Assembly (NCBI GenBank): GCA_963669175.1
Contig: OY769902.1
Coordinates: forward strand, 1,271,240 to 1,335,239
Direction of reading: 5' to 3'
Origin: a bacterium
GTDB lineage: Bacteria; Electryoneota; Electryoneia; Electryoneales; Electryoneaceae
Length of the DNA: 64,000 nt
Shown here: positions 1 through 64,000 of the stretch, piece after piece
Numbering within the stretch: position 1 is the stretch's first letter
How the letters are laid out: every line of letters begins with the position of its first letter
The notes under the pieces: generated by a model
Databases searched by the model: none
Told to the model about the DNA's origin: nothing
The model's input: the letters and a program-made list of their open reading frames with translations, nothing else
Made by a program: the position numbers and the translations under genes

Positions 1-153
1 CAACTGTTCAATCGAGGAACGCCGTTGCAGGATGACGTCATCGGGCGATACCCGCAGGAACCGTACCTTGTCGCCCGGATTCAGTTGCAAGTGATCACGC
101 ACCGCCTTCGGGATGGTGATCTGCCCCTTTTTACTTAACATCGCCCAGTCCAT
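1..153 (-). CDS. AbrB/MazE (SpoVT-AbrB) family antitoxin-like protein, partial (C-terminus lies before window start)
   Basis: Own translation of the minus strand from ATG 153-151 gives MDWAMLSKKGQITIPKAVRDHLQLNPGDKVRFLRVSPDDVILQRRSSIEQL... The G-x-ITIPK..R..L.L..GD pattern is the SpoVT-AbrB signature. AAGGAG lies 5 nt upstream. The ORF is partial, so it is absent from the ORF track. Confidence 0.65.
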   Translation of the reverse strand, partial: MDWAMLSKKGQITIPKAVRDHLQLNPGDKVRFLRVSPDDVILQRRSSIEQL

Positions 154-277
154 AGGATCTCCTTTACTTTATTGGAAATGTAAAGAATAACTATGGAAAG
201 TGCAATATAGTTCGATGAAATGTGAAACCCGACAGCGAGCAGCACGCCACGACGCACAAGTCGGGCCAAACTGTTTT

Positions 278-314
278 ACTCACAGGATGATAGGATAGAA
301 GGATTGCAAGAATG
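278..314 (+). repeat. Family D single arm (phased AGGAT array)
   Basis: CTCACAGGATGATAGGATAGAAGGATTGCAAGAAT. It is nearly identical to the reverse complement of 8533-8566. Confidence 0.8.
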
Positions 315-376
315 AAAGTCATTAATTGCAGAGTATGGACGAGAGGGTAGAGGGAACACTTGGCTAAAATCAGCGA

Positions 377-535
377 CACTCTCATCCCAGCGCAGGCTGG
401 GATCCAGTCAAATTGCGATGCCAAACAGGGGATCACACTCTCGCTGAGCGTGGGATATCAGCATTTAGCAGGGTATTTAACTCTTTTCAATGTCGATACT
501 TGCCTGGATCCCAGCCTGCGCTGGGATGAGAGTGT
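377..535. repeat. Family H hairpin pair (perfect 31-nt inverted copies)
   Basis: 377-407 CACTCTCATCCCAGCGCAGGCTGGGATCCAG is the exact reverse complement of 505-535. Each copy is itself a hairpin (ATCCCAGC-loop-GCTGGGAT). The two copies are separated by 97 nt. Confidence 0.9.
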
Positions 536-621
536 AGTTGGTTCTTGTATTATCCGGAAAATGATGTAGGAAAGGAACAAACCATGCAGAGGTCGTCTTG
601 CCTGGCAGAGCGGCCGACGGA

Positions 622-650
622 GTAGATCCCCGCCGCCGCGGGGATGACAG
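622..650 (+). repeat. Family H hairpin (CRISPR-repeat-like, solitary)
   Basis: GTAGATCCCCGCCGCCGCGGGGATGACAG has a CCCCGC/GCGGGG stem followed by ATGA. Confidence 0.8.
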
Positions 651-762
651 TGGGGGTTAGTTCATCAAATGATTCTGCATGTGCGAAAAGGTCGTTTGGC
701 CCGACTTGTGCGCCGTGGCGTACTGCTTGCTGTCGGGTAACCTCTCAAGCCACGATAACTGC

Positions 763-801
763 GAAAATGGGACAGACCACGAAGGGTCAGTCCCGATTTT
801 C
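763..801. repeat. Expanded dyad box (GAAAA-GGGAC..GTCCC-TTTTC hairpin)
   Basis: GAAAATGGGACAGACCACGAAGGGTCAGTCCCGATTTTC. The paralogue at 44804-44844 also lies beside a family A copy. Confidence 0.75.
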
Positions 802-823
802 GCTCCTCTTCACTTCTCTCGAC

Positions 824-848
824 AAAAAACCCGGCCATCAGGCCGGGT
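824..848 (-). terminator. Duplicated copy of the receiver-gene terminator hairpin
   Basis: On the minus strand, ACCCGGCC-TGAT-GGCCGGGT is followed by TTTTTT. It is part of the 44-46-bp direct repeat 825-868 / 1183-1228 that brackets element A1. Confidence 0.6.
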
Positions 849-869
849 CATAAAATCCAATCTCAAACT

Positions 870-1176
870 GGGCAATGTTGTGGCAGGTCTTGACGCGACA
901 CTCCGTTTTCGGCTTTCGCTATGTTTTCCTGAATTCACGATGATACTGAAACCGCCTCTTGCCGTGTTTTTGTCGCGTTGTGACCTGCCACCGGTATCAG
1001 CATTCTCGCCGTCGTCAGGTTACAACGTGATGCCTGATGACGATCTATCATGCGAAATAGCAGGCGTGAAGCCAGACAGATGTTTGTAATTACAGCGAGA
1101 AACAGGAAAAAGGCATCACGTCAAGACCTGACGAAACATGCTCGTCGATAGTATGCACAAATTCTTGTTAGCAGCC
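870..1176 (+). mobile_element. Family A element, copy A1 (left TIR missing)
   Basis: Aligns along its length with the reverse complement of 8139-8470. It carries box i 878-898, box ii 973-992, box iii 1013-1033, box v 1113-1133 and the right TIR ATGCACAAATTCTTGTTAGCAGCC (1153-1176). Confidence 0.85.
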
Positions 1177-1182
1177 AAAATC

Positions 1183-1206
1183 AAAAACCCGGCCATCTGG
1201 CCGGGT
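1183..1206 (-). terminator. Rho-independent terminator of the receiver gene
   Basis: On the minus strand, ACCCGGCC-AGAT-GGCCGGGT is followed by TTTTT, 30 nt after the stop at 1236. Confidence 0.7.
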
Positions 1207-1235
1207 CATTGCTGTCCAATCTTAAAACACTGCCA

Positions 1236-1745
1236 TCACTTCTTCTTCAGGGCTTCCAGCGCACGTTTCAAATCTTCCGGGTCGGCGTTGTCCAGGCTGT
1301 TTTTCAGCTCTTGGCGGAGTTTGTCGGCATCATTCGGTTCCTGCCCCGGTTCGACGATCCCCAGCAGACGGCAGACAGCCGAGACATACTTGGCGGGGGT
1401 GACCGGTTTCTCGAGGTAGACGCCTGAGCCGGACATGGTCAGCTCGTCAAAATCGACCTTGCCCAGGTCATCACGAGCGTGGCCGGTGACGATCAGGATA
1501 GGGATTTTGGACGTGGCCGGGTCTTTCTTCATGGCACGGTGGAACTGGGCGCCCGAGCCTTTCGGCATCACCAGGTCCAGCGACACCAGGTCCGGGTTGA
1601 TTTCCTTGACCTTTTCCAAGGCCTGCACGCCATCCTCAGCGGTGGACACTTCGAACCCGGCATCTTCCAGCGCCATGCTCAGATAGGCACGGATGTCGGC
1701 TTCATCGTCAACTACCAGGATATGCTTTCCTGTTTTGGTATCCAT
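1236..1745 (-). CDS. Response regulator, stand-alone receiver domain with short C-terminal tail
   Basis: 169-aa ORF with receiver motifs HILVVDDEADIR, DLVSLDLVMPKGSG and ILIVTGH. It lies 19 nt downstream of the kinase gene. Confidence 0.9.
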   Translation of the reverse strand: MDTKTGKHILVVDDEADIRAYLSMALEDAGFEVSTAEDGVQALEKVKEINPDLVSLDLVMPKGSGAQFHRAMKKDPATSKIPILIVTGHARDDLGKVDFDELTMSGSGVYLEKPVTPAKYVSAVCRLLGIVEPGQEPNDADKLRQELKNSLDNADPEDLKRALEALKKK

Positions 1746-1764
1746 ACGTACCCCCGTAGGTATG

Positions 1765-3303
1765 TTAACTCTCTATGTTTTGTTCCTGATACAGTGTTTG
1801 CAGACGTTTGCGCGGGAAACGGATGGTGAAGGTTGAGCCGACATCCGTTTGGGTATTCATCTCGATCCGTCCGCCATGCTCCTGCACAATTTTCCTCGTG
1901 GTCAGCAGGCCCAGCCCGGTGCCCTTGCCGCCCTTGGTGGTGAAGAAGGTGGTGAAAATTTTGTTCTTGACTTCCTGGTCCATCCCGGCGCCGTTATCCT
2001 CGACCTGGAACACCAGCTCGTCATCCCGTTCCAGGGTACGCATGACTACCCGTTTCGGGCCTTCCTCACGCATCATTACCGCATCGATCGCGTTGGACAT
2101 CAGGTTGGTCAAACAGGCTTCTATCCCTTCCGGGTCCAGTGGCGCAGGCTGGAGGGTTTCGTCCAGTTCATGCACCAGCTCCACATCCTGACGAGCCGCG
2201 GTTTCGGCGTATAGTTCGACAATATCACGGACTACCTGGTTCGGGTCGAGCAGTTTCATCTCGGGCAGGCGTCCCTTGGAAAAACTCAGGAAGCCACGCA
2301 CCAGGTCGGTGGTCTTGGTGAAGTTGCGTTGCAGGACATCCCAGCCCTGGTTGATACGGTCCTTGTTATCCCGTTTAATCCCGGAATCGACCATGTACAT
2401 CCCGCCTTCCAGCCCCATCAGCAGGTTCTTGATGGTGTGGGCCAGACCGGCTACGGTTTGACCGACCGCGGCGAGACGTTCGGCGTCGATATTCTGCTTC
2501 TCCAGTTCCTTGACATGGGTAACGTCGGTCATGATCTCGATAACATGCTCAACATTGCCATCGCCACGTGACAGCGGCGAGGTGTGGACTACGTAATAAG
2601 TCGTCTGCCCGTCCTTGGTCACGCCGACCTGCTCGCCCATGTGCTCCTGGCCGTCCTCGAAAGTACGTGCGGCCGGGCAACTGGTGCAGGGTTTGTCACG
2701 ACGCTTGTTCACCTGGTAGCAGTGACGTCCGCGTCCTTCGCCAAACGTGTTACGGAATTTCTCGTTGGTGCGAGTGATCTTGAATTCACGGTCAACCACC
2801 GAGATGTAACAGGGGACACGGTCGAAGAGGACGTCGTACTGGCGTTGCCATTGACGGATTTCCGTGATATCACGGCTCAGCTCCAGCAGAAAATGGGCCT
2901 TGCCGTCATCGTCAAGGATGGGAATGGTATGGACGACGTAATGGCAGGTGCGTCCATTGCGGTCAATCCCGGTTTCATCGGATACAATGGTCTCGCCATG
3001 GGCGAAGACTTTATCCGCCTTGCAGGCGTCGCAATGCTGGTCCTTGCCCTTGTATACTTCATGGCATTTCTTGCCCTGCCAGTCGCCGAAATAGTCACGG
3101 AAGTTTTCGTTGGCGCGGATAATATTGTAATCACGGTCAATCACCGCGAGGTTGAAAGGCAACTGTTCAAACAGGCTGCGGTAGAGAAGCGCGTTGATCT
3201 GCGCATCGGTCGGCTGGTTCATGGCCGGTCCTCGTAATTCGCCGGTGTGGAAATCCTGGATCAGGTTTTTCATGAAAGTATCCAGCCTGTTTGGTTTACA
3301 CAA
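1765..3303 (-). CDS. Sensor histidine kinase with two Cys-bearing PAS-like modules
   Basis: 512-aa ORF. Two PAS-like modules each carry C-x10-C-x2-C (CHEVYKGKDQHCDAC, CYQVNKRRDKPCTSC). H-box LAHTIKNLL; ATPase boxes NLMSNAIDA, DNGAGM, GKGTGLGL. The track start is TTG 3303; ATG 3273 (MKNLIQ) is an alternative. Confidence 0.9.
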   Translation of the reverse strand: MCKPNRLDTFMKNLIQDFHTGELRGPAMNQPTDAQINALLYRSLFEQLPFNLAVIDRDYNIIRANENFRDYFGDWQGKKCHEVYKGKDQHCDACKADKVFAHGETIVSDETGIDRNGRTCHYVVHTIPILDDDGKAHFLLELSRDITEIRQWQRQYDVLFDRVPCYISVVDREFKITRTNEKFRNTFGEGRGRHCYQVNKRRDKPCTSCPAARTFEDGQEHMGEQVGVTKDGQTTYYVVHTSPLSRGDGNVEHVIEIMTDVTHVKELEKQNIDAERLAAVGQTVAGLAHTIKNLLMGLEGGMYMVDSGIKRDNKDRINQGWDVLQRNFTKTTDLVRGFLSFSKGRLPEMKLLDPNQVVRDIVELYAETAARQDVELVHELDETLQPAPLDPEGIEACLTNLMSNAIDAVMMREEGPKRVVMRTLERDDELVFQVEDNGAGMDQEVKNKIFTTFFTTKGGKGTGLGLLTTRKIVQEHGGRIEMNTQTDVGSTFTIRFPRKRLQTLYQEQNIES

Positions 3304-3449
3304 GATGCATCAGCCGTTAACGCTACAGTAAAACACGCTCCTTCACTATACTTTTCTACCGAGTTGTATAGATATTGACAACAGATTTGTATGGTTGTCG
3401 TTCCTTTACGACTGAAGGCTGATTCGCTATCTCATTCAGGATCCTTTAT

Positions 3450-3542
3450 GTGCCACCCCTTCGGGGTTTATAGGGGGTGGTGTCAAGGTTCCCGGGGCTT
3501 ACGCCCCGCGCTATTCATGTTTCGCTCCTTCGGAGCATGTGG
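3450..3542 (+). repeat. Family F hairpin element, copy F1
   Basis: GCCACCCCTTCGGGG..CCCGGGGCTTACGCCCCGCGCTATTCATGTTTCGCTCCTTCGGAGCATGTGG. It is homologous to the reverse complement of 39062-39165, with a compensatory change in the UUCG hairpin. Confidence 0.75.
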
Positions 3543-3644
3543 ATTCATCTTAGTCGATTCATCGGAATCTGTGTATCTACCGTTATCATTATTACCAATA
3601 ATTCTCGGAAGCGGATAAGCCTCTTCAAAGTTATTGGGACTTGC

Positions 3645-3674
3645 CTGGATCCCCGCCTGCGCGAGGATGAAAAC
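3645..3674 (+). repeat. Family H hairpin (degenerate)
   Basis: CTGGATCCCCGCCTGCGCGAGGATGAAAAC; compare 505-535. Confidence 0.7.
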
Positions 3675-3702
3675 CGAAGGATTGATTCTCTTATTTTTAT
3701 TG

Positions 3703-4045
3703 CTGTTCTCGATTTTATTCCGACATAATAAAGATTGCCGGGAAAAGGGGACGGGATCCTTTTCCTCGCGCGCATATGAAACACTCTCGCCGAACTTGTG
3801 GAAAAGGAAACTGTCCCCTTTTCCGTGTACGTCCTGCCTGCTCTCAAGAAAAAGGGTACAGCCACCTTTCCCGGTCCATGCTCACAGCGGGAAGGCTTTG
3901 CCCCAAGGAAAGGAAACTGTCCCCTTTTTCCATATCCTTATCCTTTATTCCAACCATATGGTTGACCTTTCACTGATCTGGCACATGACCACATGACGGA
4001 ATAATAATGGGAATCGCTATATTTAGAATAGACCACCGCCGGGCA
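3703..4045 (+). repeat. Family C element, copy C1
   Basis: Collinear with 40789-41160 and 55521-55727. Dyad boxes at 3741-3765, 3800-3824, 3848-3871 and 3907-3931. Subterminal inverted repeat TTATTCCGACAT (5' side) / ATGACGGAATAA (3' side). Ends in the CCGCCGG hairpin foot. Confidence 0.85.
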
Positions 4046-4046
4046 A

Positions 4047-4184
4047 CCGCCTTCGCAAGCTACGGCGTTTTCAAGCCGGCGGGGCCAAAGAACCGCCTTC
4101 GCAAGCTATGGCGTTTTCAAGCCGGCGGGGCCAAAGAACCGCCTTCGCAAGCTACGGCGTTTTCAAGCCGGCGGGGCCAAAGAA
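4047..4184. repeat. Tandem repeat, 46 bp x 3
   Basis: The unit CCGCCTTCGCAAGCTA(C/T)GGCGTTTTCAAGCCGGCGGGGCCAAAGAA occurs at 4047-4092, 4093-4138 and 4139-4184. It expands the simple hairpin CCGCCGG-ACAAG-CCGGCGG seen at the same position of copy C2 (41140-41158). Confidence 0.95.
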
Positions 4185-4194
4185 AGAACGCGTT

Positions 4195-4596
4195 TCACCC
4201 CAAGAGTTCCTTCACTTTGGCCAAAACCAGGTCACGGTCAATCGGTTTTTCGAAGAAACCATCCGGCTCAACAATCGTACGCCGCGTATGGATGAACTTC
4301 TTGAAATTCGGATCTTCGTATCCGGTAATGATGATGACCGGGATATTTTTGGTCGCATCATCCTCACGTAACTGTTTGTACGCCTTCACCCCGGACTGTT
4401 CCGGCATGGTAATATCCAGCGTGACCAGGTCCGGCAGGTGTTTTTTCGCCTGGGCATATGCTTCCGCCCCGGTGGATGCCTGCACCACGTTGAAGCCGTT
4501 ATCCTTGAAAAACGTTCCCAGGTATGTCAATACATCCGGCTCATCATCGACAACGAGAATTGTTTTCGGTTCACTCATGGGTTTATCCCCCGACAC
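4195..4596 (-). CDS. Response regulator, stand-alone receiver domain
   Basis: 133-aa ORF with motifs TILVVDDEPDV, DLVTLDITMPEQSG and VIIITGY. No output domain. Confidence 0.9.
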   Translation of the reverse strand: MSGDKPMSEPKTILVVDDEPDVLTYLGTFFKDNGFNVVQASTGAEAYAQAKKHLPDLVTLDITMPEQSGVKAYKQLREDDATKNIPVIIITGYEDPNFKKFIHTRRTIVEPDGFFEKPIDRDLVLAKVKELLG

Positions 4597-4697
4597 TGTA
4601 TGTCATGACACCTGCGAAGAAGCCAGCAGGCATCTTGATACTTGTTGATGTTCAGGAAAACATTCGCAGCACAAACTTCCTGTCTGAATTGTACTGG

Positions 4698-6326
4698 TTA
4701 CATCATTTCCCAGTCAAGTATTGGTTCTTCACAATCGACCATGGCGTTGACAATCAGCTCCACCAGTCCGCCGTAATAAATGCCGCTTTTTTCCTTTGCG
4801 CCGAAGTAGTCCAGCATGTCACGGATCGAGCCCTTGCAGTTGGAGCAGGGAGCGCAAACATACTTCGGAGCGTCCGGGTCGTTCAGGTCCGTATCCTGGA
4901 ACGCTTCAAGGATCTGGCGGAATTTGCGACGGCTGCTGATCTGGTTACGCCAGTCATTGAAATTGAACGGCGCCATGATCGCAAAGCCGGAACCGCCACC
5001 GCAGCAGTAGTTACGGACACCGTGCGGGGTCATCTCACGGAACTGCGGGCAGAGATAGCGCAGGATTTCACGTTGCGGCTCCACAATACCCAGGTTGCGA
5101 ACGATATTGCAGGGATCATGCAAGGTGACCGGGAAATCATTCTTGCTCGGGTCAAACTTGATCTTACCACTGAATACGATATCCCGCAGCAGGGTCAGGA
5201 TGCTTTCACGGTTGGGCAGGTCCACCCCGACACGGTCGGCGATGACGCCCATGGTCTTGGTTTCGTGGCCGCATTCGCCCATGACAATTTTCTTGACTCC
5301 AAGCTTCTTGGCAGAGTCGAAATGACGATGCGCTACACGAGCGAGCTGGACATCATCGTAAAACAGGCCATAATTGACACCATCATATGCGACCAGGTCG
5401 CTGCTCATGGTCCAGCTTATCCCGGCCTTGTTGAAAATTACTGCGGTGGAACCGTGGTTCTCCGGCCAGGCCAGGAACTCACCGGCGTTTTCGATCAGCA
5501 GGATATCTGCGCCCTGCACATCCCAGGGGGTGACGACTTCGAAACCGACACGCTCGGTCATGTCTTCATCGATAAACTCGATGTTGTCCTTGACCACGAT
5601 CTGGTTCATGCCGGTTGAGGAACCAACTTCCATTTGCTGAATGGTGCCCTTGTCATGCAGCTCACGTGGCGCCCAACCCAGCTCCTGGCTGAACAGCTTG
5701 CGCAGGTCGTGAGTGATCAGACCGTTGTCCACGCCAATCGGGCAGGCCTGGGCACAACGGCGGCAGAGGGTGCAACGATAGCTCAGCTCGTACAACCGTA
5801 CGATCAGGTTATAGTTCAGCTCGATGTCGCCGTGCTGGAAACGGTTGAACAGGCCCGGCTTGACATACTTGAAATAGAGACGACGCAATACTTCGGCGCG
5901 ATAGGTGGGACGATAGACCTCATTACGGCCGCTCTCGATATAAACCTGGCAGTCATCGACACAGGTCTGGCAACGAGCGCAGTGTTCCATGGACAGGGTC
6001 AACGGTTCCAGGAAGGTCCAGTTGTTTTCCGGGGTGAACAGTTTTTTCAACCCGGCCAAGAATTTGTTGACGATTTCCTGTTCCTGCTCCTTTGTCTCCG
6101 GTTTTTTGATTCCGGCGGCAAGGGTATCATCCAGGGAAGTGTCGAATGTTTCCCTGTGCGAATCTTTTAAAGGCGCAAACGGCGGAATGTTCTCCGGTTT
6201 GTCATAAGGTGGTGGCAGCGGAGGCAGATCTTCGGCGCAAACATGGGTCAACTGCTCGACATCCTTGCTGATATCTTTTACACTTGCCGGTTCAAGGCGT
6301 CCGCAGGTGCAGTTCGGGCATGTCAT
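4698..6326 (-). CDS. HdrD/DsrK-like iron-sulfur oxidoreductase (two [4Fe-4S] motifs plus CCG-type Cys motifs)
   Basis: 542-aa ORF with CARCQTCVDDC and CTLCRRCAQACP ferredoxin motifs. C-terminal HDPCN, CCGGGSG and CAPCSNCKG motifs as in HdrD/DsrK/GlpC-type proteins. Its start lies 2 nt after the stop of the membrane subunit gene. Confidence 0.8.
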   Translation of the reverse strand: MTCPNCTCGRLEPASVKDISKDVEQLTHVCAEDLPPLPPPYDKPENIPPFAPLKDSHRETFDTSLDDTLAAGIKKPETKEQEQEIVNKFLAGLKKLFTPENNWTFLEPLTLSMEHCARCQTCVDDCQVYIESGRNEVYRPTYRAEVLRRLYFKYVKPGLFNRFQHGDIELNYNLIVRLYELSYRCTLCRRCAQACPIGVDNGLITHDLRKLFSQELGWAPRELHDKGTIQQMEVGSSTGMNQIVVKDNIEFIDEDMTERVGFEVVTPWDVQGADILLIENAGEFLAWPENHGSTAVIFNKAGISWTMSSDLVAYDGVNYGLFYDDVQLARVAHRHFDSAKKLGVKKIVMGECGHETKTMGVIADRVGVDLPNRESILTLLRDIVFSGKIKFDPSKNDFPVTLHDPCNIVRNLGIVEPQREILRYLCPQFREMTPHGVRNYCCGGGSGFAIMAPFNFNDWRNQISSRRKFRQILEAFQDTDLNDPDAPKYVCAPCSNCKGSIRDMLDYFGAKEKSGIYYGGLVELIVNAMVDCEEPILDWEMM

Positions 6327-6328
6327 CT

Positions 6329-7270
6329 CTATTTCTCCTTCGCTTCAGCATCTTTTTTCGCAGGCTCACCACCTGTAAATCCTACCAGGTCCACCCAGGT
6401 TTTGGACCCGTCCGCCTGGATATGCGGCGCCGCCCAGGTCGGCTTCTGGGTCAGGTTCTTCGTCAGAGCGTTGCGCATCTTGTCGCCCTGGTTGGGAGCG
6501 TCTTCCCAACGGATGTCATGCCACATGAAATACTTGGTGAAGAAATGGGTCATGTGGGTGAAAGGCAGATACAGCAGGAAGAACAGGACCACGAGAATGT
6601 GAACCATAGCTACTGTGGGGTATCCGGTTTTGTACCCGAATACCAGCACGCTGCCCACACTGGCGGCAAGATGCTCGCTGAACTGCGGGTCAGAAATAAA
6701 CCAGACGATTCCGGTAATGAAGATGCCCATAATCAACAGCAGGTTGAAGTAATGACTGGTGGTGTTGTACATCTTCAGCTTCTTGCTGGTCAAACGCATG
6801 AAGAAGAGCTGTATGGTGCCGAAAGCGCCAAGGATGTACGCCACTACAGCTACCCAGGTAAATACTGTCGTGACAGTGCCAGCCCAGGGGGCGGTCATAT
6901 CCACGCCCACCAGATCAAGGACAGTAGCTCCGGCCGACGCGATCATCACCACGATCAGCATATACAGCCCGAAGTGCATACCCCAGGAGGGGAACCACAT
7001 CTTGCGGTTATGTTCCCAGATGCCTTTCAATAACAAGATTTCCTGCATCAGGAAAGCGAAATCCGCCATATGATTCGGATGATGGGGCTTGGTCCACCAG
7101 TCCACGTCTTCCAGACGTGAGCCACCATGCTTCGCGCGAGCGCCTTCATGCGGCACCGGGTACAATTCCCAGCGAAGATGCATCGGGGTTTGAATGATGC
7201 GGACCGCCCGCGCCACTATGGCGATCACAAACACCGTCACCACGACATACGTCAACACATTCCACAGCAT
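6329..7270 (-). CDS. NarI/DsrM-like integral membrane b-type cytochrome subunit
   Basis: 313-aa ORF with multiple TM helices carrying His. The N-terminus MLWNVLTYVVVTVFVIAIVARAVRIIQTPMHLRWELYP resembles the nitrate-reductase-gamma/DsrM family. It is tightly coupled to the Fe-S subunit gene. Confidence 0.7.
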   Translation of the reverse strand: MLWNVLTYVVVTVFVIAIVARAVRIIQTPMHLRWELYPVPHEGARAKHGGSRLEDVDWWTKPHHPNHMADFAFLMQEILLLKGIWEHNRKMWFPSWGMHFGLYMLIVVMIASAGATVLDLVGVDMTAPWAGTVTTVFTWVAVVAYILGAFGTIQLFFMRLTSKKLKMYNTTSHYFNLLLIMGIFITGIVWFISDPQFSEHLAASVGSVLVFGYKTGYPTVAMVHILVVLFFLLYLPFTHMTHFFTKYFMWHDIRWEDAPNQGDKMRNALTKNLTQKPTWAAPHIQADGSKTWVDLVGFTGGEPAKKDAEAKEK

Positions 7271-7308
7271 CTGCTGTCCCCCGTGTCTAAGGTTGGAATA
7301 AGGTTGTT

Positions 7309-7821
7309 CTACTGTTTGTTGCCTGTTTTGGCGCTTGACGGTAAACGTCCCTGCTTTACCAACAAGTCAAGCACCAGCCGCTTCAAGTCTTCTGTACAAG
7401 ACGCTGCCATACGATAAATTTCACACGTTCGGCATTTGTTCTGTCCACACCCGCCACGTTCGCTGTTAATCACCCAGCAGGGATCATTAACTCCCTGACG
7501 TACCGGGCATTGTCCCCATTCCTCTTCCGTGCATCCGGTCAATTCCCAGCAGGGAAGCAACGCCCACAAGCGGCGAATCCCTTCCAGGTTCAGGCCCTTT
7601 TTTTTGATCAGGTGCTGGATCAGACGGATACGTGTGATATCTTCTTTGGACAGCAACCGATAGCCGCTTTCGGTCCGGAAATAGACAATCAGCCCGGCAG
7701 CTTCATACTTGCGTAACGCCGACATGGACAGCCCGGTCAGCTCAGCCGCCTGTCCGATCGTATACACCGGTTCCAGCGGGTCTGCATTGTTTGTTCCGGG
7801 GTATAAGCAAGTAGATGCCAC
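7309..7821 (-). CDS. MerR-family transcriptional regulator with Cys-rich C-terminal domain
   Basis: 170-aa ORF with the HTH YTIGQAAELTGLSMSALRKYEAAGLI..SGYRL. The last ~60 aa hold 8 Cys, including two P-C-W motifs. Confidence 0.85.
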   Translation of the reverse strand: MASTCLYPGTNNADPLEPVYTIGQAAELTGLSMSALRKYEAAGLIVYFRTESGYRLLSKEDITRIRLIQHLIKKKGLNLEGIRRLWALLPCWELTGCTEEEWGQCPVRQGVNDPCWVINSERGGCGQNKCRTCEIYRMAASCTEDLKRLVLDLLVKQGRLPSSAKTGNKQ

Positions 7822-7906
7822 TGTCGTCCTTTGCCAATTGTATATTTCTTCACAAACAAGTATAGAATTGTCTGCCGATACTCCTTTGGATCATGCCTCT
7901 GTTGCA

Positions 7907-7935
7907 AAGGTATAAAGTCTACACTTTGAAGTCAA
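7907..7935 (-). promoter_or_regulatory. Candidate sigma-70-like promoter of the MerR operon
   Basis: The minus strand reads TTGACT-17 nt-TACCTT, with an AAAGT-N4-ACTTT dyad in the spacer, about 85 nt upstream of the MerR start. The -10 is weak and the promoter consensus of this lineage is unknown. Confidence 0.25.
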
Positions 7936-8065
7936 GGGTTTGGATTTTCTATCTAGTTGATAAATATATAGATAGGAAAACCTAACATCAAGTCTAGCTT
8001 ATTGTGATTTCTGGATATAGTAGTCTAGAATTAAGGCTTGGACTCCGGGAGTACACTACTCGCCT

Positions 8066-8566
8066 GACAGGATAATAGGGTACAAGGATGCTGATGAAGA
8101 ATTTACAGGACGAAAAGGATGCTAAGGATTATAAGGATGGCTGCTCATAAGAATTTGTGCATATTATCGACGAGCACGTTTCGTCAGGTCTTGACGTGAT
8201 GCCTTTTTCTTGTTCTTCTCCGCAATTTCAGACACCTGTCCGACTTCACCGCTGCTATTTCGCATGATAGATCGTCGTCAGGCATCACGTTGTGACCTGA
8301 CGACAGCGAGAGTGCTGATACCGGTGGCAGGTCACAACGCGACAATAACAGGACGAGAGGTGGTTTCAGTATCATGTGCATTCAGAAATACATTGCGAAA
8401 GCCGAAAACGGAATGTCGCGTCAAGACCTGCCACAACTCTGCCCGGATGCACAAATTCGTGTGAGGAACCAGTTTTTTATCCTTGATATCCTTGTTATCC
8501 TTTGCATCCTGTACATGGAACCAAGAAGCTCCCCTTGCCATCCTTCTATCCTATCATCCTGTGAGT
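8066..8566. repeat. Family D element D2 (double arms) with family A copy nested in its centre
   Basis: Forward AGGAT arrays lie at 8066-8098 and 8100-8138. The reverse arrays lie at 8474-8515 and 8533-8566. A2 occupies 8139-8470. Confidence 0.8.
8139..8470 (-). mobile_element. Family A element, copy A2 (full length)
   Basis: TIRs are GGCTGCTCATAAGAATTTGTGCAT (8139-8162) and ATGCACAAATTCGTGTGAGGAACC (8447-8470). All internal boxes are intact. No target duplication is seen. Confidence 0.9.
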
Positions 8567-8636
8567 AAGTCCTCTATGTTGGACGGGAGATTCTTGATGC
8601 GTTGCCCTGTATGAACCTTAGGGGTTACTTTCTGTC

Positions 8637-9560
8637 ATGGAACAACGAACCACACATCCGCCAGTCATTATTCTCGTTGGGCCGACAGCTTCCGGGAAAA
8701 CATCGGTCGCGGTGGACTGGGCGCTACGGAATAATGCGGAAGTGGTCAATGCTGATTCCCGCCAGGTCTATCGTTATCTCGATATCGGCGCCGCCAAGCC
8801 GACCGCCGAGGAAAGGCGTGGTGTGGTGCATCACGGTTTCGACGTGGCCGATCCGGCGGAAGTCTATTCTGCGGGACGTTTCGCTACCGAAGCCCGTTCA
8901 TGGATCAGGGATATCCAGATGTGTGGGAAGAGGGTAATCGTAGCTGGGGGAAGCGGACTGTACTTGCAGGCGCTGGTGGATGGTTTTTTCGAGGGCGAGG
9001 ACGGCAAAGACCCGGAAGTGCGGGCACGATTGGAGCGACGGCTGGAGCGTGAGGGATTGTACGCGCTATGGGAGGAACTGCAACAGGTTGATCCGAAATA
9101 CGGTTCCAAAACACTCCCGGCCGACCGTCAGCGAATCCTTCGTGCCCTGGAAGTGTTCTACGTAACCGGGGAACCGTTTTCCCACCTGCATCAGCAGGAT
9201 CGTGATCCTGCGTCCTTTGATGTTGCCTGGTATGCGTTGGACTGGCCTCGAGAGTTGTTGTATGCACGTATCAACCAGCGGGTTGACATGATGCTGGACC
9301 GTGGCCTGATCGCTGAGGTTCGTAGCCTGCTGGACCGGGGCTATCGTGACGTCAACGCGATGAAAAGTGTCGGCTACGAGGAAGTTGTTGCCTATTTCGA
9401 TAATCGCTTGCCTGACCTGAAAGCGGTCAAGGAGGAGATTCGAAAGAATACCCGTCATTACGCCAAACGTCAGCTTACCTGGTTTCGTCGTAACCAGCGT
9501 ATCCACTGGCTTTCCGCTGAAGGTCAGACTGTGGAATCGTTGGTTTCGCAGATCAGTTAA
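8637..9560 (+). CDS. miaA: tRNA dimethylallyltransferase
   Basis: 307-aa ORF with the P-loop GPTASGKT and the ADSRQVYR and DIGAAKP motifs. Confidence 0.95.
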   Translation: MEQRTTHPPVIILVGPTASGKTSVAVDWALRNNAEVVNADSRQVYRYLDIGAAKPTAEERRGVVHHGFDVADPAEVYSAGRFATEARSWIRDIQMCGKRVIVAGGSGLYLQALVDGFFEGEDGKDPEVRARLERRLEREGLYALWEELQQVDPKYGSKTLPADRQRILRALEVFYVTGEPFSHLHQQDRDPASFDVAWYALDWPRELLYARINQRVDMMLDRGLIAEVRSLLDRGYRDVNAMKSVGYEEVVAYFDNRLPDLKAVKEEIRKNTRHYAKRQLTWFRRNQRIHWLSAEGQTVESLVSQIS

Positions 9561-9671
9561 AGCATCTGCCTTCATTGTCTCCATGTAGTGTCTCTTGTCT
9601 TGAAGAACCCGGTTGCTTTCTATTTCGTGAGATGTTAGGTTTGCCTTCAACTTTCAAAATACGGGAAAGCA

Positions 9672-10001
9672 GTGCATAACCGGAACCTGCGTATCGTTCT
9701 GACGTTGTTGTTGCTGGCGGTATATGCGCCACTGATGGCAACGCTTGACCTGCACCACAACCACAGTCATGATATGGGCTGTTGCCGGGTGCAAGGGGAT
9801 GCGTACGGGCCGGAGATTACTGAAGCTCAACACGCACACAATCCCTGTCCGGTATTATTGCTCACGCAGTCCCATGCCCCGCTGGTTACGCTGGACCTGA
9901 TTCCGGATATCACCACGGCATATCTGCACCCCGAGCAACCTGTCTCTATTCTTTCACGTTTCCAGCCGGAAGCCTCCCAACGTGGTCCCCCTCTCTCCTG
10001 A
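9672..10001 (+). CDS. Small secreted His/Cys-rich hypothetical protein
   Basis: 109-aa ORF with a GTG start, a signal-like N-terminus and an HHNHSHDMGCC cluster. It sits upstream of the TonB-receptor cluster. No family recognised. Confidence 0.4.
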   Translation: MHNRNLRIVLTLLLLAVYAPLMATLDLHHNHSHDMGCCRVQGDAYGPEITEAQHAHNPCPVLLLTQSHAPLVTLDLIPDITTAYLHPEQPVSILSRFQPEASQRGPPLS

Positions 10002-10013
10002 AGCTCGCAGCAG

Positions 10014-10155
10014 AATTCACAGGATTCTCAAGAAGAATTCACAGGATGAACAGGATTTGAAGGATATCACAGGATAAAAAACGTGTTAAAGGAAAACACG
10101 TAAAAACCATTCTGTTTATCCTTGGCGTCCTTTTTTATCCTTCCCATCCTGTACA
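10014..10155. repeat. Family D element D3
   Basis: The forward arm (10014-10078) has GAATTCACAGGAT twice plus phased AGGAT. The central hairpin is ACGTGTT-AAAGGAA-AACACGT. The reverse arm is 10111-10155. Confidence 0.8.
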
Positions 10156-10172
10156 TGCTTGTTGAGGTAAAC

Positions 10173-10202
10173 GTAGCCCGGCCATGCCTGGCCGGGGTAT
10201 CT
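10173..10202 (+). repeat. Family I hairpin
   Basis: GTAGCCCGGCCATGCCTGGCCGGGGTATCT. The paralogue is at 16611-16639. Confidence 0.7.
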
Positions 10203-10221
10203 CTGAGAAGGAGAAAGATCG

Positions 10222-11055
10222 ATGTTTTCATATATGCGTTGGGTAGTTATTTTGTTTTCAGGCTTGACTTTGTTATGGACCATAACCGGTTGCAGTGATG
10301 ACGACAATCCGGTAGACAGCGAGAATGAATCCGAACATTTTCACGCTGTCGGTTCCAAACTGGTGTTGGATGGCGAAGATGTGATTGTTGCCACCACTTC
10401 GGACTCCGCCGATGTGACCGGCCTGATCGAACTGCATGAAGGCGAAGAAGTCGAGCTGGAAGCCTGGTTCCTGAATGACGAGGGTGAGTGGTTCTATCCG
10501 GCGGATGATGCTGACGCCCATGCCGATCACGAGCTGGAAGTTGTTATCGGTAACGGCGATATGATTGAGGGTGATGTACACGGTTGGGAAGTCCACCTGA
10601 CCGGCGCCGGAGAAGGAGCTTCCTGGGTTCGTTTACGTGTCAAACATATTGACCATTATGGATACCTATCCCCTCATTTGCGCACCAGTATTCAACATGA
10701 GGAAGGTTATCATGGCGCTCCGGTAGGGATGTTCCTCGTAGCGGGTACGGACACCCTGGTCCATATCAACTCCAGCAATGAGGTCACCGGTTCGATCGAT
10801 GTGGGCGCCGGTTCATCCACCGATGCCATCACGTTGTTCCTGTTTGACGAAAATGATGTGGTTTTTCAGCCGGGCGATGATCACTCGCTGGGGCTGGTGA
10901 TTGACGATGAAGGAATCGCCACATCGACCGCACAAGATACCTGGGTATTTGTGATTAACGGGTTGGCAGCCGGGGAGACCTCTGCGGAATTTTCGATACT
11001 TCACGGCGATCATTCCCATTATGATTCGCCTGCAGTTTCCATTGTTGTCCAATAA
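10222..11055 (+). CDS. Lipoprotein with two tandem His-motif domains
   Basis: 277-aa ORF with the lipobox LWTITG-C. Two ~110-aa internal repeats each end in H-x-D-H-x-x-Y-x-SP (KHIDHYGYLSP, HGDHSHYDSP). Confidence 0.7.
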   Translation: MFSYMRWVVILFSGLTLLWTITGCSDDDNPVDSENESEHFHAVGSKLVLDGEDVIVATTSDSADVTGLIELHEGEEVELEAWFLNDEGEWFYPADDADAHADHELEVVIGNGDMIEGDVHGWEVHLTGAGEGASWVRLRVKHIDHYGYLSPHLRTSIQHEEGYHGAPVGMFLVAGTDTLVHINSSNEVTGSIDVGAGSSTDAITLFLFDENDVVFQPGDDHSLGLVIDDEGIATSTAQDTWVFVINGLAAGETSAEFSILHGDHSHYDSPAVSIVVQ

Positions 11056-11067
11056 CAGGGTTTTTCG

Positions 11068-13314
11068 ATGAAACTGAAAAACCTTGTTCTGTTGCTGTTC
11101 CTGCCATTCGCCCTGCTGTTCCCGGAGAACAGCAGGGCGAATGGGGCAGCTAATGGCTCCCTGTTCGGACGTGTGCAGGATGCAAACACACAGCAGCCGG
11201 TCGGTTGGGCGCATCTTCACCTGCTTGAACTGGAAGCAGGGGTAGTAGCGCATGCGGACGGCGCCTTCCACTTTCTGTCCGTTCCGGAAGGTGACTACAC
11301 ACTACGAGTAACCCATCTGGGCTATCGAGATCTTCTGCAGAAGGTTCGAATCGCGGCCTCAGATACGCTGTGCCTGCTGGTTGATCTTAGTCCTCATGCG
11401 CTGGACCTGGAAGAAGTGGATGTCGTGGTGGAACATCACGAGTCCGATGGTTCTGTTCATCACGATCCCCTGTTGTCGATGCGGGGCGGCGCTCTCCAGC
11501 GCAACCTGGGCACTACCATCGCTGAAACTGTCAATGAGGAACCGGGCATTGCACAACGCAGTATGGGCCCGGCGCCTTCACGTCCGGTGTTGCGTGGCCT
11601 CGGCGGGGATCGCCTGCTGATGGTGGAGGACGGGCAACGTACCGGTGATCTGTCCGCCACTTCCGCCGATCATGCGGTGGCGATAGAACCGCTCACAGCC
11701 GAACGTATCGAGCTGATTCGTGGACCGGAAACATTGCTCTACGGTCCGGGCATTCTGGGTGGAGTGATTAACGTAGAACGCAACGCCATCCAGCGTCTCA
11801 AGCTGCATCGTATACAGGGATCGGCTACGTTACAGGCGGAGTCTGTGAACGAAGGATTCGGCGGAGGCGCAGAATTATCCGCCCCGGTTGGTCCTTTTGC
11901 GATACGGCTGGATGGCAGCCTTCGTGATGCAAAGGACATCAACACACCGGATGGTCGCTTGGGTAACACCGGCATCGCCACCGGAAACGGGTCAGTTGGA
12001 ATCAGTCTTCCGGTTAGTTGGGGTGTTCTTGGTGTGTCGGGGACTATATACGATACTGAATATGGTATTCCCGGCGGCTTTGTCGGCGCTCACCCCAACG
12101 GTGTCGATATCGAGATGGATCGTCGAAATTACGCCGCGCTGGCTCAGTTCAACCTGGGAAATGACGTGTTCAGGCGATGGGAAACTGAGTACAGTCATGC
12201 ACGCTATTATCATGCGGAATTTGAATCAAACGGCGCTCTGGGGATCGAGTTTGGAGTGGTGACGGATCATCTTACCTCGAAACTTCATCTCGGACCGCAT
12301 CTGTTCTTCGATGATGGAGTTTTTGGTGTATGGGGCGAGTATCGTGATTATGCTACCGGCGGCTATACCTTCACCCCGGCAACCTCGGAGCAACAAGCTG
12401 CGGTTTTTCTTTACGAACAGAAACGGATTGGCGATACGCATGTTCAGGCGGCAATCCGTTACGACTGGCGTGATATTGACCCCGACCGTGAGATTTACAG
12501 CGTTACCATTGATACCATCCAACAACGTGAATTCTCCGGGTTCAGCGCATCGTTGGGGGTGGAAAGACCGTTTGCGGACGGTATGACTATTGGCGCCACG
12601 GCGATGCGCAGCTTTCGTGCGCCGGGGGTTGAAGAATTGTTCAGCCGTGGCCCGCATCTGGCCGCCTATTCCTATGAAATCGGAAACCCGAACCTGCAGG
12701 CCGAAACCGGGACTGGAGGTGAAGTTTTTGTCAAACTGCGGAAGCGTGGTTGGACAGGACGTCTGGCTGCATTCATCAATGCCTTCGATAACTACATCTT
12801 TCCCGCGTTTACCGGGCAACGCAGCCTGTCTCGCTCTGACCTGTATGAATACCGCTACGACGGCGCTGACGCCCTGATGACCGGGGTGGAGGGAAACCTG
12901 GAATGGCAGCCGTGGGAAATGTGGACCTTTCATTCGTCGTTGAGTTATGTCCGTGGCGCCCTGACTGAACGTGATGTCCCCATGCCTCAAATGCCGCCAC
13001 TTTCCGGACGGTTCGGTGTGGACTGGAAGTGGGACGCTTGGACTGTGGGAGCGCTTATTCAGGGAGCGTCCGCGCAAGAGAGGTTGTATGTGGCGGATGA
13101 TCCGGATGCCCGTGAAGAAGATCCCACCGCCGCCTGGGCACGACTGGATCTGCACCTGCAATACACCCATCCCTGGCAGGGGTTGCTGCATACCATGTCA
13201 GTTGGGATCCTCAATGTTACCGATGCCTCGTACAGGAATCACCTTTCTCGGGTGCGTAGTGTGATGCCTGAACCGGGACGGAATATCAAGCTGGGGTATA
13301 AGATGTATTGGTGA
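11068..13314 (+). CDS. TonB-dependent receptor with N-terminal carboxypeptidase-regulatory-like domain
   Basis: 748-aa ORF with a signal peptide, the GRVQDANTQQPVGWAHL..GDYTLRVTHLGY segment and a plug region (IELIRGPETLLYG). The barrel ends in ..KLGYKMYW. Confidence 0.9.
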   Translation: MKLKNLVLLLFLPFALLFPENSRANGAANGSLFGRVQDANTQQPVGWAHLHLLELEAGVVAHADGAFHFLSVPEGDYTLRVTHLGYRDLLQKVRIAASDTLCLLVDLSPHALDLEEVDVVVEHHESDGSVHHDPLLSMRGGALQRNLGTTIAETVNEEPGIAQRSMGPAPSRPVLRGLGGDRLLMVEDGQRTGDLSATSADHAVAIEPLTAERIELIRGPETLLYGPGILGGVINVERNAIQRLKLHRIQGSATLQAESVNEGFGGGAELSAPVGPFAIRLDGSLRDAKDINTPDGRLGNTGIATGNGSVGISLPVSWGVLGVSGTIYDTEYGIPGGFVGAHPNGVDIEMDRRNYAALAQFNLGNDVFRRWETEYSHARYYHAEFESNGALGIEFGVVTDHLTSKLHLGPHLFFDDGVFGVWGEYRDYATGGYTFTPATSEQQAAVFLYEQKRIGDTHVQAAIRYDWRDIDPDREIYSVTIDTIQQREFSGFSASLGVERPFADGMTIGATAMRSFRAPGVEELFSRGPHLAAYSYEIGNPNLQAETGTGGEVFVKLRKRGWTGRLAAFINAFDNYIFPAFTGQRSLSRSDLYEYRYDGADALMTGVEGNLEWQPWEMWTFHSSLSYVRGALTERDVPMPQMPPLSGRFGVDWKWDAWTVGALIQGASAQERLYVADDPDAREEDPTAAWARLDLHLQYTHPWQGLLHTMSVGILNVTDASYRNHLSRVRSVMPEPGRNIKLGYKMYW

Positions 13315-13348
13315 AGTGAAAAAAGTGGGCAGTGAAAAAGGTAAAGAA
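13315..13348 (+). repeat. Family G purine-rich box
   Basis: AGTGAAAAAAGTGGGCAGTGAAAAAGGTAAAGAA starts at the base after the TGA stop of the receptor gene. Confidence 0.8.
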
Positions 13349-13365
13349 CGAGCCGGGATTCTGTT

Positions 13366-13558
13366 GAATTTACAGGATATGCAGGATACTAAGGATGAAA
13401 AGGATCAAAACCGTACGGCCGTATGAGTCAAATAAACTGGAACTCTGTAAAGAGCGAAATCCGGGACCAACCACAGAAAGCATGTCTTTTTTTTTCGTTT
13501 ATCACTAAAAATGGTTTCATCCTGTTTATCCTTACCATCCTTTGCATCCTGTAAATAC
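13366..13558. repeat. Family D element D4 (uninterrupted reference copy)
   Basis: The forward arm is GAATTTACAGGATATGCAGGATACTAAGGATGAAAAGGAT (13366-13410). The reverse arm is 13515-13558. The ~100-nt centre is homologous to the D5 centre. Confidence 0.85.
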
Positions 13559-13634
13559 TGTCGTATCCCTTAAATACTGTTCTTTTCTTTGCGCCTTTGC
13601 GTCTTTGCGTGAAACCAGATTTAGTGCGACGATA

Positions 13635-13667
13635 GCGAGATCCCCGGTCGGAGCCGGGGATGACATC
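13635..13667 (+). repeat. Family H hairpin
   Basis: GCGAGATCCCCGGTCGGAGCCGGGGATGACATC. Confidence 0.8.
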
Positions 13668-13916
13668 CGAACTTCATAACATCCCCACACTGTCCATCTC
13701 CGGGAGTACGTCAAAAAGTTAATCCGTGTTACAAAATCCCGGTTTCGTACGTTACTTGTGAAATATGGTATTTATTTACCTGTAGGTATAGTATTCTTGC
13801 AGAGCTAACTTCTGTATTGAACCGCTGTTTGTAATGACCTAAATTACTTATTCACACGAGAACGGCATCCGGTTGACTTGTTCATCAGCCCTTGGGGGAG
13901 GGCACAGCGGCAAAGG

Positions 13917-16493
13917 ATGGGGTTTGTGAAAAAAATCGCGAAACATTCCCTTTTGCTGATCCTGTTTGTTGTATTGGGGTTGACGCTCTTTCAGTCCCCT
14001 GCACCCACGATGGAAAATGAAGATTGCCTGATGTGCCACAGCGATCCGGATCTGGAAGCTGAGGACGGGCGGAATGTCGGGGTCAAGGAAGATGCGTTCA
14101 TGGAGAGTGTGCATGCCGGCTTTTCCTGCACGGATTGCCACATGCAGCCCGGGGACTATGAGGATCTGCCTCATTATACCGTCTATCGTAAGGTAGATTG
14201 TGGCTATTGCCATGAAGACGCGGTAAAGAGCTTCAAGGGCAGTTTCCATGAAATGGCATTGAACCAGGGTACACCCAACGCGCCAAAGTGTTATTCCTGT
14301 CATGGTGCGGCAGGTGATCCCCACGCTATTCATGGTCTGGGCAAACGTAGCGCTGAAACAGCCTGCCAGCAGTGTCATGCCAAAGAAGCCAGCCTGTACG
14401 ATGGCAGCACTCATGCTCTGGCTGCCAAAAAGGGAAAGAACAGTCCCGGTTGTACCGGCTGCCACGAAACCCATTCACCGGCGTTTCCGCCTTCCGCAGG
14501 TGCGGTCAACGCCTTGTGCGAGTCCTGCCACAAGGGCGCAATGGATGAATTGGCCAACAGTGGGCACATGGGCGAAGCGCTTCAGGGGAAGATGTCCTGT
14601 TCGTCCTGTCATGATGTTCATGCGACTCACAAACCGCATGTGGATCAGACAACCCTGACCGCCTGCAATGAATGCCATCCAGGATACTGTGATTCCCTGA
14701 AGATGTCCGTTCACGCTCCGTTGATCGAAGCGAAAGAGATGAACTGTCTCTCCTGCCATCGTTCGCACCAGGTGTCCGCAGATGCGCAGGAATCGGAAGA
14801 CTTCGGGTGTGGCGCCTGCCACGAGGAAGCGGAGCACGAATATCGTACCAGTGTACACCGTCGCGCACGTTTGAAGGGTGATGAAGTTGCCGCGACCTGT
14901 GGGGATTGCCATACAGGACACAAAGTGCTTCCGGCATCTGACCCGAAGAGTATGGTGAATCACTTCAACATCCCGGACCTTTGCGGGAAATGCCATACTG
15001 ATGAAAGTGTAATCACATCCGACTTCGTGCGTCTGCCGATTTCGTTGCCCAGTTATCTGGAATCTATCCACGGCCAGGGCTGGAAGGAAGGCAAGCCTAC
15101 GGCTGTATGTACTGACTGTCACGGTGATCATAACCTGGAAGCGGCCTCTTCACCGTCATCGACCATTAACAAGAACAACCTGGCGCTTACCTGTGGCCAG
15201 TGTCATAGAACGGTATCGGAAGATTACCTCGGGTCGGTCCATGGACGCGCTTTGGCGCATGGTATTACTGACAGCCCGAGCTGTACCGATTGCCATGATG
15301 AGCACCTTATTCGTGCTACGGATGACGAACGCAGCGCAGTGAACAAGACCAACCAGGCTACGATGTCCTGCGGTTCCTGCCATGAAGACCCGGAAATGGC
15401 GGTCCGTTATGGTTTGCCACCGGAAGTGGTATCCAGTTATGTGGATTCCTATCATGGTTGGGCGATCAAGCGTGGCGGCAAAGCGGTAGCGGTTTGCGAG
15501 GACTGCCACAATACGCATGACATCCGCAGTCGTTTTGATCCGGAATCATCGATTCATGAGAACAATGTTGTCGCTACCTGCGGACGTTGCCATCCGAACT
15601 CGAACCCGCAGTTCGCGGCGAGTTATTCGCATGTGCTGGCTCGTGACAAGAAAATGATTCATGACTGGGTGGCGTTGGCCTACTGGATCCTGATCCCGTT
15701 GGTGCTGGGCGGCATGCTGGTTCATAACCTGATCATCTATGTCCATGATCTGCGCATTCACTATCGTCTTACAAAGAAGAAGCCGGCCATCAAGCGCATG
15801 ACCACCAGCGAAATCTGGCAGCATGTTATCCTGGCGGTCAGTTTCATTATGCTGGGGATTACCGGGTTTGCATTGCGCTTCCCCGATGCCTGGTGGGTGG
15901 ACATTCTGACTTGGGCGGGCATGACCGAAGAGCTGCGTCGCATTCTGCACCGCGCCTTCGCCATGATGCTGGTGGCGGCCTCATTCTACCACCTGTTCTA
16001 CCTGCTCTTCACCGGGCGTGGACGGTTGGTATTAAAGGCGATGTTCCCCGGCCCACGTGATGCGCTGGAAGCCATGCAGAACATGATGTATTACTTCGGG
16101 TTGCAGAAGAAACCGCCAGTGTTCGGCATGTACGATTACACTCAGAAAGCGGAATACTGGGCCTTGATCTGGGGTCAGATCGTGATGACCCTGACAGGTT
16201 TCATCCTGATGTTCCCCGATGTGACCACGGCCTTTACTCCGGCTTGGGTGGTGCGTGTCGCGGAGACTTTCCACTTCTACGAAGCTATCCTTGCAGTGAG
16301 CGCTATCGCTGTGTGGCATTTCTTCTTCGTGATCTTTATTCCACGGGAATACCCGATGAGCTGGATCTGGGTCACAGGGCGTATGCCCAAGGATGAATGG
16401 GAACATCATCACGGACGTGAACCGGAACAGACCGGCAAGCAGCCGGAATTCCTGCCCCCGGTGGATGATGGGAAGGATGAAGAAACGCATTGA
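13917..16493 (+). CDS. Multiheme (19 CxxCH) c-type cytochrome fused to a C-terminal 5-TM b-type-cytochrome-like domain
   Basis: The track ORF is 13878-16493; I prefer ATG 13917 (MGFVKKIAKHSLLLILFVVLGL). I counted 19 CxxCH motifs. They are followed by five hydrophobic helices with conserved His (VHNL, WQHV, LHRA/YHLF, FHFY/WHFF). Confidence 0.85.
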   Translation: MGFVKKIAKHSLLLILFVVLGLTLFQSPAPTMENEDCLMCHSDPDLEAEDGRNVGVKEDAFMESVHAGFSCTDCHMQPGDYEDLPHYTVYRKVDCGYCHEDAVKSFKGSFHEMALNQGTPNAPKCYSCHGAAGDPHAIHGLGKRSAETACQQCHAKEASLYDGSTHALAAKKGKNSPGCTGCHETHSPAFPPSAGAVNALCESCHKGAMDELANSGHMGEALQGKMSCSSCHDVHATHKPHVDQTTLTACNECHPGYCDSLKMSVHAPLIEAKEMNCLSCHRSHQVSADAQESEDFGCGACHEEAEHEYRTSVHRRARLKGDEVAATCGDCHTGHKVLPASDPKSMVNHFNIPDLCGKCHTDESVITSDFVRLPISLPSYLESIHGQGWKEGKPTAVCTDCHGDHNLEAASSPSSTINKNNLALTCGQCHRTVSEDYLGSVHGRALAHGITDSPSCTDCHDEHLIRATDDERSAVNKTNQATMSCGSCHEDPEMAVRYGLPPEVVSSYVDSYHGWAIKRGGKAVAVCEDCHNTHDIRSRFDPESSIHENNVVATCGRCHPNSNPQFAASYSHVLARDKKMIHDWVALAYWILIPLVLGGMLVHNLIIYVHDLRIHYRLTKKKPAIKRMTTSEIWQHVILAVSFIMLGITGFALRFPDAWWVDILTWAGMTEELRRILHRAFAMMLVAASFYHLFYLLFTGRGRLVLKAMFPGPRDALEAMQNMMYYFGLQKKPPVFGMYDYTQKAEYWALIWGQIVMTLTGFILMFPDVTTAFTPAWVVRVAETFHFYEAILAVSAIAVWHFFFVIFIPREYPMSWIWVTGRMPKDEWEHHHGREPEQTGKQPEFLPPVDDGKDEETH

Positions 16494-16521
16494 TTGCTTA
16501 ATTGATAGAGATGATTCTCAT

Positions 16522-16553
16522 GGCCGGTCCGGGATTCCCGGGCCGGTTTCTTT
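16522..16553 (+). terminator. Rho-independent terminator of the cytochrome gene
   Basis: GGCCGGTCCGGG-ATT-CCCGGGCCGG (one mismatch) is followed by TTTCTTT, 29 nt after the stop. Confidence 0.6.
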
Positions 16554-16557
16554 ATAA

Positions 16558-16613
16558 AGTGAAAAAGGTAAAGAAGTGAAAAAGGTAAAGAAGGGAAAAA
16601 AGTAAAGAAAGTA
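16558..16613 (+). repeat. Family G purine-rich box (reiterated)
   Basis: AGTGAAAAAGGTAAAGAAGTGAAAAAGGTAAAGAAGGGAAAAAAGTAAAGAAAGTAG. Confidence 0.8.
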
Positions 16614-16639
16614 GCCCGTCCATGCCCGGCCGGGTATCT
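16611..16639 (+). repeat. Family I hairpin
   Basis: GTAGCCCGTCCATGCCCGGCCGGGTATCT; compare 10173-10202. Confidence 0.7.
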
Positions 16640-16869
16640 GTTGAATTTACAGGATATGCAGGATACGAAGGATGAAAAGGATAAAAGCCGAAAGGCATGA
16701 GGGCTTCACGAATGAGATTCTGCCTGATTTTAAAATCCGGGACTAACCACAAATAGCATGTCCTTTATTTCGTTTATCACTAACCCGAATATTTCACCAA
16801 TGCAATTTCAAATTTGGTATTTGATGGAATGGCCAGTACAAGAACCACGGCAGTGGTTCTCTGTATTAG

Positions 16870-16908
16870 CCCACCGTCCAGCGCCGTCTGTTTGGCGCTC
16901 ACGGTGGG
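16870..16908 (-). repeat. Family E hairpin, copy E1
   Basis: CCCACCGTCCAGCGCCGTCTGTTTGGCGCTCACGGTGGG. The loop core is the reverse complement of GCCAAACAGACGGC. Confidence 0.75.
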
Positions 16909-17023
16909 AATAGGATGTACGCTTTGCCAACCCCGGCAGCGGGTTGCCTGAATATTTCCACTGTATACTTTTGATATTTATCAGGTTACTCCTTCCGGAG
17001 TAAATATATGGTGCGCATTATCT

Positions 17024-17061
17024 CCCCGGGTAGCCGCCAAACTGACGGCGGCTGCCCGGGG
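17024..17061 (+). repeat. Family E hairpin, copy E2
   Basis: CCCCGGGTAGCCGCCAAACTGACGGCGGCTGCCCGGGG. Confidence 0.75.
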
Positions 17062-17364
17062 CTAATACAGGTTGCCCCTGCCGGGGCGGTTGCCGATTCT
17101 CAGCCTATTTTGCCAGCGAAACAGGGAATAGACACGCAAAGGGATACCGGAGCAAACTGTCCCCTGAAAAATGCTGTATGAATCAGTTGTATTGTGTTGA
17201 TATGAACTGTGTTAAGATGAATATCCATGTTCCGTTCATGAAATATTCGGGCTAAAATGGTTTCTTCCTGTTGATCCTTTCCATCCTGTAAATATTGTTC
17301 TTTTCTTTGCGCCTTGTAGCCTGCCCCCGAATGTTGTGGTCGGGGGGCTTTGCGTGAAACGCAG

Positions 17365-18867
17365 TTAATCCCCCAGTCTGCCGAAGCGCCAGATAATCTC
17401 ACGCTGCCAGTTCTTCAGCCCGTCATTCAGGTGTTCATCACCGACACGCCAGCTCCAGTTACCGTGGGGATTGCCCGGTGTATTCATCCGGTGGAACTGG
17501 TCCAGCCCGACCAGATCCTGCATCGGCGCGATAGCATATTGTGCAACCGACTGCAAGGCCATGCGCCACAGGTCTTCATGGGGACGATCCACTCCATGCT
17601 GCTGGTACGCAGACAGGTCGCCACGGATTTCATCGTTGATTTCCTGCCGCCACCAACCGAGCGTGGTATTGTTATCATGGGTACCGGTATAGACAACCCG
17701 GTCGTATTCATGATTATGCGGCAGGAAAACATTGTCACGTGTCCCGCCCCAGGCGAATTGCAGGATACACATGCCGGGCATGTCGAAATGCTTGCGCAGA
17801 GCGGTGACTTCTTTTGTAATGACGCCGAGGTCTTCGGCGATCAGGGGTAACTTGCCAAGTTTGTCACGTACCGCGCTGAACAACTCTTTCCCTGGTGCAG
17901 GAACCCATTCGCCAAGTTCGGCTGTTTCATGTTCAGCCGGAATCTCCCAGCAGGCGACAAAGCCACGGAAATGGTCGATACGAAGCAAGTCTACCGTCTC
18001 AAGCGCGTACTTGATCCGTTCTGTCCACCACAGGAACCCGGTTTCCAAGTGTTTGGCCCAGTTGTATATCGGATTGCCCCAGCGTTGCCCCGTGGCGGAG
18101 AAATAGTCCGGCGGCACCCCGGCGATCACGATAGGATTGCCCTTGGCATCCAGTTTGAACAGGTCTGGATTGGACCATACATCAGCGCTGTCATAGGCGA
18201 CGAAGATCGGCGCGTCTCCCATAAACTGCACACCCAGTTCTTTGGCGTGAGCACGAAGTGCGTTCCACTGGTGGAAAAAGATGAACTGCTCCCATTCGAT
18301 CTGCTGAATCGTATCCTGTTGGTCGGCACGGACAGCCTTCAGGGCTTCTGGATCACGATCCCGTAATTTTGCCGGCCACTGGTTCCAGACGCGGCCATCC
18401 TGGGTATCCTTAATCGTCATAAATAGCGAGTAGTCGTTCAGCCAGGGGGCGTGGTGACCCTGGAACTCAAAAAATTCTGCACGTTCCAGCTTGGTCGCGC
18501 GATCATCCCATGTTTTATACGCTTTCTTCAGGAGACGTTTCTTTTCCGGGATCAGCCCACCAAAATCAACATGATCATGCGGGAGGTTGCGCAGGGTATA
18601 AAAATCTTCTTCCGACAGGAGGCCTCGATCTGCCAGTTCACCCATATCGATCAAATAGGGATTCCCGGCGAACGCTGAGAAGCAGGCGTAAGGACTGTCG
18701 CCATACCCGGTGGGACCAAGGGGAAGCACCTGCCAGACACGGAACCCTGCGCCTGCAATCCATTCCAAAGTTCGATGAGCATGCCATCCCAATTCACCTA
18801 TTCCATTGGGGCCGGGTAGCGAGGTGGGGTGCAGTAACAGGCCAGCTTTACGTTCTTGTTGCATCAC
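17365..18867 (-). CDS. malQ: 4-alpha-glucanotransferase (amylomaltase, GH77)
   Basis: 500-aa ORF with the LLHPTSLPGPNGIGELG N-terminus and the LRIDHFRGF, GDAPIFV, IAEDLG and YTGTHDN motifs. Confidence 0.93.
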   Translation of the reverse strand: MMQQERKAGLLLHPTSLPGPNGIGELGWHAHRTLEWIAGAGFRVWQVLPLGPTGYGDSPYACFSAFAGNPYLIDMGELADRGLLSEEDFYTLRNLPHDHVDFGGLIPEKKRLLKKAYKTWDDRATKLERAEFFEFQGHHAPWLNDYSLFMTIKDTQDGRVWNQWPAKLRDRDPEALKAVRADQQDTIQQIEWEQFIFFHQWNALRAHAKELGVQFMGDAPIFVAYDSADVWSNPDLFKLDAKGNPIVIAGVPPDYFSATGQRWGNPIYNWAKHLETGFLWWTERIKYALETVDLLRIDHFRGFVACWEIPAEHETAELGEWVPAPGKELFSAVRDKLGKLPLIAEDLGVITKEVTALRKHFDMPGMCILQFAWGGTRDNVFLPHNHEYDRVVYTGTHDNNTTLGWWRQEINDEIRGDLSAYQQHGVDRPHEDLWRMALQSVAQYAIAPMQDLVGLDQFHRMNTPGNPHGNWSWRVGDEHLNDGLKNWQREIIWRFGRLGD

Positions 18868-19103
18868 GTTGCCCTCCCGGCGATCAGGTTGTGTTTAGCT
18901 GCAAATGTACAGTAAGAGAGTGTGCTATTTTGCGAGCACATGGTAAAGATTCACGTCTCAAGAGAAAAGACCTCCAGATCAATTTCTTCTCCGAAAACAT
19001 GTTTTCAGTTCTCCGGCAACATTTGACTTTAAAAAAAAGTTGCTTATCTTAACGCGCAAACTACTGATCATATTTTCAGTTTAAAACATAGATTGTTACC
19101 GGC

Positions 19104-21941
19104 ATGTCACCCAACGAACCAGACAAAATTCGCATCCTTGGCGCACGCGAGCATAACCTTGCCAATATTGATGTAACCCTGCCACGCAACCGTTTGTGTG
19201 TGGTTACCGGACTGAGTGGAAGCGGGAAGTCCAGCCTGGCGTTTGATACGCTATATGCTGAAGGCCAAAGGCGTTACGTGGAGTCATTATCCGCGTATGC
19301 ACGCCAGTTCCTTGGCCTGATGGAAAAACCGGACGTGGACTTCATTGAAGGTTTGTCTCCCGCAATCTCCATCGAACAGAAGGCAACGCATCGCAATCCA
19401 CGGTCTACGGTTGCCACGGTTACCGAGATTTACGATTACTTGCGTCTGCTTTTTGCCCGGATTGGCGTTGTTCATTGTCCCAGTTGCGGCAAGCAGATCA
19501 GCAGGCAGACCGTACAGCAGATCACCGACGCCATTCTTGACTATCCTGAAGGCACACGTTTGCAGATACTCGCCCCGGTAGTGCGTGAACGCAAGGGCGA
19601 ATACCGGAAGATGTTCAAGGAGATCGAGAGGGATGGGTTTGTGCGTGTCCGGGTTGATGGAGAGGTTTACCCGGTCACCGAAACACCCACCCTGGACAAG
19701 AAGAAGAAGCATTCTGTTGATATCGTAGTTGACCGTCTGGTGGTAAAAGATGGTATCCTTACCCGTTTGACCGACAGCATTGAGACTGCGCTGGGCAAGG
19801 CGGAAGGTCTGGTTACGATGCTCACTGCAGACGGGGAAGAGAGGTTATTCAGCGAGCATTTTGCCTGTCATGATTGCGGTATATCACTGGAAGAACCGGC
19901 GCCACGAAATTTCTCTTTCAACAGCCCGTTTGGCGCCTGCCCGGTTTGTGACGGGCTGGGATTCCGTCTTGAAATCGATCCACGGCGAATCGTACCCGAT
20001 GAAAGCAAAACGATCGTAGGCGGGGCTATTGAACCGTTTGGCCTGGCGCGTGAAAGCTGGACTTTACGTATGCTGGAGAAGGTCGCCGAACATCACAAGT
20101 TCAAGCTGACCACTCCCTGGCACAAACTCCCGGAAGAACATCAGAAAACCATCCTGTACGGTTCGAAGGATAAAATCCATTTTGTCTGGGAACGATCCAA
20201 CGACAAGTACGAAGGCACGTGGGACCATTGGGGAAAATGGGAAGGTGTGATTACCAACCTGCAACGCCGTTACAAGCAGACCAATTCCCAGGGGATTCGT
20301 GACTGGATCGAGGGATTCATGGGGCAGGTACCCTGTGAGGTGTGCCATGGTCAACGCTTGCGTCCGGAAGCGTTGGCGGTGCGTGTACAGGGACTGAATA
20401 TTGCGGAAGTCAGCGCTAAATCCATCGGGCAATCTATCGAGTATTTTAACTCGCTTCAACTTTCTGAGCGTGATGCGACCATCGCCGAGCAGATCATGAA
20501 AGAGCTGAAAGCCCGGCTAGGTTTCCTGATGAATGTGGGCCTGAATTATCTGACACTGGATCGTAGTGCGGGTAGCCTGTCCGGTGGTGAAGCGCAGCGC
20601 ATCCGCCTGGCGACCCAGATCGGCAGTCAGCTTGTCGGTGTGATGTACATCCTCGATGAACCTTCCATCGGGCTGCATCAACGGGATAACGCCCGTTTGA
20701 TTACCACGCTGGAAAAGTTGCGTGACCTGGGCAACTCGGTGATCGTCGTCGAGCATGACCGTGAAACGATCGAACGTGCCGATTATGTAGTTGACCTTGG
20801 GCCAGGCGCGGGACGGCATGGCGGCAAAGTCGTCGCAGCGGGGTCACCCGATGAGATTCGCGATGATCCCAACAGCGTCACGGGAAATTTTCTGTCCGGG
20901 CGGGAAGTCATCCCGGTGCCCGAGAAACGGCGTACCCCTTCGAAACGGTGGATCACGATCAAGGGCGCACGTGGGCACAACCTGAAGAACATCGATGTCA
21001 AGTTCCCGCTCGGCTTGTTTACCGTAGTAACCGGCGTCTCAGGCTCAGGAAAAAGCACGCTGGTCAACGAGACACTTTACCCTGCGCTGGCGCGTACGCT
21101 CAATGGATCTCGTGAGGTGCCATTATCCCATAACGATATCAAAGGGCTGCACTATATCGACAAGGTTGTCGATATTGATCAGTCCCCGATTGGACGCACC
21201 CCACGTTCCAATCCGGCGACCTACACCGGGCTGTTCACGCTGATACGTGATCTGTATGCCCAGCTTCCTGATGCAAAAGCACGAGGGTACAAGTCCGGGC
21301 GCTTCAGCTTCAATGTCAAGGGCGGACGTTGTGAAGCCTGCCAGGGGGCGGGTATCATCAAGATAGAAATGCACTTCCTGCCGGATGTATATGTGACCTG
21401 TGAAACCTGCAAGGGTAAACGCTACAATCGTGAAACCCTGGAAGTGAAATACCGTGGCCGTTCCATCTCGGACGTTTTGAACATGACCGTGGAAGAAGGG
21501 TACGAGTTCTTCGAAAACCACCCGCCACTGGCACGGAAACTGAAGGTATTGAACGAAGTCGGCCTTGGTTATATCAAGCTGGGCCAGCAGGCGACAACTC
21601 TCTCCGGCGGTGAAGCGCAGCGGGTGAAATTGTCCACAGAACTTTCCAAGGTCAGCACCGGGAAGACGATCTACATTCTTGACGAGCCCACAACCGGGCT
21701 GCATTTCCAGGATATCCGGTTGTTGCTGCAAGTGCTGCATCAACTGGTGGAGAAGGGCAATACGGTGATCGTTATCGAGCACAACCTGGATGTGATCAAG
21801 ACGGCTGACTGGATCATCGATCTCGGTCCGGAAGGCGGCGATAACGGCGGGACTATTCTCGCAACCGGATCACCAGAGGATGTCATCGAGGTTCCGCAAA
21901 GTTATACCGGACAGTTCCTGAAAGAGGAGCTGAACCGGTAG
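19104..21941 (+). CDS. uvrA: Excinuclease ABC subunit A
   Basis: 945-aa ORF with two ABC modules ([25 protein letters not shown]), LSGGEAQR signatures and Cys zinc modules. Confidence 0.98.
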
Positions 21942-21950
21942 CCTTCTGCT

Positions 21951-22117
21951 GAATTTACAGGATGATCAGGATGTTAAGGATAATAAGGATAAAAACATAA
22001 AACTATATAATTATTTTTACAATACTAACAACGAATAGACTCATTAAGCATTTATGGGGTTTTCATGTTAGGTTGTTATCCTGAATATCCTTGTTATCCT
22101 TTGTATCCTGTAAATTC
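21951..22117. repeat. Family D element D6
   Basis: The forward arm is GAATTTACAGGATGATCAGGATGTTAAGGATAATAAGGATAAAAAC. The reverse arm is 22074-22117 and ends ..ATCCTGTAAATTC. The centre is AT-rich and 80 nt long. The element starts 10 nt after the uvrA stop. Confidence 0.85.
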
Positions 22118-22155
22118 GATATGATTTCATTTGATTCATGCTATTTTGAATGGGT

Positions 22156-22450
22156 AAGCAGGCGAAAAATGGGACTGTTACCTTTTCATGCTTTTGAATG
22201 CAGAACAATCACATTAGTATTGAAGAAAAGGTGACTGTACCAATTTTTTACCTGCTCTGTAAGATGGTTCAGGACTGGAAAATGCTGGGACAGCCACCTT
22301 TTCGAAACATATCTTCCCAGCGATCAATGATTTTGCGTACAAATGAAACATGGTCAACAATATCTGGCATATTCGCAGGCGAAAAGAGTGGCAGTCCCCA
22401 TTTTCCCCCGGCAATTCCCCCCTTCCCATCGAATTGGACCCTTACATCCA
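22156..22450 (+). repeat. Family B element, copy B1
   Basis: Collinear with 34393-34685 and with the reverse complement of 62611-62862. Dyad boxes at 22164-22187, 22225-22249, 22277-22304 and 22381-22405. Confidence 0.85.
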
Positions 22451-22513
22451 GGTTAATGGTATAGCAGAATCTTACCCACACGAAACAGTGAGGAACCATT
22501 TCATTTGGTTCAC

Positions 22514-22547
22514 CTCGAGATCCCCGGTCAAGCCGGGGATGACATAG
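22514..22547 (+). repeat. Family H hairpin
   Basis: CTCGAGATCCCCGGTCAAGCCGGGGATGACATAG. Its 3' half seeds the adjacent tandem repeat. Confidence 0.8.
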
Positions 22548-22620
22548 AGTGCAGGGGATGACATAGAGTGCAGGGGATGACATAGAGTGCAGGGGATGAC
22601 ATAGAGTGCAGGGGATGACA
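22535..22620. repeat. Tandem repeat, 19 bp x 4.5
   Basis: The unit GGGGATGACATAGAGTGCA occurs at 22535, 22554, 22573 and 22592, with a partial unit at 22611-22620. Confidence 0.95.
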
Positions 22621-22677
22621 GTATGCGGCATTTCTTTCGACACTCAGCATAACAAATAATTTTTGCACCATCAGAAC

Positions 22678-22708
22678 AAAAAGAAAAACCCGGGTGAATC
22701 ACCCGGGT
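22678..22708 (-). terminator. Rho-independent terminator of the S8 protease gene
   Basis: On the minus strand, ACCCGGGTG-ATT-CACCCGGGT is followed by TTTTTCTTTTT. Confidence 0.7.
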
Positions 22709-22715
22709 CAAATAT

Positions 22716-22794
22716 TCTACACTTCTTACGCTGCTTACTTTCTTTTCCTACTTCCTACCTTTTTCACTGTCTACTTTTTTCACTTCTTTCACTT
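22716..22794 (-). repeat. Family G purine-rich box (extended)
   Basis: Directly after the TAG stop, the minus strand reads AAGTGAAAGAAGTGAAAAAAGTAGACAGTGAAAAAGGTAGGAAGTAGGAAAAGAAAGTAAGCAGCG. Confidence 0.8.
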
Positions 22795-25700
22795 CTATTT
22801 CAACAACATCATCTTCACAGTACGTTGATATCCCTGGTCGGTTTTCATCCTCAGGAAGTACACACCGCTGGACAAGCCGGCGCCGTCAAAATGAAGGTTG
22901 TGGTACCCGGGACGCATCTCGCCCTGTTGCAAAGTGGTGACCTGACGGCCGAGAATATCGAATACGATCAATTCAACGTGCGCCGCTTTGGGCAGGGCGA
23001 ACTGCACAATGGCGGACTCGTTAAACGGGTTCGGGTAGGGTTGATCCAGGGCAAACTCTTTCGGCAGACCGTCGTCAACCTCACTGCCCGGAACACCATC
23101 GAAATCAACGATCAGTCGCATGAAAATGCTGTCCGCCGGTTCGAACCCGTCATGCTCGAACTTGATATACCCGGTATAGGTGCCGTTCTTCAGGGTTTCG
23201 CCATCAAAAATGGCATCAATGACATTGTATTCAGTGGGCTCCAGGTACATGTACGGGGGATCCAGTTCCACCCAGGGCACCTGTACATCCCATTCCCAGC
23301 CAACCAGGTGATCACGTCCCTCCACCTTTGAGATTCCGAAACCTATCTGGTAGTACCCCTGGAAGCCTTCCGCGAAGGAGAATCCGTAAACCTCCTGGTT
23401 GCCGGTAGCAAGTGTGTCGACGAACACGGTTTCACCGGTTGTGGGGTTCATCTTGTATAGCTTGCCGAACAGGTTGTCCTCACGGCAGGTGATCCAGAGC
23501 GTGAAACCATCCTGGCGTGGACCGAGATAGCCCAGTCCATTGATACGGGTGTAGAGGTCTATCTCGTCAAGTACTTCACCATCTTCAGGGTCCATAGCTA
23601 CGATGTTGTGCATGTAATCGGCAACATACAGGATGTCGTTATAATCATCGTAGGCGATTGCACGGTTGGGCGTATACGGCCCTTCGAAGCTTCTGACCGT
23701 TTCACCGTGTGTGGGGTCCATGCCATAAATCATGTTGTTATCGCTGCCCCAGAGCAAGTCATCTCCAAACGCCAAATCATGCATCCCGGTACTGCTGGCG
23801 TCAGGGTTGTCGCTGCCTGCCTGGTCATACGATCCGAGGTATTCGCCATCTTCATTGATCATGTAAATCTTGTTCGGATTGATATACATGTTCGAACCGG
23901 CAATGTAGAAAATCCCGTTATGATACGCGGCCCCGTTCAAGCGTGTATCACCGGTCAGTTCAGAAGCGTCAAGAGCAAAAACCGGGTCCATGAACTCATC
24001 GAGTTCAATGATCGGCAATGGTGTCATGGAAATAGTCAAGCCACCGTTGCCGTTGTTCGTGATCCTGAACTCTTCATTGGCCGTGAATTCATTGTCAAGG
24101 GTGACAACCAGGCTTTCGGTATCTGCTGTAAAGATCCCGACCTGCAGAATTACATTGACGGTTGTAGTATCCTGTGAGATGATCTCAACGCTTTCCTCAA
24201 CATGTACATGGTACGGTGGCAGATTGTACTCGACAGCTTGCGTACCCATGAGGGCATCCATCTGGTACCAGCCATGGGCGTCGGTCAAGGATTCGTAGAC
24301 AGTTCCCGGAAGGGAGACGTGTACGTTTTCAACCGGCTCACCAGTGTTTCCGTCCACAACCAGCCCCTCAAGAATACCGATAGGGAACTGGGCGTTGGCG
24401 ATAGCGGAATCACACATGATACGGCCTGCGCCGTAGTCGTTATCTTTGCCCGGATTTCCAAGATCAAGCCCTGAAATCTGGAGGATAGAATCGATGTGGA
24501 CAGGCAGCAATTCCCAGTTTTTACTCAACAGGAGCGCACAGACACCGGCAATATGAGGGGTTGCCATGGAAGTGCCGCTCATGGTGGTATAACCGCCATT
24601 CATTGAGCAGCTCAGCACATCTTCACCCGGCGCGGCGATATCAGGGCGAATCAGGCCCGGGTCTGCACCGTTATTGTAAACCCAGTCTTCATAATCATCT
24701 ACGCTTTCCCAGGTACAGGGGCCACGACTGGAGAAGCTGGCATACATATCCTGATCATCTGTTGCGCCTACGGAAATAACACCACCACGTTCGCCTTCAC
24801 CGGTCTCATCGGGGTTGCGCCAGGGAGAAGGCACATTGCCGGGGGTACGGCAGGAGTTGGGCGGTTGTGTACTGCGTTCGTTACCCGCGGCAACGATATT
24901 GGTAATGCCTGCGGCGTCGAGTACTTCATAAGCCTGACGCCAGGCGGTCTTGTCCGGGTTCCAACCTTCGATATAGCCCATGGACATGCTGGTAACATCC
25001 ACTTCATGCTCCAGGGCAAAATCCTGGGCATCCCAGACCGTCTGCTGGGCGGATTCATCAATGGACAAGGATACCCGTAGCGCCATCAACGTGGCATCCG
25101 GCGCAACTCCTGTCGCATACTGACCGGTGCCGTCTCCGCAGATACTCCCGGAACAGTGGGTTCCATGACCGTTCTGGTCCATGGGGTCATTATCATTGTC
25201 TCCGAAGTCGTAGCCATGATTGGGGTACTCATCCCCGCCATCCCACATGTGGTCAGCGAGATCCTCATGGTTGTAATTCACACCGGAGTCAATAATGCCC
25301 ACCAGAACACTGTCACCGGTAAAGCCCTGTTCCCAGACTTCCGGCGCATTAATCATCTCAACAGACCAGACCAGCTCGTCCAGCTCATTGTTGCCCACAT
25401 CCGGGCCCTGCTCAGCAAACCACAACGGACGAGGGATATCCGGGATTACTCGATCAACATCTGCACGTGCGGCCAGCTCACGGATGACTTCTTCGGTAGC
25501 GTGTATACCAACAGCATTCAAGATTTCCAGGGAACGGAAGGATTCAACGCTTCCTTCGCGGAATCGTTTGTCGAGTTGCTCCAGGATGTCCTGCTGACAA
25601 CGCTCGGCACGCTGGTTAACCAGCCGCCAGACGATGCGTGTTCGTTCTTTGCGTGGCAATCCTTCCACGGCAAAGCGATACCCTTCGATGTCAGGGCCTT

Positions 25701-25863
25701 CTTTCATGAAAGCGACGGCGTAAAACAACTCGCCATCCTGACCATCTTCCAGCATTCTTCCAGCTTCAACAGTGAGATAACCAGCTTGAACGGCGACCGT
25801 CAACGTCAGCAGTAATGCAATAACTGCTGTGAGGAGGACGCCGGATCTCAGTCTCGCGTACAT
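22795..25863 (-). CDS. Secreted subtilisin-like serine protease (S8) with T9SS C-terminal sorting domain
   Basis: The track ORF runs to 25932; ATG 25863 gives the signal peptide MYARLRSGVLLTAVIALLLTLTVAVQA. Catalytic triad motifs are VGIIDSGV, HGTHCSGSI and SGTSMATPHIAG. The C-terminus NPFNESAIVQFALP..GVYFLRMKT..MMLLK looks like a T9SS type-A domain. Confidence 0.9.
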   Translation of the reverse strand: MYARLRSGVLLTAVIALLLTLTVAVQAGYLTVEAGRMLEDGQDGELFYAVAFMKEGPDIEGYRFAVEGLPRKERTRIVWRLVNQRAERCQQDILEQLDKRFREGSVESFRSLEILNAVGIHATEEVIRELAARADVDRVIPDIPRPLWFAEQGPDVGNNELDELVWSVEMINAPEVWEQGFTGDSVLVGIIDSGVNYNHEDLADHMWDGGDEYPNHGYDFGDNDNDPMDQNGHGTHCSGSICGDGTGQYATGVAPDATLMALRVSLSIDESAQQTVWDAQDFALEHEVDVTSMSMGYIEGWNPDKTAWRQAYEVLDAAGITNIVAAGNERSTQPPNSCRTPGNVPSPWRNPDETGEGERGGVISVGATDDQDMYASFSSRGPCTWESVDDYEDWVYNNGADPGLIRPDIAAPGEDVLSCSMNGGYTTMSGTSMATPHIAGVCALLLSKNWELLPVHIDSILQISGLDLGNPGKDNDYGAGRIMCDSAIANAQFPIGILEGLVVDGNTGEPVENVHVSLPGTVYESLTDAHGWYQMDALMGTQAVEYNLPPYHVHVEESVEIISQDTTTVNVILQVGIFTADTESLVVTLDNEFTANEEFRITNNGNGGLTISMTPLPIIELDEFMDPVFALDASELTGDTRLNGAAYHNGIFYIAGSNMYINPNKIYMINEDGEYLGSYDQAGSDNPDASSTGMHDLAFGDDLLWGSDNNMIYGMDPTHGETVRSFEGPYTPNRAIAYDDYNDILYVADYMHNIVAMDPEDGEVLDEIDLYTRINGLGYLGPRQDGFTLWITCREDNLFGKLYKMNPTTGETVFVDTLATGNQEVYGFSFAEGFQGYYQIGFGISKVEGRDHLVGWEWDVQVPWVELDPPYMYLEPTEYNVIDAIFDGETLKNGTYTGYIKFEHDGFEPADSIFMRLIVDFDGVPGSEVDDGLPKEFALDQPYPNPFNESAIVQFALPKAAHVELIVFDILGRQVTTLQQGEMRPGYHNLHFDGAGLSSGVYFLRMKTDQGYQRTVKMMLLK

Positions 25864-26075
25864 GATGAACTCCGGCTCGTAGATGTTCAAACGACACTGG
25901 ATACCCTCTTTGTACATCCAGTGCGAATACACTAATATAAATAATATAAGGTCATCAGGAGATTATTGCTCAGGGACACTCTCAAAAAGCAGGAAATGGC
26001 TCGAAAAAATGAAGTAACTGTCGTGGAGGATTCCGGAAGCGAAGCAGATACATCTGCCAAAAGGAAGCAAAATGT

Positions 26076-26407
26076 GGCTGTTCACAAGAATTTGTGCATA
26101 TTATCGACGAGCACGTTTTGTCAGGTCTTGACGTGATGCCTTTTCTTGTTCTTCTCCGTAATTTCAGATATCTGTCCGACTTCACACCTGCTATTTCGCA
26201 TGATAGATCGTCATCAGGCGTCACGTTGTGACCTGACGACAGCGAGAGTGCTGATACCGGTGGCAGGTCACAACGCGACAATAACAGGACGAGAGGCGGT
26301 TTCAGTATCATCGTGCATTCAGGAATACATAGCGAAAGCTGAAAACGTAAAGTCGCGTCAAGAACTGCCACAACATTGCCCTGATGCACAAATTTTTGTG
26401 AGGAATT
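26076..26407 (-). mobile_element. Family A element, copy A3 (full length)
   Basis: TIRs are GGCTGTTCACAAGAATTTGTGCAT and ATGCACAAATTTTTGTGAGGAATT. The flanks are CAAAATGT / CAAAATAA (6 of 8 identical). Confidence 0.9.
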
Positions 26408-26411
26408 CAAA

Positions 26412-26446
26412 ATAAAAAACCCGCACCTCTAAAAAGAGATGCGGGT
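26412..26446 (-). terminator. Rho-independent terminator downstream of tRNA-Ser
   Basis: The minus strand has a 12-bp stem ACCCGCATCTCT / AGAGGTGCGGGT (one mismatch) followed by TTTTTTAT. Confidence 0.7.
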
Positions 26447-26478
26447 TTCTTTACATGCCGCCTAAGGCGGTCTCCCGG

Positions 26479-26566
26479 CGGAGAGGGTGGGATTCGAACC
26501 CACGGTGGGCTTGTGACCCACACTCACTTAGCAGGCGAGCACCTTCGGCCTCTCGGTCACCTCTCC
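26479..26566 (-). tRNA. tRNA-Ser (anticodon GCU)
   Basis: My own fold of the minus strand follows. Acceptor GGAGAGG/CCTCTCC; D stem ACC/GGT; anticodon stem CTCGC/GTGAG with loop CT-GCT-AA. There is a long variable arm TGTGGGTCACAAGCCCACC, a T arm GTGGG-TTCGAAT-CCCAC and discriminator G. Length 88 nt; CCA is not fully encoded. Confidence 0.9.
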
Positions 26567-26865
26567 GATTGCCTGCCCAAGCCGTAAAAGTAAGAGAATC
26601 CTCTTCCCGAGGCAAATACTCTCTGGGCGAGTGGAGACAGGTCAGGGCAGCTCGCTTATCATCCCAAAGATTCAGCCCAACACTCACGCGAAAAATAAAC
26701 TTAGTGTCTACATATTAATGGTTTAAAAAAATCAGCCTTGAAGTGAGAGATAGTCAAATTAGCAAAAAGGAAATAAAATCCAAAATAATCAAAAACTGGT
26801 ATATCCTTTGCCATATTTGTCAGCAACAGGGAATACCAGTCCCAATGTGATACAGGGAACCGACC

Positions 26866-27345
26866 ATGTCGCTGTCATTCGGCACAAATTCAGAAAGGGA
26901 AGTGAGCTATTCTCTTTGCAGGAGTTTTCAGGGAGATATCGATCCGGGAAAGATTGCCGACAGTTTCCTTGCCGGGAATCAAACCCCGGATGAGTTTATC
27001 ACCAGCCTGGTCAACCTGATGCCGTGCAAATTGGATCGTGCAAACGGGTGCCGAACTCACCTGGTCTCAACTCTGGACATCGCCAATATCATCATTGATG
27101 CATTGAAAGAGCGGATTTCCGGATCTGGCAAAGAAATGTTGATCGACTGGATGCACAGCAGGGGACTGGAAATGCATATTATTGCCCGAAACCGGAAACT
27201 GGATAGAATCAACCCGCTGAAGTATCTGCTTGAAGACAGTGATTTTTTTCTGCATCCCCATGAAACTTACCTCGAACTTCTGGAAGATGTCCGGCAACTT
27301 GCAAAAGCCTGGCATATGATCCTGGCCTCCACGAATGTTCATTGA
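26866..27345 (+). CDS. Hypothetical protein
   Basis: 159-aa ORF in an otherwise ORF-poor region with coding-like composition. No motif recognised. Confidence 0.4.
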   Translation: MSLSFGTNSEREVSYSLCRSFQGDIDPGKIADSFLAGNQTPDEFITSLVNLMPCKLDRANGCRTHLVSTLDIANIIIDALKERISGSGKEMLIDWMHSRGLEMHIIARNRKLDRINPLKYLLEDSDFFLHPHETYLELLEDVRQLAKAWHMILASTNVH

Positions 27346-27601
27346 GTTTTGTTACAATCCCGACTTTGCCCATCAGTTTACGATTTCGAAAAGCCCTGTT
27401 TCTGAACCAGGTACACCTTGATATCAGCACCATCACTGGGCAAAATCAGGCCACCCGGTCGCAGGAGTAGGATAAGAAAGCATAGACATAGTTGTATTTT
27501 TACTCCGAAGGAGTTGGATAAGATTCAAAATGAATTGTGTTGCTTCATCAATTCAACCTTTATACAACCCTTTCAGGGTTGAAGTAGTGGTAGTTGTAAT
27601 A

Positions 27602-27639
27602 CCCCGGGTGCGTGCCAAACAGACGGCAAGTACCCGGGG
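27602..27639 (+). repeat. Family E hairpin, copy E3
   Basis: CCCCGGGTGCGTGCCAAACAGACGGCAAGTACCCGGGG. It is flanked by the inverted 19-mers ACTCCGAAGGAGTTGGATA (27505-27523) and TATCCAACTCCTTCGGAGT (27646-27664). Confidence 0.75.
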
Positions 27640-27659
27640 CTCACCTATCCAACTCCTTC

Positions 27660-27745
27660 GGAGTTGCCGGGCGGAGTTGCAGGCGGATCAGCCCTTTGGA
27701 GTTGCTATTCGGATTTGCCAGACGGAGTTGCCAGGCGGAGTTGCC
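27660..27745 (+). repeat. Five direct copies of GGAGTTGC
   Basis: Copies start at 27660, 27673, 27698, 27724 and 27737, giving spacings of 13, 25, 26 and 13 nt. Confidence 0.8.
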
Positions 27746-28073
27746 AGATCGCCGACAACAATCAAGCTTTTCAGTCCTGGCAGCTCTTGAAAGAAATGTC
27801 TCCTGTTTACGAAGTCAAATTGAGATAGTCAGCAGTTTGATCTCAAACACATACTTCTCTGATGCGATTTTTTTTCATTCAGTATAGACCAGTTTGATCC
27901 CCCTGCCCCCTCATCCTCTGAACCAATTTAACCCCACAGGAACCCCGGTTCTCGGAGTCTCTTTGTTAAACCCTTCCTGTTTGACGCGTCCATATAGAGA
28001 AGCTAATATGTAGCATCCTACAGATTAGGATTCGACATAGTTTTTAGTGTTTATTAATGTGGAAGATAGAGAG

Positions 28074-28517
28074 ATGCATAACAGCCAAAAGCATAACATC
28101 GGGCACACGGCGTTTCTCATGCACATGGCTTTCAGGAACCAGGTCACTGAGCGTATGAGTGAGCTTGGGCTGAACAAGGGTGAATCATTTGCCCTGATTT
28201 TCCTTTCAGTGCATGGGCCGGAATGCCTGGTTGACCTGGCGCATCATTTTGGGATTGCTCATCCCTCGATGTTGCGTCATGTTGATACGCTCGAGAAGAA
28301 TGGCCTGGTGGAGCGTGTTCCTGATCCGAGTGATCGGCGAAAAAAGAAGATCCAGATTACGGCCGCAGGGCGTGAAATGCTGCCCAAAGTCACGCAACAC
28401 TTGCAAGAGGTAAACGAAGAAGCGATCAAGGGGGTAAGTCCGGAAGATGTTGAACAGTTTGTGCATGTCATGGGAAAGATTATTGCAAACCTGAAACCGG
28501 AGACAAGTGACAAGTGA
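28074..28517 (+). CDS. MarR-family transcriptional regulator
   Basis: The track ORF starts at GTG 28047; the in-frame ATG is at 28074. The winged-HTH region is LVDLAHHFGIAHPSMLRHVDTLEKNGLVERVPDPSDRRKKKIQIT. Its stop overlaps the next gene's start (GTGA). Confidence 0.9.
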   Translation: MHNSQKHNIGHTAFLMHMAFRNQVTERMSELGLNKGESFALIFLSVHGPECLVDLAHHFGIAHPSMLRHVDTLEKNGLVERVPDPSDRRKKKIQITAAGREMLPKVTQHLQEVNEEAIKGVSPEDVEQFVHVMGKIIANLKPETSDK

Positions 28518-29974
28518 AACACGCCCACTTCAGAACCCGTAGATCGTGGCTACCAGGCATCCTGCTGCTATTGTTTGCAGTAGCAGGTTTATTCCCTGGC
28601 TGTGCCGGGTGGCGATCTGTGAGGGAACCTGAACCGCTTGAAACACCAGCAGAATTTCTAATGGCGGACAGTATACATGCCTGGCAGGATGAAGCATGGT
28701 GGCCGTCGTTCGGGGATACGACCCTGAACAAGCTGATGGATGAAGCGTTCAGTGAAAACCTGACCTTGAGCCAGAGCACTCAACGTCTGATGCAATACAA
28801 AGCAGCATTGACATCAGCCCGCGCCACCTGGTTTCCCGGCATTTCTGCTTCCGGCAGTTATACTGAATCGGATTACCTTGAGTCAGATAACAGCGCTCCC
28901 GCCACAGGCCAGAGCGGCGCGACAACGACTGTAAGTGTCGGCCTGACAGCGACCTATGAGATTGATCTGTGGGGAAAGCTGCACGCCAACCGTGGAGCGG
29001 CCTACGCTTCCTATCTGGCTGGCCGGGAAGATCTGCGGGCGCTAATACTGACTACATCCGCCAATGTTGCGCGCAGTTATTACACGATAGTGGAACTGAA
29101 GCAGCATCAGCAACTCCTGCAGAAAACAGTCCAGGCTTATACGGATAATTGCAACCTGATCAGGGAACGCTACGAACGTGGTGTGTCGGCATCGTCCGAT
29201 GTGTACCAGGCTCAGTCAACCCTGTCCAGTGCAAAGGCGCAACTGGCCCAGACGGAATCCAACCTTGCTGTCGCCGAGCATGCCCTGTCTGTATTGCTGG
29301 GTCGTTACCCGGAGACGGGAATCGTACCGGCTGATATCGAGTTGCCGATAGCCATTGAGGTTCCGCAACCGGGTATTCCCAGCGAATTGCTGAAAAGGCG
29401 TCCGGACGTGCAGGCGGCATACCAGAGCATGGTAGCTGCGGACCGTGAAGCTGCTGCGGCAGTAGCCAGCATGTTTCCTTCGATCAGTCTGACCGGAACA
29501 CTTACCGGAACAGGTGAAGATTTTGACGAAGCGACTGATCCCACCAATATCCTGTGGCGAGCGGTTGGCAGTGTAACCCAACCCCTTTTCCAGGGCGGTC
29601 AGTTATACGCCAATTCCAAGCGAGCAAGCGCGGTGTGGCGGGCATCGGTGGATGCCTATCGTCTGGCCGCGCTTAGCGCATTCCAGGATGTCGAGGACGC
29701 GCTTATCCAGGGCAAGAAGCAGCTCGAATATGTGCAGCATCTGGAAACGCAGACACGCGCCGCAGAAGCAACCCTGCGACTGGCAAGGGATAATTACCTG
29801 CAGGGGGTGACGAACTACCTGACGGTCGTGGTTGCGCAGAACAGCTACCTGACAGCGGAGCGAAACCTGATCAGTGGCAAGCGTGCATTGGTGGAAGCCC
29901 GTATCAGCCTGATTACCGCGCTTGGCGGCGGCTGGACGGAAGATGTGATTGAAAACCATCTGTCGATGGATTGA
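28514..29974 (+). CDS. RND efflux outer-membrane lipoprotein (NodT/TolC family)
   Basis: 486-aa ORF with the lipobox LFPG-C and two TolC-like repeats. It sits in the operon with the adaptor and permease. Confidence 0.9.
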   Translation: MKHAHFRTRRSWLPGILLLLFAVAGLFPGCAGWRSVREPEPLETPAEFLMADSIHAWQDEAWWPSFGDTTLNKLMDEAFSENLTLSQSTQRLMQYKAALTSARATWFPGISASGSYTESDYLESDNSAPATGQSGATTTVSVGLTATYEIDLWGKLHANRGAAYASYLAGREDLRALILTTSANVARSYYTIVELKQHQQLLQKTVQAYTDNCNLIRERYERGVSASSDVYQAQSTLSSAKAQLAQTESNLAVAEHALSVLLGRYPETGIVPADIELPIAIEVPQPGIPSELLKRRPDVQAAYQSMVAADREAAAAVASMFPSISLTGTLTGTGEDFDEATDPTNILWRAVGSVTQPLFQGGQLYANSKRASAVWRASVDAYRLAALSAFQDVEDALIQGKKQLEYVQHLETQTRAAEATLRLARDNYLQGVTNYLTVVVAQNSYLTAERNLISGKRALVEARISLITALGGGWTEDVIENHLSMD

Positions 29975-29990
29975 AAGAGGTGAGATAGAG

Positions 29991-31163
29991 ATGAGTCCCA
30001 AACTACGCAAATGGTTACGCCGGTTAATACCTCTGTTTATCGTTCTGTTTGGCGCAATGTCCATGATCGGCCTGGCCATGACCCGCAAGCGTCCTCAACG
30101 GCAGGAAGTGCATACAGCCGGAGCATTGGTGGATGTTATCAAGGTCAGCCAACAGAGCCGGAATGTCCTGATCGAAGGAACCGGCACTGTAGAACCACGC
30201 TACGAGATATCCCTGATTCCGCAGGTTTCCGGCAAGATCGAATGGGTGCATCCCAATTTCGAAGCGGGCGGCTGGTTCCACAAGGGCGACACGCTTGTTC
30301 AGATAGAAAAAAAAGATTATGAGCTGGCGGTACGTCAGGCCGAAGCCACAGTTGCACAAGCCCAATACCAGGAAATACTGGCGCGCGCCAATGCGGAAAT
30401 CGCCAAGCGCGAATGGGAAATCATGCAGGGACAAAGCGAGGACAATGCATCCAGTTCGCCTGATCCACTGGTGCTGCATGAACCGCAATTGCGTCAGGCT
30501 GAAGCATCCCTGCAATCTGCTGAAGCAGCGTTGGACAAAGCGAAGCTGAACCTGGAACGCACAGTTCTGACCGCTCCGTTTAACTGTATGGTTCGTTCGG
30601 AAAGCGCCGCAGTCGGGCAGTTGGTCAGCACGGCTACGGTCGTTGGCACACTGTACGACACTGGCATCGCTGAAATCGAAGTAACCATGCCGGTTTCCGA
30701 CCTGTTGTGGGTGCCGATTCCCAACGCGTATGCGCGTGTCGATTACAAAACAGGCAACAAAACGTACTCCTGGGATGGGCGAGTTGACCGTAAGATCGGT
30801 GTTGTTGATGAAGTCGGACGTATGGCGAGGCTGGTCGTGCAGGTCAAGAATCCTTTCTTTGCCAAAGGCGGAGATCGTCCCTCGCTTGATGTCGGCTCTT
30901 TTGTCAGTGTTGAGATTGAAGGACGCGAAATCGAGAATACCGTACCGCTACCACGTGCAGTAATCCATGAAAACAACCAGGTTTGGGTTGCCTTGCCGGA
31001 CAGCACTCTGGAATTCCGTGATGTAAGCCTGTATCGTCTGACCCCCGATGAAGCATTGATCGAAAGTGGTGTGAATGGCGGTGAAATGGTCGTTACAACC
31101 TCCATCACTGGCGCTGCGCCGGGTATGAAGCTCCGTATTCAGGATAACGGGGAGGAGCAATGA
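29991..31163 (+). CDS. RND efflux periplasmic adaptor (membrane fusion protein)
   Basis: The track ORF starts at 29949; ATG 29991 follows AGAGG and gives a TM anchor (MSPKLRKWLRRLIPLFIVLFGAM). It has a HlyD-like coiled coil and barrel. Confidence 0.9.
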   Translation: MSPKLRKWLRRLIPLFIVLFGAMSMIGLAMTRKRPQRQEVHTAGALVDVIKVSQQSRNVLIEGTGTVEPRYEISLIPQVSGKIEWVHPNFEAGGWFHKGDTLVQIEKKDYELAVRQAEATVAQAQYQEILARANAEIAKREWEIMQGQSEDNASSSPDPLVLHEPQLRQAEASLQSAEAALDKAKLNLERTVLTAPFNCMVRSESAAVGQLVSTATVVGTLYDTGIAEIEVTMPVSDLLWVPIPNAYARVDYKTGNKTYSWDGRVDRKIGVVDEVGRMARLVVQVKNPFFAKGGDRPSLDVGSFVSVEIEGREIENTVPLPRAVIHENNQVWVALPDSTLEFRDVSLYRLTPDEALIESGVNGGEMVVTTSITGAAPGMKLRIQDNGEEQ

Positions 31164-34100
31164 ACAGAGATAAAGGCCCAATCGCATACATGGCCTCAAA
31201 CCATGTAGCGGCCAATATGCTGATGCTGGTATTGGTGATTGGCGGGCTCGTCATCGGCAGTAGTATCAAGCAGGAAGTTTTTCCTGAAACCGAACTGGAT
31301 ATGGTGTTAGTTTCCGTGGCCTATCCGGGGGCGACACCCGCAGAAGTGGAAGAGGCGGTGGTACGGCCGGTTGAGCTTGCCATCAGTGGTGTTGATGATG
31401 TTAAAAAGGTAACCAGCTCAGCTAACGAGAGTGTTGGAACCATCACTGTTGAGGTGCTTGAAAACGGTGATGTGGATATGGTGTTGCAGGATGTAAAAAC
31501 CCAGATCGATCGTATTCGCACCTTCCCGGAAGAGGCCGAGCGTCCGGTTATCTCCAAGGTGATTCCTACACGACAGGTATTATCACTCATCATCTTTGGT
31601 GATGTGCCGGAACGGTCGTTGCGTGAAATTGCGGACCAGGTGAAAGATGACCTGCTGGCGAAAGAAAATATCACGCAGGTTACGCTGTCCGGCGCCCGTG
31701 AATACGAAATCTCCATTGAGATTCCCGAAGACAACCTGCGTAAGTATGGCTTGACCTTGCCCACAGTGGCCAGCATCGTAAGCCAGGCCTCCCTGGATAT
31801 GGCCGGTGGCACGATCAAAGATGAATCCGGTGAAGTCCTTATCCGGATCACCGAAAAACGCTACACCGGGACAGAATTCGACTCGGTGAAAGTCTTTACC
31901 ATGCCGGACGGACGCGAAGTCCTGTTAAAAGATATCGGTGTCGTCAAAGACAGTTTCGAAGAAAATGACATGGAGGTTCTGTTTGACGGCAAGCCATCCA
32001 TCATGGTTCAGGTATTCCGTGTCGGCGAACAAACCCCCAAAGAAGTATCGCAGACGGTCAAGGATTACGTTGCGTCTATTGAAGGACGTTATCCACCGAC
32101 TGTACAGTTTGAAATCTATAATGACAGTTCCGAGGTATTGCAATCCCGGATAGACCTGCTGCTGAACAACGGTATGCTGGGATTGATCCTCGTCGTTGTC
32201 ATCCTTTCCATGTTCCTGGAAATCAGGCTTGCGGTATTTGTGGCAATGGGTATTGTCATATCGTTCCTGGGCGCCATGCTGTTTATGCCGTCACTGGATG
32301 TTTCCATCAACATGATGAGCCTGTTCGCCTTCCTGATCATCCTGGGTATCGTGGTTGATGATGCCATTGTGGTGGGTGAAAATGTGCTGGTCCATCGAAG
32401 AATGGGCAAAAGCCTGTTGCGGGCCTCCATTGACGGTACTCGGGAAATGTCCATGGCCGTGGTTTTTGCCGGGCTGACAACCATCGCAGCCTTTGCCCCC
32501 CTGCTGTTTGTCGGTGGTTTCTTCGGCAAGTTCCTGGGCGTTGTGCCGGTGATTATCATTACCGTGCTGATCATTTCACTGGTTGAGTCCATTTTTATTC
32601 TTCCCGCCCACCTGAATGGCTGGCCTATCACCAGCAAAGCGCCGGTCTGGGACAAGATCGAAAACCAGCGGAAGCGTTTTGATGGATTCATTGGCTGGTT
32701 AATCGACAAGACTTATGTAGATTCACTCAAATGGAGCACCCGTAACCGGTATATCACTGTGGCGATAGCCATTGCGGTCATGCTGATCACATTTGGTATG
32801 TTTGCCGGTGGATTTATCAAGTTCAGCTTCATGCCTTCCATCGAGGCGGATGAAGTTGTAGTGACCCTGGAAATGCCTCCGGGCACAACATTCCTGGAAA
32901 CAAAAAAGCTGGCAGAGGAAATTGAGGCAATTGGCCGTGATCTGGTGGCAAAGTCGGACGCAGAACGTGGCGATGGACTTTCCAACCTGGAACACGTCTT
33001 TACCATTGTCGGGCAGAGTTTCAGTGGTGGTGGTCATCGTGGTGGATCAAATACGACATCGTCGAACCTGGCCCAGATTCGCCTGCTGTTGACCGACCCG
33101 GATGTTCGCACAATCAGCTCACCTGTACTGGCATCCAAGTGGCGAGAAGCCGTTGGTGATGTGCCCGGTGTCGAACGTCTGCAATTCCGTAGCGATTTGA
33201 TCAACTCAAGCGCGGACATGGAAGTACAGCTAAGTCATACGGATTTTGACGTGTTACTGGCTGCTTCCGAACGACTGAAATCCATGCTGTCCGAATATGC
33301 CGGCATGCAGGAAGTGGATGACAGTTACACCGAAGGCAAGCGTGAGCTGAAACTGAAGCTTCGTCCCGAAGCAGCTTCGCTTGGCATTACGGAAGCCAGC
33401 CTGGCTCAGCAGGTGCGTGGCGCGTTTTACGGGTCGGAAGTTGCACGAATCCAGCGTGGTGAAAACGAAGTAAAAGTAATGGTGCGCTACCCGGAAGAGG
33501 ATCGCAGAACCTTGATGAGTATAGAAAAAATGCGCATCCGTACAGCTTCCGGTGAAGAAATACCCTTCAAGCAGGCCGCCTATATTGATGAAGGACGCGG
33601 GTACAGTACCATCCAGCGAACAGACAGACGCAGGGTTGTCAGTGTAACAGCTTCGGTGGACAAACGCACTGCCAATGTGGACGATATCATGGCGGACCTG
33701 GAATCAACCATGTTACCGAAATTGCTGTCTTATTATCCCGGGTTGGCCTACAGTTTCGAGGGACGGAGCCTGGATCAGAAAGAGTCACTGCAAAGCATTC
33801 TTCGCGCGGAAGGTTTCGGCCTGTTCCTGATCTTTGCTTTGCTGGCAATTCCATTCCGAAGCTTCTTCCAACCGTTGATCGTGATGAGCGCGATCCCGTT
33901 TGGTGTTATCGGCGCAGCCATTGGGCATCTGTTGCTTGGCTATCCGATTACCATGATTTCCATGTGGGGTATTGTCGCGTTGACCGGGGTTGTCGTGAAC
34001 AGTTCGCTGGTGATGATCGATTTCATTAATCGTGGACGTGCTGATGGAATGGATGTGGTTGAGGCGGTTCACGAATCAGGACGACGTCGGTTCCGTCCAA

Positions 34101-34372
34101 TCATCATGACTTCGTTGACCACATTCTTCGGTCTGATCCCGATCATCCTGGAGACATCCATACAAGCGCAATTCCTGATCCCCATGGCGATCAGCCTCGG
34201 ATTTGGTGTGCTGTTCTCCACGGCCATTACCCTGGTGCTGATTCCCTCGCTTTACCTGATTCTGGAGGATATCCTGAATTTGTGGCGGGCGATTTTCGGC
34301 ATGGAAGTCGAAGAGATTAAAACCGATCCGGCGCAGGTTAGCATTCAAAGCGGAGGCGGTCAGATCGAGTAA
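31160..34372 (+). CDS. RND efflux permease (AcrB-like)
   Basis: 1070-aa ORF with a 12-TM architecture and two large periplasmic loops. Its start overlaps the adaptor stop (ATGA). Confidence 0.95.
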   Translation: MNRDKGPIAYMASNHVAANMLMLVLVIGGLVIGSSIKQEVFPETELDMVLVSVAYPGATPAEVEEAVVRPVELAISGVDDVKKVTSSANESVGTITVEVLENGDVDMVLQDVKTQIDRIRTFPEEAERPVISKVIPTRQVLSLIIFGDVPERSLREIADQVKDDLLAKENITQVTLSGAREYEISIEIPEDNLRKYGLTLPTVASIVSQASLDMAGGTIKDESGEVLIRITEKRYTGTEFDSVKVFTMPDGREVLLKDIGVVKDSFEENDMEVLFDGKPSIMVQVFRVGEQTPKEVSQTVKDYVASIEGRYPPTVQFEIYNDSSEVLQSRIDLLLNNGMLGLILVVVILSMFLEIRLAVFVAMGIVISFLGAMLFMPSLDVSINMMSLFAFLIILGIVVDDAIVVGENVLVHRRMGKSLLRASIDGTREMSMAVVFAGLTTIAAFAPLLFVGGFFGKFLGVVPVIIITVLIISLVESIFILPAHLNGWPITSKAPVWDKIENQRKRFDGFIGWLIDKTYVDSLKWSTRNRYITVAIAIAVMLITFGMFAGGFIKFSFMPSIEADEVVVTLEMPPGTTFLETKKLAEEIEAIGRDLVAKSDAERGDGLSNLEHVFTIVGQSFSGGGHRGGSNTTSSNLAQIRLLLTDPDVRTISSPVLASKWREAVGDVPGVERLQFRSDLINSSADMEVQLSHTDFDVLLAASERLKSMLSEYAGMQEVDDSYTEGKRELKLKLRPEAASLGITEASLAQQVRGAFYGSEVARIQRGENEVKVMVRYPEEDRRTLMSIEKMRIRTASGEEIPFKQAAYIDEGRGYSTIQRTDRRRVVSVTASVDKRTANVDDIMADLESTMLPKLLSYYPGLAYSFEGRSLDQKESLQSILRAEGFGLFLIFALLAIPFRSFFQPLIVMSAIPFGVIGAAIGHLLLGYPITMISMWGIVALTGVVVNSSLVMIDFINRGRADGMDVVEAVHESGRRRFRPIIMTSLTTFFGLIPIILETSIQAQFLIPMAISLGFGVLFSTAITLVLIPSLYLILEDILNLWRAIFGMEVEEIKTDPAQVSIQSGGGQIE

Positions 34373-34392
34373 GGATTGCCAGTCTCGGGGAC

Positions 34393-34685
34393 AAGCAGGC
34401 GAAAAACGGGACTGTTACCTTTTCATGTTTCAAGTGTAGAAATGACATAGCAGTAAAGACGAAAAGGTAACTGTACCAGGTTTTCTGCCTGCTGCTACAG
34501 GCTGTTCCGTGCAGGAAAATGCCGGGACAGCCACCTTTTCGCATCATGGTTTTCAGAAATCAATAACTTTGCGTTTAAATAATAAATGGTTAACAGTTTA
34601 CAACATGTTTTGCATGCGAAAAGCGTGGCAGTCCCCATTTTCCATCGGAAATTTCCATTGTCTATCGAATTTGCTCTACACATCC
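34393..34685 (+). repeat. Family B element, copy B2
   Basis: Dyad boxes at 34401-34424, 34461-34485, 34514-34540 and 34618-34643. It starts 21 nt after the permease stop. Confidence 0.85.
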
Positions 34686-34746
34686 ATAGTCAGGCATGAG
34701 AATTTCTTGATTACACGAATCAACGAAGCACTATAAACTTCAACTT

Positions 34747-35499
34747 CTATTCCCAAGTCGATTCCACACGGGCCAGTTCATGCTGGTCCGTTTCTCGTAT
34801 AAGTAGATGCCGCCATACCTGTTTCTGCTCTGAGGACTCAAGCGCTGTTTTTGAGGTCACAGTGTCATGGTATAAGGCTTCCGCGCGGAACAGGATATCC
34901 AGGTCACGTAAGCATTTCCCCTCACGAACGTCGCCCGGAATCGCCTCCATCGCCCAGTTGACATAGTGGACGCTGTTCAGGTGATGATTGGTGTCCAGAT
35001 CCTCTTCACGTACCCGGAACTTCACTTCATGCTCGGCCTGTTTCAACCCACGGACAATACGTTCCGCGTAGGTCAACGCCCGTACTGGAGTATTCGGATG
35101 CAGGTTCCGGACATTGTCCGGCATGGGGACAGCCTTGCGTGTGGTAGAATCAATGATTGCCCATGATGAGGTGCCCCACGCGATAATCTGGCCATTCGCG
35201 TGTACCAGGTAGTCACGATAAGCGCCCATCCGATCCACCCCGGAAGGCCAGGTTGTGACCTTGATCTCCTCACGCACCTTTGGCCAGGCGCTGAACCTGA
35301 CACGGATACGGTTCAACACCCATGCGATGTTCTGTTCATGCAGGGTCTCAAGGGACATGCCCAGCTTGAAGGCGTGCTGACCGGCCGCTTCCAGCAACAA
35401 AAGCACAAAAGCGCCTGGGGTTATCCGGCTTTCTTTCCCGATCTCGTAGCCACGCACGGTGAATTGGGTACGATGCGCGTTTTCCGGTGGGGTAATCAT
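34747..35499 (-). CDS. Acyl-ACP thioesterase
   Basis: The track ORF runs to TTG 35538; ATG 35499 is preferred. FTVRGYEIG..ITPGAFVLLLLEAAGQH..NIAWVLNRIRVRF and a second hotdog half are typical of the family. Confidence 0.8.
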   Translation of the reverse strand: MITPPENAHRTQFTVRGYEIGKESRITPGAFVLLLLEAAGQHAFKLGMSLETLHEQNIAWVLNRIRVRFSAWPKVREEIKVTTWPSGVDRMGAYRDYLVHANGQIIAWGTSSWAIIDSTTRKAVPMPDNVRNLHPNTPVRALTYAERIVRGLKQAEHEVKFRVREEDLDTNHHLNSVHYVNWAMEAIPGDVREGKCLRDLDILFRAEALYHDTVTSKTALESSEQKQVWRHLLIRETDQHELARVESTWE

Positions 35500-35521
35500 G
35501 GTGTGTTCCCGGAGGTTTGTT

Positions 35522-35550
35522 AAAAAGGGCCACCCCAAGCGGAGTGGCCC
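35522..35550 (-). terminator. Rho-independent terminator of the propeller-protein gene
   Basis: On the minus strand, GGGCCAC-TCCGCTTGGG-GTGGCCC is followed by TTTTT. Confidence 0.65.
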
Positions 35551-35574
35551 TTGTGATACTCTGTAAACATCGGA

Positions 35575-36345
35575 CTACTTCAGGCGGTAGATGCTCATGT
35601 CGCTGTTAGCAATCCAGGGGTTGCCATTGGCATCGACGTCGATCAGAACACCAGCGCCAACGACCTGTTCCCAGCTATCGCCTACGAGTTTGTAGACGTT
35701 GAAGCCCTTGTCCGCTTCCTTGAAACCGATGATCCATACGCTGCCGTCGGCGCCAACGCCGATATCCTTCGCTCGACCATTAACGGTTTCGAAACCACCG
35801 CTCAGGCCCTTGGTGGGAACCCACTTGTTGATGGTGCCGTCTTCTGCGGCGATCCAGGGGTTGCCATTCGGGTCAACGGAGATCCGGCGGCCATTGCCGA
35901 GCGCCTGATCCCAGCCGTTGATGGAGTTGTTCCAACGGAACACGCCGTAATTCTTGTCCGGGGATCCAACGATCCAGACGCTGCCATCAGCGCCAATGCC
36001 GATATCTGATGCACGACCCGGTACTTCGACCAGCTTGCCGCCCAGACCTTCGTCTGTACGGAAACGCCAGATGGCCATATCCTGGTCAGCGATCCAGGGG
36101 TTGCCGTTGGCATCAACGTCAATCCGCTTGCCTTTACCCAGGATCTGATCCCAGCCGGCTGTGGAAGGATTAAACTTGAAAATCCCGTATTTTTCCGCTG
36201 AACCGACGATCCACACGCTACCATCAGCGCCGCAGCCGATATCAGTTGCACGACCGTTGATCTTTTCAAATGTCGGTCCCTGCGCTGGAATGGCAAGGGC
36301 GAGCATTAAGATCACTGCTGCCGCAATGGTAATATTCCTGGCCAT
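35575..36345 (-). CDS. Secreted six-blade tectonin/tachylectin-like beta-propeller protein
   Basis: 256-aa ORF with a signal peptide. It has three D-I-G-x-G-A-D-G-S-V-W-I blades alternating with three D-x-N-G-N-P-W-I-A blades. A strong AAGGAGG lies upstream. Confidence 0.7.
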   Translation of the reverse strand: MARNITIAAAVILMLALAIPAQGPTFEKINGRATDIGCGADGSVWIVGSAEKYGIFKFNPSTAGWDQILGKGKRIDVDANGNPWIADQDMAIWRFRTDEGLGGKLVEVPGRASDIGIGADGSVWIVGSPDKNYGVFRWNNSINGWDQALGNGRRISVDPNGNPWIAAEDGTINKWVPTKGLSGGFETVNGRAKDIGVGADGSVWIIGFKEADKGFNVYKLVGDSWEQVVGAGVLIDVDANGNPWIANSDMSIYRLK

Positions 36346-36873
36346 ACTTAGCCTCCTTTGAACTTGGTTGAGGGGCCTCCCCCCATGTAGCTGTTTACTG
36401 TCTTTGTTGTCGTCGTTGGTACGTTCCCTCCCTTACTACGACGGGAACGGTGTGCTAACACTCTGCGAACACGCGTCAATCCTGAGTTTTATGTGTTCCA
36501 GAGAGTGTAATGTATACCCCTTCAGGAAGAGGAAGCAAGAGGTTTTCCTTTTGCCGATAAATCAGTAGGACCGGAGACTAAAAGTGTGCTCCATCGGCTC
36601 GCTGCAAACATTTACGTGACATTTCCCGCTTGAGAATCATCTACTATATCATCGACAAAGTTGTTCACTGCTGCGGGGGGTAATATACTACTTTTCCCTG
36701 GAACAACGAACCGGAACCTTCAGGCTCCCAAATCCGGTTTTCCCCTCGCAGCAGTCCTTCCCCTTACAGAATTTCCGATCTACCAGTTGAAACGGCTCCT
36801 TTAAATGTCAATCAGGCGTTCACTTCCCAGTTTGAAACGCCTAACTTGTCCTTGAAGTACCGTTGTTGAACAA

Positions 36874-38070
36874 ATGACATTCATGGTGATACCACGACAG
36901 CTTGTTGATATCGATAGTCCCGTTAAAGCCAACACTGTAAGCATGATGAAGCTCAACAGACTGACAGACCTCTTAAAACGCAGCCGCAGTGCGCTGTTGC
37001 TCCTGCTGGCTGTATTCCTGATTGCCCAGGTGGCCTGGTGGGTGATTTTCCAAATACGTGTGGATAAACGTCTGACGCTTGCCCAGCACGAACTGTGGGA
37101 CCAGCAGATCGAACTCACCTCGCGTTTCATTGACGTTCACTACCGTGGCAATCCGGAAGCAGCTTCCTTTTGGTTGAACAGCACCTATCCCGACCTGGCG
37201 CTGTCGTCGGACGGTCACGTTGTCGTTCGTCCCGAGGCGCATACACGGTTGATGGAGGAGACCCGCAAGGCTGTCCGGATGTTTGCCTACGAGGGCGGCT
37301 TTTTCTCCCTGATCGTGCTTCTCGGTATCGGGTACATGTACTGGACTTTGAGACGTGAAATTCTGGTGGAACGTCAACAGGCAAACTTCCTTGCCGCCAT
37401 TACCCATGAATTAAAAACGCCGGTGACTGCGATCAAACTGCTGCACGAAAACCTTGAGCATGCGGATTTGCAGGAAGCGCAGACGGTTGAAGTGAATGAA
37501 GCGATACATCAAAATCTTGATCGCCTGCATCAACTTATCGAACGGTTGCTTCTTGCACGTTCGCTCACGTATAACAAACCCAGGGATCTATCCGGGAATA
37601 CGGATTTGTGTGCGGTTACTACCAGGGTGGTTCAGCAATACCTGCAACGCTTGCCTGCGGAACGTGCGGCCGATATTCAGTACTCGAAAGCAGAGGGGTG
37701 TTTTGCCCGGATTACGCCCGAATTCTGGGAAATTGTCGTCATTAATCTCCTGGAAAACGCCCTGAAATACAGCAAGACAGGGCAGAAGATCCAGGTTGCT
37801 CTCAAGGCAGAAGAGAAGCACGCAAAACTGTCTGTCAAGGATATGGGGACAGGCTTTTCCAGGAGCGAACACCGGGTTATCTTCAATCGGTTCTATCGTG
37901 TGGGCAATGAGGATACACGCAGCACAGAAGGTATTGGGCTTGGTCTGTATCTGGTGCGTGAGATTGTTCACAGTTTCAAGGGCGCCATTGATGGGCAAAG
38001 CGAGGGGCCGGGGATGGGTGCGGAGTTTATCGTTACACTGCCATTGCTGAGGGAGTCGTTACGTGGCTGA
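36874..38070 (+). CDS. Membrane sensor histidine kinase
   Basis: 398-aa ORF with two TM segments, the H-box ITHELKTPVTAI and the NLLENALKYS, DMGTGF and GIGLGLYLV boxes. Confidence 0.9.
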   Translation: MTFMVIPRQLVDIDSPVKANTVSMMKLNRLTDLLKRSRSALLLLLAVFLIAQVAWWVIFQIRVDKRLTLAQHELWDQQIELTSRFIDVHYRGNPEAASFWLNSTYPDLALSSDGHVVVRPEAHTRLMEETRKAVRMFAYEGGFFSLIVLLGIGYMYWTLRREILVERQQANFLAAITHELKTPVTAIKLLHENLEHADLQEAQTVEVNEAIHQNLDRLHQLIERLLLARSLTYNKPRDLSGNTDLCAVTTRVVQQYLQRLPAERAADIQYSKAEGCFARITPEFWEIVVINLLENALKYSKTGQKIQVALKAEEKHAKLSVKDMGTGFSRSEHRVIFNRFYRVGNEDTRSTEGIGLGLYLVREIVHSFKGAIDGQSEGPGMGAEFIVTLPLLRESLRG

Positions 38071-38755
38071 AACAATCCTGATCGTGGAAGATGACCAGTC
38101 GATAGCGTTGGGATTGAAACTGAACCTGCAACGTGAAGGTTTTGACGTTGTCCACGTGGATAACGGTAACGACGCGCTGGAAACAATCACCAACACCGTC
38201 CCGGACCTTGTGCTGCTGGATGTAATGTTGCCCGGGATGAGTGGTTTTGAGGTATGCGAACGTGTGCGGAAAAGCGGCAGCCGTGTGCCGATCCTTTATG
38301 TCACCGCACGTAGCATGACCGATGACCGTATCAAAGGCCTCGAGCTGGGGGGAGATGATTACATCACCAAGCCGTTCGAGTTCGTGGAATTGTTGACACG
38401 TATCCGCGCCATGCTGCGACGGCAATCATGGTATATGGCCGCGCCCGATACGGGTAACACGGTCACATTCGGCAACAACAAGGTGGATTTCACTGCGTAT
38501 CATGCCTGGACCCCTGCAGGCGAAATTGACCTGACCCAGAAAGAAAACATGGTGCTGAAGACTCTGTATGAAAACCAGGGCAAGGTGCTGTCACGTGACG
38601 ATATCCTGGACAAGGTCTGGGGTTATGATGCGTATCCTTCCACGAGGACTGTGGACAATATTATCCTGAACCTGCGACGTTATTTCGAGGACGATCCCAA
38701 ACATCCACGCTTCATCCAGTCGCAATACGGTGTGGGGTATGTGTTCAGGTCGTAA
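38063..38755 (+). CDS. OmpR/PhoB-family response regulator
   Basis: 230-aa ORF with a receiver (ILIVEDD, DLVLLDVMLPGMSG) and a winged-helix output (YGVGYVFR). It overlaps the kinase gene by 8 nt. Confidence 0.95.
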   Translation: MAETILIVEDDQSIALGLKLNLQREGFDVVHVDNGNDALETITNTVPDLVLLDVMLPGMSGFEVCERVRKSGSRVPILYVTARSMTDDRIKGLELGGDDYITKPFEFVELLTRIRAMLRRQSWYMAAPDTGNTVTFGNNKVDFTAYHAWTPAGEIDLTQKENMVLKTLYENQGKVLSRDDILDKVWGYDAYPSTRTVDNIILNLRRYFEDDPKHPRFIQSQYGVGYVFRS

Positions 38756-38776
38756 GCTTCTGCAGGGATAACTCTT

Positions 38777-38870
38777 GGATTCACAGGATGAACAGGATGG
38801 TGTAAGGATGCCAGAGATAAATTGCCGGATTCACAGGATGAACAGGATAGGAAAGGATGCCAAGGATATA
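38777..38870 (+). repeat. Family D, two tandem forward arms (D7)
   Basis: GGATTCACAGGATGAACAGGAT..AAGGATGCC occurs at 38777-38815 and again at 38827-38870. No reverse arm lies nearby. Confidence 0.8.
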
Positions 38871-39061
38871 CAGCAATTTGAGGAACCTTTAACTGGCTAT
38901 TGTCTGTACCTCGAATGAGTTATAGAAGGAGCACTTGAAAGATTCCAAGGCTGTACTGCAATAACAGGGAGCCTTCAATTTGGCTTATGTTTGAACACTG
39001 AAGGAGTATTTGACAGTTGACTTGAAGGGAACAAGAAGGGTGGCTTGAAGGGATTAGAAAG

Positions 39062-39165
39062 GGTGACTATTATACATTCCCCGAAGGGGTTTAACTTGAA
39101 TAGCGCGGTGGCGTAAGCCCCTGGAAAAATGGAAGATACCCCCCTTCGATCCCGAAGGGATCGCA
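39062..39165 (-). repeat. Family F hairpin element, copy F2
   Basis: The reverse complement reads ..CCAGGGGCTTACGCCACCGCGCTATTCAAGTTAAACCCCTTCGGGGAATGT.., collinear with 3450-3542. Confidence 0.75.
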
Positions 39166-39170
39166 CAACC

Positions 39171-39998
39171 CTACTGCATGTTTTCCCATTCTTTCAGCTT
39201 CGCGCTGGCCTGTTTCAATCTCTTGATTTCTTCGCTGGACAGTTTATCGATCCCGATCCGGTTAATTTTATCGAGCAGGTCGTCAATCTCTTTCTGCAGC
39301 TTCTCTTTTTCCTTATCCCGGTCCCAGACAACTTTCATTTTCTTCTTTGTTTTCTGCATGTCATTCCAGCGACGGAATTTGTACCACCAGAGATCTTTTT
39401 TCAGGTAGAGGAACCCGAACAACATGCCGCCAAGGTGGGCGAAATGGGCCACGCCACGGTTCGAGCCGCTCATGGCCATGAAAAGCTCAATTGCGCCGAA
39501 GATGATTACAAAATACTTCGCCTTCATCGGGATGGGCGGGAAAAGCAGCATTATCATCTGGTTGGGGAAACTCATGCCGAACGCCAGGAGCAGGCCGAAA
39601 ATCGCACCGGACGCACCCACAATCGGGATCGGGCTGAACGGTGTAACCAGAGCGTTGGTGAAGCCTGCACCGATACCGCAAACGAAATAATACGTCAGGA
39701 ACTTTCGTGAACCCCAGTACGCTTCCAGGGTACGTCCGAACATCCACAACGCGAACATGTTGAAAAACAGGTGGAAGAAATTCGACTGGGAATGCAGGAA
39801 CATGTAGGTGACAGCCTGGAATATCCAGCCTTTCCAGAACAAAGCCGGCACCAGGCCAAAGGTCAGCGCCCAGCTTCCGGTACCACGTTCCAGCAGCATC
39901 TGGGTAAGGAATACGGCGACATTCGCAATAATGAGATTGCGGACGACTGTCCCCATGCCGCCAAATCCCCCGCCATATCCTCCGCCGTACCTGCTCAC
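39171..39998 (-). CDS. Rhomboid-family intramembrane serine protease
   Basis: 275-aa ORF with 6 TM segments, the GASGAIFG catalytic Ser motif and the HLGGMLFG His motif. It has a C-terminal coiled-coil tail. Confidence 0.9.
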   Translation of the reverse strand: MSRYGGGYGGGFGGMGTVVRNLIIANVAVFLTQMLLERGTGSWALTFGLVPALFWKGWIFQAVTYMFLHSQSNFFHLFFNMFALWMFGRTLEAYWGSRKFLTYYFVCGIGAGFTNALVTPFSPIPIVGASGAIFGLLLAFGMSFPNQMIMLLFPPIPMKAKYFVIIFGAIELFMAMSGSNRGVAHFAHLGGMLFGFLYLKKDLWWYKFRRWNDMQKTKKKMKVVWDRDKEKEKLQKEIDDLLDKINRIGIDKLSSEEIKRLKQASAKLKEWENMQ

Positions 39999-40110
39999 TA
40001 CGTTTTCCCTGGTTAGTTAGATCATCTGAAAAGATAGGCAATGCCTGCGCCGTATCCAACGTATACCCGTGACATCCGTCCAGGTCCACTTGTCCCATGC
40101 TCCAACCGGA

Positions 40111-40656
40111 TCAGGGTTCCTTGATTTTCGCGTCGATCAGCTCCAGAAGTCCGGTCATGGTCTTCTGTAACGCTTCGACCTCGCTACGTATGGACATCCA
40201 GTTGGTCAGATCACGTGCGATGACCACAGCCTGTATCGGTTTCCCGGTACGTCTTGCAATAGGAGCCGCCTTGGCACGGAACAAACGTGTCGGGCCGTTC
40301 TTTTGCGGGGCTTCCCAGGTGAACGGAACCTCGCTGTTGGAACGAATCGCGGAAACCGCCTGCCCCGATATTGTGCCAGCCTTTTTGTGATAAGGGAAAA
40401 CCTCTTCAGCTTTCTTCTCGATGATCTCTTTCTCTGATAGCCCCAATAAGGCTAAGCCACGAGGATTGACATCGAGGAAACGGCCATCCTTATCCATCAC
40501 CGCGACAAAATCTTCGTCATAGTCACGCCAAGCGTTGTAACGTGCCTGTACACCCAGCAAACGCTTCTCTGTATCCCGAAGCATCAGCACTTCACGCTTC
40601 ACATGCTGGTAATCATCCCAGAACTCGAAATCTGTCGGGTTTACCTGATCTGTCAT
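40111..40656 (-). CDS. Stand-alone PAS-domain protein
   Basis: 181-aa ORF with a PAS-like core (FVAVMDKDGRFLDVNPRGLALLGLSEKEIIEKK...IQAVVIARDLT). Confidence 0.65.
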   Translation of the reverse strand: MTDQVNPTDFEFWDDYQHVKREVLMLRDTEKRLLGVQARYNAWRDYDEDFVAVMDKDGRFLDVNPRGLALLGLSEKEIIEKKAEEVFPYHKKAGTISGQAVSAIRSNSEVPFTWEAPQKNGPTRLFRAKAAPIARRTGKPIQAVVIARDLTNWMSIRSEVEALQKTMTGLLELIDAKIKEP

Positions 40657-40788
40657 GGTGAACCTCTCTCTCTTTGGAGTTGGAAAGTTATAAAGTTACA
40701 AAGTTGAAAAGTTATTAAAAGAAAAACTGGGACTGATCTTTCGCGGTCTGTTATTCATTGATCAAAGGAAATAGAGAATAAAGACAAT

Positions 40789-41160
40789 CTGCTCTCGATT
40801 CAATTCCGTCATAATGAAGATTGCCGGGAAAAGGGGACGGGATCCTTTTCCTCGTGCTAATGCAGCATATTTCTGAACTATTCATGGAAAAGGAAACTGT
40901 CCCCTTTTCCGCGTAATTCCTGCTTGCTCCCAAGAAAAAAGGTACAGCCACCTTTCCCGGTCCATGCTCACAGCGGGAAGGCTTTACCCCAGGGAAAGGA
41001 GGCAGTCCCCTTTTTCCATATTCTTTCTCCCCATATAGTAGATCTTTCACTGATATAGAACATAACCATATGGCAGATTAATATTGGGAATCGCTACACA
41101 ACTGAAGGTGAAGCTCTTCAAATAAATTAAAATAGACCACCGCCGGACAAGCCGGCGGGG
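40789..41160 (+). repeat. Family C element, copy C2
   Basis: Dyad boxes at 40827-40851, 40886-40910, 40934-40957 and 40993-41017. It ends in the hairpin CCGCCGG-ACAAG-CCGGCGG. Confidence 0.85.
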
Positions 41161-41184
41161 CCAACAGGGAATCAATCTTCTTCG

Positions 41185-41299
41185 CAGAAATCGTAGAATA
41201 CTACAATCAGAAATCGTAGAATACTACAATCAGAAATCGTAGAATACTACAATCAGAAATCATAGAATACTACAATCAGAAATCGTAGAACACTACTAT
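41185..41299. repeat. Tandem repeat, 23 bp x 5
   Basis: The unit CAGAAATCGTAGAATACTACAAT occurs at 41185, 41208, 41231, 41254 and 41277, with degenerate continuation to about 41320. Confidence 0.95.
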
Positions 41300-41344
41300 C
41301 ACAAATCGTTGCATATCACTGTTATAAACTGTAGTCCTTCATAA

Positions 41345-41735
41345 AATGCAGTTGTATCCTGAATATCCTTTTTAGGCTGCTCACAAGAATTTTTGCATAT
41401 TATCGACGAGCACGTTTCGTCAGGTCTTGACATGATGCCTTTTCTTGTTCTTCTCCGTAATTTCAGACATCTGTCCGACTTCACACCTGCTATTTCACAT
41501 GATAGATCATCATCAGGCATCATGTTATGTCCTGACGGCAGTGAGAGTACCGATACCGGTGGCAGGTCACAACGCGACAATAACAGGGTGAGAGGTGGTT
41601 TCAGAATCATCGTGCATTCAGGAAAACATAGCGAAAGCCGAAAACGGAAAGTCGCGTCAAGACCTGCCACAACTTTGCCCGGATGCACAAATTCTTGTGA
41701 GGAACCCCTTTTTATCCTGTTCATCCTTTAAATTC
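41345..41735. repeat. Family D reverse arm (D9) split by family A copy A4
   Basis: With A4 and one duplication removed, the sequence reads ATCCTGAATATCCTTTTTATCCTGTTCATCCTTTAAATTC. This is a phased ATCCT array. Confidence 0.75.
41375..41706 (-). mobile_element. Family A element, copy A4 (full length, degenerating)
   Basis: TIRs are GGCTGCTCACAAGAATTTTTGCAT and ATGCACAAATTCTTGTGAGGAACC. An exact 8-bp direct repeat CCTTTTTA lies at 41367-41374 and 41707-41714. Boxes iii and v carry transitions. Confidence 0.9.
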
Positions 41736-41747
41736 AGCTTGTGAGTC

Positions 41748-43259
41748 CTATTCTTCGCTCGGAGCTTCGTCCCTGTCACGGAGCAACGGGAACAGGAGTA
41801 CGTCACGGATCGAGCTGCGGTCGGTCATCAGCATGACCAAACGATCCACACCCATCCCCAGGCCGGCCGTGGGGGGCATACCCAACTCCAGCACGCCAAG
41901 GAAATCCTCGTCGAGCTGCATGGCTTCATCATCGCCCGCCATACGTGCTTTCGCCTGTGCTTCGAACCGTTCGCGCTGATCCTGAGGATCGGTCAACTCG
42001 CTGAAACTGTTGGCCAGTTCCATCCCTCCGGCAAAAGCTTCAAAGCGTTCCACCAGCCGTTTGTCATCACGGTGCCGTTTCGCCAACGGACTCAACTCAA
42101 CCGGGTAATCGATCATGAAGGTCGCGCGTTTGAAGGTAGGCTCGACCAGTTCCCCGGCCAGTTCATCCAACGCCTTGCCTAAAGCGTACTTGGGATCAAT
42201 CATGATGTTATTCTTTTTGGCGACCTCACGCACCTTCTCCAGGTCAGCGCCCAGCAGATCCTCACCGGTTATTTCCTTGAGGGCGTCGAAGAAGTTCACT
42301 CGCGGCCAGGGCGGAGTGTAATCCAGCACCTCGCCGTTAAACGGCGCCTGGTAGCTGCCGTGAATCTTCATCACCGTATCCGCGACGATCTTTTCGACCA
42401 GCTCCATGTGATACGTATAATCCTTGAAGGCGATGTAACATTCCATCATGGTGAACTCGGGATTGTGCGTCCGGTCCACGCCTTCATTACGGAAATCCTT
42501 GGAGATTTCGTAGACACGATCCAGTCCGCCCACGATCAGCCGCTTCAGGTACAGCTCGTCTGCGATGCGCAGGTACAGCTTCTTTTTGAGCTGGTTGTGG
42601 TGGGTTTCGAACGGACGCGCGGTGCCGCCACCGTACAGGGGCTGGAGAACGGGAGTTTCTACTTCAAGGAAACCCTGCTCGTCCAGGATGCGGCGCATGT
42701 TCGAGATGATCATCGCGCGTGTACGGAAAGAGTCACGCACTTCCGGGTTGACGATGAGGTCCAGCGCACGGTTACGGTAGCGTTCATCGGGATCGGAAAA
42801 CTCATGGTGACGTTCCCCGGTTTCCGCATCTTCCTTTACTACGGGTAGCGGACGGATATTCTTGGCCAGCAGGGTGTATTCCTGAACATGCAGAGATTTC
42901 TCGCCGGTTTTGGTGACCATAACCTTCCCCACCAGTCCCAGCCAGTCACCCAGGTCTACCGAGCTTTTGTACAGGGCATAGGGCTCTTCGCCGACATCGT
43001 CACGCTTGATGTAAAACTGGACTCTTCCGGTATCGTCCAGGAAATGTGCGAAGGAGGCTTTGCCCATGACACGCTTGGCGACAACACGTCCCGCCATGCG
43101 AACCACAATCTCTTTTTCCTGGAGTTCGTCGAACTCTTCCAGCATCTGTGCGACAGTGTGGGTACGATCAAATTCGTACGGATATGGCTCAACGCCGGCC
43201 TCGACAAACTTCTGTAACTTGGCCTTGCGTGTTTCGATCAACTGCTGTAGGGTTTCCAT
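41748..43259 (-). CDS. lysS: Lysine--tRNA ligase (class II)
   Basis: The track ORF runs to 43349; ATG 43259 (METLQQLIETRKAKL) matches the usual LysS N-terminus. Class II motifs are FRNEG and GLGMGVDRLVML. Confidence 0.95.
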   Translation of the reverse strand: METLQQLIETRKAKLQKFVEAGVEPYPYEFDRTHTVAQMLEEFDELQEKEIVVRMAGRVVAKRVMGKASFAHFLDDTGRVQFYIKRDDVGEEPYALYKSSVDLGDWLGLVGKVMVTKTGEKSLHVQEYTLLAKNIRPLPVVKEDAETGERHHEFSDPDERYRNRALDLIVNPEVRDSFRTRAMIISNMRRILDEQGFLEVETPVLQPLYGGGTARPFETHHNQLKKKLYLRIADELYLKRLIVGGLDRVYEISKDFRNEGVDRTHNPEFTMMECYIAFKDYTYHMELVEKIVADTVMKIHGSYQAPFNGEVLDYTPPWPRVNFFDALKEITGEDLLGADLEKVREVAKKNNIMIDPKYALGKALDELAGELVEPTFKRATFMIDYPVELSPLAKRHRDDKRLVERFEAFAGGMELANSFSELTDPQDQRERFEAQAKARMAGDDEAMQLDEDFLGVLELGMPPTAGLGMGVDRLVMLMTDRSSIRDVLLFPLLRDRDEAPSEE

Positions 43260-44392
43260 CCGTGTCCCTCGTAAATCCGCGGCACTCGTGTCGTCCAGCC
43301 GCATAATATCTCGTATGCAATGGTCTGAGCGTGGCCTGCAAGCTCCCACGCTCCAATTCGTTCTTCTTCCTGTCGTCCGATCAGGACTGCTTCCGCGCCC
43401 ACCGAATGCTGGTCTTCACCCAGCCAGACCATGAGCTGATCCATGCTGATATTCCCGACGACCGGGTATCGTTTCCCCCCGATCAGCACATCGGCACGAT
43501 TGGATAAAATTCGCGGGTATCCATCACCGTAGCCTACCGGAAGCGTTGCCAGCCAGCCGTCACGCGGTGCGCTCCAACTATGCATGTAGCCGACGCCCAT
43601 GCCCTTACGGATACCTTTGAAGAATACTACTTCCGTCTGTACGCTCAGCGCGGGCTTCAAATCCCATTTCCCGTCCAGGTGTGGCCCGGGACCGTAGCCA
43701 TATAAGGTAAGTCCCGGTCTTACCATGTCATAGGTGACATTTTTCAGGTTATACAGTGAAGAGCTGTTCGCAAGATGCGCCAGCGGCACTTCCAGCCCTT
43801 GTCGCTTCAGGTTGTCCAGAACTTCCTGGAACATTTCATGTTGACGCATGGCCAGCTCGACATCCGGCCCCTGGGCACGTACAAAATGGCTGAAAATGCC
43901 GACAAGGTCCATGTTTGGCATCTTTGCCACACCCAACGCGTACGCTACGGCGTTCTGCACACGTACACCGATACGGTTCATGCCGGTGTCCACCTTCAGA
44001 TGCACACGTGCAATACGGTTCATCCGTTGCGCTTCTTCAGAAATCTGCTGTGCTTTATACAAGCTGGAAGCCGTCATGTCCAGGTGATAATCAAGGAAGT
44101 GCTTCACCTGGTAACCAACCAGTCCGCCGAGGACAAGGATCGGCGCTTCGATCCCGGCCTGACGCAGTTTGATCCCCTCTTCCAGGAAAGCGACGCCGAA
44201 AAAGTCGACACCCAGGTCCGCGAATTTTCGGGCTGCGGGCACCAACCCGTGTCCGTAAGCGTCTGCCTTCATAATCGCCATAATCTTGGCGTTGCCCGTG
44301 TGCTTACGCACTTCCGCAACATTGTGCGTCAGGGCATCAAGGTCAATCCGCATGTGTGTCGGACGTAAACGATAGGTTATACTCATGTTCAT
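43238..44392 (-). CDS. alr: Alanine racemase
   Basis: 384-aa ORF with the PLP-lysine motif AIMKADAYGHG and the C-terminal VPRIY motif. Confidence 0.93.
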   Translation of the reverse strand: MNMSITYRLRPTHMRIDLDALTHNVAEVRKHTGNAKIMAIMKADAYGHGLVPAARKFADLGVDFFGVAFLEEGIKLRQAGIEAPILVLGGLVGYQVKHFLDYHLDMTASSLYKAQQISEEAQRMNRIARVHLKVDTGMNRIGVRVQNAVAYALGVAKMPNMDLVGIFSHFVRAQGPDVELAMRQHEMFQEVLDNLKRQGLEVPLAHLANSSSLYNLKNVTYDMVRPGLTLYGYGPGPHLDGKWDLKPALSVQTEVVFFKGIRKGMGVGYMHSWSAPRDGWLATLPVGYGDGYPRILSNRADVLIGGKRYPVVGNISMDQLMVWLGEDQHSVGAEAVLIGRQEEERIGAWELAGHAQTIAYEILCGWTTRVPRIYEGHGWKPYSS

Positions 44393-44541
44393 CCCGGGTT
44401 ACGGCTGCGTTCGAAGGGGACCCACCCGGTCAAACCAGCCCGTTCGGATGATAATGTATCCAGAGTCCATTCGCAAAAGCTGAAAGCAAACAGGCTCGGC
44501 TCGCAGACTGCTCCGGAAAATGGGAAAAGCCGCTAAAATCC

Positions 44542-44796
44542 AAGTTGTGGCAGGTCTTGACGCGGCCGTTATGAATTCTCCCTGAGAGGTTTTCCATGGC
44601 AACCAAAGATGCCAATCAAATCACGAATCGCGACTACCGGTCGCGTTGTGACCTGCCACCAGCCGCTGATCCCTTTTACCGTCAGGTCACAACGTGATGC
44701 AGAGCGAATATCCATGGAGATAGCAGGCAAAATACTTGTCATACACCTGAGGATGCTGAAAGATCTCGAAATCTGCATCACGTCAAGACCTGACGG
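44542..44796 (+). repeat. Family A diverged core (A5), no TIRs
   Basis: It retains box i 44542-44563, box ii 44641-44660, box iii 44680-44700, ATAGCAGGC 44720-44728 and box v 44775-44795. The inter-box sequence is unrelated to A1-A4. Confidence 0.8.
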
Positions 44797-44803
44797 AACT
44801 TTA

Positions 44804-44844
44804 AAAAACGGGATAGACCACTTCGGGTCAGTCCCTGTTTTTCG
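44804..44844. repeat. Expanded dyad box hairpin
   Basis: AAAAAACGGGATAGACCACTTCGGGTCAGTCCCTGTTTTTC; compare 763-801. Confidence 0.75.
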
Positions 44845-44848
44845 TCAA

Positions 44849-44877
44849 TAAAAAACCCTCGACCAGTGGCCGAGGGT
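44849..44877 (-). terminator. Rho-independent terminator
   Basis: On the minus strand, CCCTCG-GCCACTGGT-CGAGGG is followed by TTTTTTATT, 22 nt after the stop at 44899. Confidence 0.7.
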
Positions 44878-44898
44878 ATGGATAGCAACTGGGAAAAT

Positions 44899-45366
44899 CT
44901 ATTGTCTGGCGTCTTCAGGCGCCGGATTGTTTTTCTGTTCACGGATCAGTTTACCCAACCCGGCAATATCATCATAGAGTTTTTCAATAGCGGTCATGGG
45001 ATCATTCAGGTAATCTTTACGGCTCACCACATTGTCCGCGGGTTCACGTGACCCGGTTTTCCAGTGATAATAGCTGAAGGGACGTAACTGGGCCGCTTTG
45101 ATCACCGACTGACGTGTCCAGGCCTCGCCAAGCTGGGCAACACCTTCATCCATCGCACGTTCAAACAGCAAATCGGATACGATGAAGAAACCTTCCACTC
45201 GGGAACGCAAACTCGTTTCCTGATCTACTCGATCTATTGGCATTACTTTCTTCAAGTCTTCAAGGAAATCCTGTGGATCCTGTGACCCGTTTATAAAATC
45301 TTGTGCTGCAGCACGCAGTTTGTCAATCTGTTCCTGTGTCGCAAAGTAAAGTTTCTGGTCCGACAT
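44899..45366 (-). CDS. Hypothetical protein
   Basis: The track ORF runs to 45435; ATG 45366 (MSDQKLYF..) is preceded by AGGAGGAG. No family recognised. Confidence 0.6.
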   Translation of the reverse strand: MSDQKLYFATQEQIDKLRAAAQDFINGSQDPQDFLEDLKKVMPIDRVDQETSLRSRVEGFFIVSDLLFERAMDEGVAQLGEAWTRQSVIKAAQLRPFSYYHWKTGSREPADNVVSRKDYLNDPMTAIEKLYDDIAGLGKLIREQKNNPAPEDARQ

Positions 45367-45743
45367 AACTCCTCCTATTCGTATCCGGCCTGATGCCGGC
45401 GCTGCAAATGCTTCCGCCTCCTCACAAGAAGACACTTGCCGAATGAGTCAACTTGCACCTACCGGTCAAATAAGTCCTAAGGTTGATTCAATTCTATAAA
45501 GCCAGATAGTGAAGGAAATTACACAAATCAGTGGTTTTATGAGGGTTGCAATATCTCAGAATGTATGTAAGTCAAGTTAAGCAATTGTTTTTACTTGCTC
45601 TAACTCGAGTGAATAGGGCATTCAACCATCAATACTTGTTTTTCTATATCAAATATACACCACCAACAGGAGAAAACCAATCACGACTAAGGCAATACTG
45701 CGAAACTTGAGAGTAAAAAGTGCGTAATTGTTGACCGTCCACT

Positions 45744-45771
45744 AAAGAAATACCCGGCCGAAGCCGGGTAT
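45744..45771 (-). terminator. Rho-independent terminator of the aminopeptidase gene
   Basis: On the minus strand, ATACCCGGC-TTCG-GCCGGGTAT is followed by TTCTTT. Confidence 0.65.
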
Positions 45772-45796
45772 TCACAGTGGTGCTATTGAGGAAATA

Positions 45797-46963
45797 CTAA
45801 GGTTTTACAAAGAACGGGTCCAGAGAAAGCGCCTCGTCCAGAATCTCGCGACCGTCCCTGGTCACCAGGACCATATTTTCAGTCCGGTAAGCGCCTTCGC
45901 CCTTTTCATACATTCCCGGCTCAGAGGTGACAATCATACCGGCTTCCAAGGTGATGCCCTGGCTGAACGGGATACCGAAATCATCCGCGCCTTCCGGTAA
46001 TGGTGTCAGACGCGGCAGCTCATGCACATACGCGCCGCCGGTGCCATGACCAGCGCCGTGGAACGGCTTTTCAATCCCGGCCGCACGCAAGCCATCGACA
46101 TACGCTTGACCGGCCAGGTTGGACGGGAATCCGGGCTTGATCTCTTCGATTACCGCCTGCATCCAGCTTTCCTGTAGCATCTTCATGCCCTGCACCAGCG
46201 GCGGCAGCTCGTCAGTCATCACAACCATACGAGTCATGTCGGTGCATACGCCCTTATACGTGATACCCCAGTCCACCAGCATGACTTTGCGATTCTTCAG
46301 CAAACGTGGTTCATGGGTCATGTCCGGGTGCGGTGTATCCGCATCACCATCCGTGGCTACCAGGGAGTCAAAGGACACGCCTTCGCCGCCCAGTTCGGTG
46401 CCGTATTCTTCGAGACGATCACGGAAGCCCAGGTCCGTAGCTGTATCCCAGTTCTGCGGCAGCCATTCGTCAACCATGTAACGGAACTGACGGATCGCGA
46501 TATCCACCGCTTCACGGATCAGGGTTAGCTCCAGGTCGCCCTTGATCATGCGCAGACGGTCAATAAATCCCGGCGGTACATCCAATGCTTTCACATCCAG
46601 CATCTGGGGCAGTACCTGGTAAATATCGAGCGCCATACCACGTGTATCGAGGACCAGCATCTCCGCGCCACCGACCAGTTCCTTCAGGTCCGGATAACGA
46701 TGCGGGTGCTTTGCCGCCCAGATGAACGGTTCCACGCCGGGGATTTCCGGGATACGGTTCTCGTAACGACCATCGGTGATAAACCAGCTTTTCTCCTGAC
46801 CGACGATAACATGAGCGTCTTTCTGAAAATCCGGAGCTATTCCTGTAAGCCATCCCACATTGGACGGATCAGTAACCAGCATCGGGGCGCCGTTCTTCTG
46901 TTCCTTGAGCGCGTCACGGACGCGGGAAAATCGTTCCTGTAATAGTTCTACCGGAGCCGGCAT
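45797..46963 (-). CDS. Xaa-Pro aminopeptidase / M24-family peptidase
   Basis: The track ORF runs to 47041; ATG 46963 (MPAPVELL..) follows GAAGGAG. It has a creatinase-like N-domain and an M24 metal-ligand region (VDWGITYKGVCTD, HGAGHGTGGAYVHE, SEPGMY). Confidence 0.85.
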   Translation of the reverse strand: MPAPVELLQERFSRVRDALKEQKNGAPMLVTDPSNVGWLTGIAPDFQKDAHVIVGQEKSWFITDGRYENRIPEIPGVEPFIWAAKHPHRYPDLKELVGGAEMLVLDTRGMALDIYQVLPQMLDVKALDVPPGFIDRLRMIKGDLELTLIREAVDIAIRQFRYMVDEWLPQNWDTATDLGFRDRLEEYGTELGGEGVSFDSLVATDGDADTPHPDMTHEPRLLKNRKVMLVDWGITYKGVCTDMTRMVVMTDELPPLVQGMKMLQESWMQAVIEEIKPGFPSNLAGQAYVDGLRAAGIEKPFHGAGHGTGGAYVHELPRLTPLPEGADDFGIPFSQGITLEAGMIVTSEPGMYEKGEGAYRTENMVLVTRDGREILDEALSLDPFFVKP

Positions 46964-47288
46964 GGTATATCTCCTTCTATCTATGCAAGTGAATGGTAAA
47001 AATGTAACCACAGAATTATTAAGATGAGGGATACCGAACAAATATGCAAGAGGCTGGAGTGGAGGTAGTTCTCTCTCGCCATGTTATATGATTTGTGCAT
47101 CGAGTACCCCAAGTAGTGCTTTGATATAAGTACCTCATTTTCTTCCATATATAAGTCGGGTGGCCCTGTACGTTTCGAACAGTATTGCAAAAGAGTGCAT
47201 GGCCCGATTTGCCGGTGTTGAAACATGAATCTCTCAAAATGCTGACAACACGTGTGAGTCGTCATCCTGTGATGCGGGCATTAAGCAA

Positions 47289-47332
47289 GTCGGGATTGGA
47301 GATGGTCGGGATTGGAGTCGGGATTGGAGATG
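47289..47332. repeat. Short tandem repeat GTCGGGATTGGAG(ATG) x 3
   Basis: GTCGGGATTGGAGATGGTCGGGATTGGAGTCGGGATTGGAGATG. Confidence 0.85.
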
Positions 47333-47536
47333 GGCTGTGTAGAGATAGAGTGTATTGTTCGTCTGTTTTTCTGGATCGGTCCACTGGCAGTATTGAAAGA
47401 GTCTCACAGTTACATTTGGGTTTAACGAATCAAGAGCCTATATTGGACAGGTTGAGAGGCCGGGCGGAAGGGGTCCGGTTGGAGGAACGCCCCACATCTT
47501 CGGGGTGCGCATCCCCGCGACAACCTGGAGATTCAT

Positions 47537-49969
47537 GTGAAGCGCGCAACTATGACAGGTTCAACACGTACGGTTCTATACACAGCTCTGTGGACCGTAG
47601 TGGTTGTTCTGTTTCTCACTCTCCGGCTGATCCATCAGGGGTTTGTGCTGACGTCACCTCCCGGAAACATCCTGATCATCGACTCCAAGTACTATTACCA
47701 GTGGGCTCAGCAGATCGCCGGTGTGCTGGTGTTTGAGCTGCATGACCTGCGTGATCCTTCCGGTCTGGCAACGAAACTGCAAGACCCGGGTGATCCGGTG
47801 GGGCAGTATATCTTCGAAAATCTGCAACCCCAGACAAAGCAGATGCTCGAGGTTCATGGCGGACGTTCCAAAGCGACTCCCATGCTGCACAAGGCGCTGG
47901 TTGATGAAATGAACCGGCTGCTGACGGATGATCACTTTTATGATGAAGAGCGGTTTGCCGGGGTCGATATTCCTATCGCGATCAAACAGCTTGCGGCAGG
48001 CCACCCCTCCGGACGGGAGTTGCATCGCGCCAACAGGGGACTGCTGGAAGCCAGGTACAAGTATATTTTCCGAAGCAATCGTTATATTCGCACTCCGAAC
48101 GGTTTGGGGAACACGGTATTCTTCATGAGTCCCCTGTACCCGGTGTTTATAGCATTGGCATTAAAGCTGAACGCCCTGCAAACCTTGTGGTTCCAGGTTT
48201 ATCCTTCCGGCATTAACACAACCATGTTGCTGCAACTGCTGCTTTCCCTGGCAACACTGGGGCTTATCGGCCGATATGCAACTCGTCGTTTCGGGCCTGC
48301 GGCAGGAGTAATAGCCGGATTGCTGTATGCGTTATACGGTCCATCGATCTACTATGACAATATCCTCCTGTCCGCAACATTAATCCTGTTCCTGACCATG
48401 ATCGCCCTAACCTTTATAGACCTGTTCCTGGAGAACGGGCGTCGCTGGCCAATCGTGTTCGCCGGGTTGGCAATCGGGCTCTCTGCGCTGGCCAGGCCAT
48501 CCGCGTTGATCCTTCTCGTTGTGTTCGGGTTTATTCTGGTCAGAAAGTGGAAGAGTTACGGCGTTGAACAGTTGGGTATCCTGATTGCGAGCACAGTCAT
48601 CGTCATTTTCCCGGCGTTACTGCGCAACTATCTCCACGGCGGCGAATGGTATATCACCACCAACTCGGCCGGGGTGAACTTCTATATCGGCAATCATGAA
48701 GAAGCGATAGGGTTATACAAGGAACCGCCCTTCCTGTCCAGCGCGGAACCGGCATTTGAGGCGGCCGACTACCGGCAGGAAGCCCAGAATCGGCTGGGTG
48801 AATCGTTGAGTGTGTCGGAGGCGTCAAATTACTGGTTGAAGCAGGGGCTGGGATTTGTAGCCAAGCACCCGGTAAGCTGGCTGAAACTGGAAGGACTGAA
48901 GCTGGCCTATTTCCTGAACCGGATCGAAGCGCCCAACAATGTGAGTTATTATGGTGTGCAGGAATACTCCGGTGTTTTACGTGCGCTCGGCTTCTTCAAC
49001 TTCGGCATTCTGGCTCCGCTGGGACTGGTCGGCCTTTTTCTGGCGAGGAAAGAAGAGGGCTGGGATTTTGCTGTCGCGCTTCTGGTTGGTTACCTGCTTG
49101 TGGCGCTGCTGTTCTTCGTTGCCGGTGAATATCGTTATCCGGTCATTGGGGTGCTGTTTGCCTATGGCGCCGGTACGCTGACCCGAACCTATGCCCGGCT
49201 GAAGAACCATGAAATCGAGCGTGCCCAGTGGGCCATGATTGGTGTGCTGGCCATGTTGATGGTATGCAATATTCCCTGGCCCACCATGAAAGAGTTGCGT
49301 TCGCCCAGAATGGACTATTTCAACTGGGCGTCCGTATCCTTCGCGCAGGGCGACATGGCCAATGCCAGCCTGCTCTTCACAGCCGCTATCGCGTACGATC
49401 CGACATGGATCGAACCTCATATTCAGCTTGCGCAGGTTTACGATGCCTGGGGGGTGAAGGATCTCGCGGACCAGGAATATGCCGCGGCCGGGATCACACG
49501 CGATGAACTGAACAAAGCGCGTGAACAGGAAGAATTATCCAGCCTTCTCCCGGATTCGCTGACGACTGATGGCGGCTTTGATGATGTTACCCCGGAGCAA
49601 CTGGCGGTTGTTGGCGCACGCTTTAACCAGATCGGAAAATTCCGGCAGGCTGTGCTGGTCTTACGTGAAGCGGTTAAACGAGATTCCACCAACCTGGATG
49701 CGCGTTTCCATTATGCCTTTGCCCTTGAAGCGGCCGGCGCTCAGGCTGACGCTGTGGATATTTATTTTGCGCTGGAACGAAAGCGTACCGATGATCCCCT
49801 GATTCCGTTCAGAATTGCCTGGTCGTATTATGCCATGGGGAACTATGGTACGGCCATGACTACGATGAATCGTGTCAAGGAAAAGGTGGACAAACTTCCG
49901 GACGAAGAAAGCCGTGAGCGCTGGTACGAGATTATCAAACGCACCAAAGAAGCGTTTATGAATTATTAA
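47537..49969 (+). CDS. Polytopic membrane glycosyltransferase-like protein (GT39/ArnT-like) with C-terminal TPR repeats
   Basis: 810-aa ORF with a GTG start and about 10 or more TM helices arranged as in PMT/ArnT-type enzymes. It has a C-terminal TPR-like region (ASLLFTAAIAYDP.., FHYAFALEAAG.., AWSYYAMGNYGTA). The family call rests on architecture only. Confidence 0.55.
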   Translation: MKRATMTGSTRTVLYTALWTVVVVLFLTLRLIHQGFVLTSPPGNILIIDSKYYYQWAQQIAGVLVFELHDLRDPSGLATKLQDPGDPVGQYIFENLQPQTKQMLEVHGGRSKATPMLHKALVDEMNRLLTDDHFYDEERFAGVDIPIAIKQLAAGHPSGRELHRANRGLLEARYKYIFRSNRYIRTPNGLGNTVFFMSPLYPVFIALALKLNALQTLWFQVYPSGINTTMLLQLLLSLATLGLIGRYATRRFGPAAGVIAGLLYALYGPSIYYDNILLSATLILFLTMIALTFIDLFLENGRRWPIVFAGLAIGLSALARPSALILLVVFGFILVRKWKSYGVEQLGILIASTVIVIFPALLRNYLHGGEWYITTNSAGVNFYIGNHEEAIGLYKEPPFLSSAEPAFEAADYRQEAQNRLGESLSVSEASNYWLKQGLGFVAKHPVSWLKLEGLKLAYFLNRIEAPNNVSYYGVQEYSGVLRALGFFNFGILAPLGLVGLFLARKEEGWDFAVALLVGYLLVALLFFVAGEYRYPVIGVLFAYGAGTLTRTYARLKNHEIERAQWAMIGVLAMLMVCNIPWPTMKELRSPRMDYFNWASVSFAQGDMANASLLFTAAIAYDPTWIEPHIQLAQVYDAWGVKDLADQEYAAAGITRDELNKAREQEELSSLLPDSLTTDGGFDDVTPEQLAVVGARFNQIGKFRQAVLVLREAVKRDSTNLDARFHYAFALEAAGAQADAVDIYFALERKRTDDPLIPFRIAWSYYAMGNYGTAMTTMNRVKEKVDKLPDEESRERWYEIIKRTKEAFMNY

Positions 49970-50008
49970 TTGACACAGTTCGCTATTGCCCCGGATCCAG
50001 TTTTCAAG

Positions 50009-50037
50009 TTGTCATATTAAAGCTCAGACAGTATAAT
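50009..50037 (+). promoter_or_regulatory. Candidate sigma-70-like promoter
   Basis: TTGTCA-17 nt-TATAAT lies 74 nt upstream of the activator gene start. Confidence 0.4.
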
Positions 50038-50110
50038 GCGATGAAAACATTGAAAACGCAGTATATCCGGACTGTGTGCAGCCTTTCCACGGAATTGCCG
50101 GGGCAACTTC

Positions 50111-51481
50111 ATGCAGAACCTTCGCATCCTGATAGCCGATGATCACGCGGATGACCTGTCAGCGCTCGTAGCAGGGCTTGAACAGGGTGGCGCCTTCGTA
50201 CATCTGGCCGAGAATGGCGAGGATGCGCTGGAGAAAGCTTTATCCGGAGAATATGACGCCCTGGTCACTGAGCTGGTCCTGCCCCAGTTGGGGGGCAAGG
50301 AAATCGTGCAGACCCTCCTGCAGGAATACCCTTCGTTTCCCATTGTCGTGTTTACCCGTTACGGAACCATGGATGATGCCTTCAACCTGGCAAGGATGGG
50401 GGTAAAGGTATTCGCACGGAAGGATGACAACTCGGATGATCTGGCGGATAAAGTGCTACAGGTCGCTTCCGGTGAAGAGATTGATGAGGCCGGGGAAAAG
50501 GCGCCGTTCGCCAGGAAACTGCCGTTTTCCCAGTATATGTCCCGCAACGCCCAGATGACATCCATTTTCAATACTGCCATTGAACGTGTTGCTCAAGCGC
50601 CTTCAACCGTGTTGATCACAGGTGAATCTGGCACCGGGAAAGAACTGCTGGCGAAAACAATTCATCACTTCAGCCCACGTGGCGACCAGCCGATTGTGGC
50701 GGTTAACTGCGCTGCGCTGCCGGAAACCCTGATCGAAAGCGAACTGTTCGGGCATGAAAAGGGATCTTTCACCGGCGCTATTAACAAACGAATCGGTCGT
50801 TTTGAACAGGCCAGCGGAAGCACTTTTTTCCTGGATGAAGTTGGTGACCTATCGCCTGTTGTGCAGACCAAGCTGCTACGGGTGTTGCAGGAACGTACGA
50901 TCGAGCGAGTCGGCGGCAATACCCCAGTGCCTGTGGATATTCGCCTTGTGGCAGCTACCCATCGTGACCTGAAGAAGATGGTGCAGGAAGGTGACTTCCG
51001 TGAAGACCTGTACTATCGTCTGAGTGTCATTCACCTGCAATTGCCGCCCTTACGTGAACGCAAGGAAGACATTCCCGGCCTGGCCCAGTTCTTCCTTGAA
51101 CGATACCGTGATAAAATCGGCCGGCCGGATATGTCGTTCTCGTCCTATGTTGTAAAGGCTTTTCAGCAGTATCCCTGGCCGGGCAATGTGCGTGAGCTGG
51201 AAAATGTGATCGAAGGCGCGGTGGTGATGTCGCCCGGGCCACGCATTGAATTGCGTGATCTTCGTGAAGATTTCCAGAATATCTCAGAACCCCAACAGGA
51301 TGATCTGTCGCTTCGAGATGCCCGTGCCAGCTTCGAGAAGGATTTCATTGAAAAAGCGCTGCGCAAGCACAGCGGGAATGTGACTGCGACATCCGATGTG
51401 CTGGGCATCGCACGAAAGAACCTGCAGGAAAAGATCAAACGCTACAACATTGAAGTGGATAGCATACGCGAAGAGAGCTGA
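50111..51481 (+). CDS. Sigma-54-dependent transcriptional activator (NtrC family) with atypical receiver (Glu54)
   Basis: 456-aa ORF with a receiver, an AAA+ domain ([24 protein letters not shown]) and a Fis-type HTH. The phospho-acceptor position reads YDALVTELVLPQLGG. Confidence 0.93.
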   Translation: MQNLRILIADDHADDLSALVAGLEQGGAFVHLAENGEDALEKALSGEYDALVTELVLPQLGGKEIVQTLLQEYPSFPIVVFTRYGTMDDAFNLARMGVKVFARKDDNSDDLADKVLQVASGEEIDEAGEKAPFARKLPFSQYMSRNAQMTSIFNTAIERVAQAPSTVLITGESGTGKELLAKTIHHFSPRGDQPIVAVNCAALPETLIESELFGHEKGSFTGAINKRIGRFEQASGSTFFLDEVGDLSPVVQTKLLRVLQERTIERVGGNTPVPVDIRLVAATHRDLKKMVQEGDFREDLYYRLSVIHLQLPPLRERKEDIPGLAQFFLERYRDKIGRPDMSFSSYVVKAFQQYPWPGNVRELENVIEGAVVMSPGPRIELRDLREDFQNISEPQQDDLSLRDARASFEKDFIEKALRKHSGNVTATSDVLGIARKNLQEKIKRYNIEVDSIREES

Positions 51482-51483
51482 TC

Positions 51484-53595
51484 CTATTTCAGCAGCACAA
51501 CCCGTTGATATACATACCTTTCATTCTTGAAACGCGCACGCAGGAAATACACCCCACCGGATAAGGCGGATGCGTTGAAGTCTATATCGTGAACCCCCGC
51601 TTCCATCCAGGTCATCTTTCGAATCTCAGCAACACGTTCACCAAGAACATTGAACAGCTCCAGTGAAACCGGTCCGTTGTTCGGCAAAGCCAGTTGAATG
51701 GTGACGCTGGCATTAAATGGATTCGGCCAGACGCTGTTGAGCGCAAATTCTGATGGAATATCACGCGTGTCCATGTTGTCAATGGTTGAACTGGGCGCAA
51801 CGGTGAACTGGAATGCTTCATTGCAAAGGACTACATCAGAGTCACTGATTGCATAAACCCACCAGTTCACCTCAACTGGCGCATTCCATTCTTCCAGATC
51901 AAGTGAATCCAGCAGGTGAAATGCACGAATGTGATGCGGATATTCATCAATACTCCATCTTTCCTGGATAGGCGGGGTTTCGCAGGATACGTCAATCACT
52001 AGGCCGTAATGAACAGTCGTACCGGGATCGGGATCATCACTCTCTTCCCAGATGAAGAATACAACTTCAGCTTCTTCCGGAGACAATTCACAATTGTGAA
52101 CAGGCTCTGAAAGATTGAAGGAACCAGGTGGTTCCGGGACTTCAGCCAGGAAGGTAAAAGTTTGCAGAGGGGGCGAGAAAAGACCGGATTCTTCATCAAT
52201 GGCAAGAACCTCCCATGAACAGTCCTCGTCCTCAGGAACATCAGACAGGATCATGGATGATTCCCCAGGGACTTCAATGCAGATTGTATCTGGGAAATCG
52301 GATGGTATTATTCTCAAAATGTAACGCGGTATTTCACCGGGATCGAGATCAATACTGTTTGTCCATGAAAAAACGACTGGATACTCAGTAATATGTGCGT
52401 CATCGGGTGGAGTCAACAATGAAACAGGTGTTGGAATATGATATACAGCCTGAAGTTCCATGACACGGTATTGCGGGATATCAGCTTCCGGGAGGGGTGA
52501 GCAGAAAATATCCAGATCACCGTCCTGATCAAAATCTGCCAGGGCAGCATCACGTTGTCTGTACCCATCATTCTCATCAGGAAAAACCGGAGAATGAAGG
52601 AGGAAACTGTCTGGGCGCACTTGTTCCAGCCAAGCTGTTCTGTAAGAGCCAGATGAAAATTTCCATAACAGAATGTCAGAATCATTATCCTGATCCATGT
52701 CTCCAACAAGTAGTCTGTGGAACCAGATATAAGCAGATGTATAAACAAGTTCGTAGCTGTCAGCAACATACTCGTAAATCAGCAACCGATTCTCATACAG
52801 GCAGGCGAAACCGCTGGTGTCACTGTTTATACCAAACTTGAAAGGCTCTGTGTCCCGTAAACAGGCCCAGCCACCGTCTTCAATGTAAGTGTACTGGAAA
52901 CAACCATATCCCTCGTTTATCAGGCACCCTGTCCTATAATAGACTTCCTGGTAAAAGAGCAAATCAGGATAAAGATCATCATTTAAGGAACAAATATGCA
53001 GTGTCTTGCAGTTGCCCAGGAACACGCCTGTATCTGCATAAAAGTCATAGCTTGTCCATTCACCGTCTTCTGTCTGATACAAAACCAGCAACGTGAGTTC
53101 AAAGGGCAGTAAGGCAACAATATCAGGAAGTCCATCAACGTCCATATCACCTACGCCGATATCAGATACAGATCCAATATCCACGGCGATACTGCGGTAC
53201 TCAAATACGCCATCCGTTTGTTCCATCCATCCCACAACTCCGGATTCCGGGAAGGACAGGATAATGTCCAAATCACCATCTCCGTCCAGGTCGTGTACAT
53301 CAATTCCCGACGTTTCCTCAAGCGTGTCGCTGATTTCATGATACTCGAAGATCATTTCTCCAAGGTTTTCAAACCAGAACAACGTAGTTGAAAGATAATC
53401 GACATCAATACCAACAACATCAACATCCTGATCATTATCCAGGTCAACATGATGAAGGTCAAACGAATCAGTTGTCTCGATGGAATCTGCAACGATATGC
53501 ATCTGGAATTCCAGCTCATTGCTGAAAGCAAGGCTGGAACACAGGAATAAAAGGCAGGTAAACAGATAGGCTCGTGCAATGCAGGTATCGTGCAT
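51484..53595 (-). CDS. FG-GAP/VCBS-repeat protein with T9SS C-terminal sorting domain
   Basis: 703-aa ORF with repeated D-x-D-x-D-G-x-x-D loops (DLDNDQDVDVVG, DLDGDGDLDII, GDMDVDGLPDIV, ADFDQDGDLDIF). The C-terminus NPFNASVTIQLALP..GVYFLRARF..VVLLK looks like a T9SS domain. Confidence 0.75.
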   Translation of the reverse strand: MHDTCIARAYLFTCLLFLCSSLAFSNELEFQMHIVADSIETTDSFDLHHVDLDNDQDVDVVGIDVDYLSTTLFWFENLGEMIFEYHEISDTLEETSGIDVHDLDGDGDLDIILSFPESGVVGWMEQTDGVFEYRSIAVDIGSVSDIGVGDMDVDGLPDIVALLPFELTLLVLYQTEDGEWTSYDFYADTGVFLGNCKTLHICSLNDDLYPDLLFYQEVYYRTGCLINEGYGCFQYTYIEDGGWACLRDTEPFKFGINSDTSGFACLYENRLLIYEYVADSYELVYTSAYIWFHRLLVGDMDQDNDSDILLWKFSSGSYRTAWLEQVRPDSFLLHSPVFPDENDGYRQRDAALADFDQDGDLDIFCSPLPEADIPQYRVMELQAVYHIPTPVSLLTPPDDAHITEYPVVFSWTNSIDLDPGEIPRYILRIIPSDFPDTICIEVPGESSMILSDVPEDEDCSWEVLAIDEESGLFSPPLQTFTFLAEVPEPPGSFNLSEPVHNCELSPEEAEVVFFIWEESDDPDPGTTVHYGLVIDVSCETPPIQERWSIDEYPHHIRAFHLLDSLDLEEWNAPVEVNWWVYAISDSDVVLCNEAFQFTVAPSSTIDNMDTRDIPSEFALNSVWPNPFNASVTIQLALPNNGPVSLELFNVLGERVAEIRKMTWMEAGVHDIDFNASALSGGVYFLRARFKNERYVYQRVVLLK

Positions 53596-53953
53596 GGGCG
53601 CCCCTGAGAGTTCGCTGATTCTCTTCTGTTGAAGCTACAATATAAGATGACGATATGTGGGGAATTATTCAAGGAAACAGGGAAAATTTCTCAATTAACA
53701 TCATGATATTCAGTCCACCAGGGGCAATCCGACAAGAACAGGGGGGAGTCAGGGGGCGTGTGCTTTGGTTCACATTGCCTGAATAATGGGCATTATATAC
53801 TGCCTCCCGGAGCGGACGAAAAATGTGTATCAATTCAATACAGTTGCTTGATCAGGTTGGAGTGGGGCCTGTTTCACATCTATATTGAAACAGGTAGGAA
53901 ATCGGCGCTTTCCGTTTTGTAACGATACAGGTTTGTTAAACAGGAGTTCCTCC

Positions 53954-55450
53954 ATGCCACATGGGGAATCCGCATTTGTGCCATCCTCCACGCTGGTTTT
54001 TATCGTGGAAGATGATCACTTTCAGGCCCAGCATGCTCGCATCCTGATAGAACGGATGGGGTTTGAGACTATGGTGTTCCCTAATGGCGAAGCTGCGCTT
54101 GATGAGCTTCAGGGGGGCACGATTCCGTCTGCGATGCTGCTGGATTTGATGATGCCGGGCATGGGAGGCATGGAAACGCTGAAAGAGATCCGCAAGCAGG
54201 ATCCGAACCTGCCCGTTATCATTGCCAGCGCCCAGGACAAAGTTTCCATTGCCATGGAAGCGATTCGCAGCGGCGCCAATGATTACCTGACCAAACCTAT
54301 CGATGCGGAGAACCTGAAACGAATCCTGAACTTCGTCGTTGAAAAGCGTCGTATGGCGATGGAAATCGCTCTGCTGCGCCATCAGGTCAGCGAGCATTAC
54401 AGCTTCCATAAGTTGATCGGTCGTTCCGCACAGATGAAAAGCATTTTCAAGCTGATCGAAAAGACGCTGCACAACGATATCAATGTGCTGGTCCTGGGCG
54501 AATCCGGTACGGGCAAGGAACTGGTGGCTCGTGCAATTCACTTTAACGGTGGACGTGCGCAGCATCCGTTCATTGTCGTCAACTGTGCCGCGATTCCAAG
54601 TGAGCTGGTGGAATCTGAACTTTTCGGCCACGAAAAGGGATCGTTTACCGGTGCGGTACAGCAGAAAATCGGCAAGTTCGAATTAGCGGACAAGGGCACG
54701 CTATTCCTGGATGAGATCGGCGATCTTGATTTCGGGGTGCAGGCCAAGCTGTTGCGTGTCTTGCAGGAACGTGAGTTCGAACGTGTTGGCGGAACCCGCA
54801 CCATTCCGGTAGATGTGCGTGTCCTGGCGGCGACACGGCAGGACTTATCCACGATGGTGGAGAATGGCCGGTTCCGTGAAGACCTGTATTACCGGATCAA
54901 TGCGTTTACTGTCAATATTCCGCCGCTGCGTGAACGCAAAGAGGATATTCCCTTACTGGCGCGACATTTCCTGATCAAACATGCCAAACCGCTGGGGCGT
55001 GAGGATATCGAGGCCTTTACCCCCAACGCAATCGCCATGCTGGAAAACTGCCCCTGGCCGGGGAATGTACGACAATTGGAAAACGCGGTCAGTCGTGCTA
55101 TTGTACTGGCAGAATCATCAATGATCCGTTCGTTGGATTTCCCCGCCGAGCTCCAGAAATACGATCCCGACCCGGAAGCGGACGCTTTATCGCCAGTCGA
55201 TCAGGTGCAAGATCCGGCTGCTGCAGTTGAAGCAGTGATCGAAAACAACACGCAGCATAAAGATGAACCTGATTGCCTGCCAGCTTTCAAGTCACCGGAT
55301 GAGATCCCGTCGCTTGAGTCGATTAAAGCATGGGCGATTGAACAGGCCGTGAAATCAACTGATGGTAACATTTCCCTCGCCGCCAAGAAACTAGGCCTGG
55401 GACGAGCTACCATGTATCGCCTGATGGAAAAGCATGGGATTGAGGTTTGA
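53954..55450 (+). CDS. Sigma-54-dependent response regulator (NtrC family)
   Basis: The track ORF starts at 53885; ATG 53954 follows CAGGAG. It has a canonical receiver ([18 protein letters not shown]), an AAA+ domain ([14 protein letters not shown]) and a C-terminal HTH. Confidence 0.93.
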
Positions 55451-55455
55451 TCGGA

Positions 55456-55489
55456 AGTGAAAAAAGTAGGCAGTGAAAAAAGTGAAAAA
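55456..55489 (+). repeat. Family G box, left arm of a perfect 34-bp inverted repeat
   Basis: AGTGAAAAAAGTAGGCAGTGAAAAAAGTGAAAAA is the exact reverse complement of 55814-55847. Confidence 0.95.
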
Positions 55490-55520
55490 AGAAGTCACAT
55501 ATTTCTGACTTAAAGTTTAG

Positions 55521-55727
55521 CTGTTCTCGATTTTATTCCGACATAATGGAGATTGCCGGGAAAAGGGGACGGGATCCTTTTCCTTGCGCTTATAACAGAA
55601 CATTCCTGAAGTATTCATGGAAAAGGAAACTGTCCCCTTTTTCCATATCCTTTCTTTCAACCATAGAAAGGATCTTTCACTGATATAGCACATGACCCTA
55701 TGACGGATTAATAATGGGATTCTCTAT
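55521..55727 (+). repeat. Family C element, copy C3 (internally deleted)
   Basis: Dyad boxes at 55559-55583 and 55619-55644. Both ends are collinear with C1 and C2. Confidence 0.85.
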
Positions 55728-55813
55728 ACTTCGGTGAAAATGTTGAAAATTCTGTTTGGTCGACTCGACGCCAATACAAATATTGTTACTCGCGATCAAA
55801 GACAGTTCAGTCC

Positions 55814-55847
55814 TTTTTCACTTTTTTCACTGCCTACTTTTTTCACT
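55814..55847 (-). repeat. Family G box, right arm of a perfect 34-bp inverted repeat
   Basis: TTTTTCACTTTTTTCACTGCCTACTTTTTTCACT lies 8 nt downstream of the SDR stop, in gene sense. Confidence 0.95.
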
Positions 55848-55855
55848 ACGCATTA

Positions 55856-56632
55856 TCAAACAAACTTACTTCCCTTCAACCACCCCAGCATTTGCAAACG
55901 ATAGAAGAAATTCGGCGCCAGGGCGAACAGGTACTTAAAGATTTTAAAGCTGAAGGGTTCGTCATAGGTGCCGACAGGGTTACCACTCTCGATCCACTTT
56001 ACGATTACCCGGGCGACATGATCCCCGTTGGGGGCTGAATTGACACGTTTTGCCCGAATTTTATACCCCGCCTCATTCACTCGGTTAACCGGCGCCCAGG
56101 CCAATGGTCCCTTGATCGCGCCGGGACGGTACAGACGTATACGGACATTCTTTTCTGCAGCGTAATAAGCGATGGGGCCAACACCGCTTACAAAATAATG
56201 CAGCGCAATCTTGCTGGCATGATAGATCGGTCCGAAACAGGAGGGACTGCCATCCGCGATAGAACCGATGGCAATGATATCCAATGGACGTGAATGCTCC
56301 ATCTCCGCTGCCTGAATGCTGACCCAGGAAGGGAACAGGTAGTTGACTTTGGTTATCGAATTATACTGATCCAGCAAAGGAAGTCCGTCTTTGCCGACTT
56401 CGGTTTCAATCTGCCCGGCATTGAGGACAATGATGTCCGGTTTAAAGTCGAGCAGCTTTCGGGCGTCTTCTTCCGTATCCTGGGCATTGGTGTGCAGCTC
56501 GGAAAAACAGGTGGAATCTTCAACGGCATCCTTACGGGAAACACCGATCACATGCCAGCCTTTTCGGATGTACAGACGTCCCAAAGCTGATCCCAGTATC
56601 CCGGAAATGCCTGTGATTACGATGGTTTTCAT
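55856..56632 (-). CDS. SDR-family oxidoreductase
   Basis: 258-aa ORF with the TGISGILG cofactor motif and the YHASK catalytic motif. Confidence 0.85.
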   Translation of the reverse strand: MKTIVITGISGILGSALGRLYIRKGWHVIGVSRKDAVEDSTCFSELHTNAQDTEEDARKLLDFKPDIIVLNAGQIETEVGKDGLPLLDQYNSITKVNYLFPSWVSIQAAEMEHSRPLDIIAIGSIADGSPSCFGPIYHASKIALHYFVSGVGPIAYYAAEKNVRIRLYRPGAIKGPLAWAPVNRVNEAGYKIRAKRVNSAPNGDHVARVIVKWIESGNPVGTYDEPFSFKIFKYLFALAPNFFYRLQMLGWLKGSKFV

Positions 56633-56656
56633 CCTGTCTCCTATCTCTGCTTATGT

Positions 56657-58159
56657 TCACTTTGTCAAATGATCCGCCACACGCAGCGCGTTTGCGATAA
56701 TGGTTAACGCCGGTCCGACTCCCAATGAGGTCGGCATGAAACTGCCATCCACCACGAAAACATTATCTGTATCATGGACACGGCAGCAGCGATCCAGCAC
56801 AGATGTTTTCGGATTGTCACCAAACCGGCAGGTGCCAACTTGGTGTGCTGTGTGGATGTCGTCCTTTTCGCCGGTTACACCAACCGTCAGCATCGCACCG
56901 CAGTGTCTCATCAACCTGGTCAACCTTTTCTTGACGAACTTCATCCGGAAGCTGTCATATTCGTGGAACTGGTGGTTCAGGCTGACCCGGTTGGTCCGAT
57001 CCAGCGAAACTCTGTTCTCTGGTCGTGGTAAATCTTCAACTGTGGCGGCGAAGGCCAACGTCCTTTCGTATACCTTTTCCGCCAGTGGAAAGGGAACCGG
57101 GAAGGGCGCTTCATTTTGCAAAGTCAGCGGGCCGGGAACGGGCAGGGTTTGCACATAGCCCAGTTTGTGCGGAAATTCGGGTGTGCCGAAATAGTCATCG
57201 GTCCAGCCAAATTGTTTGCTGAACCGGTCTGCAGCCCCGGTTTCTTTCGGGAATACGCCTACAACCAGCGCTCCGGCATGGTACATGTAATTACGCCCCA
57301 GTTCATCACTGGTCTGCCCCAGGCCGCTGTTCATCAGCAATACCGGGGACCAGACCGCGCCCTGGGAAATGATGAAAGTTTGCGCGCTGACTTGAACCCT
57401 CGCACCGGTAGAACGATTGCGCACTTGCAGGGATTGAATTGTCTTGGCGCCGTTGGGTTTGCGGATAAGTTTTTCCGCTTCCCAACCGGACCAAAAAGTA
57501 GCGCCGAAGTCTTCTACCGCCGGATCAAGCGCTAGCTGTGCAGCGTTACCACGGCTCCCGTTGGGACAGTAATATCCCGGGCAGGTTGGGCAACGAAGGC
57601 AGGTAGCAAAATTGATAGCCAGGGGCAAATGAAATGGGGAGATCCCGTGACACTCCAGCTCGGGTTTGATGCGTTGGTTGATCGGTTCCAGCTCCGGCAA
57701 CGTGCCCGGATAGGGAATCGCCCGTTTGCCCAGGTGAGGAATTTCTGCCTTGTGGTCCCCGGAAACGCGGAACAGGTTTTCAGCTTCCGTATACCAGGGT
57801 TCAAGTTCATCATAGGACAGCGGCCATTGGTGCAGGTGGTCAGGCACGTGATCGGCATACCAGTCACCGGGTGTGAAATCCTCTTTTGCAGGCCGTAATA
57901 AAGCGCCGCCGTAAAGCGCTGTACCACCGCCCGGAATTCCACCGACATACAACCTGTCAGAGCGTCCATTCAGTTGAATGGCACGGTCATCCTGCGCTTC
58001 TCGGCGAATAAGCATCCGGTGTTCATTCTGAAACGCGGTTCTGTCCTTCAGCGGAAAACCGCGTTCAACAACCAGTACACGTTTCCCGGCCTTCGCCAGC
58101 GCATAGGCAATGGTGGAGCCGCCAGCCCCCGAACCGGATACCACAACATCGAAATCCAT
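56657..58159 (-). CDS. GMC-family FAD-dependent oxidoreductase
   Basis: 500-aa ORF with DFDVVVSGSGAGGS FAD binding and the C-terminal HQVGTCRFG..VVDGSFMP motif. Confidence 0.85.
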   Translation of the reverse strand: MDFDVVVSGSGAGGSTIAYALAKAGKRVLVVERGFPLKDRTAFQNEHRMLIRREAQDDRAIQLNGRSDRLYVGGIPGGGTALYGGALLRPAKEDFTPGDWYADHVPDHLHQWPLSYDELEPWYTEAENLFRVSGDHKAEIPHLGKRAIPYPGTLPELEPINQRIKPELECHGISPFHLPLAINFATCLRCPTCPGYYCPNGSRGNAAQLALDPAVEDFGATFWSGWEAEKLIRKPNGAKTIQSLQVRNRSTGARVQVSAQTFIISQGAVWSPVLLMNSGLGQTSDELGRNYMYHAGALVVGVFPKETGAADRFSKQFGWTDDYFGTPEFPHKLGYVQTLPVPGPLTLQNEAPFPVPFPLAEKVYERTLAFAATVEDLPRPENRVSLDRTNRVSLNHQFHEYDSFRMKFVKKRLTRLMRHCGAMLTVGVTGEKDDIHTAHQVGTCRFGDNPKTSVLDRCCRVHDTDNVFVVDGSFMPTSLGVGPALTIIANALRVADHLTK

Positions 58160-58171
58160 GCAACGTGTCCA

Positions 58172-60562
58172 CTAATCAACAAAAGGTTCCAGCCGTGGTT
58201 TCAGCTCTTCGCTGGATAGCTGTTTCAGTACGGCTTCCCAACCGGAATTCGCCATGCCACGCACACGTGACAGATGACGCATTTCTTCATACTGCTCCGG
58301 CTGGTTCTCCACCATACTGATCAGGTTCAGTATGGCGTTCACCCAGGGTTCTTTTTCCAAGGCGGGGAGGATGAAACCAGTTTCACCATGATCCACCAGT
58401 TCTTTCGGGCCGCCACGATCCGAGACCAACGCCGGCAACTCGCTACATTGGGACTCGAGAACCACCATGCCGAAGGTGTCCGTGACACTGGGGAAGACAA
58501 AAGCGTGGCCCTGTGAATAATAGAATGGCATATGATCCCATGGAAGTTTCCCGGTGAAAACGACACGTGGATCATTCCCGAGTTCACGCTTCATTTCATC
58601 CAGGTACGGCCCGACGCCAAGGACGATCAGGTTGACATCTTCCCTTGTCTGCCAGACTTCACGCAGGACATCAATCAGGAAGGGCAGGTTTTTATCACGT
58701 GATACCCGCCCCGCAAAGACAAGGTTGATTCCCGGGGGAAGGTCCAGCTTGTGTTCGCCCAGGGCTTCCTGTGGGATATAGCAGAAACGGTCATGGTCAA
58801 TCTGTCGCGGGAAAACACGCATCTTGGCAGGATCAAGCCCACGCTTTGCCATGATATCGATATACTCCTGCGTGGGAACCTTGATCTCATCCATGAAGGA
58901 ATAGAACCAGTTCACTGCCGATTCAACTGTCTCGACGATGTCGCTGTCATCTTCATTTTCAGCGATATGGCTCAATTCAAGGGTGAAATCGGTATGGTAC
59001 ACCCCGATCATGGGAATGTTGAACAATTTGGCAGCGATTGCGCCAAGAATGCCCACCGGTCCCGGCGTGGAGATGAAGATTTCATCAGGTTCGTAATCAT
59101 TGAGCTGCTTCAGCGCTTTGAGGATGCTGGGAATTTTCATCCGCTGAGATTCATAATACGGAAGCTGAAATTCTGTCACCGAAGGCAGGTTAATCATGTT
59201 GGGCGGTAATGCGCCGGTGACCTCATCTTTACTCAAAGAAGTCACGATTTTGATATCAATCCCGCTGGCGAAGAACTGCCAGCCAAGGTGTTTCAAGGTC
59301 ACCGAAACGCCATTCAGGTCGTTCAGGGTGTCGGTAAACCAGAGAATACGACGGTTCGGTTTTTCCGGAAGTTGAGCTCGCAGATCAGCCAGGAGTTTCC
59401 GGTTGTTATTCAAGTGGTGCAGGCTGCTGAAGAACGGCACCGCCAGAAACATACCGGGCAGTGCTGAGGAAAGTTTGTTCATCAATGCGAAAACATCGCC
59501 CTGATCCACCTGTTCCTGCACATTGGCAAGGAATCCGCCGACCATATTATCCGCAATTTCGGTGACCGTGTCATACAGCTTGTCCAGGTTTTCTTCAATG
59601 GATTGAATCTTGGACTTGCGAATATCTTCCACCAGTTCGGCTATCTTGCGCTTGTAGGGCTGGGAAGGATCAGCCTTGAGCCCCATTACGGTCAGGCTGT
59701 CCAGCAGGTTGGCTTTGCGCTCGCCGAAGATAATCGAGTTGATGGCATTCAGACTGAAGGTATTGAGTAACGGTTGACTGCGTTGCTTGGAATAATCGTG
59801 TGCGATTTTGTATACGGTGAAGGCCAGTGACTGGAAATCGTTGGAGCGTCCCTTGGCGAATGCTTTCCGGCTGTTTACATGGGTCAGGAATTCTTTTGGA
59901 TTGGTTGCTCCCGCGAGGGTATAGGTGCGTCCTACATAGATTCCGGCGTGATCGTCTGACCCGCCAGTGAATCCCTTTACCCATGAATTGGAGCGTTGAT
60001 AATCAATACCATGACGTTGTTGAAGCTTCTGCATCGCTTCATCATTCAGGTATTTCAGGAAGTAGTACAGGGTGGTGTTGGAGGAACGTGCCTGGCCACC
60101 GCTGATGGCTTCGAATACATCAAACAGCAGTACCAGCTTTTCGAGATGCGAGATGCTCAATTTGTGGTTGATGCTGTAGGTGGGGTGCGCGACTGAATGC
60201 GCCAGCTTCTGGTCAACCAGGTAGTCGCGCAACGTATAGATATTCTCGCGAATGCGTTGAATCTCTTCAAACTGCTCTCCGGTCAATCCCCAGATCAGCA
60301 GGTGAATTTTGCAGCCGTCTTCGGGGAAATACGTGGTGGACTCCACACCTGTGAACGCGTCATCATATCTCTCCGCCAATTGAATCGCGCCGTCCATGCA
60401 GTTGTGGTCGGTGATTGTGACAAAATCCATTCCCCTTTCCTTCGCCATCTGGTAGATGGTTTCCGGCTCGGTATAGGATTGGGACGCGCCCAGTTTCTGC
60501 AGGAACCACTCGGACGGACGGTCGGAATACCTGGAATGGACGTGAAGATCTGCTTTGGCCAT
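58172..60562 (-). CDS. PHP-domain phosphoesterase fused to a GT4-family glycosyltransferase
   Basis: 796-aa ORF. The N-terminus ADLHVHSRYSDRP..FVTITDHN is PHP-like. The C-terminal half has GT-B/GT4 motifs (VFAGRVSRDKN, FVFPSVTDTFGMVVLESQ, GGPKELV). Confidence 0.8.
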   Translation of the reverse strand: MAKADLHVHSRYSDRPSEWFLQKLGASQSYTEPETIYQMAKERGMDFVTITDHNCMDGAIQLAERYDDAFTGVESTTYFPEDGCKIHLLIWGLTGEQFEEIQRIRENIYTLRDYLVDQKLAHSVAHPTYSINHKLSISHLEKLVLLFDVFEAISGGQARSSNTTLYYFLKYLNDEAMQKLQQRHGIDYQRSNSWVKGFTGGSDDHAGIYVGRTYTLAGATNPKEFLTHVNSRKAFAKGRSNDFQSLAFTVYKIAHDYSKQRSQPLLNTFSLNAINSIIFGERKANLLDSLTVMGLKADPSQPYKRKIAELVEDIRKSKIQSIEENLDKLYDTVTEIADNMVGGFLANVQEQVDQGDVFALMNKLSSALPGMFLAVPFFSSLHHLNNNRKLLADLRAQLPEKPNRRILWFTDTLNDLNGVSVTLKHLGWQFFASGIDIKIVTSLSKDEVTGALPPNMINLPSVTEFQLPYYESQRMKIPSILKALKQLNDYEPDEIFISTPGPVGILGAIAAKLFNIPMIGVYHTDFTLELSHIAENEDDSDIVETVESAVNWFYSFMDEIKVPTQEYIDIMAKRGLDPAKMRVFPRQIDHDRFCYIPQEALGEHKLDLPPGINLVFAGRVSRDKNLPFLIDVLREVWQTREDVNLIVLGVGPYLDEMKRELGNDPRVVFTGKLPWDHMPFYYSQGHAFVFPSVTDTFGMVVLESQCSELPALVSDRGGPKELVDHGETGFILPALEKEPWVNAILNLISMVENQPEQYEEMRHLSRVRGMANSGWEAVLKQLSSEELKPRLEPFVD

Positions 60563-60830
60563 AAACCCCTCACTGGTTGCTCACAATTCGCGGATTTTTG
60601 TTCACCCGGAATGGCGAGCGTGTAAATCACGGTATAGTTGACCTATACTTTACTTGCGCGAATCTTTGCGTTGTGTCAGGATATGCGTTTTTTGTTAGCG
60701 TTTGTCGAGTGTTCCGTTAAAGGAACATGTTGGTCTCGTTCGTCTCTTCCCCTGCGCAAAGCTCTGAGATATCGTATATTACTTTCGCTTTTTGATCGGG
60801 AAACGCCACCATTCCAACAGGGACCGATCC

Positions 60831-62588
60831 ATGCCACGAAACCTCCTGTACATGATAGTCGTTGTGTTGATGTTTGCTGCCCCGGTATGTGCGATGGATA
60901 TTTTCCAGGCAATCTGGCAGGATGAAGTCGACAGCCTTACCACCCTGATCAATGCTGATCCCAAGGCCAAATTTCTGAAGGAACGGGATGAAGCGGGACG
61001 TTATCCCCTTCATGTGGCGGTAGTTGCGGATAATGAACGCATGTTTGACATGTTGCTGGCGCGTGGCGGCGATATCAACATGGTCGATAAAAATGGGCTT
61101 ACTCCCCTGTTGTATGCAGTAGTCACCGAGAACCTGTCTTTCGTAAAACACTTGCTTGAATTGGGAGCAAATGTTGCTATTGTTACTCCGCATGGCGACT
61201 CAGGGATCCATCTTGCCGCCGCCAGAAACAACACAGCCATTATCGAGAACCTTGCAGCGTACCATGGCGACCTGAACGCTGCGAACGAAACCGGGCAACG
61301 TCCGCTCCATATCGCTGTGACCATCGGACAGCCAAACCTGATCCATTTCCTGATTGATCGTGGCGCCGATCCGAACCAGGGCGACCGTGATGGCATCACG
61401 CCGCTTCACCTGGCTGTCATGCAGGGTAGTCCGGCGATGGTTACCCTGCTGCTGGATCGTGGGGCAGCGGTGAATCTGCAAACAGCCTCTTCCTTCGACA
61501 TACCGGCCGGACGTGAAGGAACTCCGATACACTTGGCAATCCTGTTCGATCGTTCGAGAACATTGAAAACACTTTTCGACTACAGCCCGAACACACGAAT
61601 CCAGAACAAAGCAGGCTATACCCCGTTGATGGTCGCCATTGATGAAGGCAACATGGATATGGTTGACCAGTTGCTGCGCGCCCGTGCGGATGTCGAGAAC
61701 AAGGAAGGCTTCCCGACACCCATGGACCAGGCGCTGGAGTTGGGCAGCTTTGAACTGGTCGATCGTCTGATCCAGTATGGGTACCCGGTAAACCGTCCGA
61801 ACCCGAAGGGACGGCCGCCGCTCAACGAAGCGATTCACCGTGAGTATGTGGATATCGTAGAACTGCTGCTGGACAACGGCGCGGAAGTGGAAGGCACCGA
61901 GACTTCTGAATACCCGATGGATGTGGCGATGGATGTACGCAACCTGGCTATTATCGATCACCTGATTCTTGCCGGAGTATTCCTGGAAGCTCAAAACGAA
62001 CGTGGCAATACACCACTTCGTACTGCGGTAAATAATGAGGATATTCCGCTTGTGCGGTTATTGTGCAACCGTGACGCAAATGTCAACGAATTCACAGAAC
62101 AGGGGGAATTGACCCTGCTGCAGACCGCGATTAAAAAGGGAAATATCGAGATCACACGTATGCTGATTGAAAGCGGTGCTGAAACAGAATGTGGGGAAAC
62201 GCTGGAAGATTCGCCGATCTTCATGGCGATGGACGAAGGTTACATGTTTCTCGCGCTTACGTTGGATGCTTATGACGCCGATGTGAACCGTCGGGACGTG
62301 GAAGGCAATACTTACCTGCATTACGCGGCCCAGATGAGCGATGTTCGCATGATCGGCCTGTTGATGGATGCCGGGGCGGATGTGGACGCGACCAATGACA
62401 TGGAAGAGACACCGTTGCATCGTGCCGCTCAGAAGGGAAATGAGGAAGCGGTGGAGATGCTGCTGGCGTATGGCGCGGATATCAACGCCGAAGATGCAGC
62501 CGGGCAGACGCCGCTCGACGTGGCGCGCGGTCATGCACAGGAACTGCTGTTCCTCTACAATGCCCGGAATGGCAACGCCGAAGAATGA
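60831..62588 (+). CDS. Secreted ankyrin-repeat protein
   Basis: The track ORF starts at 60792; ATG 60831 gives the signal peptide MPRNLLYMIVVVLMFAAPVCA. About 15 or more repeats of G-x-TPLH-x-A...LL..GA-D-x-N follow. Confidence 0.88.
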   Translation: MPRNLLYMIVVVLMFAAPVCAMDIFQAIWQDEVDSLTTLINADPKAKFLKERDEAGRYPLHVAVVADNERMFDMLLARGGDINMVDKNGLTPLLYAVVTENLSFVKHLLELGANVAIVTPHGDSGIHLAAARNNTAIIENLAAYHGDLNAANETGQRPLHIAVTIGQPNLIHFLIDRGADPNQGDRDGITPLHLAVMQGSPAMVTLLLDRGAAVNLQTASSFDIPAGREGTPIHLAILFDRSRTLKTLFDYSPNTRIQNKAGYTPLMVAIDEGNMDMVDQLLRARADVENKEGFPTPMDQALELGSFELVDRLIQYGYPVNRPNPKGRPPLNEAIHREYVDIVELLLDNGAEVEGTETSEYPMDVAMDVRNLAIIDHLILAGVFLEAQNERGNTPLRTAVNNEDIPLVRLLCNRDANVNEFTEQGELTLLQTAIKKGNIEITRMLIESGAETECGETLEDSPIFMAMDEGYMFLALTLDAYDADVNRRDVEGNTYLHYAAQMSDVRMIGLLMDAGADVDATNDMEETPLHRAAQKGNEEAVEMLLAYGADINAEDAAGQTPLDVARGHAQELLFLYNARNGNAEE

Positions 62589-62589
62589 T

Positions 62590-62612
62590 GACTCACAGGA
62601 TGCAAGGATACT
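62590..62612 (+). repeat. Family D short forward arm (D8)
   Basis: ACTCACAGGATGCAAGGATACTG lies directly after the ankyrin stop and abuts B3. Confidence 0.7.
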
Positions 62613-62862
62613 GATGGAAAATTGAGACTGCCACTCTTTTCGCTTGTGAGTATGTTGTGGATTGTGAACCATGTTGAATTTCAGACTCTGGGTATTGCTT
62701 ACTGGAAAACATGTTACGAAAAGGTGGCTGTCCCGGCATTTTCCTGCGTGGAACTATCCTGTATTGCAAGCGAAAAATCTGGTACAGTTACCTTTTCATC
62801 AAGACTGGTATGATAGTCCTGTAGTTGAAAACATGAAAAGGTAACAGTCCCATTTTTCGGAA
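62611..62862 (-). repeat. Family B element, copy B3 (inverted)
   Basis: Dyad boxes at 62616-62641, 62718-62744, 62772-62797 and 62835-62858, in reversed order relative to B1 and B2. Confidence 0.85.
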
Positions 62863-63305
62863 GTTTATACCAATAAAGCCGCACAAGATGAAACCGGACA
62901 TCAGAAGATGAGTGTAACTACTGAAGGTTCTGTCAGCTTAACTTGAACCGCATCGAGAGTCGTGGTTTGCGAGTTTACCATACAAATGTGAGAGTCCGCC
63001 CATGCGCTTCATCCTCGAACTCATTTCATGGATTGTTGATCCGATCCTGGGAATTTTCGGATGGTTTGTCAATGATGTCATCCGGGTGGATCGTGAGACG
63101 CGTCGGAAGACTTGATGAAATATTATCAATAACTTAAACTGTTCAGGCTTTGAGGATAGTAGCGCCCTATTAAAAGGAGCATTTTGTGTCTGGAAGTGTT
63201 GCGTTCAATAAGATTTCCAATTATATTTGGCAAAGTAGTTATCTTAGCGAAGTCTCGCTTCTCAACACCCACATTCTTCATTCCCACCTTCCATGGAGGC
63301 TAGTT

Positions 63306-63674
63306 ATGCCGACGAACCACTCTCTCCAAAAGCCACCTCAAGCAAAACAACCCCAAAAGGAAAAATCAAGAACATCTTTTGATATTCTTGTACAAGTGTT
63401 CACCGAAAACCTTCGATTCATTCTTTTTGGCCTTATGGCGCCAATTGCTTCATCCATTATTTATATCGCAACGCACAGTATTGTTGCGGTATTTTTCACA
63501 ATAGCTACGATGATGATAATAATCTATTATCCAGTCGTTAAATCAGGTATCAATCACAGTAAAACCTTTCATCTGAATATGCAATTCTGGAAATCGATAT
63601 TCAGTATTGACATGGAAGTTGATAACGGCAAAATAAGCACAAATACAACAGAGCAGAAGGACGAAAGGAAGTAA
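63306..63674 (+). CDS. Hypothetical small membrane protein (low-GC region)
   Basis: The track ORF starts at GTG 63186; ATG 63306 is preceded by GGAGG 6 nt upstream. It has two hydrophobic helices (FILFGLMAPIASSIIYIA, VAVFFTIATMMIIIYYPVV). No family recognised. Confidence 0.45.
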   Translation: MPTNHSLQKPPQAKQPQKEKSRTSFDILVQVFTENLRFILFGLMAPIASSIIYIATHSIVAVFFTIATMMIIIYYPVVKSGINHSKTFHLNMQFWKSIFSIDMEVDNGKISTNTTEQKDERK

Positions 63675-64000
63675 ACAAAGTTCGGGAGTATTCCTGATGG
63701 AACTGAATCAGGTAGTCCAAACGTATAACCTATGAACGGAAGAAGTCGGGTGGATGATAACCAGAAGATAAACTCCAAGAGTCAATACATTTATTAAGGT
63801 TTATAAACTCAAGCTTCAGGAATCCAACGGTTTCTCGGTATTCTGTGTCTTATCTCGCATTTTTGCTCTTCATGTTTAAGATGTTGATATATAACAAGCA
63901 AGGGATTCACAATGTAAGCTGCGCCCGTATTCGCCTAACAGTTGACTTGACTTCGAGTTAAAATTCTACTATTATTCAATAGGAGTACGATTTGATAACG

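Follow-up and report, generated by a model that had tools for sequence, protein, structure and literature searches.

We found that the short boxes that recur between genes in this stretch of DNA are probably repeat units that make up a REP/REPIN-type population of selfish noncoding DNA, and that this population is tied to a single transposase gene, here called RAYT-1. More exactly, the boxes most likely form a repeat population of the TIRYT type, with RAYT-1 as its transposase, rather than a new regulatory system. The stretch analyzed (the window, 64 kb) is on a single contig of 5.447 Mb and 50% G+C, of which it occupies positions 1271240-1335239.

The initial annotation had described at least 24 dyad-symmetric boxes in the window, all intergenic. 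We found 22 boxes and two expanded hairpins, all where they had been placed (Table 1). There were 13 matches in the window to GAAAAGGNNACNGTNNCCTTTTC with three or fewer mismatches, compared to 0.04 expected from shuffled sequences. All 22 boxes were recovered by a gapped, oriented scan together with direct reading of the six regions, and the sequence of the box at 3800-3824 is exactly GGAAAAGGAAACTGTCCCCTTTTCC. The gapped scan of the window revealed no further convincing boxes; the only extras were two 4-error matches within coding sequence.

Counting copies throughout the genome and testing for intergenic placement, as had been suggested, gave the same picture. An ungapped pattern (three or fewer mismatches) found 534 boxes in 217 clusters, compared to 2 boxes in a first-order Markov-simulated genome. 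A gapped, oriented pattern found 707 boxes, compared to 8 per strand in a reversed-sequence control. That is, there were 534-707 boxes versus 2-16 in the controls. The boxes are extragenic. All six arrays in the window are situated between long ORFs, and only 26 of 534 boxes (4.9%) in the genome are within ORFs of at least 150 aa, even though such ORFs make up 82.5% of the genome.

The dyad symmetry that had been described is present, but it is approximate: the boxes are imperfect palindromes and are polar. One half is conserved, (G/A)AAAAGGG(G/T)AC-N-G, and the other half is variable and roughly complementary. In the common variants, one half is always GAAAAGGG(G/T)AC and the other is GGAAAC, GGTAAC, GGTGAC, GGATCC, or others. 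The oriented logo reads G-(G/A)AAAAGGG(G/T)AC-N-G-nnW-CCTTT(T/C)CC, with positions 12 and 14-16 variable. The inner "AC.GT" had been singled out as one of the most constant parts. This holds for its first three defined letters (A10, C11 and G13, which, like G8, are constant at 98-100%), but not for the T, which is found in just 52% of boxes. There is no GTAG/CTAC or CGTC tag at either foot of the hairpin in the oriented logo, and no position beyond 0-24 carries more than 0.33 bit of information.

Boxes are found almost exclusively as inverted pairs. There were 58 clusters with the orientation '+-+-' and 55 with the orientation '+-', and '++' or '--' arrangements were nearly absent. With the gapped pattern, 590 of the 707 boxes are in 295 '+-' doublets. 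The centre-to-centre spacing is 57-62 nt in 236 of these and 96-105 nt in 58; the longer spacing is that of doublet 2 in B-family arrays (below). When the spacers of '+-' doublets were clustered by blastn, 93 families were found, 90 of which have a start-to-start distance of 57-62 nt. Successive doublets are spaced more loosely (46-48, 74-80 or ~112 nt apart). Based on the near-exclusive '+-' pairing and the fixed 57-62-nt geometry, we conclude that the working unit is an inverted doublet of ~83 nt with the conserved halves facing outward, rather than a single box. The four-box arrays in the window are two tandem doublets, and the array in C3 is a one-doublet form. A CRISPR-like reading was rejected: each array has just 2-4 boxes, which are ordered and not identical, and the array is repeated as a whole, spacers included.

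Table 1. Box-containing elements in the window (positions are those of the window).
Element	Position	Strand	Description
C1, C-family element	3700..4019	+	TIR-bounded, TA-duplicating MITE with two box doublets; ends TTGCTGTTCTCGATT and GGGAATCGCTA, each TA-flanked
C1 doublet 1	3741..3824		boxes 3741-3765 (conserved half left) and 3800-3824 (conserved half right)
C1 doublet 2	3848..3931		boxes 3848-3871 and 3907-3931
C2, C-family element	40786..41096	+	boxes 40827-41017; doublets 40827-40910 and 40934-41017
C3, short C-family element	55518..55726	+	one doublet, boxes 55559-55583 and 55619-55644; ends same as C1 and C2
B1, B-family four-box array	22155..22410	+	doublets 22164-22249 and 22277-22405
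B2, B-family four-box array	34392..34647	+	doublets 34401-34485 and 34514-34643; repeat families D13 and D14
B3, B-family four-box array	62612..62862	-	doublets 62616-62744 and 62772-62858
Centre-expanded hairpin	763..801	.	GAAAATGGGAC-AGACC-acgaag-GGTC-A-GTCCCGATTTTC
Centre-expanded hairpin	44804..44844	.	AAAAACGGGATAGACC-acttc-GGGTCAGTCCCTGTTTTT

One role proposed for the boxes was that of operators or architectural sites, at which a dimeric host protein would recognize the double-stranded dyad. The approximate dyad, the constancy of the outer GAAAA/TTTTC and the inner AC.G, and the four regularly spaced sites in each array fit such a role. However, the two halves of the box are systematically unequal, and B-type boxes have insertions of 1-4 nt in one arm that would be intolerable for a rigid dimer site. 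In addition, partner boxes 60 nt apart covary (below), the boxes are confined to one genus, and the ~700 copies are not biased toward divergent (promoter) regions. Genome-wide, 47 arrays are in convergent, 46 in divergent, and 112 in tandem intergenic regions, compared to ~38, 46, and 121 expected from the lengths of these regions, and there was no bias of array type with intergenic class. Taken together, the results give no support to the operator role and nothing favors it; we consider it extremely unlikely.

The arrays belong to at least three families in which the boxes are in a common order and the spacers are unrelated. There are ~66 long copies of the C family, ~47 of the B family, and ~21 of a third family, A4, that is absent from the window (examples are at genome positions 218588 and 286965). 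Boxes had been described as better conserved than the sequence between them, and this was true of all three families: mean pairwise identity in box and non-box columns was 0.94 and 0.80 for C, 0.90 and 0.61 for B, and 0.92 and 0.62 for A4. The initial annotation had also allowed that the boxes might be found only inside copies of two MITEs and be no more conserved than the rest of the element. Neither was the case. Boxes at one fixed geometry are contained in ~90 unrelated spacer contexts, and the box columns are the more conserved ones.

The three families are not equivalent, and one of them has the properties of a mobile element in its own right. Copies of the C family have sharp ends (TTGCTGTTCTCGATT ... 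GGGAATCGCTA) that form imperfect terminal inverted repeats. We compared filled and empty sites at two places. In the first, a C copy has interrupted a B-type box at its central TA, and an intact copy of this box is at genome positions 786314-786400. In the second, the C1 element of the window is located within another repeat that is uninterrupted at 692280-692354 and 4797775-4797842. Both comparisons revealed a duplication of TA. Because of the sharp ends, the imperfect terminal inverted repeats, and the TA duplication at filled versus empty sites, the C family is a TA-targeting MITE, and it carries two doublets as cargo. Short (~160 nt) and long (~260-280 nt) C forms both recur throughout the genome. 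In the window, C1 and C2 share 91% identity across 141 nt. The second box of C3 combines the left part of box 2 with the right part of box 4, which is what a deletion between these two boxes would produce.

The C family resembles the bacterial TA-duplicating MITEs of the IS630/Tc1-mariner type, such as the Correia elements, in its terminal inverted repeats, sharp ends, TA duplication, and empty sites, and also in scale (210-320 nt, 60-110 copies). The likeness has limits. Only the C family behaves in this manner, its boxes are carried inside the element instead of forming its ends, and no matching transposase was found in the genome. A genome-wide search for an autonomous partner found no pair of C-type ends 0.7-5 kb apart or enclosing a gene, and the ends of the five IS630-like copies in the genome are unrelated to those of the C family. 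For the B and A4 arrays, we found no ends beyond the boxes themselves, and no terminal inverted repeats or target duplication.

These results bear on the notion that all of the boxes are mere internal parts of ordinary MITEs moved by DDE-type enzymes, in which case a Y1 transposase gene near some of them would be a coincidence in a repeat-rich genome. The sharp ends, inverted repeats, and TA duplication of the C family are what this notion predicts, and the genome is indeed full of other small repeats. Against it, the boxes occur at one geometry in many unrelated contexts, the B and A4 arrays end in the boxes themselves, the excess conservation of box columns extends to the C family, and no autonomous element with C-type ends was found, the ends of the IS630-like element being unrelated. 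Two further results, both concerning the transposase gene, also argue against it.

The initial annotation had proposed that the boxes are REP-like sites for a Y1 (RAYT-type) transposase and had suggested looking elsewhere in the assembly for such a gene flanked by boxes. A Pfam search for Y1_Tnp found ten such genes in the genome, and one of them is flanked on both sides by box arrays. This gene, RAYT-1, is a single-copy Y1/HUH transposase gene at genome positions 3618158-3618883 on the minus strand, outside the window, and its location supports the proposal. The flanking arrays (3617850-3618095 and 3618848-3619092) are complete B-type four-box arrays in the same orientation, are 81% identical to each other, and are ~30-65 nt from the gene; the upstream array ends ~28 nt from the start codon. 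Their box order and orientation match those of B3 in the window. None of the other nine Y1_Tnp genes has a box within 3 kb. With one cluster per 25 kb, the chance that any of 10 genes would be flanked on both sides is ~4e-3; that is, a coincidence is improbable.

The product of RAYT-1 (220 aa) matches Pfam Y1_Tnp at 7e-15. It also passes the NCBIfam equivalog for REP-associated tyrosine transposases (NF047646), although barely (82.3 bits versus a cut-off of 80). In contrast, its score with the IS200 model is 23, versus a cut-off of 55. The best match among solved structures is E. coli TnpA-REP (PDB 4ER8). In this alignment, PNHIHL falls on the HUH motif, and the YVENNP and YIYINP motifs align at their Tyr residues. 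The motifs PNHIHL, LWQ, YVENNP, and WPWSS are followed by a tail of ~80 aa that has no match to HTH, DnaA_C, or any other Pfam family even at E = 10. A paralogue has YVELNP, and the YVENNP motif of RAYT-1 also resembles that of subclass 2.4. The most abundant 16-mers in the two flanks of RAYT-1 are present in 53 and 39 copies in the genome. For comparison, in published data, the most abundant 16-mer beside a housekeeping gene has a mean of 5.2-5.6 copies, and the corresponding mean in REPIN-linked RAYT groups is 57-140 (PMC5581495).

We compared the window's genome to 40 related genomes. The oriented box pattern was found in a single one of them, a genome of the same genus (80 matches in a 390-contig assembly), where the boxes are again in doublets, 61-62 nt apart. 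Boxes were absent from the other 39 relatives. As assembled, the same-genus genome has no intact orthologue of RAYT-1 despite having boxes. Homologues of RAYT-1 at 34-49% identity are present in about half of the 40 relatives, and there are more than 4,500 in the protein collection, none above 49% identity. That is, no close orthologue was found among the 40 relatives, genome contigs, metagenome contigs, or the protein collection, where all matches were at 49% identity or less, and the link between gene and boxes is therefore known from a single genome.

The more distant homologues were informative about the box. We read 12 homologous loci, including loci from MAGs labelled Nitrospirota and Ratteibacteria. 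All 12 have flanking repeats with a GACAG core, mostly inverted on the two sides of the gene, and in eight of them the repeat contains GGGACAG or GGGGACAG (example flanks are AAATAGGGACAGCGACC ... GGTCGCTGTCCCTATTT). In the commonest variants of the box, the conserved half is GGGGACAG. This fits GGGGWSAS, the motif in the inverted repeats of TIRYT genes (PMC3733652). Because the flanks of the homologues carry the GGGACAG core, matching GGGGWSAS, the constant inner "AC.G" of the boxes is the clade-wide end motif of the RAYT-1 transposase family. In this genus, the motif is now enclosed in a GAAAAGG/CCTTTTC palindrome and has multiplied. The notion that the boxes are only parts of MITEs does not account for a conserved half that matches the flank motif of a whole transposase clade; we think that notion unlikely.

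We also analyzed the ability of the doublets to fold. As ssDNA, the first doublet of C1 (3738-3828) is predicted to fold back on itself as a single long hairpin, with box 1 paired to box 2 (-25.6 kcal/mol, z = -6.0). In contrast, single boxes alone fold at -6.6 kcal/mol each. The long hairpin of the second C1 doublet is at -19.8 to -22.4 kcal/mol, and, as read from the sequence, positions 1, 2, 22, and 23 pair between its boxes and not within a box. In a set of 130 distinct doublets, the two boxes could form Watson-Crick pairs with each other at a mean of 21.2 of 29 positions, compared to 16.0 for pairing within a box.

Partner boxes covary. At the variable positions 1, 6, and 22, between-box pairing was found in 328 of 390 cases, compared to 204 +/- 9 (maximum 239) when partners were permuted and 221 for pairing within a box. 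Several pair types are represented (A-T/G-C/C-G, G-C/T-A, and T-A/C-G). Covariation extended to the central triplets in a B-like subset (TTA/TAA, TCA/TGA, and TTT/AAA; 127 of 192 versus 99 +/- 5 on permutation), but across all doublets, permutation revealed no significant covariation at the central positions 14-16 (235 versus 239). Since relatedness of the copies inflates such tests, the covariation agrees with, but does not prove, a constraint acting on the long hairpin. It could be due partly to descent from inverted duplications, and not to selection for pairing.

Stable extragenic hairpins are also what would be expected if the boxes functioned mainly in RNA, protecting 3' ends or terminating transcription as some E. 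coli REPs do. Three of the six arrays in the window are between convergent genes, and a secondary role of this kind, exploited by the host, is known for REPs (PMC3733652). However, arrays are not enriched between convergent genes genome-wide, and they are found in both orientations. With respect to the replichores, orientation of the B arrays was unbiased (24 versus 23), and the bias of the C (42 versus 24) and A4 (16 versus 5) arrays was weak, on a chromosome whose GC-skew curve is asymmetric. Scans for terminators and promoters in two arrays and their flanks found no terminator-like sites and nothing above shuffled sequences, and an Rfam scan of the window found just a tRNA. We also considered by eye whether the C arrays are followed by a sigma-54 or sigma-70 promoter, but no such promoter is conserved among the copies. 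A main role in RNA would explain neither the link to a transposase nor the clade-wide GGGACAG core. Without enrichment in convergent regions or terminator-like sites, the 3'-end role that had been proposed has no support, and we regard it as very unlikely, although the boxes may have a secondary role in RNA. None of the alternatives jointly explains the polarity of the box, the fixed geometry of doublets over unrelated spacers, and the link to the transposase.

A repeat population linked to RAYT-1 is readily compared to the known REP/REPIN-RAYT systems, including the REPs and BIMEs of E. coli with TnpA-REP and the REPINs of Pseudomonas fluorescens SBW25 (PMC3116915, PMC3337134, PMC3479197, PMC5581495). 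Like REPs, the boxes are short imperfect palindromes, extragenic, and present in hundreds of copies. They form inverted doublets with fixed spacing that are able to form a long hairpin, they are in clusters of alternating units, as in BIMEs, and a single-copy Y1/HUH gene is located between copies of the repeat. The 16-mers flanking RAYT-1 are as abundant as those at REPIN-linked RAYTs. There are also differences. An unpaired GTAG (or CGTC) tag defines classical REPs. In contrast, the boxes have no such tag at the foot, and the core, GGG(G/T)AC-N-G, is inside the box. The spacers between boxes are long (~35 nt) and unrelated between families, and the repeated units are ordered four-box arrays of 250-320 nt.

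There are also similarities to the TIRYT/TIRtron elements of Di Nocera et al. 2013 (PMC3733652). These have been equated in the literature with TnpA-Y1 subclass 2.1 and with Group 1 of Bertels (PMC3733652, PMC6006769). A TIRYT protein is expected to be ~238 aa, with an NHVH-type HUH motif, W[EQ], Y...NP, an SS motif, and an HTH-like C-terminal tail. RAYT-1 is ~220 aa, with NH(I/V)H, WQ, Y..(N/L)NP, and 'WSS' followed by a C-terminal tail. The flanking repeats contain GGGGWSAS, in this case as GGGGACAG, and around homologous genes in many phyla there are simple inverted repeats carrying the core. As differences, the repeat family described here is very large (~700 boxes) and self-palindromic, and the tail of RAYT-1 lacks an HTH or DnaA_C match. 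Some TIR families have been reported to be moderately abundant, as dimers or clusters (PMC3733652). Subclass 2.1 is tabulated by Quentin et al. as 'REP: no' (PMC6006769), and 16-mers flanking Group 1 genes average just 12 copies (PMC5581495).

RAYT-1 most likely copies the boxes, and a mechanism can be modelled on E. coli TnpA-REP and the TnpA of IS200/IS605 (PMC3479197, PMC6006769). RAYT-1 would recognize the conserved half of a box when it is displayed in a hairpin on ssDNA at replication forks, and would cut and rejoin the DNA there, as E. coli TnpA-REP and IS608 TnpA do. Doublets would thereby be copied to new intergenic sites. Copies that had lost the motif would drop out of copying, so boxes would stay conserved while spacers drift; that is, selection at the level of the element for the ability to be copied would keep the boxes intact. 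The two doublets that the C family carries as cargo would have been spread along a second route, by a cut-and-paste enzyme of the DDE type. C-type and A4-type boxes are more numerous than B-type boxes and have no adjoining transposase gene. Since only B-type arrays flank RAYT-1, it is from the shared conserved half that we infer that C-type and A4-type boxes also use this enzyme.

A broader possibility, which we hold only tentatively, is that a whole clade of ~220-aa Y1 enzymes (TIRYT, subclass 2.1, Group 1) drives REPIN-like populations, with GGGGWSAS (here GGGGAC-N-G) as a guide or cleavage motif replacing GTAG. This genome, in which ~300 doublets contain this motif, would be the clearest case. 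Its chromosome would also contain about nine parallel systems of a Y1 gene with its repeat, and a TA-type MITE would have captured two doublets and spread them by the second route.

Repeat-transposase systems of the REP/REPIN and TIRYT kind have been known since 2010-2013. What is new here is the sequence family, the host lineage, and a copy number that is very high for a clade recorded in surveys as lacking REPs. Also new are the ordered two-doublet arrays and the finding that a TA-type MITE has captured doublets. The ~700 conserved intergenic boxes, a sizeable share of the noncoding DNA of this genome, can be explained as one transposase-linked population, and annotators therefore need not call them operators or small RNAs. 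RAYT-1 and its ~83-nt candidate substrate are a concrete, testable pair for this clade of Y1 enzymes. The results suggest that GGGGAC-N-G does here what GTAG does in the REPs of enterobacteria.

An abundant flanking repeat of its own accompanies most of the ten Y1 genes. Because of this, the chromosome is a good natural system for the question of how several REPIN-like populations coexist. The centre-expanded hairpins are present in ~18 copies genome-wide. One of these is at the 5' end of a paralogous transposase gene (genome positions 1916479-1917315), and the paralogous transposase's own repeat is CTAGGGACAGACGGTAG.

From counts of 16-mers across the whole genome, we found that 7 of the 10 Y1_Tnp genes have their own abundant 16-mer, with inverted copies on both sides of the gene. 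Two more adjoin an abundant 16-mer that lacks this two-sided inverted symmetry. Because abundant 16-mers flank or adjoin these genes, our results suggest that a single chromosome carries about nine transposase-repeat systems in parallel.

The GACCTG-core hairpin family is present in the window, and its 16-mer GTTCCGTCAGGTCTTG, which has 24 copies, also occurs in the sequence flanking one Y1 gene outside the window. That gene probably encodes the cognate transposase of the family. AGGAT motifs with a 9-nt period form inverted arrays that enclose stretches of 100-330 nt, and one pair of arrays encloses a GACCTG-family element.

RAYT-1, the Y1 (HUH) transposase gene flanked by B-family box arrays, has a paralogue, RAYT-2 (46% identity). 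RAYT-2 has HVN at the position of the HUH motif, and its 3' end is triplicated in tandem; a same-genus orthologue retains HVH. The repeats flanking RAYT-2 are CTAGGGACAGACGGTAG (47 copies genome-wide), and a centre-expanded hairpin, a version of the 23-25-nt REP-like box, immediately adjoins its 5' end. In both centre-expanded hairpins of the window, a GGGACAGACC/GGTCAGTCCC stem lies between an A run and a T run, and because of this arrangement they look like two-way intrinsic terminators. GACCTG-family sequence lies within ~80 nt of both.

Inverted arms rich in GTGAAAAAAGT are found on both sides of C3, a C-family box array. Similar arms adjoin an array of A4, a third box-array family found only outside the window, and a 17-nt tandem repeat elsewhere in the window is related to the C3 arms. 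It seems probable that C3 inserted into another palindromic repeat. Three box arrays in the window are each adjoined by a tandem repeat. The 46-nt unit of one of these contains a CCGCCGG...CCGGCGG hairpin. The 16-mer of this hairpin, TTGGCCCCGCCGGCTT, is present in 75 copies and is also found beside a Y1 gene.

An IS630-like element has ends TAGTGCCAGTTTAGATCAAGT ... ACTTGATCTAAAATGGCACTA. Its five copies are all identical, suggesting that it was recently active.

Repeats and transposase genes, with positions in the window or in the whole contig (genome)
Feature	Window	Genome	Detail
Y1_Tnp flanking 16-mer TGGCCCGACTGCTTGC			105 copies genome-wide
Y1_Tnp flanking 16-mer TGGCGCTCACGGTGGG			62 copies genome-wide
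Y1_Tnp flanking 16-mer TCTTAGCACCCGGCTT			51 copies genome-wide
Example Y1 loci		2242304-2242885, 5013752-5014225, 5361186-5361680, 1503039-1503494, 4081897-4082553	outside window
GACCTG-core hairpin family	8139-8470, 44542-44796		
Y1 gene flanked by GTTCCGTCAGGTCTTG		5087366-5087869	
AGGAT arrays enclosing GACCTG-family element	8099-8138/8471-8516		inverted
Other AGGAT arrays	13352-13419/13511-13565, 21937-22004/22070-22124, 38779-38868		inverted
RAYT-2		1916090-1917370	outside window
Centre-expanded hairpins	763-801, 44804-44844		
Arms around C3	55458-55497, 55815-55850		
A4 array with similar arms		218500	
Tandem repeat related to C3 arms	16557-16609		17 nt
Tandem repeat adjoining box array	4045-4184		46 nt x3
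Tandem repeat adjoining box array	41185-41309		23 nt x5.4
Tandem repeat adjoining box array	22535-22620		19 nt x4.5
Y1 gene beside TTGGCCCCGCCGGCTT		4919199	
IS630-like element		3627807, 4008928, 4461038, 4494026, 4999436	five copies

Follow-up and report, generated by a model that had tools for sequence, protein, structure and literature searches.

Family A, an interspersed element present in five copies (A1 to A5) in the 64-kb stretch of bacterial DNA analyzed here (the window), is bounded by terminal inverted repeats (TIRs), non-coding, multi-copy and associated with target duplications; it is therefore a MITE. Its interior is a doublet of two inverted hairpin units. Family A is new among repeat families, and the RNA switch that had first been suspected in it was not upheld. 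We favor, with a probability of roughly 45%, the reading that a DDE-type MITE has packaged a palindromic doublet similar to REP and BIME elements, and that the putative function of this doublet is most likely that of a recognition structure in single-stranded (ss) DNA.

Copies, terminal repeats and coding capacity

The five copies were recovered, by alignments and with a repeat finder over the 64-kb window, where the first-pass annotation had placed them. The features are:

870..1176, plus strand: copy A1, left TIR absent, right TIR at 1153-1176
868-877, plus strand: CTGGGCAATG, where the similarity of A1 begins
877-994 (plus strand) and 1009-1137 (minus strand): the two hairpin units of A1, from the covariance model
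8139..8470, minus strand: copy A2, full-length family A copy of 332 bp
8139..8162, plus strand: 24-bp TIR of A2, right end in the sense of the element, GGCTGCTCATAAGAATTTGTGCAT
8447..8470, minus strand: 24-bp TIR of A2, left end in the sense of the element, GGTTCCTCACACGAATTTGTGCAT
8321..8437, minus strand: unit E1 of A2 (boxes i and ii), from the covariance model (104.6 bits) and the pair table
8178..8306, plus strand: unit E2 of A2 (boxes v and iii), an E1-type unit on the opposite strand, from the covariance model (102.9 bits)
26076..26407, minus strand: copy A3, full copy, with units at 26257-26374 (minus strand) and 26115-26242 (plus strand)
41375..41706, minus strand: copy A4, full copy and the most decayed of the family A copies, with units at 41556-41673 (minus strand) and 41414-41541 (plus strand)
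44542..44801, plus strand: copy A5, a TIR-less doublet (diverged core), with units at 44544-44662 (plus strand) and 44676-44799 (minus strand)

Pairwise identity among the four TIR-bearing copies of the window is 87-92%. At least six further copies, all in the same 5,447,365-bp genome, were detected as spurious ORFs (P0121, P0177, P0179, P0180, P0181 and P0183), which brings the copies known in the source genome to at least 11 (five in the window plus at least six protein-level traces). As to the surroundings, a terminator region of ~45 bp is duplicated on both sides of A1 (825-851 and 1183-1209), the insertion point of A2 is the middle of an AGGAT-array palindrome, and a tRNA gene (26479-26566) lies 71 nt from A3.

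The TIRs are 24 bp long. Their 19-nt core, CTCACAAGAATTTGTGCAT, was matched seven times in the window with at most one mismatch, where 0 matches were expected; the matches lie at the two ends of each of A2, A3 and A4 and at the right end of A1. No TIR was found at the left end of A1, and A5 is without both TIRs. A4 is flanked by a perfect 8-bp target duplication (8/8; CCTTTTTA at 41367-41374 and 41707-41714), and the 8-bp flanks of A3, CAAAATGT (26068-26075) and CAAAATAA (26408-26415), match at six of eight positions; no target duplication flanks A2 (ATAAGGAT against AGTTTTTT, 2/8 match). At 332 bp of non-coding DNA, the element is of MITE size. With the bacterial MITEs Correia/NEMIS, ERIC and RUP it shares shortness, the lack of coding capacity, multiple copies, TIRs, insertion into AT-rich intergenic DNA, the ability to fold back on itself and, at A4 and less perfectly at A3, a target duplication. 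Unlike in those MITEs, the interior is not the remnant of a deleted IS but an independently conserved two-hairpin module, which also occurs TIR-free in the source genome and elsewhere.

The window contains no transposase or recombinase gene, in line with the first-pass annotation: none was found when 38 ORFs were scanned against Pfam, and no HUH or Y1 gene and no RAYT was present among them. Searches of the window, of GTDB representative genomes and of JGI metagenomes with box patterns revealed no autonomous element, and we know of no parent IS of family A. Element searches in plasmids and viral contigs, the sets in which the TIR itself was searched, returned nothing useful. Likewise, no match to a named family was obtained from Rfam, at gathering or at permissive thresholds, nor from the plasmid and viral searches.

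ORFs of 142 aa (A3) and 141 aa (A4) run from TIR to TIR, and hence a small protein could be imagined as the product of the element. However, 1-nt indels break the frame in A2, the frame ends early in A1, boxes ii and iii are spaced 1 nt differently in A5 than in A1, which puts them in different relative frames in A5, and the only database relatives were other copies from the same genome. We regard the probability of a coding function as negligible. Small ORFs beside A5 and A3 were considered as genes of a partner protein and discarded; they resemble each other only weakly and contain no known domain, and no additional paralogue was found near the other copies.

Two inverted copies of one hairpin unit

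The four boxes that had been described in the interior were confirmed. Their shared motif, CAGGTCNNNNCGYG, has 16 exact matches in the window, all within the five copies; with at most one mismatch it has 30 matches where 7.3 are expected, and these recover 19 of the 20 boxes. The boxes are 21-23 nt long and have in common a 12-nt core in alternating orientation; taken singly, they contain no internal palindrome beyond GTC..GAC. In the four TIR-bearing copies, substitutions are ~3-fold fewer in the boxes (8/344) than in the rest of the interior (52/793; Fisher p=0.002). When A5 was compared with the other copies, 85 of 86 box positions were identical, whereas identity elsewhere was ~40% (83/206). 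A5 shares with them only four exact blocks of 18-23 nt and the flanking GTT...AAC, and its stems are lengthened by different, mutually complementary sequence.

The four boxes are in fact two inverted copies of one imperfect hairpin unit, 79-129 nt in length, whose consensus on its own strand is 5'-GTT-N4-CAGKTC-TTG-(A)CG...CG(T)-TGT-GAMCTG-N4'. The unit consists of a 5' GTT, a 10-bp lower stem with CAGKTC, an upper stem of at least 7 bp and an apical region that is free to vary. In every unit TTG lies opposite TGT (T·T, T·G, G·T), an invariant 3x3 irregularity. Unit E1 of A2, for instance, reads on its own strand GTT-GTGG-CAGGTC-TTG-ACGCGAC ... GTCGCGT-TGT-GACCTG-CCAC. All units fall in register when each is aligned on its own strand, as a two-fold symmetry, and the covariance model gave 46-105 bits on the own strand and 13-20 bits on the opposite strand. 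A scan with the covariance model revealed no additional units in the window or in the fetched loci.

The doublet, free of TIRs, was also found on two JGI metagenome contigs, Ga0307380_10311505 (L010) and Ga0180438_10217748 (L011). A covariance model built from the window units only matched the second unit of L010 with 34.6 bits (E=8e-7), and this unit lay outside the original search pattern; the same model missed the second unit of L011, which is degenerate in part. Because the doublet is present TIR-free in the source genome (A5) and on both contigs, it appears to be an older entity, independent of the MITE. Other candidates were rejected. The three-box pattern gave no match in JGI metagenomes, and its three matches in GTDB representatives were chance matches in GC-rich coding sequence; box i alone gave chance matches within a phage gene in viral contigs; and a pattern match among alr-lysS relatives (L012) was an unrelated 185-nt tandem repeat.

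Fourteen hairpin units, from three sequence lineages only, were aligned for covariation. Pairing was observed in 96.6% of the cells of this alignment, compared with 26-50% in slid controls, and both sides had changed in 11 of 17 pairs. The covariation score was 0.527, against 0.179 in shuffles, and none of 500 shuffles equaled it. Even within the window, the upper stem of the second hairpin of A4 carries one compensatory change, from G-C to A-T. GTT, TTG and TGT are invariant across units and lineages. The covariation resides in the stems formed by boxes i and ii and by boxes iii and v. These figures indicate selection on the hairpins.

These data bear on the possibility that family A is a plain MITE, in which the boxes are ordinary double-stranded sites for the transposase of a parent IS and the hairpins are irrelevant. 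The TIRs and target duplications are present, as this would predict, the four occurrences of the 12-nt core alternate in orientation, like the sites in multi-site transposon ends, and the boxes are conserved between copies. Yet the arms beside the core differ between hairpins and between lineages while remaining complementary within each hairpin, with the changes on both sides of 11 of the 17 pairs, and double-stranded binding sites need no such complementarity, which weakens this reading. The module is moreover TIR-free in A5, L010 and L011, and the box patterns did not lead to an autonomous element in any of the three sequence sets. We consider a plain MITE quite unlikely.

Alternative pairing, strand symmetry and RNA

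The boxes had been proposed to form two mutually exclusive helix sets. Both can be drawn, as revealed by the pair table of the copies, and in the TIR-bearing copies they differ by 2-9 kcal/mol; complementary spacers are not the source of this near-equal energy in the MITE copies. The two sets behave differently in the comparison of lineages. The set i:ii plus iii:v shows extensive compensatory change across A5, L010 and L011, whereas in the window the set i:v plus ii:iii involves invariant positions only. The core on which the latter depends is identical at eight of nine positions in L010 and at five of nine in L011, and a G-to-T change in the second hairpin of L010 is compensated within that hairpin and breaks both alternative helices. 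The interpretation of the two sets as a designed switch therefore fails: the alternative set lacks covariation and decays in L010 and L011. It can be drawn because the boxes share the 12-nt core, and the loops of the two hairpins are complementary because the module consists of two inverted copies of one unit. In the discovery of RNA motifs caution is needed here, since two-fold symmetry of the DNA alone can yield alternative helix sets and complementarity between hairpins.

The first-pass annotation had left the choice between a MITE and a mobile structured ncRNA. A MITE with an unusual interior stands, on account of its TIRs, copies and duplications; the hint of RNA, drawn from G-U wobbles said to occur only on the A1-sense strand, does not. 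A1 and A5 carry one sense wobble each, but A3 (two) and A4 (one) have theirs in the opposite sense; over the 14 units there are 7 G·T versus 5 A·C, without strand bias, and the predicted stability shows no preferred strand. This strand symmetry favors a role at the level of DNA, and we infer that the doublet acts as DNA and not as RNA.

Could the doublet nevertheless encode an RNA, or act in cis within mRNAs, for instance as a 3'-end stabilizer or processing site, with A5 as the resident and the MITE spreading copies, and with a function exerted through the two hairpins and possibly loop-loop contacts? Both stems covary strongly, the predicted folds are very stable (z = -4.4 to -6.3), and in each of the three lineages the loops of one hairpin are the exact complement of those of the other. 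Most copies lie directly downstream of genes (just 3' of a gene in four of the five cases in the window and in both cases on the metagenome contigs), and a terminator-like hairpin with a T-run follows A5 immediately on the same strand (44810-44842). This position, the stability of the folds and the terminator-like hairpin suit an RNA role no less than a DNA role. Against it, hairpin 2 is the reverse complement of hairpin 1, including the flanking GTT and the loop triplets, for which an RNA made from one strand gives no reason; G·U pairs are not in excess over A·C on either strand; and the inter-hairpin helices are lost in L010 and L011. No convincing promoter was found around A5 (44300-45000), and Rfam gave no relative in the window, L010 or L011. 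The notion that A5 is a conserved syntenic leader or sRNA was rejected, as the syntenic alr-lysS intergenic region of relatives is without the module. We consider an RNA function rather unlikely, although it deserves to be kept in mind.

Candidate readers of the doublet

In the reading that we prefer, family A would be a non-autonomous transposon of the cut-and-paste type, with 24-bp TIRs and 8-bp target duplications, and its cargo would be a palindromic doublet of two inverted, imperfect hairpin units of ~80-130 nt. The hairpins would form in ssDNA, or as cruciforms, on either strand, and would be recognized there, in a sequence- and structure-specific manner, by a trans-acting enzyme whose gene lies elsewhere, while the outer TIRs would allow a second, DDE-type transposase to amplify the doublet in the source genome. 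This mechanism is modelled on the use of REP/REPIN/BIME by RAYT and of IS200/IS605 ends by TnpA, and the nature of the partner enzyme is likewise a conjecture by analogy.

BIMEs are alternating doublets, extragenic and mostly 3' of genes. Family A resembles REP-type elements in this alternating orientation and in its extragenic position, usually 3' of genes, and, like REP/REPIN/BIME, it has short conserved inverted boxes with variable spacers that still form a hairpin. REPINs contain two conserved inverted REPs with a spacer variable in sequence and length, and derive their polarity from a central TT/AA asymmetry (PMC3337134); in family A the central asymmetry that gives polarity is TTG/ACA, and the conserved 5' flanking GTAG of REPs has a counterpart in GTT. 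The differences are considerable. At ~80-130 nt, the units are 3-5 times longer than REPs (20-40 nt), the boxes are non-palindromic, and the two boxes of a hairpin differ in the central triplet, which gives the stem a permanent 3x3 irregularity; the likeness is thus an analogy and not membership. Furthermore, the doublet travels inside a transposon with TIRs and target duplications, which REPINs do not, and REP systems have a single-copy RAYT gene flanked by the repeats, whereas none was found among the window ORFs scanned. REP-type repeats number hundreds of extragenic copies; for family A at least 11 are known.

The ends of IS200/IS605 elements are similar in that imperfect subterminal hairpins with 3-4-nt specificity elements are read as ssDNA on one strand; they differ from family A in having their hairpins on the same strand in direct orientation, without TIR or target duplication, and no tnpA or tnpB is near family A. 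Integron attC sites also keep structure over sequence, as folded ssDNA in which an unpaired central spacer separates the lower stem from the upper stem and the terminal structure varies. The attC signature is RYYYAAC on the 5' side and GTTRRRY on the 3' side, both within the stem. In family A, by contrast, GTT is 5' of and outside each hairpin and the doublet ends in AAC 3', a polarity opposite to that of attC; there are no cassettes and no integrase nearby, and the units occur in inverted pairs.

An involvement of IS110-family enzymes was also considered, in which either the doublet or its left-edge site would serve a bridge-RNA recombinase as a structured target or be its hitch-hiker. Such a link would account for the TIR-less copies. 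In P0121, from the same genome, 66 residues of the N-terminus of an IS110 DEDD transposase (Pfam PF01548, E=1e-4) are fused directly to family A, and the family A part begins L-G-N-V-V, matching the CTGGGCAATG boundary where A1 loses its left TIR. This is a single junction, at the level of protein rather than DNA, and in P0171 the same N-terminus is joined, at codon 38, to a repeat family unrelated to family A, which suggests nested junk rather than a specific association. No IS110 N-terminus was detected by tblastn in the window, including near all five copies. The relatives fetched from other genomes were without the module in their flanks: a similar module was not found in the non-coding flanks of the IS110 relative in L009, and L008 holds a solitary tnp fragment only. 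The full copies bear target duplications of the DDE type. Bridge-RNA guide loops, as known from work on IS621, are far longer than 3 nt; those of family A are 3 nt, invariant (3x3) and complementary to each other, not to the flanks.

Published IS110 members insert beside REP hairpins, and one needs a stem-loop in the target DNA (bioRxiv 10.64898/2026.03.19.712850). A parallel in that direction is MITEPpu9, an ssr9 module that hitch-hikes on the IS110-family ISPpu9; ISPpu9 mobilizes this MITE-like sRNA module, and copies are tied to truncated tnp fragments (PMC12288879). Like family A, MITEPpu9 is a small non-autonomous module that occurs in linkage with an IS110-family gene as well as apart from one; unlike family A, it has copies of the IS ends (A'/B' boxes) and an AG core as its borders, and a defined sRNA gene lies within it (PMC12288879). 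Family A has one protein-level junction to the 5' part of tnp, and its full copies are delimited by TIRs of their own and by 8-bp duplications. An IS110 link is, in our estimation, improbable.

A broader variant, to which we assign only a small chance, is that the doublet represents an undescribed class of structure-gated recombination site, a strand-symmetric pair of ssDNA hairpins used by a putative recombinase, possibly the IS110-family bridge-RNA enzyme joined to one copy. The TIR-less boundary that recurs in A1 and P0121 (CT followed by GGGCAATG) would then have an explanation. If it were true, the doublet would be a natural 'landing pad' for an IS110-family enzyme, or a hitch-hiker on it.

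If our preferred reading of a packaged REP-like doublet is correct, a MITE with TIRs and target duplications has taken up and amplified a second kind of repeat, and such nesting of kinds of mobile DNA is, to our knowledge, rarely documented. Family A adds a structurally well-supported repeat family for Calditrichota-like bacteria, a little-studied phylum, and the invariant GTT and TTG/TGT within covarying stems provide a specific ligand for finding the enzyme that reads them, be it RAYT-like, IS110-like or other.

Copies and ends of family A

MAFFT alignments and a repeat finder recovered the four copies of the interspersed element (family A) and the diverged core that the first-pass annotation had described:

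870-1176, + strand, family A copy A1, ~332-bp class
8139-8470, - strand, family A copy A2, ~332-bp class
26076-26407, - strand, family A copy A3, ~332-bp class
41375-41706, - strand, family A copy A4, ~332-bp class
about 44542-44801, + strand, diverged core A5

The core of the terminal inverted repeat (TIR), CTCACAAGAATTTGTGCAT, has 7 matches at ≤1 mismatch in the window against 0 expected, and CAGGTCNNNNCGYG, the motif common to the four interior boxes, has 16 exact matches there, all within the five family A copies. As read from the sequence, A4 is flanked by a perfect 8-bp target duplication (CCTTTTTA), the A3 flanks match at 6 of 8 positions (CAAAATGT versus CAAAATAA), and the flanks of A2, which is inserted at the centre of another palindromic repeat, have no target duplication. 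The TIR core count bears out the description of a TIR-bounded element, and the full copies appear to be, or to have been, mobile as a TIR/TSD transposon. Going by its alr homologues, the window comes from a Calditrichota-like organism; it is an ordinary chromosomal stretch with housekeeping genes, and, as first noted, no transposase was found among the 38 window ORFs scanned. The family counts at least 11 members, namely the five window copies and six seen through spurious or fused database proteins of the same genome (P0121, P0177, P0179, P0180, P0181 and P0183), these six all on one 5,447,365-bp contig. No copy was found outside the source genome among about 15 billion proteins, and family A is specific to that genome.

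Other repeats occur in the window. A second, intergenic family consists of inverted AGGAT arrays with 9-bp spacing (GAATTTACAGGATnnnnAGGATnnnnAGGAT...) in ~170-bp palindromes; A2 lies in the centre of one palindrome, and another has A4 at its edge:

276-310, AGGAT family
8099-8138/8471-8516, AGGAT family
10021-10156, AGGAT family
13352-13565, AGGAT family
16629-16696, AGGAT family
21937-22124, AGGAT family
38779-38868, AGGAT family
41707-41749, AGGAT family

Two copies of a third family (~330 bp; 3693-4022, 40779-41099 and 55511-55729) are followed by tandem arrays, at 4045-4184 and 41162-41345 (46 nt x3; 23 nt x~8). A fourth dispersed family (~250 bp, 75-87% identical) lies at 22163-22419, 34428-34656 and 62616-62859, with one copy inverted. 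A segment of ~510 bp has a 45-bp inverted repeat at its ends (227-271/694-738, 93% complementary) and a second inverted repeat, of 51 bp, inside (368-418/493-543); this 227-738 segment may be a further fold-back element. Bordering A1 is a ~45-bp direct duplication (825-851 and 1183-1209) of the intrinsic terminator of a response-regulator gene (1236-1745, - strand), which far exceeds the 8-bp duplications of other copies. The conserved hairpin GGGAYAGACCACnnnGGGTCAGTCCC, with a T-run after it, occurs at 769-794, 75 nt upstream of A1, and at 44810-44835, 14 nt downstream of A5; these are the two copies without TIRs on the side of this hairpin. A C-G versus a T·G pair distinguishes the two occurrences. 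Two small, weakly alike ORFs (44899-45435, - strand, and 26866-27345, + strand; 34% over 62 aa) lie ~100 nt from A5 and ~460 nt from A3, respectively. Neither has a Pfam/NCBIfam match, and no more paralogues were found near other family A copies.

The twin-hairpin doublet and its homologues

The interior of family A carries four boxes:

Box i, A1 sense, GTGGCAGGTC-TTG-ACGCGAC
Box ii, A1 sense, GTCGCGT-TGT-GACCTGCCAC
Box iii, A1 sense, CGTCAGGTC-ACA-ACGTGATGC
Box v, A1 sense, GCATCACGT-CAA-GACCTGACG

Boxes i and ii form hairpin one and boxes iii and v hairpin two, each with a lower stem of 9-10 bp, a 3x3 irregularity, an upper stem of at least 7 bp and an apical region of 60-85 nt. A short GTT/AAC helix closes the doublet, and in full copies the TIRs pair outside it. 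Read on the opposite strand, hairpin two has the layout of hairpin one (5'-GTT-N4-CAGGTC-TTG-ACG...CGT-TGT-GACCTG-N4'), and hence the module comprises a single unit present twice, in inverted orientation. Each DNA strand carries a 'T-type' hairpin (T·T, T·G, G·T) and then an 'A-type' hairpin (A·A, C·A, A·C). This two-fold symmetry by itself accounts for the loop-loop complementarity and for the alternative helices i:v and ii:iii.

No genuine match to a three-box pattern turned up in GTDB representative genomes or JGI metagenomes; a two-box hairpin pattern matched two JGI contigs, L010 and L011. Their doublets are intergenic, just 3' of genes and near a contig end, the 24-bp TIRs are absent, and the spacers bear no relation to those of the window. 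The lower stem of hairpin one shows compensatory changes (GTGG/CCAC in the window, CCGG/CCGG in L010, CCGA/TCGG in L011), and hairpin two reads CTGCCAGTTC-ACA-CGCCGC...GCGGCG-CAA-GAACTGGCAG in L010 and CGTCAGGTC-ACAA-CGTGATGC...GCATCACG-TCAA-GACCTGACG in the window. A match at 16560-16945 of L012, from a Calditrichota relative (alr 81% identical), was discarded as a chance pattern match, being a ~185-nt intergenic tandem repeat unrelated to family A.

In a 14-unit alignment, paired cells amounted to 96.6%, 11 of 17 pairs had changed on both sides, and the covariation score was 0.527 versus 0.179 in shuffles (0/500 as good); when the partner strand was slid as a control, pairing fell to 26-50%. 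A window-only model recovered the second unit of L010 (34.6 bits, E about 8e-7), which was not contained in the search pattern that found this contig, and missed the partly degenerate second unit of L011. No further units were detected by the full model in the window or any fetched locus.

The first-pass annotation had also described two mutually exclusive helix sets (i:ii with iii:v, or i:v with ii:iii). Both can be drawn: the alternative lies 2-9 kcal/mol above the hairpin fold in the TIR-bearing copies, with the alternative the better one in A3, and is 13-14 kcal/mol worse in A5, as RNA. None of the alternative pairs varies in the window, and these pairs therefore speak neither for nor against the fold. 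The alternative helices deteriorate in the homologues, where their paired core keeps identity at 8/9 positions (L010) or 5/9 (L011), and a G-to-T change in hairpin two of L010 is compensated within that hairpin. Selection therefore keeps the hairpins and not a switch, and the RNA switch reading of family A was rejected.

Constraint on the boxes and the level of action

The similarity of A5 to the other copies is limited to four exact blocks of 18-23 nt: 85/86 box positions are identical, and the remainder aligns at a noise level of about 40%. There are no TIRs at A5, and its stems past the boxes differ in sequence yet are complementary. These features set A5 apart from a decayed family A copy. 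Among the four TIR-bearing copies, substitutions are ~3-fold fewer in the boxes (8/344) than in the rest of the interior (52/793; p=0.002). Together with the box conservation in A5, this identifies the boxes as the constrained part, independent of the TIRs. As cargo, the doublet predates the MITE and does not depend on it.

That the doublet acts as a one-strand RNA would fit the location of copies 3' of genes, the stable folds and the terminator-like hairpin after A5, but the unit is mirrored on two strands, GTT and loop triplets included. The earlier hint of G-U pairability restricted to the A1-sense strand did not hold, since G·T and A·C pairs occur in similar numbers (7 vs 5) and predicted stability has no bias between strands. 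Nor was there a convincing promoter in the region around A5, an Rfam match for family A, or a doublet module at the syntenic site of A5 in relatives. The RNA-favouring properties are also common to REP-type DNA elements; therefore, on evidence that is indirect, we favour with moderate confidence a DNA-level role, as single-stranded DNA or cruciforms, over RNA.

Possible recombinase link and likeness to REP elements

In P0121, at the protein level, 66 residues from the N-terminus of a DEDD recombinase of the IS110 family run straight into family A at L-G-N-V-V. The junction matches CTGGGCAATG, the point of left-TIR loss in A1; two independent copies cut at the TIR inner edge suggest a site-specific event. 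IS110 members have been described that target hairpin repeats and mobilise MITE-like modules (PMC12288879; bioRxiv 10.64898/2026.03.19.712850). A link of an IS110-family recombinase to the TIR-less boundary of the doublet is possible, though not the likeliest reading. Against it, P0171, from elsewhere in the genome, has the IS110 N-terminus of P0121 fused at codon 38 to the third repeat family, not family A. The twin-hairpin module is absent from the flanks of the IS110 relative in L009, and L008 holds a tnp fragment only. L009, from another genome, has a long near-perfect hairpin (5163-5236) in the 3' non-coding flank of its frameshifted IS110-family element, which may be the target or end structure of that element.

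The hairpin unit would be a recognition structure for a trans-acting enzyme, with the invariant 5' GTT, the CAGKTC core, the permanent TTG/TGT irregularity, the covarying arms and the free apical region as putative recognition features. Its closest analogy is REP/REPIN/BIME elements with their RAYT transposases. Those elements have conserved inverted boxes around spacers varying in length and sequence, and a polarity set by a central TT/AA asymmetry (PMC3337134). The family A unit differs from REP in unit size and box palindromy, and is therefore best called REP-like. Family A thus has more structure than the first-pass annotation described. It is a new, genome-specific MITE family, and the REP-like twin-hairpin module that it packages is newly recognised and supported by covariation.

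Follow-up and report, generated by a model that had tools for sequence, protein, structure and literature searches.

The A5 locus and other copies of family A

The stretch of DNA analyzed here (64 kb in its full length; hereafter, the window) contains five copies of a repeat, family A, which are found on both strands and lie 3 to 18 kb apart. One of these copies, A5, is located between alr and the upstream gene. It carries five conserved boxes, of which boxes i and ii pair in one hairpin, H1, and boxes iii and v in another, H2, each of approximately 110 nt; a short GTT/AAC stem (P1) closes both hairpins together. The region contains the following features.

44542..44801, plus strand: A5 core, consisting of P1 (AAGTT...AACTT), H1, a 19-nt linker, and H2
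44544-44564: box i, GTTGTGGCAGGTCTTGACGCG
44640-44660: box ii, GTCGCGTTGTGACCTGCCACC
44680-44700: box iii, CGTCAGGTCACAACGTGATGC
44720-44728, plus strand: box iv, ATAGCAGGC, inside the apical region of H2
44775-44795: box v, GCATCACGTCAAGACCTGACG
44547..44659, plus strand: H1 (module M1), boxes i and ii, apical region of 69 nt; outer stem GTGGCAGGTC/GACCTGCCAC, inner stem ACGCGGCCG/CGGTCGCGT
44557-44559 and 44647-44649: TTG and TGT sides of the 3x3 internal loop of H1
44679..44796, minus strand: H2 (module M2), boxes iii and v, an H1-type TTG/TGT module on the minus strand; its plus-strand reading is CCGTCAGGTC-ACA-ACGTGATGCAGA ... TCTGCATCACGT-CAA-GACCTGACGG
44596..44697, plus strand: 33-aa open reading frame (ORF) through box ii, reading SRCDLPP in the same frame as in A1 to A4
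44805..44844, no strand assigned: terminator-like hairpin T1, GGGATAGACCACTTCGGGTCAGTCCC, with A/T runs on either side
44855..44877, minus strand: intrinsic-terminator-like hairpin downstream of the hypothetical gene at 44899-45435

The other four copies are approximately 90% identical end to end when placed in a common orientation. Three of them (A2 to A4) have at both ends a 19-bp outer TIR, CTCACAAGAATTTGTGCAT.

875..1139, plus strand: A1 core, with P1 ATGTT/AACAT, H1 at 880-991, and H2 at 1012-1134
1153-1171: outer TIR of A1, present on the right side only
About 825-870 and 1183-1228: 46-bp direct repeat flanking A1
8144..8465, minus strand: A2, both outer TIRs; M1 at 8324-8434, M2 at 8181-8303
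26081..26402, minus strand: A3, both outer TIRs; M1 at 26260-26371, M2 at 26118-26239
41380..41701, minus strand: A4, both outer TIRs; M1 at 41559-41670, M2 decayed

The orientation of A2 to A4 has been corrected in this list: these copies are on the minus strand relative to A1 and A5. Direct repeats flank A1 (46 bp) and A4 (about 17 bp) and were not seen at A2 and A3; a clean target-site duplication or an empty site was not found at any of the copies.

Conservation of the boxes and of their spacing

All five boxes of A5 (the four 21-nt boxes and ATAGCAGGC) match the consensus of A1 to A4 exactly, so the preliminary description, which reported them with coordinates that were right to 1 to 2 nt, correctly recognized this set. 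Their geometry is also kept, as had been claimed: the start-to-start distances of the long boxes are 96/40/95 nt in A5 versus 95/41/100 nt in A1, and the segments between the five boxes measure 75/19/19/47 nt versus 74/20/23/48 nt. Alignments of these inter-box segments of A5 with those of A1 or A3 score at the level of shuffled sequences or barely above it (z from -1.8 to +2.2), in agreement with the reported lack of recognizable similarity; among A1 to A4, the same segments are 75 to 100% identical. The weak similarity left in segments 1 and 3 suggests that A5 is related to the other copies by common descent and is not a case of unrelated DNA captured between the boxes. The boxes and their geometry are thus conserved far more than the rest of the A5 copy, as originally proposed.

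Chance can be ruled out as the source of the box matches. The degenerate core CAGGTCWYRACG, with at most one mismatch allowed, is found 23 times in the window versus 1.8 times expected, a number seen in 0 of 100 shuffles, and 19 of the 23 matches fall within the five copies A1 to A5. Since the CAGGTC and GACCTG hexamers are enriched only about 2-fold outside the elements, identities over 21 nt could not be produced by hexamer abundance.

The four long boxes are versions of a single site in alternating orientation, which becomes clear when they are split at the core.

Box i: GTGG-CAGGTC-TTG-ACGCGAC
Box ii, reverse complement: GTGG-CAGGTC-ACA-ACGCGAC
Box iii: TCGT-CAGGTC-ACA-ACGTGATGC
Box v, reverse complement: TCGT-CAGGTC-TTG-ACGTGATGC

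This arrangement could be taken to consist of duplex-DNA sites, that is, four alternating copies of a protein site CAGGTC-N3-ACG or, in a variant of this reading, a nested invertible switch in which a recombinase pairs box i with box v (through TTG) and box ii with box iii (through ACA). The 12-bp core is indeed common to the four boxes, boxes i/v and ii/iii of the window copies form perfect 12-bp inverted repeats, and the central triplets agree inside each of these pairs. Beyond the core, however, box i resembles box ii and box iii resembles box v. No recombinase gene was found nearby, and among 7 copies, the inner segment was never encountered in both orientations with respect to the outer boxes. 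Covariation (see below) agrees with the pairing of i with ii and of iii with v and not with an i:v or ii:iii pairing, and we consider the duplex-site interpretation improbable.

A small protein of about 31 to 33 aa, translated through box ii, has even less to recommend it as the selected product and appears most improbable. An ORF of similar length and position is present in 5 of 5 copies and reads SRCDLPP from box ii, and in A5 an AGAGG sequence precedes its ATG by 7 nt. Against this, the peptides of A5 and of A1 to A4 share only the 7 residues encoded by the box, the frame at box iii differs, and the stop codons are at differing positions among A1 to A4. A search for homologues in the A5 frame found none with the 80-aa ORF at 44609-44848 as the query, which is distinct from the 33-aa ORF. 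Being otherwise unconserved, the 33-aa ORF is probably not a gene. The claim that the small ORF of the sister copies is not preserved in A5 is therefore accurate for the frame at box iii and for the other residues but not for box ii, where the frame is the same; the conclusion drawn from it, that selection does not act on a peptide, holds, as the comparison of frames and residues between A5 and A1 to A4 reveals no conserved peptide.

The description of A5 as lacking TIRs also needs to be qualified. The outer TIR CTCACAAGAATTTGTGCAT was not found near A5, but the ends of A5 itself (AAGTT plus box i and box v plus AACTT) form an inverted repeat with 17 of 21 positions matching.

Two inverted hairpin modules

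The hairpins H1 and H2 share a common plan: a 10-bp outer stem, an unpaired 3x3 internal loop, an inner stem of 6 to 12 bp, and a variable apical region. Folding of A5 on either strand yields H1 and H2 with energies well beyond those of shuffled sequences (z = -6.2 and -4.8 with RNA parameters and -5.5 with DNA parameters), A1 folds into the same two-hairpin structure, and RNAalifold recovers the architecture with P1, H1, and H2 from the unmodified sequences of A1 to A5. Folded singly, boxes i, ii, and iii are at the shuffle level (z of +0.6, -0.3, and -0.2, respectively) and box v forms a 5-bp self-stem (z = -2.3).

To look beyond the window, an H1 pattern was run against metagenome contigs and gave only two matches, L001 and L002, which are unrelated short contigs. 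The whole architecture is visible in both of them on inspection. The internal loops never vary: H1 has TTG/TGT and H2 has ACA/CAA in 12 of 12 intact modules from three unrelated sequence contexts. A scan for the module with any stem sequence found exactly nine intact modules in the window, two in L001, and one in L002, and none in five related loci or in 20 shuffles.

With these loops, H2 corresponds to an H1-type module of the opposite strand; its minus-strand reading is that of a TTG/TGT module with GTT before it. On its own strand, each module has the same order of GTT, a 10-bp stem, unpaired TTG, a 6- to 12-bp stem, the apical region, the stem, unpaired TGT, and the 10-bp stem. The element thus consists of a pair of hairpin modules that are inverted and lie on opposite strands, and the TTG/TGT modules of one element are on opposite strands in 7 of 7 elements. 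This inversion accounts for the complementarity between the H1 and H2 loops and for the second pairing scheme that the i/v and ii/iii box pairs mimic. The preliminary description had argued that the boxes have a function. The conservation behind that argument is real, but it is not that of five independent sites. Two hairpins take up four of the boxes as their arms, which replaces the five-box puzzle with a defined structure: a pair of hairpin modules in inverted orientation, each with an invariant mismatched loop.

The length of the apical region of H1 is nearly constant (67 to 69 nt in A1 to A5, 69 nt in L001, and 57 nt in L002), with near-equal lengths in A1 to A5 and L001 in the absence of sequence similarity. 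Linker lengths and H2 apical lengths vary between lineages, and the apical regions overall span 29 to 79 nt. Box iv is common to A1 to A5 only and is absent in L001 and L002. A hammerhead-like CUGAUGA...GAAA sequence in the H2 apical region of A1 to A4 is missing in A5 and was dismissed, as was a reading of the inward-facing TTGACG as a -35 box, since neither A1 nor A5 has a suitably spaced -10 sequence.

Covariation in the stems

The two pairing schemes were compared in an alignment of the stems of A1 to A5, L001, and L002, in which the apical regions were replaced by AAAAA, leaving it gap-free; the H2 register in L001 and L002 was chosen by hand from the positions of the loops. With the scheme of P1, H1, and H2, 90.7% of the cells in this seven-element alignment are paired. 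Changes on both sides are found in 17 of the 43 base pairs, a level reached in 0 of 500 shuffles, with slid controls giving no more than 4; however, as five of the seven elements come from one genome and four of these (A1 to A4) are close relatives, many of the 17 double changes represent few independent events. The independent contrasts are those of the window family versus L001 versus L002, plus that of A5 versus A1 to A4. The competing scheme, in which box i pairs with box v and box ii with box iii, shows no double change within either of its 12-bp helices and cannot be told apart from shuffles; each departure from that scheme breaks a pair, and the match is lost in L001 and L002. Thus, of the two pairing schemes that had been put forward for testing by comparative folding, covariation is seen only for i:ii with iii:v.

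Between A1 and A5, compensated changes are found at every helix edge. In P1, ATGTT/AACAT of A1 corresponds to AAGTT/AACTT of A5. The stems ACGCGACA/TGTCGCGT, GATGCCT/AGGCATC, and TCGTCAGG/CCTGACGA of A1 are likewise replaced in A5 by ACGCGGCCG/CGGTCGCGT, GATGCAGA/TCTGCATC, and CCGTCAGG/CCTGACGG, respectively. Even among the close relatives, a G-to-A change in box iii of A4 is offset by a C-to-T change in box v. L001 has GTT/AAC as its P1, CCGGCAGGTC-TTG-ACGCGAC ... GTCGCGT-TGT-GACCTGCCGG as H1, and CTGCCAGTTC-ACA-CGCCGC ... GCGGCG-CAA-GAACTGGCAG as H2, so that its stems are different and its loops (TTG/TGT and ACA/CAA) are the same. The H1 stem of L002 is identical to that of L001.

Such a pattern could arise with no selection at all if the inverted repeats were homogenized by intrastrand template switching or gene conversion, or if A5 were simply a young copy. 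The arms of a palindrome can correct each other and thereby mimic compensatory change, and single copies do decay, as indicated by the unpaired substitutions in the boxes of A3 and A4. However, homogenization would erase the 3x3 mismatch, which is invariant in 12 of 12 intact modules, and this explanation accounts neither for the box identity between A5 and A1 to A4, at different loci and with randomized inter-box segments, nor for the identical H1 stems of L001 and L002. We regard it as very improbable.

Within A1 to A4, departures from the consensus are 2.7 times fewer at box sites than elsewhere (2.7% versus 7.3% per site; p = 0.001). This lower variation fits selection on resident copies as well as differences between source lineages, and therefore does not decide between mobility and a host function.

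Dispersal of family A and searches beyond the window

A search with the reading frame of A1 to A4 as a protein query recovered three more copies, which appear as ORF fusions on the 5,447,365-bp contig to which the window belongs. In P0122, a methyltransferase domain runs to approximately residue 155 and is followed by a copy that has the left TIR. In P0001, residue 66 of an IS110-family transposase (PF01548, E = 1e-4) is the last one before the repeat; this copy lacks the left TIR and starts at the same boundary as A1. The third copy, P0123, is in a short ORF. No ORFs derived from family A in other genomes were found among 1.84 billion representatives.

Comparison with related genomes shows that the copies at alr and lysS are not shared. 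The gap between lysS and the PAS gene is 69 bp in one relative (L006) versus 1091 bp here, where it is filled by repeats that include A4, and five related metagenome-assembled genomes (MAGs) have no boxes near alr or lysS. The nearest relatives of the alr product are encoded in MAGs that include “Candidatus Electryonea clarkiae” (FCB group, candidate phylum Electryoneota). The closest of them is 87% identical, with an unrelated upstream region, and in the relatives generally, the region upstream of alr is neither syntenic nor similar.

In the window, a Pfam scan of about 40 ORFs detected ordinary genes and no transposase, recombinase, HUH, or reverse transcriptase domains; because a mobility enzyme is absent among these ORFs, the copies are considered non-autonomous. 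The H1 pattern had 0 matches in 185,579 species-representative genomes and 0 matches in viral contigs, and blastn searches with the A1 core against plasmids and with the A5 core against phages returned no match. No Rfam 15 family (of 4227) matched the A1 or A5 region at the gathering score or at E values up to 10: the best scores in these regions were 12 to 19 bits versus cutoffs of 35 to 95, and the sole match in the window was a tRNA.

These data bear on the suggestion, made when A5 was first noticed, that selection acts on the boxes and not on mobility. The part on mobility is not supported. The boxes themselves make up the terminal and subterminal inverted repeats of the core, and the hairpin architecture recurs, with unrelated loops, in the unrelated metagenome contigs L001 and L002. 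Genes of this genome are interrupted by sister copies, and relatives lack the copies at alr and lysS. Box conservation may mean only that the element requires the boxes for its own copying, with no use to the host; parts essential for copying are conserved alike, and such conservation is by itself no argument for a host function.

A host function would nevertheless be implied if A5 were a structured RNA kept by the host, either a plus-strand small RNA ended by T1 (44805-44844) or the minus-strand 5' leader of alr, with the P1/H1/H2 three-way junction as its functional fold. The strong fold with its covariation support would agree with this, as would the lower variation of the boxes even within A1 to A4, the lack of the outer TIR shell in A5, and the position of the terminator-like hairpin T1 directly after the element. 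Some G-U pairing is also tolerated on the plus strand (G.T in the inner stem of A5 H1 and T.G in box iii of A1), and in RNA, the TTG/TGT loop would be a run of U.U, U.G, and G.U. However, H2 is an opposite-strand module, so a single transcript cannot show both modules in one form, and the inverted symmetry, natural for a DNA element, has no evident reason in an RNA. The frequency of C.A mismatches, which would be read as G.U from the opposite strand, is about that of G.U pairs. Further, no promoter-like site was found upstream on the plus strand; T1, with its T/A runs on either side, lies behind a convergent gene that has its own terminator; there is no Rfam match; and the element is missing upstream of alr in 5 of 5 relatives. 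A structured RNA is, accordingly, an unlikely explanation of A5. T1 itself, terminator-like in both directions, is 88% identical to positions 764-802 beside A1.

Comparison with known systems

REPINs are among the known systems closest to family A. They consist of conserved inverted units around a less conserved spacer, with the hairpin being kept (PMC3337134, PMC3733652), and the spacers differ in sequence and are maintained in length, with dominant spacing classes of, e.g., 71 bp (PMC3337134, PMC3733652). Conserved ends, a free interior, and a kept spacer length are typical of REPINs and of MITE subfamilies in which an enzyme needs the conserved parts (PMC3337134, PMC3733652). REPINs and REP dimers are mobilized by RAYT (Y1 HUH) transposases (PMC3116915, PMC3337134, PMC3733652), some REP dimers are located within long palindromes, for which an empty palindrome was not found (PMC3337134, PMC3733652), and REP units have a conserved unpaired tag, GTAG or CGTC, at one end (PMC3733652).

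Boxes i/ii and iii/v have the REPIN features of two inverted conserved units, a length-kept spacer (classes of about 70 nt), and a long hairpin. Further similarities are a palindrome made imperfect by a built-in mismatch, heterodimers in head-to-head or tail-to-tail arrangement, intergenic and sometimes intragenic copies, and the embedding of some dimers in long palindromes. The REPIN enzyme is encoded elsewhere in the genome by a single-copy RAYT gene, which is bordered by units of the same type; no RAYT gene is found in the 64-kb window. Because identical boxes, a free interior, and a kept spacer length make up the REPIN pattern, family A can be read as REPIN-like. In contrast to REP, which is a 20- to 40-nt imperfect palindrome, the 21-nt box of family A is not itself a short palindrome, and its first four bases are paired and variable (GTGG, CCGG, CCGA, CGTC, CTGC, and CTAT), with no unpaired GTAG or CGTC tag; family A is therefore not REP in the strict sense. 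It is also a dimer of two large hairpins, each of which is the size of a REPIN.

Another parallel is provided by the attC sites of integrons and by the attP sites of CTX-type phages, which are folded single-strand hairpins with two paired boxes and an unpaired central region. In attC, structure is conserved above sequence, mismatches mark the strand that is used, and the variable terminal structure can be as short as about 3 nt or longer than 80 nt. An invariant GTT at the foot is common to attC and family A. The family A modules have an unpaired spacer (3x3) and a variable apical region (29 to 79 nt), and they lack the extrahelical bases of attC. The R''/R' pattern RYYYAAC...GTTRRRY is not matched: the foot of family A has GTT on the 5' side and AAC on the 3' side, and the neighboring bases depart from the consensus as well. 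The copies are dispersed on both strands instead of forming a same-orientation cassette array, and the window contains no intI or attI.

The ends of IS200/IS605 elements and of their ORF-less derivatives (PATEs) are subterminal imperfect hairpins that are recognized as single-stranded DNA, with no classical TIR and no regular target duplication. Both end hairpins are small and lie on the same strand, whereas family A modules are approximately 110 nt long and lie on opposite strands, and no TnpA or TnpB is seen here. MITEs (Correia, ERIC, RUP, and Nezha) resemble family A in size (250 to 320 bp), multiple and mostly intergenic copies, occasional in-frame passage of an ORF, and the 19-bp TIRs of A2 to A4. 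Unlike in MITEs, the conserved and covarying part of family A is internal and is not the TIR; A5, A1, and the P0001 copy miss one or both TIRs yet keep the core, and there is no regular short target duplication. Structured RNAs of the kind collected in Rfam share the three-way-junction-like fold with covariation but not the inverted module symmetry, which is typical of a DNA element.

Finally, the bridge or seek RNA of IS110 elements has two stem-loops with large internal guide loops and is located beside the DEDD recombinase gene in the non-coding end of IS110/IS1111. The loops of family A are only 3x3 and invariant, no recombinase gene adjoins any of the 5 copies, and the sole IS110 gene seen (P0001) is cut off at residue 66 by the element. 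The bridge RNA reading was rejected, as were those of attC and a retron. Family A thus misses defining features of REP, attC, IS200/IS605 ends, and bridge RNAs, with the attC consensus compared directly with the sequence of the modules.

A proposed mechanism

On balance, family A, including A5, is probably a non-autonomous mobile element, a hairpin dimer of the REPIN/attC-like kind. The stems, together with the ever-mismatched 3x3 loop, would serve as a cis site on folded single-stranded DNA, and the loop mismatch would mark the substrate strand. The enzyme that recognizes the modules would be encoded elsewhere; candidates are an HUH/Y1-type transposase (cf. REP/REPIN and IS200/IS605) and a recombinase of folded hairpins (cf. 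IntI on attC). For a DNA element in which both strands must present the same substrate, the symmetry of the inverted modules follows directly. The hairpins with their covariation, the invariant loops, the inverted symmetry of the modules, the dispersal in multiple copies, the insertion in genes, and the absence in relatives are observed; it is an inference that the DNA is recognized in its single-stranded form by an enzyme of one of these classes and that selection has acted through mobility instead of a host function.

Lineages that keep the stem and loop sites would continue to be copied while their apical regions drift, and such drift would give rise to subfamilies with the same boxes and spacing and with unrelated sequences in between. 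A5 would then belong to a divergent subfamily that lacks the outer palindromic shell (the “TIRs” of A2 to A4) and was inserted beside alr in this lineage, the term subfamily referring here to a single known A5-type copy.

A more specific version can be offered only tentatively. The modules might serve in cis for a strand-specific system of transposition or recombination, so far undescribed, that belongs to uncultured bacteria of the FCB group and would recognize folded single-stranded DNA hairpins of approximately 110 nt through the invariant TTG/TGT 3x3 loop and the GTT foot. Such sites would be similar to attC and REP and belong to neither family, and a co-option of A5 at the alr promoter is conceivable as well. 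If the mechanism proposed for family A is correct, the family would be a new class of REPIN/attC-like element from a candidate phylum that has received little study (relatives of “Candidatus Electryonea”), with an enzyme that recognizes unusually large folded DNA substrates.

The presence of family A also helps explain why intergenic regions are much longer here than in the relatives.

Family A copies and neighboring repeats

The window holds a second repeat family, distinct from the REPIN-like family A, that consists of palindromic elements at the following positions.

8099-8138/8471-8516, AGGAT palindrome (two arms)
10035-10156, AGGAT palindrome
13352-13565, AGGAT palindrome
16629-16696, AGGAT palindrome
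21937-22124, AGGAT palindrome
38779-38868, AGGAT palindrome

The arms carry 3 to 4 AGGAT motifs with a period of 9 bp and surround a variable center of 30 to 90 bp, in the layout GAATTTACAGGAT..CAGGAT..AAGGAT..AAGGAT ... ATCCTT..ATCCTT..ATCCTGTAAATTC. Family A copy A2 occupies the exact center of one such palindrome (arms 8099-8138/8471-8516). Copy A4 is housed in an ATCCT arm and has a direct repeat of ~17 bp on both flanks.

Around the plus-strand copies A1 and A5, both of which lack the left outer TIR, the following features were found.

764-802 and 44805-44844, T1, terminator-like hairpin GGGAYAGACCAC-NNN-GGGTCAGTCCC, flanked on each side by A/T runs
825-870 and 1183-1228, 46-bp direct repeat bracketing A1
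851-860 and 44534-44543, 10-mer TAAAATCCAA, immediately 5' of A1 and of A5

The two T1 copies in the window are identical at 35 of 40 positions; each lies no more than 70 nt from A1 or A5, albeit on opposite sides of the two elements. The 46-bp repeat around A1 contains the intrinsic terminator of the response regulator gene (1236-1745) and is far longer than usual target-site duplications. The 10-mer, of which the 64 kb contain just 3 exact copies, is found 17 nt ahead of P1, the short stem closing the family A core, in A1 and abuts P1 in A5. It may represent a target preference or a part of the element.

Three more family A copies, annotated as parts of ORFs, are found elsewhere on the 5,447,365-bp contig (in proteins P0001, P0122, and P0123). 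One of these cuts off an IS110-family transposase at residue 66 (P0001), and another follows a class I methyltransferase domain (P0122). Because these two share several substitutions, they form a sub-lineage of family A.

Other repeats and genomic context

The intergenic space 3' of lysS is 1.1 to 1.7 kb long in the window (39999-41747), compared to 69 to 238 bp in related MAGs (loci L006, 5612-5681, and L003, 4620-4858). The extra length comprises repeats and a PAS domain gene, which is absent from L003. Additional repeats in the window include the following.

3693-4022, 40779-41099, and 55511-55729, repeat of ~330-350 bp, three copies, 78-91% identical
41162-41345, tandem array of ~8 copies of the 23-mer CAGAAATCGTAGAATACTACAAT, beside A4
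22513-22626, tandem array of ~5-6 copies of the 19-mer GCAGGGGATGACATAGAGT
4045-4184, tandem array of three 46-mers

The ~330-350-bp repeat is unrelated to family A, and one of its copies adjoins A4. The 46-mer array lies within an ORF (4007-4648) that shows no Pfam match. Across the window, the hexamers CAGGTC and GACCTG are ~2-fold over-represented outside the family A elements too (36 and 27 occurrences, respectively, versus 16.5 expected from base composition).

In L002, an unrelated metagenome contig with a family A-like hairpin architecture, a palindrome, CTGTCATGTG-TCCT-CACATGACAG, lies directly upstream of the element (L002 1-90) together with a direct repeat of TGCTGTCATGTG, a placement that recalls the palindromic outer TIR in A2 to A4.
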